Origin: Myxococcales bacterium
Lineage (GTDB): Bacteria > Myxococcota > Myxococcia > Myxococcales > Anaeromyxobacteraceae
Length of the DNA: 19,209 nt
Direction: 5' to 3'
Assembly: GCA_038320275.1 (NCBI GenBank)
Contig: JBBQEB010000068.1
Location: forward strand, 1-19,209
Shown: positions 1 through 19,209 of the stretch, in pieces
Position numbering within the stretch: position 1 is the first letter of the stretch
Layout of the letters: every line of letters begins with the position of its first letter
Position numbers and translations under genes: made by a program
The notes under the pieces: generated by a model
What the model was told of the DNA's origin: nothing
The model's input: the letters and a program-made list of their open reading frames with translations, nothing else
The model's database searches: none

Positions 1-2
1 CG

Positions 3-1784
3 CTGGAGCTCTTTGGGGATGGGCGCGCCCGGGCGCGCGAGGTCGCAGCCGAGGTGGCGGCGCTCGCCCGGGAGTGGGCTTCGGGCGACGGGTCGGACCC
101 CGAGTTGCGCCGGAAGTGCGAGGAGCGGCTGGAAGGCTTGCGCGCGCTCTGGCGCCGGGAGCGCACGCTCTTCGGCCCCACCGAGGTCGCGGAGCTGCGC
201 AGCCTCTCCGAACGGTTGCGGCGGGTGGGCTCGCCCCCCGCGCGCGAGATCCTCCGGCAGGTCTTCGGTCACCAGGATTATCGGCCAGGGCAGGAGCCCA
301 TCATCGAGGCGGTGCTGGCCGGCCGCGACTGCCTGGGCGTCATGCCCACCGGCGCTGGCAAGTCGCTCACCTACCAGATCCCCGCGCGGGTGCTGGGCGG
401 CACCATCCTCGTCATCTCGCCGCTGATCGCGCTGATGAAGGACCAGGTGGATGCCATGGGCCGGGTGGGCCTGCGGGCCACCTTCCTCAACTCCAGCCTC
501 GACCCCGAGGAGCGGCGCGCGCGTGTCCAGCGCATGCGCCGGGGGGAGCTCGAGCTCGTGTATGCGGCGCCCGAGGGGCTGGAGGCGTCGGTGGGAAGCG
601 CGCTCGAGGGCATGCGGCTCACCGCACTGGCGGTGGACGAGGCGCACTGCATCAGTCACTGGGGGCACGACTTCCGCCCCGCCTACCGGAACCTGCGCGG
701 CCTGAAGGAGCGCTTCGGAGGCATTCCCGTCCTCGCGCTCACCGCCACCGCCACCGCCGAGGTGACGCGGGACATCGCCCAGCAGCTCGGGATGCAGGAC
801 CCGCTCGTCTTCCGCGGCACCTTCTTCCGTCCCAATTTGAGGCTGCACGCGTACAAGAAGGGCGAGGGCGCCGGCCACGGAGCGACCGGCAAGCGCCACG
901 GGCTCAAGACGCGCGACGCGCTCCTGCGCATCGTCCGGTCGCGGCCGGGCGAGAGCGGGATCGTCTATTGCCTCTCCCGCAAGTCGGTGGAGGCCACCGC
1001 GGAAGACCTGCGCGACCACGGCGTGCGGGCGCTCGCCTACCACGCGGGCATGGATGCCGAGGCGCGCACGGCCGCGCAGGACGCCTTCCATTCGGGGACG
1101 GCGGAGGTGGTGGTCGCGACCGTGGCGTTCGGCATGGGCATCGACAAGCCGGACATCCGCTACGTGCTCCACCGCGACATGCCGCGCTCGGTGGAGGGGT
1201 ACTACCAGGAGGTGGGGCGGGCGGGGCGCGATGGGGCGCCCTCCGACTGCGTGCTCTTCTACTCCTGGGCCGACGTCATCTCCTGGGACCGCATGGCGAG
1301 CGGCACGGAGCCGGGGGTCGCCGAGCTGCAGAAGAAGCAGGCGCGCGAGATGTTCCGGCTCGCCGACGACTCCGCCTGCCGCCACCAGTCGCTGGTGCGG
1401 CACTTCGGCGAGCGCATCGATCCCTGCCGGTCGAGCTGCGATCTCTGTTCTGGCACGGACCTCGTGTCGGACGCGCGGCCGGTGAAGGGGCTGACGCGCG
1501 GTCCGCGGCCCGGGCGTCCGGGCGCGGAGGGCAGGGCTGCCGCGCCCCTCGCGGACGAGCTCGACGTCGAGGCTTCGGAGCGCTTCGAACGCCTGCGCGC
1601 GGAGCGGCGCGCGGCCGCCGCGGAGAAGAGCGTTCCGGCCTTCTTCGTCTTCTCCGATGCGGTGCTGCGGGCCATCGCGCTGGCCCACCCGGGCGACGAG
1701 ACGGCGCTCGCGCGCGTGCCGGGTGTGGGCCCGAAGAAGCTCGCCGAGTACGGCGAGCGCTTCCTGGCCGCCCTGCGGAGCTGA
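3..1784 (+). CDS. recQ: RecQ-family ATP-dependent DNA helicase with Zn-binding and HRDC domains; frame open to the window edge, true start probably upstream
   Basis: Motif 0 [11 protein letters not shown], motif [13 protein letters not shown] box with [33 protein letters not shown], motif [12 protein letters not shown], Zn motif CRH...C..SCDLC, C-terminal HRDC ([12 protein letters not shown]...[17 protein letters not shown]). The frame of the 54 GTG has no stop back to base 3. Confidence 0.93.
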
Positions 1785-1819
1785 CCCTAGGGCGGGGCCT
1801 CGGACCGGGCCTTCGCGCT

Positions 1820-1840
1820 CGCGCCGGATGCGGCGCGTTT
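1820..1840. terminator. GC hairpin between convergent genes; possible terminator
   Basis: CGCGCCG-GATG-CGGCGCG forms a perfect 7-bp stem followed by only TTT, between the recQ stop (1784) and the convergent lipoprotein stop (1840). Confidence 0.35.
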
Positions 1841-2379
1841 CAGGGATAGCCCGCCTTGCTTCGCCCCGACGCGCAGGTGCGGAGGTCCGCCACCCAGCTC
1901 CCCGCCGGAGGCCGCCCTTCCGCGACGATCTCGAGGCGCGCAGCGCCGTTCACGAGGTCTGGAGCGACGTTCAGCCGGTCGCCGGTGAGCACGATCCGGG
2001 AGACCGGCCCCGCCGCGGGATCGCGCGTGTAGTGGAGGAGCGCGACCACCTCGCCGCCCGAGCGAAAGAGGTTCACCGTGGCCGAGTCGATGCCGGACAG
2101 ATCCGGCCCGGAGCCGCCGGAGACCTCCAGCGACAGCTCGTCGATGTGCACGACGGTGTCGATGCCCCGGGTGCGCAGGAGCGGGATCTGGGTGGCGATG
2201 GGCACGGTGACGGGCAGCGCGATCCGGGACGCGCCCGCGCCCGGCACCGGCAGCCCGCCCTGTCCCAGGCAGACCTGGGGGATCTCGACCTCGGCATAGA
2301 GCAGCGGACCGCCGCAGCCGGAGAGCGCGGCGACCAGCGCCAGCACGAGGAGGGAGAGGGACCTTGGCACCGGGGTCAC
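1840..2379 (-). CDS. Hypothetical lipoprotein (~179 aa)
   Basis: GTG at 2379 overlaps the upstream TGA (GTGA). N-terminus MTPVPRSLSLLVLALVAALSGC has a hydrophobic stretch and lipobox LSG-C; mature part is beta-rich. The extension to 2880 in the ORF track is a shadow of the upstream gene. Confidence 0.75.
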   Translation of the reverse strand: MTPVPRSLSLLVLALVAALSGCGGPLLYAEVEIPQVCLGQGGLPVPGAGASRIALPVTVPIATQIPLLRTRGIDTVVHIDELSLEVSGGSGPDLSGIDSATVNLFRSGGEVVALLHYTRDPAAGPVSRIVLTGDRLNVAPDLVNGAARLEIVAEGRPPAGSWVADLRTCASGRSKAGYP

Positions 2380-2939
2380 CACACGTAGAAGAGCAGCCCC
2401 GCGCTGGCGGCGGGGTAGGTGCCCCGCACCGTCGGGTCGAGTGCCGAGACGATGGAGGCGTTCTCGCCCGTCACCGCCGCGGCGAAGCCGTGAACGGTCC
2501 CGCTGAAGTAGCCGAGCCCCGCCCGCAGGAAGAACACGAGCCGGTCGGGGCTGCCCAGCTCGAGGCCGAGCTCCGCCTGGACGTGGTCGTAGGCCACGCG
2601 CCGGAGGGCGCTCCTCTCCGCCGGTGAGAGCCGCGCAAAGCGCTCCGCGAGGCCGCCCGCGTCGGAGTCGAGCTGGTGCCCAACCTCCACGCGCAGGACG
2701 GGGGCGATGACGAAGCGGATCGGCGCGAGGGCCGCTGCGCCGCGGAGCCCCCAGCCGAGCAGGTTGTACGAGCCGCCGACCTCGAGCCGGAGCGGAAAGA
2801 CCGGTCGGACGACCAGGGAGGCTGCCAGCCCGTCGGGAAACCCTCCGTCGACGGCGGCACCGAGAAGTGGAGAGGCGCATGCTTGGCGGGCAGCCCCGGC
2901 AAGGACGAGGGCGACGACGAGGCGAGCCAGGCGCGTCAC
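2376..2939 (-). CDS. Secreted, probable small outer-membrane beta-barrel protein (187 aa)
   Basis: Signal peptide MTRLARLVVALVLAGAARQACA; alternating amphipathic strands (LRLEVGGSY, LRVEVGH, AELGLELG, FFLRAGLGYF); aromatic C-terminus LLFYVW resembling a BAM signal. Confidence 0.7.
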   Translation of the reverse strand: MTRLARLVVALVLAGAARQACASPLLGAAVDGGFPDGLAASLVVRPVFPLRLEVGGSYNLLGWGLRGAAALAPIRFVIAPVLRVEVGHQLDSDAGGLAERFARLSPAERSALRRVAYDHVQAELGLELGSPDRLVFFLRAGLGYFSGTVHGFAAAVTGENASIVSALDPTVRGTYPAASAGLLFYVW

Positions 2940-2945
2940 GCGAGG

Positions 2946-2951
2946 AGTCTA
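2946..2951 (-). promoter_or_regulatory. Putative -10 hexamer (TAGACT) of a leaderless transcript
   Basis: Minus strand reads TAGACT-CCTCGC-GTG: a TANNNT hexamer 6 nt before the 2939 start codon, with no Shine-Dalgarno. Confidence 0.5.
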
Positions 2952-3027
2952 GCCGCCCACGGGCGCGCCCAGCGAGCCGGTCACGATTTTTCCGATCGGG
3001 ATCGCTGGCAAACGTGGCGTCCGCGCG

Positions 3028-3052
3028 ATACTAGACTACGTTAGTCCAGTTA
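3028..3052 (+). promoter_or_regulatory. IscR/Rrf2-type operator upstream of the suf operon
   Basis: ATACTAGACTACGTTAGTCCAGTTA is a 25-bp AT-rich island with dyad GACT-N5-AGTC, resembling the E. coli IscR type-1 consensus ATASYYGACTRWWWYAGTCRRSTAT. It ends 46 nt before the rrf2 ATG. Confidence 0.7.
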
Positions 3053-3098
3053 CTTCGCTCACCCGAGCCTACCCGCGCGGACCCTGGACGACACCCGA

Positions 3099-3562
3099 AT
3101 GCTGCGCATGAGCAAACTCACCGACTATGGCCTCGTGCTCCTCACGCACATGGCCCGAGCCTCGCCCGCCCAGCGCAGCGCGCAAGAGCTCTCCACCGCC
3201 TCGCGCGTCCCCATGCCCACGGTCTCGAAGATCCTGAAGGAGCTCTCGAAGGCGGGGCTCGTCCTCTCGCAGCGAGGGCGCAACGGGGGCTACAGCCTCT
3301 CCAGGCCCCCGGATCAGATCTCGGTGGCGGCGGTGGTCGAGGCGCTGGAGGGACCGGTGGAGCTCACCGAGTGCAGCAGCGGCGCGGAGAGCGGCTGCTC
3401 CCTCCAGGCAGACTGCGTGGCGAAGGGCCACTGGGGCCCCATCAGCCGCGCCATCCAGCGGACGCTGGAGCGCCTGCCGCTCACCGCGCTCGGCCCGCCC
3501 GTGCCGCCCCTCGCCCGCCTCGCCTCACCCTCTCACCCCGCAGCACGCCCGGAGACCACACC

Positions 3563-3566
<4 letters not shown>
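3099..3566 (+). CDS. SUF system Fe-S cluster assembly regulator (Rrf2/IscR family)
   Basis: [15 protein letters not shown], w[45 protein letters not shown], and three Cys ([16 protein letters not shown]) followed by His; first gene of the suf operon. Confidence 0.92.
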
Positions 3567-5810
<2,244 letters not shown>

Positions 5811-5814
<4 letters not shown>

Positions 5815-7106
5815 ACGCGGCCGAGACCGCCTTCGCGGCGCAGCTCGCCGCCCGTGCGCAGGAAGGCACCGGCGAGCCTCGCTTCCTGCGCGAGCTGCGC
5901 GGGGCCGCCCGCGACACCTTCCTCCACGTGAAGCTCCCCACCTCGAGGCACGAGGACTGGCGCTACACGAGCCTCTCCGCCCTCGGCGAGCAGACCTTCG
6001 TTCGCGCTTCGCCCTCGCGGGTCACGAGCGCGGACCTGCCGCCTGCGCCGCGGCTCGTCTTCGTGAACGGCCGGCTCGACCCGGAGGCGAGCGACGTCGC
6101 CGGGCTCCCCGAGGGCGTCCGCGCGGGGAGCCTCGCCGCTGCGCTGCGCGAGCGCCCGGAGGACGTCGAGCCGCACCTGGGCAAGGTGGCGACCACGCGC
6201 AACCAGGCCTTCGGCGCGCTCAACCTGGGGCTCTTCGAGGACGGAGCGCTGGTGGAGCTCGCGCCGGGCGCGAGCTGCGAGGCGCCCATCCACCTCGTCT
6301 TCCTCTCCGCCTCGCCGCTCCCCGCCGCCACCCACCCGCGGAACCTCATCCTCGCGGGGGCCGGTGCGCGCGCCACGGTCGTCGAGACCTACCGGGGCGA
6401 GGGCGCGTACCTCGTGAACGCGGTGACCGAGCTCCGGCTGGAGGAAGGCGCCGAGCTCGAGCACGACCGGGTGCAAGAGGAAGGGCCCGCCGCGTTCCAC
6501 GTGGGGGCGCTCGAGATCGCGCAGGGCGCGCGCAGCCGGCTCACGGGGCAGTCCATCGCGCTCGGCGGAAAGCTGGCGCGGGTGGAGGCCCGCACGCTGC
6601 TCGGCGCCGAGGAGGCCTTCTGTGATCTGCGCGGCCTCTCGGTGGGCGGCGGCCGGCAGGTGCTCGACCACTTCGTGCGGGTCGACCACGCCAGCCCCCG
6701 CTGTACCAGCCGCGAGACCTTCAAGAACATCCTCGACGGCTCCTCGCGCGGCGTGTTCGCGGGGCGCATCCACGTGCGAGAGGGCGCGCAGAAGACCGAC
6801 GCAGGCCAGGTGAGCTCCAACCTGCTTCTCTCCGAGGACGCCACCGTGGATGCGAAGCCGCAGCTCGAGATCCTCGCCGACGACGTGAAGTGCTCGCATG
6901 GCGGCGCGGTGGGGCAGCTCCGCGAGGACCAGCTCTTCTACCTGCGCTCGCGCGGGATCTCGGCCGCGCACGCCAAGGCGCTCCTCACCTGGGCCTTCGC
7001 CGCCGAGATGGTGGACAAGGTTGGGCCGGCCGAGGTGCGCGCGCGCGTCCGGGCTGCGGTCAGAGCGCGGCTCCCCGGCGGAGAGCTGCTGCGGGAGGTT
7101 GCATGA
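5811..7106 (+). CDS. sufD: Fe-S cluster assembly protein SufD
   Basis: LPTSRHEDWRYT, LVFVNG, GVFAGRIHVREGAQKTDA, KPQLEILADDVKCSHG, QLFYLRSRGI; ATGA overlap with sufC. Confidence 0.95.
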
Positions 7107-8356
7107 GGGCGGAGTCGCAGGTCTTGCAGGCGAGCCCGGCGCTCGACGTGGAGCGCGTGCGGGCGCAGTTCCCCATCCTGGCTCGCCCGGTGCGCGGCAA
7201 GCGGCTCGTTTACCTCGACAGCGCCGCCACCACCCAGAAGCCGCGCGCCGTCATCGACGCGGTCTCCCGCTACTACGAGGAGGAGAACGCCAACGTCCAC
7301 CGCGGGGTGCACTACCTCTCCGAGCGCTCCACCGAGGTGTTCGAGGGCGCCCGCGAGCGGGCACGCAGGTTCATCGGAGCGGCGGATGCGCGCGAGATCG
7401 TCTTCGTGCGGGGCACCACCGAGGGGATCAACCTCGTGGCCAGCTCCTTCGCGCGCGCGCGACTGCGCGAGGGCGATGAGGTGCTCGTCACCGGCATGGA
7501 GCACCACTCCAACATCGTGCCCTGGCAGATGGCCTGCGCCGAGCGCGGCGCAAAGCTGGTGGTGGCGCCCATCGACGACCGCGGCGTGCTGCTCCTCGAC
7601 GAGCTCGAGAAGAGGCTCGGGCCGCGCACGAAGCTCCTCGCCGTGACGCACGTCTCGAACGCCCTCGGGACGGTGAACCCCATCCGCGAGATCACCGCCA
7701 TGGCCCACGCTCATGGCGTGCCGGTGGTGGTGGACGGCGCGCAGGGGGTGCCGCACGTGCGGGTGGACGTGCGCGAGCTGGGCTGCGACTTCTACGCGCT
7801 CTCCGGCCACAAGATGTACGGCCCGACCGGCATCGGCGTGCTGTGGGGCAAGGCGGAGCACCTGGAGGCGATGCCGCCCTGGCAAGGGGGCGGCGACATG
7901 ATCCTGTCGGTCGCCTTCGAGAGCACGATCTACAACCGCATCCCGTACAAGTTCGAGGCCGGCACGCCCGACATGGCCGGCGCGGTGGGGCTCGCCGCGG
8001 CCATGGACTGGCTGGACGGGCTCGGGCTGGAGGCGGTGGCGGCGCACGAGCACGAGGTGCTGGAGCACGGCGCCGCCCGCCTGGCCGAGGTGCCGGGGCT
8101 GACCATGGTGGGGACGGCCCCGGGCAAGACCGGCGTGCTCTCCTTCGTGCTGAAGGACGTCCACCCGCACGACATCGGGACCGTGCTCGATCGCGAGGGC
8201 ATCGCCATCCGCACCGGGCATCACTGTGCTCAGCCCCTCATGAAGAGATTGGGCGTCGCGGCCACGGCGCGCGCCTCCCTCGGCGTCTACACCACCCGCG
8301 CCGAGCTCGACGCGCTCGCGGCGGGGCTGGAGAAGGTCAGGAGAATGTTCGCATGA
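7103..8356 (+). CDS. sufS: SufS group II cysteine desulfurase (417 aa)
   Basis: ATG 7103 overlaps the sufD stop with GGAGG upstream. Motifs YLDSAATTQKP, NVHRGVH, MEHHSNIVPWQ, DGAQ, SGHKMYGPTGIG (PLP lysine), FEAGTP, RTGHHCAQP (catalytic Cys). Confidence 0.96.
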   Translation: MRAESQVLQASPALDVERVRAQFPILARPVRGKRLVYLDSAATTQKPRAVIDAVSRYYEEENANVHRGVHYLSERSTEVFEGARERARRFIGAADAREIVFVRGTTEGINLVASSFARARLREGDEVLVTGMEHHSNIVPWQMACAERGAKLVVAPIDDRGVLLLDELEKRLGPRTKLLAVTHVSNALGTVNPIREITAMAHAHGVPVVVDGAQGVPHVRVDVRELGCDFYALSGHKMYGPTGIGVLWGKAEHLEAMPPWQGGGDMILSVAFESTIYNRIPYKFEAGTPDMAGAVGLAAAMDWLDGLGLEAVAAHEHEVLEHGAARLAEVPGLTMVGTAPGKTGVLSFVLKDVHPHDIGTVLDREGIAIRTGHHCAQPLMKRLGVAATARASLGVYTTRAELDALAAGLEKVRRMFA

Positions 8357-8808
8357 GCTCGGAGCTGGACGACCTCTACCAGGACGTGATCCTCGATCAC
8401 GGCCGCCGCCCTCGAAACTTCCGTATCATCGATGGCGCTGACCGCCAGGCCGAGGGGCTGAACCCGCTCTGCGGCGACCACTTCAAGCTCTACGTGAAGC
8501 TCGAGGGCGACCGGATCGCGGATATCGCCTTCGAGGGGTCGGGCTGCGCCATCTCGAAGGCCTCCGCGTCGCTCATGACCACCTCGGTGAAGGGGCACAC
8601 CATCGCCGAGGCAGAGGCGCTCTTCGAGCGCTTCCATACGCTCGTGACCGAGGGGCCGGACAAGGTGAAGGTCTCCGAGCTGGGCAAGCTGGCGGCGCTC
8701 TCCGGCGTGTGCGAGTTCCCCACCCGCGTGAAGTGCGCCAGCCTCGTCTGGCATACCCTGCACAACGCCCTCGAAAAGGAGCGGGCCGAAGTGATCTCGA
8801 CGGAATAG
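8353..8808 (+). CDS. sufU: SufU (NifU/IscU-family) sulfur-transfer protein (151 aa)
   Basis: ATG 8353 overlaps the sufS stop. Motifs LYQDVILDH, NPLCGD, FEGSGCAISKASAS, RVKCASL; three conserved Cys. Confidence 0.93.
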   Translation: MSSELDDLYQDVILDHGRRPRNFRIIDGADRQAEGLNPLCGDHFKLYVKLEGDRIADIAFEGSGCAISKASASLMTTSVKGHTIAEAEALFERFHTLVTEGPDKVKVSELGKLAALSGVCEFPTRVKCASLVWHTLHNALEKERAEVISTE

Positions 8809-8810
8809 CG

Positions 8811-9371
8811 ATGCAGCGCTACCAACCAGCCACACTCCAGCGCGCGTGCGATGCGACGCAGATTCCCAGCGGCTTCAAGGTCCAGCTCGAGGCGGGCGCT
8901 TACGTGATGCCGCAGCAGGTCCTCGACGGGAACGTCACCGTCATGACCGAGCGGGGCGGGCTCGCCCGCATCTCGTCGGACGACGCCGACGCGCTCGGCC
9001 CGGAGTACGCCGAGCTCGCGGCCCAGGCGGCCGCGGCCCGGAAAGAGCGCACCGCCGGCCCCTACGAGGAGGCGAAGGTGTGGGAGGAGCTGAAGACCGT
9101 CTTCGACCCCGAGATCCCCGCCAGCATCGTGGACCTGGGGCTCGTCTATCACGTCGGCTCGGAGCCCGCGGAGGGCGGCACGCGCGTGCTCGTCATGATG
9201 ACGCTCACGGCGCCCGGCTGCGGCGTCGGCCCTGTCCTCGTGGAGGACGTCCGCCGCAAGGTGAGTGGCGTCCCGGGCGTGGTGGACGTGGACGTGGAGC
9301 TCGTGTTCGACCCGCCCTGGGACCAGAGCATGATGAGCGAGGCGGCGAGGCTGACGCTCGGCATCCTGTGA
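8811..9371 (+). CDS. sufT: Fe-S assembly protein SufT (long form, DUF59 domain, 186 aa)
   Basis: ATG 2 nt after the sufU stop. Motifs VFDPEIPASIVDLGLVY, MTLTAPGCGVG, VELVFDPPWDQSMMSEAARLTLG. Confidence 0.9.
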   Translation: MQRYQPATLQRACDATQIPSGFKVQLEAGAYVMPQQVLDGNVTVMTERGGLARISSDDADALGPEYAELAAQAAAARKERTAGPYEEAKVWEELKTVFDPEIPASIVDLGLVYHVGSEPAEGGTRVLVMMTLTAPGCGVGPVLVEDVRRKVSGVPGVVDVDVELVFDPPWDQSMMSEAARLTLGIL

Positions 9372-9415
9372 TAGCGGTCTCCGCGGTGAGGAGGGACGGT
9401 GCCCGGGCTGTCCGC

Positions 9416-10387
9416 CTACCCCGCCCGCAGCCCCATCATCACCGCCGCGAGCGTCCCGGCCGCGACGATCACCCACAGCGATAGACCGAGCAGCAGGGGC
9501 CGGGCGCCCACCTCCCGCAGGCTGCTGCGGTCGAGCCCGAGGCCGATGAGGAAGAGGGTGAGCACGAGCAGGCGCCCCGCGAGCCACGCGGCCGCGGTCC
9601 CGGCGGGCCGCGCGCCCGGGACGTAGGTCGCGATCGCGGCGGCGAGGACGAAGCCGAGGATGAACCAGGGCGGAGCGGCGGAGAGGGGGGCACCGATCCC
9701 GGCTGCGCGCCGCCGTTCCAGGAACCCCAACGCGAGCGCGAGCGGCGCGATCCAGAGCGCCCGGGCGAGCTTCACGGTGGTGGCGATGGCGAGCGCCGCC
9801 GGCCCGTACTGGAGCGCCGCCCCCACCACCGAGCTCGTGTCGTGGATGGCGAGGGCGGCCCACAGCCCAAAACCCGGTTCGTCCAGGCCGGCGACGTGGC
9901 CGATCGCCGGGAAGACGAGCAGCGCGACCGCGTTGAGGAGGAACACCGTGCCCAGTGAGACGGACGTCTCGCGCTCTCCGGCGCCGATGGCCGGCGCGGC
10001 GGCCGCGATGGCGCTGCCGCCGCAGATGGCGGTGCCGACCGTGACGAGCGTCGCGGTCACCCGCTCGACCCCCAGCGCGCGGGCGAGGAGCGCCCCCAGC
10101 GCGAGGCACAACGCGATGGACGCGATGGTGTACCCGATGCCGTGCAGGCCGACCCTGGCCACCGCGGCGAGGTCCATTCCACCTCCCAGCCCCACTACTG
10201 CGAGCGGCAGGAGCTTGCGCGACAGCGCGCGGGTGCGCGCGCGAAACGGGTTCCCCACCGTGAGCGCGATGGCGATGCCGGCGCCCAGGGCAGCCGCGGC
10301 GGGCATCCCTGGCGCCAGCGCCGCGGCGGCGCCCAGGAGGACGAGGGCTCTACCGAGCGTGGACTCCCCCGAGCTGTCGCCGGCCAT
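9416..10387 (-). CDS. YeiH / putative sulfate exporter family membrane protein (~323 aa)
   Basis: Multi-TM protein with GTAICGGSAIAA, FGLWAALAIHDTSSVVGAA, ATTVKLARALWI, PWFILGF and LFLIG. Start placed at ATG 10387 (MAGDSS). Confidence 0.88.
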   Translation of the reverse strand: MAGDSSGESTLGRALVLLGAAAALAPGMPAAAALGAGIAIALTVGNPFRARTRALSRKLLPLAVVGLGGGMDLAAVARVGLHGIGYTIASIALCLALGALLARALGVERVTATLVTVGTAICGGSAIAAAAPAIGAGERETSVSLGTVFLLNAVALLVFPAIGHVAGLDEPGFGLWAALAIHDTSSVVGAALQYGPAALAIATTVKLARALWIAPLALALGFLERRRAAGIGAPLSAAPPWFILGFVLAAAIATYVPGARPAGTAAAWLAGRLLVLTLFLIGLGLDRSSLREVGARPLLLGLSLWVIVAAGTLAAVMMGLRAG

Positions 10388-10571
10388 GCCGCCCGTGTAG
10401 CGAAACGGGCGCGCAGATCCAAGGGCAGACTGCGTGAAGGGCCTGCTGTTCCGCCATCCCGCCGCAAGCATGCTCGGCTGGACGCTGGGTGAGACGCGCG
10501 TCCTCCGGGGGTGGTGATCCGCTCACGCGGTACGCATGTTGGATGCCACACCTTCAATCGAAAGGACGGAC

Positions 10572-11357
10572 ATGCTCATCGACTCGAAGTGGATGGCAGG
10601 GGCCCTGGCTGCGGCGCTCCTGGTCGGCCCCGCGGCGGCACAGAATGCGAGCGGCAGCGGAGACCCCGGGCTGAGCCCCGGCGCGCGCGGCGCCGCGTCC
10701 ACCGGCGCAGGCAGCACCACGATCACCACCACCAAAACCGACAGCAACGACACCGTGAGCCACGGCGCGGCCGCCGCCGGCGCTGCGGCCCAGGGCGCGG
10801 CGCACAAGACGGCGGACGCGGCGCGTGGAGCGGCCGACAGCACCGCCGCCGCCGTCGACACGATGGGTGACAAGGCCTCCGCGATGGGCCAGCAGGCCAC
10901 CAGCGACGCGGCGCGGCTCCTGGCCAAGCTCCACGCCGGCAACGAGATGGAGATCCACGCCGGCAAGGAGATGGCGAAGATGGCCAAGAACGCCAAGGTC
11001 AAGGCCTTCGCCAAGCGGATGGTCACCGACCACGGCGCCATGGACAAGGACGTGAAGGCGTTCGCCAAGAAGGCCAAGATCGATCTCGCCAGCGCGCCCA
11101 AGCCGGCCGACGCGGACAAGGCCGCCATGGACGCGAAGATGAAGGAGATGCACGCGATGAAGGGCCACGAAGCGGAGAAGGCCTACATGCAGAGGATGGT
11201 CGAAGACCACGAGAAGGACGTGAGCGAGGTCTCGGACGCGCACCAGAAGGCACAGGACGACCACAAGACCGAACTGGTGGCGCTGCTTGCGAAGACCAAG
11301 ACCAAGATGCAGGCGCACCTCGACCAGGCGAAGAAGATAAACGACGCGATGAAGTAG
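10572..11357 (+). CDS. Secreted DUF4142-domain (ferritin-like helical bundle) protein
   Basis: AAAGGA Shine-Dalgarno before ATG 10572; signal peptide; Ala/Thr-rich linker; LHAGNEMEIHAG...VKAFAKRMVTDH...YMQRMVEDHEKDV...HLDQAKKI pattern typical of DUF4142. Confidence 0.82.
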   Translation: MLIDSKWMAGALAAALLVGPAAAQNASGSGDPGLSPGARGAASTGAGSTTITTTKTDSNDTVSHGAAAAGAAAQGAAHKTADAARGAADSTAAAVDTMGDKASAMGQQATSDAARLLAKLHAGNEMEIHAGKEMAKMAKNAKVKAFAKRMVTDHGAMDKDVKAFAKKAKIDLASAPKPADADKAAMDAKMKEMHAMKGHEAEKAYMQRMVEDHEKDVSEVSDAHQKAQDDHKTELVALLAKTKTKMQAHLDQAKKINDAMK

Positions 11358-11375
11358 CCGGGACCACCATCCGCT

Positions 11376-13262
11376 TCAGCTCCGGATGGAGCGGCGGTAC
11401 ACCACGACCCGCAGCTCGGCTCGCTGCGGGTCGTCCCTTTTCCTGACGACCAGGATGACCGAGCTGTTCTCCGGCCCGCGGATGAGGTTGACCGCGTCCG
11501 CCATGGTGAGTCCGGCGACGTCCCTGCCGTCGATGCGCAGGATCTCGTCTCCACGCCCCAGCCCGGCTTCGAGCGCGCCGCTCCCCGGAGCGGTGTCCAC
11601 GATGACGAGACTCGCTCCCTGGGAGGCGAGGACGGCCCCGATGCCGGTGAGCTCGACCTGGGCCTCCTCGCCCGGCTGGAGCGGCGTGAGCGCAACCTCG
11701 ATCCCGCTGCGCGCATCCCCTTCACCCACCGAGAGCCCGCCCAGGATGCGGGCGTGGTGCGCCGGCGCGGTGGCCAGGAGGGACACCGGCCGCGGCGGAA
11801 CGCCGGAGAGCTCGAATCGCCCCTCAGGCCCGGCGACCGTGGCCGGGCGCGCCGGGAGGGCGGAGGCGCCCAGACTCTGGGCGCCCTCGATCTCGAGCTG
11901 AGCTCCAGGCAGCGGCTCGCGCGTGCGCGCGTCGAGGACGACCCCGCGCAGGCGGCCGCCCGTGGAGAGCTCGAGGTCCACCCGCGCCGGAGCCGCGCCC
12001 GCCGCCGGGATGTCCACCGCCACCTCGGCCGAGGGGGCGCGCCCGGGAGCTGTGGCCTGCACGGTGGAAGGGCCGGTCGCGAGGCCGTCCACCGCGAAGC
12101 TTCCCCCCGCGTCCACCACCGTCACTGCGCGCACGCCGGACGCCCGCTCGCGCCCGCGGGGCGATACGGCCACCGTGAAGGAGGTCACCGGCTCTCCCGT
12201 CGCACGGTCGCGGACCCGACCGGTGAGCGCGCCCCCAGCCCGCAGCCGCAGGACCACGTCGCTGGCGCCCGGCCGGACCCGGCGCAGCACCGCGGGCGCG
12301 AAGCCAGGGCGCGTGGCGACGAGACGGAAGGAGCCCGGAGGAAGCTCCTGCAGCCCGAACTCGCCGGAAGGGCCGGTAGCCACCTGCGCCAGGACCTCGT
12401 CCTCGAACCGCCCTTCGCGCGCGGCGACCACCAGCGCGCCGGGGGCCGGAGCGCCGTTCGGATCCTCCACCCGCCCCGCGATGGGTTCGCCCATCGCGTC
12501 GCCGCGCCCGGCGGGCCGGAGCGCGACGACGACCTCGCGCGAGGAACGCGCGGCGAGATCGATGCTGGCGCGCCCCGGGCTGAAGCCTGCGTGCCGGGCC
12601 TCCAGCGTGGCGTCGTCCGGCGCCACCAGGCGGACCTCGCCGCGCGCGTCCGAGGCGAAGCGCTCCTGGAGCGGGAGGAGCGCGTTCTCTCCCGTCGCGG
12701 CGCCCAGGACCCGGACCTCGGCGCCGGCCACGGGGCGTCCTTCCGGATCGAGGACCCGCGCCAGGTACTCGATGGCCGGCGCGAGCACCACCGCGATGCC
12801 GCTCACCCGCTCGCCAGGGCGCGCGTCGAGGAGGACAGGGCTGTGTCCCCACTCCGGGGCGAAGGGCAGGAAGCCGGGTGCGCTGGCGGTGGCGAGGACC
12901 CAGCGGCCGCTCGCACCGGGCGCGAAGCGGAAGGTGCCGTCCCCGGCGGCAGCGACGCCGGTGGCCTCTCCGAAGCGCGAGAAGGTGAGCTCCGCCCCGG
13001 GGATGCCCTGTCCTGTCGCCGACGAGAGGACGCGGCCCTCGAAGACTGCGCCCGCGGCGGGCGCGTCCGCGGGTCGAGCTCCGATGCCCACGGGAGGCGC
13101 GTCGGGCGCGGGCGAGGCGCGGGGCAGGGGCGCGGCGGGCACCGCGTCCGCCGCGCTGGAGCCGTCGCTCTCGCGGCGCGATCCGCTGCGCAGCCTGAAC
13201 AGCAGGAGCCCGGCCGCGAGGACCGCCAGCGCTACTGCCACGAGGGCACGCCTGCGGGCCAT
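11376..13262 (-). CDS. Membrane-anchored protein with tandem carboxypeptidase-regulatory-like (beta-sandwich) domains and C-terminal PDZ
   Basis: N-terminal TM; repeated GRVx(D)xxGxPxxGA units (about five); C-terminal TGIGAVL...GSGALEAGLGRGDEILRIDG...IRGPENSSVILVV PDZ signature. Confidence 0.85.
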   Translation of the reverse strand: MARRRALVAVALAVLAAGLLLFRLRSGSRRESDGSSAADAVPAAPLPRASPAPDAPPVGIGARPADAPAAGAVFEGRVLSSATGQGIPGAELTFSRFGEATGVAAAGDGTFRFAPGASGRWVLATASAPGFLPFAPEWGHSPVLLDARPGERVSGIAVVLAPAIEYLARVLDPEGRPVAGAEVRVLGAATGENALLPLQERFASDARGEVRLVAPDDATLEARHAGFSPGRASIDLAARSSREVVVALRPAGRGDAMGEPIAGRVEDPNGAPAPGALVVAAREGRFEDEVLAQVATGPSGEFGLQELPPGSFRLVATRPGFAPAVLRRVRPGASDVVLRLRAGGALTGRVRDRATGEPVTSFTVAVSPRGRERASGVRAVTVVDAGGSFAVDGLATGPSTVQATAPGRAPSAEVAVDIPAAGAAPARVDLELSTGGRLRGVVLDARTREPLPGAQLEIEGAQSLGASALPARPATVAGPEGRFELSGVPPRPVSLLATAPAHHARILGGLSVGEGDARSGIEVALTPLQPGEEAQVELTGIGAVLASQGASLVIVDTAPGSGALEAGLGRGDEILRIDGRDVAGLTMADAVNLIRGPENSSVILVVRKRDDPQRAELRVVVYRRSIRS

Positions 13263-13315
13263 ACGCGCCGCTTAACCGGCCGCGGCGCGCTGCGCTCCGA
13301 CGACGGGAGGGGACT

Positions 13316-13810
13316 CTATCCGCCCCAGCCCGTCACCGCAGTCGGTACCGTCACCTCCTCCTGTACGTCGGGGTGCTCCTCCGATACAGCAGCGGCGGAA
13401 GCCGTCTCCTTGGGCGCATGCCGCGCGGAGAGGCGGGTCGCAGGCAAGTTGAAGGGCTGAGCTCGGGCCCGGGGCGGGGTCGGAGGTGCGGTCGCGGTCG
13501 AGGTCGAGGTCGAGGTCGAGGTCGAGGTCGGGGTCGAGGTCGAGGTCGGGGTGGTGGTCGACTGGGCCGGCAGCGCCTCGGGAAGCACCGGCTGTACCGG
13601 CGGCGGGCCCTCCTGGGTGGACGGACTCGCTTCTCGGGTCGCGACGGCGACGGGCTCGGCGCGAGTGGAGTCAGGACCCGCGGTTCTCTGCGCCTCCGCG
13701 CCAGGACTTGAGCGCGGGGCGTGGAAGATCCTCCACGCCGCCGCGCCGCTCGTCACGAAGGTCGCGACGGAAAGCGCGGCCGCCACGATGACTTCCTTCC
13801 CCGGCGCCAT
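13316..13810 (-). CDS. Hypothetical single-TM protein with disordered Thr/Ser/Pro-rich region
   Basis: GAGAGGGG Shine-Dalgarno-like sequence before ATG, 12 nt downstream of the upstream gene's stop; N-terminal hydrophobic helix; TSTSTPTST linker; ends VTGWGG. Confidence 0.6.
   Translation of the reverse strand: MAPGKEVIVAAALSVATFVTSGAAAWRIFHAPRSSPGAEAQRTAGPDSTRAEPVAVATREASPSTQEGPPPVQPVLPEALPAQSTTTPTSTSTPTSTSTSTSTSTATAPPTPPRARAQPFNLPATRLSARHAPKETASAAAVSEEHPDVQEEVTVPTAVTGWGG
13491..13550. repeat. Ten tandem GTCGNG hexamers encoding a T-S/T-P/T-A linker
   Basis: GTCGCG GTCGAG x5 GTCGGG GTCGAG x2 GTCGGG, read directly. Confidence 0.9.
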
Positions 13811-13822
13811 GATCCCCTCTCC

Positions 13823-15523
13823 TCAGAACAGCGGGATGCGGTAGCCCGCCTCGAGGCCCACGCCGGCCGTCTCGACCTTGAACGCGTGAGCCGAGACAGG
13901 AGTGAAACCGAGGTTCAGGTCGCCGAAGAGCTGGCCGGGCCCCAGCCACACGGCCGCGGAGCCGACGCCCAGAGCCCCGGCGCCCATCGCGCCGGTGGTG
14001 GGCTGCCCAGCGGTGGCGATGCGCGCGTACACCACGCTCAGTCCGACGCCGGTCCCCAGCGAGAGAGAACCGCTCGACCACAGCTCGAAGAGGAGGCGGG
14101 CCGTCAGCGGGGCGAAGTCGGCCCGCGTGCTGCTCAGGAGCGCTCCCCCGGAGTCGAGGACCGTCCGCGCGGCGCTCCCCTCGGTGAGCGCGACGCCGAG
14201 GCCGAGCTTCACCGGCCCGAGAGCGAGCGGGGCGTAGAGCTCCAGGCCTTGACGGAAGCCTCGGTCGGCGTTGAGCGTGTTGGCAAACCCGGCGCGAGCC
14301 CCCACCAGGAGGCGGCGGGAGCGGGGCCGCGCGTCGTGCGTGGCGGGGGGCTCCGGCGCCAGGGGGGACGAGAACGGTCCAGGCGTTTGCAGGTCGCGGG
14401 GGGCGAAGGAGAAGGCGGCGAGGAGGGTGGGTGCCGCGGGTGGGGAACCGGGGGCGGTCGCGGTTGGGGTCGAGCTCGAGGTCGAGGACGGGTCCCAGGT
14501 CGGGGCCGAGTTCGCGGTCGGGTTCGAGTTCGCGGTCGCGGTCGAGGTCGAGGTCGGAGTCGAGGTCGAGGTCGGCCTCGCAGTCGCGGTCGAGGTCGCC
14601 GCCTCCCCCTCCACCGGCAGCACCACCACCATCGCGCTCGCCTTCGCGGCGGGGTCTCCCTCCACCGTCGCCGTGAACCGGACCTGCCGGGTCGCCTGAA
14701 CCGCGGCTGGCACGAACCTGAAGGACGCGCCTCGCTCGACGGCTCCCACCGGCTCCACCCTGCCTTCGCTGGAGACGACGCGGACCCTCTCCGGCGGCAC
14801 GGGCGAACCGGCGGCGTCGTACAGGGCATGGAGCCGCACCGCGCGGACGCCGTCGCCGATCAGCGCCGGACTGGAGACGATGAGCAGGAGTCGATTGACG
14901 GGGAACGTGCCCAGGGCCACCCGGCGAACCACCGGTGCCGCGCCGCCCACGATGGTGATGGTCGCGTGGCTCGCTCCGGGAGGCGCGACGATGGGGAGAT
15001 CGACCGCGCCGCGACCCGAGGAGGTGACCGGCCCGAAGACCTCGTTCCCGACACGGCCCAGCACTGCGAGCCCAGCCGGCGCCACCACCGGGAGCTTCGT
15101 CGCACCATGCAGAGGCAGGCGCGCCAGCTCGATCTCCGACTCCCGACCTTCGAGCCAGGCGGCGATCAGCAACGTCTGGGGGTGTCGGGATGGTGGCGGC
15201 GTGTAGCGGGCGCGGTACGTCGCGGGCCCCACCCGCTCGGCATCGCCGACGGAACCCACGTTGACCGCCAGCCGAAGCGGGCGGGGCTCGCCGTCCGCGG
15301 GCTCTCGTACCTCGAGGAGGAGCGTGGCCCAGGCCGCCCTCCCCAGCACGAGCCTGCCCTCCTTCACCGAGACGGTGAGCGCGCGAGCGCCGCAGGGGGC
15401 GAGAGCGAGGAGCAAGGCCGCGAGGGCAAGCGCGAGGCGGGGTGCGTTGAAACCCGGGTTCCGGGAACGAGTCCCTGGGTCGAGAACCTCCCCCTCCATG
15501 AGCGGCTTCCACGCCTCGAACAT
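13823..15523 (-). CDS. Secreted protein with Ig-like/invasin-type beta-sandwich domains, T/S/P linker and probable C-terminal outer-membrane beta-barrel; start could be 15499
   Basis: Signal-like RLALALAALLLALAPCGARA; Big-1-like segments (TYRARYTPP, ALIGDG...DAAGSPV...VRFTATV); amphipathic C-terminal strands ending GLEAGYRIPLF. Confidence 0.65.
   Translation of the reverse strand: MFEAWKPLMEGEVLDPGTRSRNPGFNAPRLALALAALLLALAPCGARALTVSVKEGRLVLGRAAWATLLLEVREPADGEPRPLRLAVNVGSVGDAERVGPATYRARYTPPPSRHPQTLLIAAWLEGRESEIELARLPLHGATKLPVVAPAGLAVLGRVGNEVFGPVTSSGRGAVDLPIVAPPGASHATITIVGGAAPVVRRVALGTFPVNRLLLIVSSPALIGDGVRAVRLHALYDAAGSPVPPERVRVVSSEGRVEPVGAVERGASFRFVPAAVQATRQVRFTATVEGDPAAKASAMVVVLPVEGEAATSTATARPTSTSTPTSTSTATANSNPTANSAPTWDPSSTSSSTPTATAPGSPPAAPTLLAAFSFAPRDLQTPGPFSSPLAPEPPATHDARPRSRRLLVGARAGFANTLNADRGFRQGLELYAPLALGPVKLGLGVALTEGSAARTVLDSGGALLSSTRADFAPLTARLLFELWSSGSLSLGTGVGLSVVYARIATAGQPTTGAMGAGALGVGSAAVWLGPGQLFGDLNLGFTPVSAHAFKVETAGVGLEAGYRIPLF
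14457..14600. repeat. Degenerate GTCGNG hexamer tract (Thr/Ser/Pro linker)
   Basis: Imperfect GTCGAG/GTCGCG/GTCGGG/TTCGAG units encoding TSTATARPTSTSTPTSTSTATANSNPT. Confidence 0.75.
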
Positions 15524-15632
15524 CGCTAATGTTTCCTCGGAAGTTCGGACCCCCGGGTGCCGGGAAGGCGCCCGCGAACAGGTCCTGCGAGGACGATGAG
15601 CAAGACCGGGACCAGCTCACGGACCTCCGTGA

Positions 15633-16016
15633 TCACCCGAGCGTCACCTTGCGGACACCCTTGGCTTCGAGCAGCCCCTTGACCCGCTCGCGGTGGTCGC
15701 CCTGGAGCGCCAGAGCGGCGTCCTCCACCGCCCCGCCACAGCCCAAGGACCGCTTCAGCTCCTCCAGCCAACGCTCTAGCTCGCGCGCGCCGAGGCCCAG
15801 CCCGTCCACGACCGTTGCCGTCTTGCCTCCCCTTCCCTTGCGCTCGAGGCGCACCACGGCGCGGGCTGGGCCACGCGCTGGTGCCGAGGGCGGTTCCGGG
15901 GGCGGTGGAGCGGCGGGGGGAGCCGAGCTCACCCCTAGCCTCCCGGCGAGGTCCTTGAACGGAGCATGGAACGGCTCCGGCGGCGGGGGTGGCGCGGGCG
16001 GGCGGCGCTTCGACAT
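15633..16016 (-). CDS. SUI1/eIF1-family translation initiation factor (YciH-like); 3' part of the same ORF as the TfuA-like gene
   Basis: VVRLERKGRGGKTATVVDGL...LKRSLGCGGAVED...LQGDHRERV is the SUI1 signature. Internal ATG at 16016 has GAGGAG 10 nt upstream. Confidence 0.88.
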   Translation of the reverse strand: MSKRRPPAPPPPPEPFHAPFKDLAGRLGVSSAPPAAPPPPEPPSAPARGPARAVVRLERKGRGGKTATVVDGLGLGARELERWLEELKRSLGCGGAVEDAALALQGDHRERVKGLLEAKGVRKVTLG

Positions 16017-17195
16017 GGCCTGACGTCTCCTCGGGGCATCCTGTACGCGCGCAGCCGCGAGCGCACGCGCCGCGCCCGCCCAGCTTCCATCGAGCTGGGC
16101 CGCGCGCGCGAGGCCTTCCTCCGCCGAGGGGCCGTCCGGGACGAGGCGCTCCGCCCGATGGAGCGCGAGCTCTTCGAGCGCGAGATCCTCGAAGAGCCGC
16201 CGGGCGTCGGCGTCGTCCAGCCCGCTCGCCGCCAGGAAGCTCGCGCGGCGCCGGGGCGGCACGCCGAGCGATGCCAGCCAGCTCTGCCCGGCCGCGTCCA
16301 CGTCCACCGGCGAGGGCTGGAGCCCCAGGCTCCGCGCCAGCCCTGCCAGAAGGAGTGTGCGCTGGCCGCTCGCCGCCAGCGCCAGCGCGTCGTCCCGGGC
16401 GCGAATCGAGTCGATCACCGCCCCCGAGGAGAGGAGCGCTCCGCCGACCGTCGTGGCGCCCTGGCGCAGCTTGGCGCGGCGCACCAGGGAGGATGGACGG
16501 CGCGGGGAGGGAGAGGGGGTGAGCGGAGCTCCGGACGCGGCAAAGGCGGCCGCGGCGGCGATGGTCTTGCGGGCATCGTCGGCCTTGGGGTCGGGTGGGC
16601 CTTGCCGGACGAGCGCACGAAGCCGCTCCATGGCGCCCGCGCCGAGCCTGCCTGCCGCGGCGTCGAGGAGCGCGCGCCAGGTGCGGTCGGCGTAGTGGAT
16701 CGCGGCCGCCGCCGCGACGAGCCGCCGCGCCTCCGCGGTGGAGAGCTCTCCCTTCGCGCGCGCCGCCTCGGCGGTGAAGCGCACCTGCACGAGGGGAACC
16801 GTCAGCGGGCGGTGACCCGCGTCGGCAGGGCCGTGCAGGAGCGCGACCTCGTCGTCGCCGGTGAGCCGGCCAGCGGCAAACGCCGCGTAGATCTCCCCCA
16901 CGCCCACCATGCCGTGGACGGACAGCTCTGCCGCGCGGAGCGCCCCCATGCTGGCGCCGCCGAAGACGGCCACGCCGCCGTCGAGCGCGTCGAGCAGCTC
17001 GTGGTGCCACACCGAGGGCTCCGAGCCGAACACGCCGTCCACGAGCGCGATGGCGCGTGGCCGGAGCGTGAGCGCGCGCCACACGTCGCCCTGACGGGCG
17101 GGAGGGAGCACGGTGCAGCGCGCGATGCGCCGCGCCTCGGGCGCGGGAAGCGAGGGGCCCAGGAAGACCAGGAGCGGCGAGCTCCGCGGGGTCAC
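15633..17195 (-). CDS. TfuA-like protein (YcaO thioamidation partner) with helical extension, in-frame fused to SUI1
   Basis: VFLGPSL, VLPPARQGD, IALVDGVF, SVWHHELLDAL, VFGGASMGALRAAEL, GMVGVGEIY, DDEVALLH, LTVPLV, IHYADRTW and DPKADDA are TfuA-family motifs. No stop before the SUI1 domain. Confidence 0.9.
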   Translation of the reverse strand: MTPRSSPLLVFLGPSLPAPEARRIARCTVLPPARQGDVWRALTLRPRAIALVDGVFGSEPSVWHHELLDALDGGVAVFGGASMGALRAAELSVHGMVGVGEIYAAFAAGRLTGDDEVALLHGPADAGHRPLTVPLVQVRFTAEAARAKGELSTAEARRLVAAAAAIHYADRTWRALLDAAAGRLGAGAMERLRALVRQGPPDPKADDARKTIAAAAAFAASGAPLTPSPSPRRPSSLVRRAKLRQGATTVGGALLSSGAVIDSIRARDDALALAASGQRTLLLAGLARSLGLQPSPVDVDAAGQSWLASLGVPPRRRASFLAASGLDDADARRLFEDLALEELALHRAERLVPDGPSAEEGLARAAQLDGSWAGAARALAAARVQDAPRRRQAMSKRRPPAPPPPPEPFHAPFKDLAGRLGVSSAPPAAPPPPEPPSAPARGPARAVVRLERKGRGGKTATVVDGLGLGARELERWLEELKRSLGCGGAVEDAALALQGDHRERVKGLLEAKGVRKVTLG

Positions 17196-17329
17196 AGCAG
17201 CTCCGAGAGGAGAAGCCCGGGGACGAGCACCTTCACGACGTGTACGCCGAGCGAGGGAGGGGCGAGCTCGATCGCGGCGCAGGTGCGGTGGCCGGCAGCA
17301 CGAAGGCGGGCCAGGACGAGCGCGAGGTC
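17192..17329 (-). pseudogene. C-terminal remnant (~45 aa) of a YcaO-family protein
   Basis: DLALVLARLRAAGHRTCAAIELAPPSLGVHVVKVLVPGLLLSELL resembles the YcaO C-terminus (L..L...G....DL....G.PVVKV.VPGL). Its TGA overlaps the tfuA GTG. Upstream the frame becomes DRDLD repeat and then non-YcaO sequence. Confidence 0.75.
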
Positions 17330-19164
17330 GCGGTCGAGGTCGGGGTCGCGGTCGGGGTCGCGGTCGAGGTCGCGGTCGAGGTCGCGGTCGAGGTCGAGGT
17401 CGCGGTCGAGGTCGCGGTCGGGGTCGGGGTCGGGGTCGGGGTCGAGGTCGAGGTCGCAGTCGGAGCGGTCCTCATGCCCGTCCCCCTCCCCGCCGCCACC
17501 CGCCTCCCATAAACCCACCACCCCACCCCCGCCGCCAACGCACCCGCCAGCACCAACCCCACCAACCCTCCGACGATCCATCCCGCCCCCGACGACCCCG
17601 GCGGATGCATCGACGCCGTCCGCGGGAGCGGACGAAACTCCGGAGGTTCGGTCGGCATCAGCTCACGCTGCATCTGCGGCTGGTACCCCGGAGCCGGGAC
17701 ATACGGCGCGGGCGCAGCGAAGCTCCCCATCGTGAGCACCGGTGTCTGCACTGGAGGCGGTGGCTGAGGCGGAGGCGGAGCCGACGCTGGCCGCACCTCG
17801 GCCGTCGCTTGCAGATCCGAAGGAGCCGGATCCCGCATCATCGTGGGCTCCGAGGGGATCTTCGGCCGTGGCGCCGTGGCCGCATCGGAGGGGATGTCCG
17901 GGGGTGCGGTCGAACGGAACCCTCCGGTCAACGTCGACTTCCCAGGAGCCAGCTCCGCCTTCGCCGGCGCCGACACCGGACGAAACCCGCTGGGCGTCTG
18001 CGGCCGCAGCGCCTCTGCGGGAATGGGCATGGTCGCGACGGCCGTCATCCCGGTCCCAGTCTGGGCCAACACGGGCCGGGTGGAAGGAGGCGGGGGCGGG
18101 CGGCGCTCCGTCTTCGGCGGCACCTCGGGCTCCAGCTCGAACGACGGCAGAGATTCGGCCGTCTCCAGCAGCTCGTGGACCACCGTGTCCACGCCGACCT
18201 CCGCCGCGCCCGCCGCCTGCGGACGCAGGGGTGCCAGCATCCGGGCCAGGCCTTGCCGAGCGCGCTCCACGTCGGTGTGGTCGCGCAGCACCGAGGCCAT
18301 CTCCTCGGCCGTGATGGAGCGTCGCGCAGGGTTCGGCTCCAGCCCGCGTGAGATGGCTTCGCGAAGAACTTCCGGAAGCTCGGGCCGGAGCACGTCCAGG
18401 CTCGGGAGGTTCGGCTCGGCCATCGCCCGGAGGATTTCCATCTCGGGGAGCTTCTCGGTCTGCACCGCCTTGCGATGGGCGAGGAGCTCCCACAGGACCA
18501 GCGACGCCGCGTAGACGTCGGTGCGGATGGTGATCCGCTCCCCGCGCACTTGCTCGGGCGACATGTAGCCGTAGGTGCCCTTGATGTAGCCGGTCTTCGT
18601 CTCGCTCTCGCCCCCAGGGTCCGCGATCTTGGCGATGCCGAAATCGGTGAGCTTGCCTTGCCCGTCCCATGGCAAGAGCACGTTCGAGGGGTTCACGTCG
18701 CGGTGGATGACCGGCGTCGGGTCGCCGGTGGCCGGATCGCGCGCGTCATGCGCGGCGGCCAGCGCATCGAAGATGCGCAGCGCGATGTAGAGCGCCGGCT
18801 GGTCCTCGACCCGGCCACCGGCCTGGAACGTCAACGTGAGGAGCTTCGCGAGCGACACGCCGTCCACGTACTCGAGCACCATGACCAGCGGCCCGCCGAT
18901 CTCGAAGAAGTCGAAGAGGCGGACGACCGCGGGGTGCCCGAGGCGCGCGTACGCGCTCGCCTCGCGGGTGAACATCCGCGCGAACTCCGCATCCCCCTGG
19001 TGCTCCGAGAGGAGACGCTTGAGGACCACGGTTCGCTCGAACCCGTGCGGCCCCTCGGCGCGCGCAAGCAGGACGTCGCTCGTTCCCCCGGTCGCAAGTC
19101 GTCGGAGGAGGCGATACCCCCCGATGCGACCCAGCGTCGGATCATCCGGGGGGAGCGCGCGCAT
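17233..19164 (-). CDS. Hanks-type Ser/Thr protein kinase with Pro-rich linker and TM helix; native C-terminus probably missing
   Basis: YRLLRRLATGGTSDV, VVLKRL, LEYVDG, IHRDVNPSNVLL, KLTDFGIAK, KGTYGYMSPEQ, TDVYA; TM WIVGGLVGLVLAGALAAGVGWWVY. After the T/S repeat it ends in an out-of-frame reading of the YcaO remnant. Confidence 0.92.
   Translation of the reverse strand: MRALPPDDPTLGRIGGYRLLRRLATGGTSDVLLARAEGPHGFERTVVLKRLLSEHQGDAEFARMFTREASAYARLGHPAVVRLFDFFEIGGPLVMVLEYVDGVSLAKLLTLTFQAGGRVEDQPALYIALRIFDALAAAHDARDPATGDPTPVIHRDVNPSNVLLPWDGQGKLTDFGIAKIADPGGESETKTGYIKGTYGYMSPEQVRGERITIRTDVYAASLVLWELLAHRKAVQTEKLPEMEILRAMAEPNLPSLDVLRPELPEVLREAISRGLEPNPARRSITAEEMASVLRDHTDVERARQGLARMLAPLRPQAAGAAEVGVDTVVHELLETAESLPSFELEPEVPPKTERRPPPPPSTRPVLAQTGTGMTAVATMPIPAEALRPQTPSGFRPVSAPAKAELAPGKSTLTGGFRSTAPPDIPSDAATAPRPKIPSEPTMMRDPAPSDLQATAEVRPASAPPPPQPPPPVQTPVLTMGSFAAPAPYVPAPGYQPQMQRELMPTEPPEFRPLPRTASMHPPGSSGAGWIVGGLVGLVLAGALAAGVGWWVYGRRVAAGRGTGMRTAPTATSTSTPTPTPTPTATSTATSTSTATSTATSTATPTATPTSTATSRSSWPAFVLPATAPAPRSSSPLPRSAYTS
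17327..17464. repeat. About 23 tandem GTCGNG hexamers at the kinase/YcaO junction
   Basis: Continuous GTCGCG/GTCGAG/GTCGGG units. They read TSTATPT in the kinase frame and DRDLDPD in the YcaO frame. Confidence 0.92.
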
Positions 19165-19209
19165 TCCTACCTTGGCCGCAGCTCAGGTCGGCGGGGCGAC
19201 TTTGAGGTC

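Follow-up and report, generated by a model that had tools for sequence, protein, structure and literature searches.

An in-frame TfuA–YciH fusion in a myxobacterium and its likely origin in stop-codon loss at overlapping genes

The window, by which we mean the whole 19,209-nucleotide stretch analysed, comes from a soil/sediment myxobacterium (genome G000) and encodes TfuA and YciH in a single open reading frame; this in-frame fusion is genuine and without sequence error. We think it likely that the fusion arose through passive loss of the tfuA stop codon at a junction where the two genes overlapped, and that it is tolerated, with free YciH probably still being made. An earlier note on the same DNA had offered stop loss between neighbours as the simpler alternative to a link between TfuA and translation, and this alternative fits better: 26 of the 27 adjacent tfuA–yciH pairs in relatives and host are separate genes, and the fusions occur at separate places in the tree.

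The fused gene and its product

The 520-codon open reading frame has zero internal stops, and its reading in the earlier note as a complete TfuA domain joined to a complete SUI1 domain was borne out by Pfam, which matched TfuA (PF07812) at residues 53–172 (E 3e-42; 143.5 bits against a gathering score of 30) and SUI1 (PF01253) at residues 447–514 (E 1e-12; 48.6 bits against 25.5), both over the cut-off (Table 1). It holds the only TfuA and the only SUI1 copies found in the genome, and the nearest named homologues of the fused protein in a protein search were from Anaeromyxobacteraceae, which is the basis for the family name. The same note had allowed for a stop or indel at the tfuA–yciH junction, and there a separately assembled contig agrees exactly: a Logan contig of sequencing run X1, at depth 7, spans positions 15927–17022 including the junction with 0 differing letters and 0 gaps. 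X1 is probably the source sample of the assembly, so this identity rules out an assembly slip as a second assembly rather than a second sample; runs X2–X20 held only about 5% of the words. A promoter and terminator scan of positions 15400–17400 found none.

Table 1. Features at and upstream of the fused gene in the window
Feature	Coordinates	Strand	Remarks
Fused tfuA–yciH ORF, 520 aa	15633..17195	-	GTG start overlaps ycaO stop (GTGA)
Complete yciH, 127 aa, nested in frame: basic/Pro-rich N-terminus and SUI1 (15654–15857)	15633..16016	-	Free-YciH alignment; Foldseek 1d1r
Helical C-terminal extension, conserved in myxobacterial TfuA (aa 232–390, ~160 aa)	16026..16502	-	pLDDT 95 folded alone
Shine–Dalgarno-like GAGGAG	16027..16032	-	10 nt before internal ATG
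TfuA domain (aa 9–213)	16557..17171	-	NF033432 E 1e-52; Foldseek 6xp8
ycaO C-terminal stub, ~46 codons	17192..17330	-	Remaining ~340 codons absent from assembly
Tandem repeat of a hexamer (22 copies), probably a chimeric join in the assembly	17323..17462		No listed contig spans it
Ser/Thr kinase gene cut at repeat; probably not the locus's true neighbour	17463..19164	-	Homologue P0147

An AlphaFold2 model of the fused protein, built on a 147-row alignment (mean pLDDT 84, pTM 0.56), predicts, in order, the TfuA domain, a helical domain, a tether of low confidence and a domain resembling eIF1; the junction itself (residues 389–410) falls below pLDDT 50 in parts. Foldseek superposed the TfuA domain on Methanosarcina TfuA 6xp8 with E 6e-17, rmsd 1.7 and a TM score of 0.92 on the target. 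Ser82 and Lys204 are invariant in our alignment A1, with their motifs kept in six of six fusions; Liu and colleagues reportedly described a Ser/Lys catalytic pair in TfuA in 2021, and we take these two residues to be its putative equivalent. PMC13063428 describes TfuA as a hydrolase through which sulfide from a thiocarboxylated carrier reaches YcaO.

The helical extension claimed by the earlier note does fold confidently in prediction. A profile of it retrieved 111 representatives, 23 of which we scanned: TfuA was present in 20, and the other three had no family assigned. The extension itself was assigned to no family by Pfam, NCBIfam, PDB-sequence or Atlas searches, the non-TfuA rows of the Atlas search reaching a TM of at most 0.43, and zero Foldseek rows stood at E≤0.001; the top four were SurA/PEB4 (E 0.22–1.1, TM about 0.4), with PrsA also among the best rows, all at E>0.2. 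From these model comparisons, a SurA-N/PrsA-like client-binding domain would be a weak lead for its identity.

Downstream, residues 394–520 match 60 free YciH proteins of 120–138 aa end to end, with a shared basic start, PF motif and Pro-rich stretch; what had been described as a Pro-rich linker is thus YciH's own N-terminal part, and is not specific to the fusion. Foldseek matched the SUI1 part to E. coli YciH (1d1r), and also to 5zcy. Like other bacterial YciH/SUI1 proteins (PF01253; 1d1r) it is a complete SUI1 domain with RKGRGGK, CGG and QGD motifs; it differs from them in the basic/Pro-rich N-terminal part of about 50 aa that the family's proteins have, and in being encoded in frame with TfuA in G000, where it scores under the NCBIfam YciH cut-offs. 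SUI1/YciH proteins bind the 30S subunit.

The in-frame ATG at 16016 and the GAGGAG before it, from which free SUI1 had been suggested to be made, are both present at a spacing of 10 nt. The internal start Met is kept in six of six fusions, which makes two isoforms plausible, a long TfuA–YciH and a short YciH. In the four coupled relatives compared the spacing is shorter, and G000 may accordingly make less free YciH. Start signals in the relatives fell into two patterns: yciH genes adjoining tfuA have a Shine–Dalgarno sequence in 22 of 25 cases and a −10-like hexamer in 2 of 25, and separate yciH genes have a Shine–Dalgarno sequence in 7 of 34 and a −10-like hexamer 5–9 nt before the start in 15 of 34 (shifted control, 0/34). 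The latter pattern suggests that stand-alone yciH genes (for example at loci L056, L059, L116 and L129) may give leaderless transcripts.

Recurrence of the fusion and geometry of the junction

We searched 92 genomes of the family and found tfuA adjoining yciH in 27, from three genera. G000 has the one fused pair; in 23 others yciH lies in the −1 frame and in one it lies in the +1 frame, and two pairs were scored as in frame but separated by a stop: G073, with TAA between the genes, and G088, which appears frameshifted. The −1 pairs overlap by 4 nt (15 pairs), 1 nt (3) or 73–85 nt (5), the ATGA-type overlap being the commonest. A further 25 family genomes have both genes apart, a contig end limiting a few of these calls (for example in G012); in the other 40, at least one of the two genes was not found or not retrieved. 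The gene order proposed in the earlier note as a mark of conservation is therefore kept in part of the family, in those 27 genomes; the two genes are separated in 25, and adjacency was never seen among 61 sampled genomes of sister family f6, a count that includes G170, flagged unpublished. In genus g9 of family f1, yciH was found in 11 genomes out of 14, and TfuA in none of the 14. Outside the family, linkage was seen only in family f4, where yciH lies divergent just upstream of ycaO–tfuA (locus L019, genome G056); in the six other f4 genomes that have both genes, these are separate. At two loci (L062 in G008 and L146 in G076) an M20 peptidase gene sits directly beside yciH, divergent, as if ycaO–tfuA had left from between them.

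The fused architecture, sought in relatives, recurs in five other clusters. A protein search returned 968 homologues of 286–910 aa, and among the best 120 of the 968, six have both domains: the query and five clusters 50–63% identical to it. Two of the clusters comprise 18 and 12 member sequences, which indicates that the fused state persists in populations. A search with the YciH part found TfuA fusions as its only long proteins (5/5 matches); it overlooked P0012, and is therefore incomplete. A metagenome scan covered 41 loci, of which five had adjacent genes and none was fused.

To place the fusions we used a TfuA tree of 41 rows, comprising 18 adjacent loci with full tfuA, the 6 fusions and 17 neighbours chosen from 110 rows. 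On it the fused label needs five changes, four of them forced by starred branches. A single ancient fusion was rejected: one clade for all six fusions has p-AU 8e-5 on the TfuA part (41 rows) and 3e-4 on the YciH part (66 rows, few columns). Smaller groupings, picked after seeing the tree, were retained by the AU test, namely P0002+P0003+P0004 (p 0.31) and P0006+P0012 (p 0.074); each possibly being one clade, and some fusions possibly being old, the trees indicate that the fusion arose 3–5 separate times.

The junctions vary in length. Measured from a conserved DGP motif they span 25–45 aa across the six fusions, and in 26 unfused pairs the tfuA tail runs 31–81 codons past the same motif. Among unfused top homologues, 6 of 114 tails read like yciH out of frame by a motif test, one of them for the greater part of the gene. 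The ycaO–tfuA junction, taken as a control, is fused in 0 of 96 loci, among which several genomes are counted twice and are not independent. A programmed −1 frameshift that would yield the fused product in unfused relatives was rejected: an X_XXY_YYZ site occurs in the last 50 tfuA codons of 0 of the 26.

These observations can be assembled into a passive route to the fusion. Much of the family has the order ycaO–tfuA–yciH with stop/start overlaps of 1–4 nt, which would imply one coupled transcript. The basic C-terminal tail of TfuA varies freely in length, so a small indel or stop mutation would sometimes put yciH in frame and sometimes run tfuA on out of frame, and both outcomes are seen; at this locus the tfuA stop would have been lost by indel or substitution. 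The long product would then be a TfuA acting as the sulfur-delivery partner of YcaO, as its published role and the model suggest, with SUI1 on a flexible tether, and the short product an ordinary 127-aa YciH from the internal start. The fusion is likely tolerated because the retained internal start is predicted still to give free YciH. Several points count against passive loss: repeated fusion of the same gene pair is a classic sign of functional partners, the long proteins found with this YciH were all TfuA fusions in the incomplete search, the fused state persists in two populated clusters, some fusions may be old, the longer Shine–Dalgarno spacing may lower free YciH, and the tfuA/yciH overlap is kept across three genera. 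In E. coli, moreover, 30% of gene pairs this closely spaced encode complex subunits, compared with 7% of those far apart (PMC10666635), which leaves 70% without a complex.

The break upstream of the fusion

The YcaO–TfuA pair that the earlier note placed at this locus is incomplete, since only the stub of ycaO precedes tfuA and a search of G000 found no further YcaO. In relatives, a full-length ycaO lies directly before tfuA in most loci. Both ycaO and the kinase gene beyond it break at one repeat, for which a chimeric join is the likely cause; the repeat is thus probably such a join and the missing ycaO an artefact, a real rearrangement being possible instead. Contig laying skipped positions 17311–17469, as it does repeats, so bridging contigs could escape.

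The kinase homologue P0147, 93% identical, has a Thr/Ala repeat of its own followed by a C-terminal domain, which the G000 kinase lacks, and the named homologues of the kinase are from Polyangiaceae, Labilithrix or unplaced Myxococcota at about 60% identity, against 31–36% for its own genus. The relatives' YcaO has a variable low-complexity loop at the stub's break point, in one case with a DRD-type repeat. An M20 peptidase gene, divergent from ycaO in many relatives, had no close match in G000. A composition test of the kinase side against the tfuA side did not separate them (z −0.79), and a search for the source of the kinase in 150 other genomes of the phylum returned nothing at E≤1e-60.

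Some 15 of the G000 contigs have such hexamer repeats at an end, so further chimeric joins may exist in the assembly. Within the window, the same hexamer family recurs at 13478–13561 and 14456–14598, inside two unannotated open reading frames (13316–13810 and 13823–15523), where it encodes Thr/Ser/Pro linkers. About 7 kb from tfuA, at 3371–8808 on the plus strand, is an ordinary suf iron–sulfur operon with genes for SufB, an ABC ATPase, SufD, a cysteine desulfurase and a NifU-like protein.

The YcaO–TfuA pair and its candidate substrates

We compared the family's YcaO–TfuA pair with the known systems that it resembles. The relatives' YcaO is about 365 aa long with a median pI of 9.2 (range 5.7–12.0; 51 rows, trimmed to the BLAST start), and its profile matches methanogen MJ1094 at E 2e-55 against E 2e-13 for E. 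coli YcaO, the weakest of six PDB matches. The methanogen YcaO–TfuA pair that makes McrA thioglycine (NF033432/TIGR03266; 6xp8) shares the TfuA fold and the overlap of the ycaO stop with the tfuA start, and its YcaO is the closest in type among solved structures; the myxobacterial TfuA differs in its helical extension of about 160 aa and, in G000, its fused YciH. Assignment to the McrA system was rejected, with scores of 179 against 235 for NF033432 and 105–121 against 365 for TIGR03266, both below the equivalog cut-offs.

E. coli YcaO, which thioamidates ribosomal protein uL16 (PMC13063428), is comparable in that it too is a YcaO that may bear on translation. It has 586 aa, a pI of 4.4 and no TfuA, against the basic, TfuA-paired enzymes here, and the same paper describes the suspected uL16-modifying YcaOs as highly acidic, at pI 4.4, with no TfuA encoded nearby. 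We accordingly rejected membership of that group, as the relatives' YcaO is mostly basic and tfuA overlaps ycaO; the uL16 thioamide, which had been invoked as a precedent, is not transferable to basic, TfuA-paired YcaOs with an MJ1094-like profile.

Against passive stop loss stands, first, a functional link of the Rosetta-stone kind, in which YciH would be a substrate, carrier or targeting partner of YcaO–TfuA, coupling would keep their stoichiometry and fusion would tether TfuA to YciH and so to the 30S subunit. We consider this unlikely. It draws on the coupled ycaO–tfuA–yciH order in 27 genomes of three genera, the three to five independent fusions, the yciH divergent beside ycaO in another family (G056), and a TfuA extension that, on its weak SurA-like lead, could bind a protein client; no precursor-like gene was seen upstream of the relatives' ycaO among open reading frames of at least 45 aa, the usual neighbour being the divergent M20 peptidase, and E. 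coli YcaO makes a ribosomal thioamide (PMC13063428). Against it, no linkage exists in 25 genomes of the family, in any of the 61 sampled from f6 or in the six further f4 genomes with both genes, and yciH persists in genus g9, where TfuA was not found. The enzymes also point elsewhere: the suspected uL16-modifying YcaOs are acidic with no TfuA nearby (PMC13063428), whereas the myxobacterial YcaO has a median pI of 9.2 and an MJ1094-like profile, and a mostly basic YcaO would fit the basic N-terminus of YciH poorly. A more specific form of the proposal, that YcaO and the long TfuA of the Anaeromyxobacter family, with its extra client-binding domain, would thioamidate YciH itself or a 30S component reached via YciH, leaving the coupled operon and the 3–5 fusions as its trace, seems to us decidedly unlikely.

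We have strong doubts about the second alternative, in which YcaO–TfuA would make a thioamidated RiPP or modify an unlinked, non-ribosomal protein, with yciH as a hitch-hiker on the operon transcript, an arrangement compatible with passive stop loss. Adjacent ycaO–tfuA genes mark thioamidated RiPP clusters, including those of thioamitides (PMC8120280), and also McrA thioglycine (PMC5589413); the contrast in Shine–Dalgarno and −10-like signals between adjacent and separate yciH would fit a promoter of its own traded for coupling. The RiPP clusters differ in their surroundings, however: the myxobacterial neighbours are M20 peptidase and yciH, no conserved precursor or tailoring gene is seen beside the pair, and the downstream neighbours, called with a crude ORF picker, vary. 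That the G000 fusion is a sequencing or assembly error is highly improbable, since a low-depth metagenome contig, probably joined chimerically 1.3 kb upstream, and a fused protein that forms a singleton cluster are outweighed by the separate depth-7 contig, equal to 15927–17022 without difference, and by the five further clusters of the same architecture, two with 18 and 12 members.

The TfuA–SUI1 architecture appears undescribed, as the earlier note had supposed: we found no paper on such a fusion in the literature searched. Queries for TfuA with SUI1, TfuA with yciH, and YcaO with Anaeromyxobacter returned none from a search mostly confined to literature outside subscription, and papers on TfuA and myxobacteria, judged by title and the start of the abstract, included none on the fusion. 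The main texts of PMC8120280 and PMC5589413, in the parts covered, contain no myxobacterial terms; their supplements, or data set 3 of PMC13063428, may list such loci.

If passive stop loss is the correct explanation, the family offers a small, clean case of overlapping, coupled genes repeatedly yielding one domain fusion without new function, and a caution that the TfuA–SUI1 architecture is not to be taken as a ribosome-modifying enzyme. Were YciH or the 30S subunit the target after all, the pair would represent a TfuA-dependent thioamide in the translation apparatus, a second route distinct from that to uL16 in E. coli. The lasting lead is the widespread myxobacterial pair of YcaO and long TfuA, an orphan with no substrate in the literature searched, for which YciH is one candidate.
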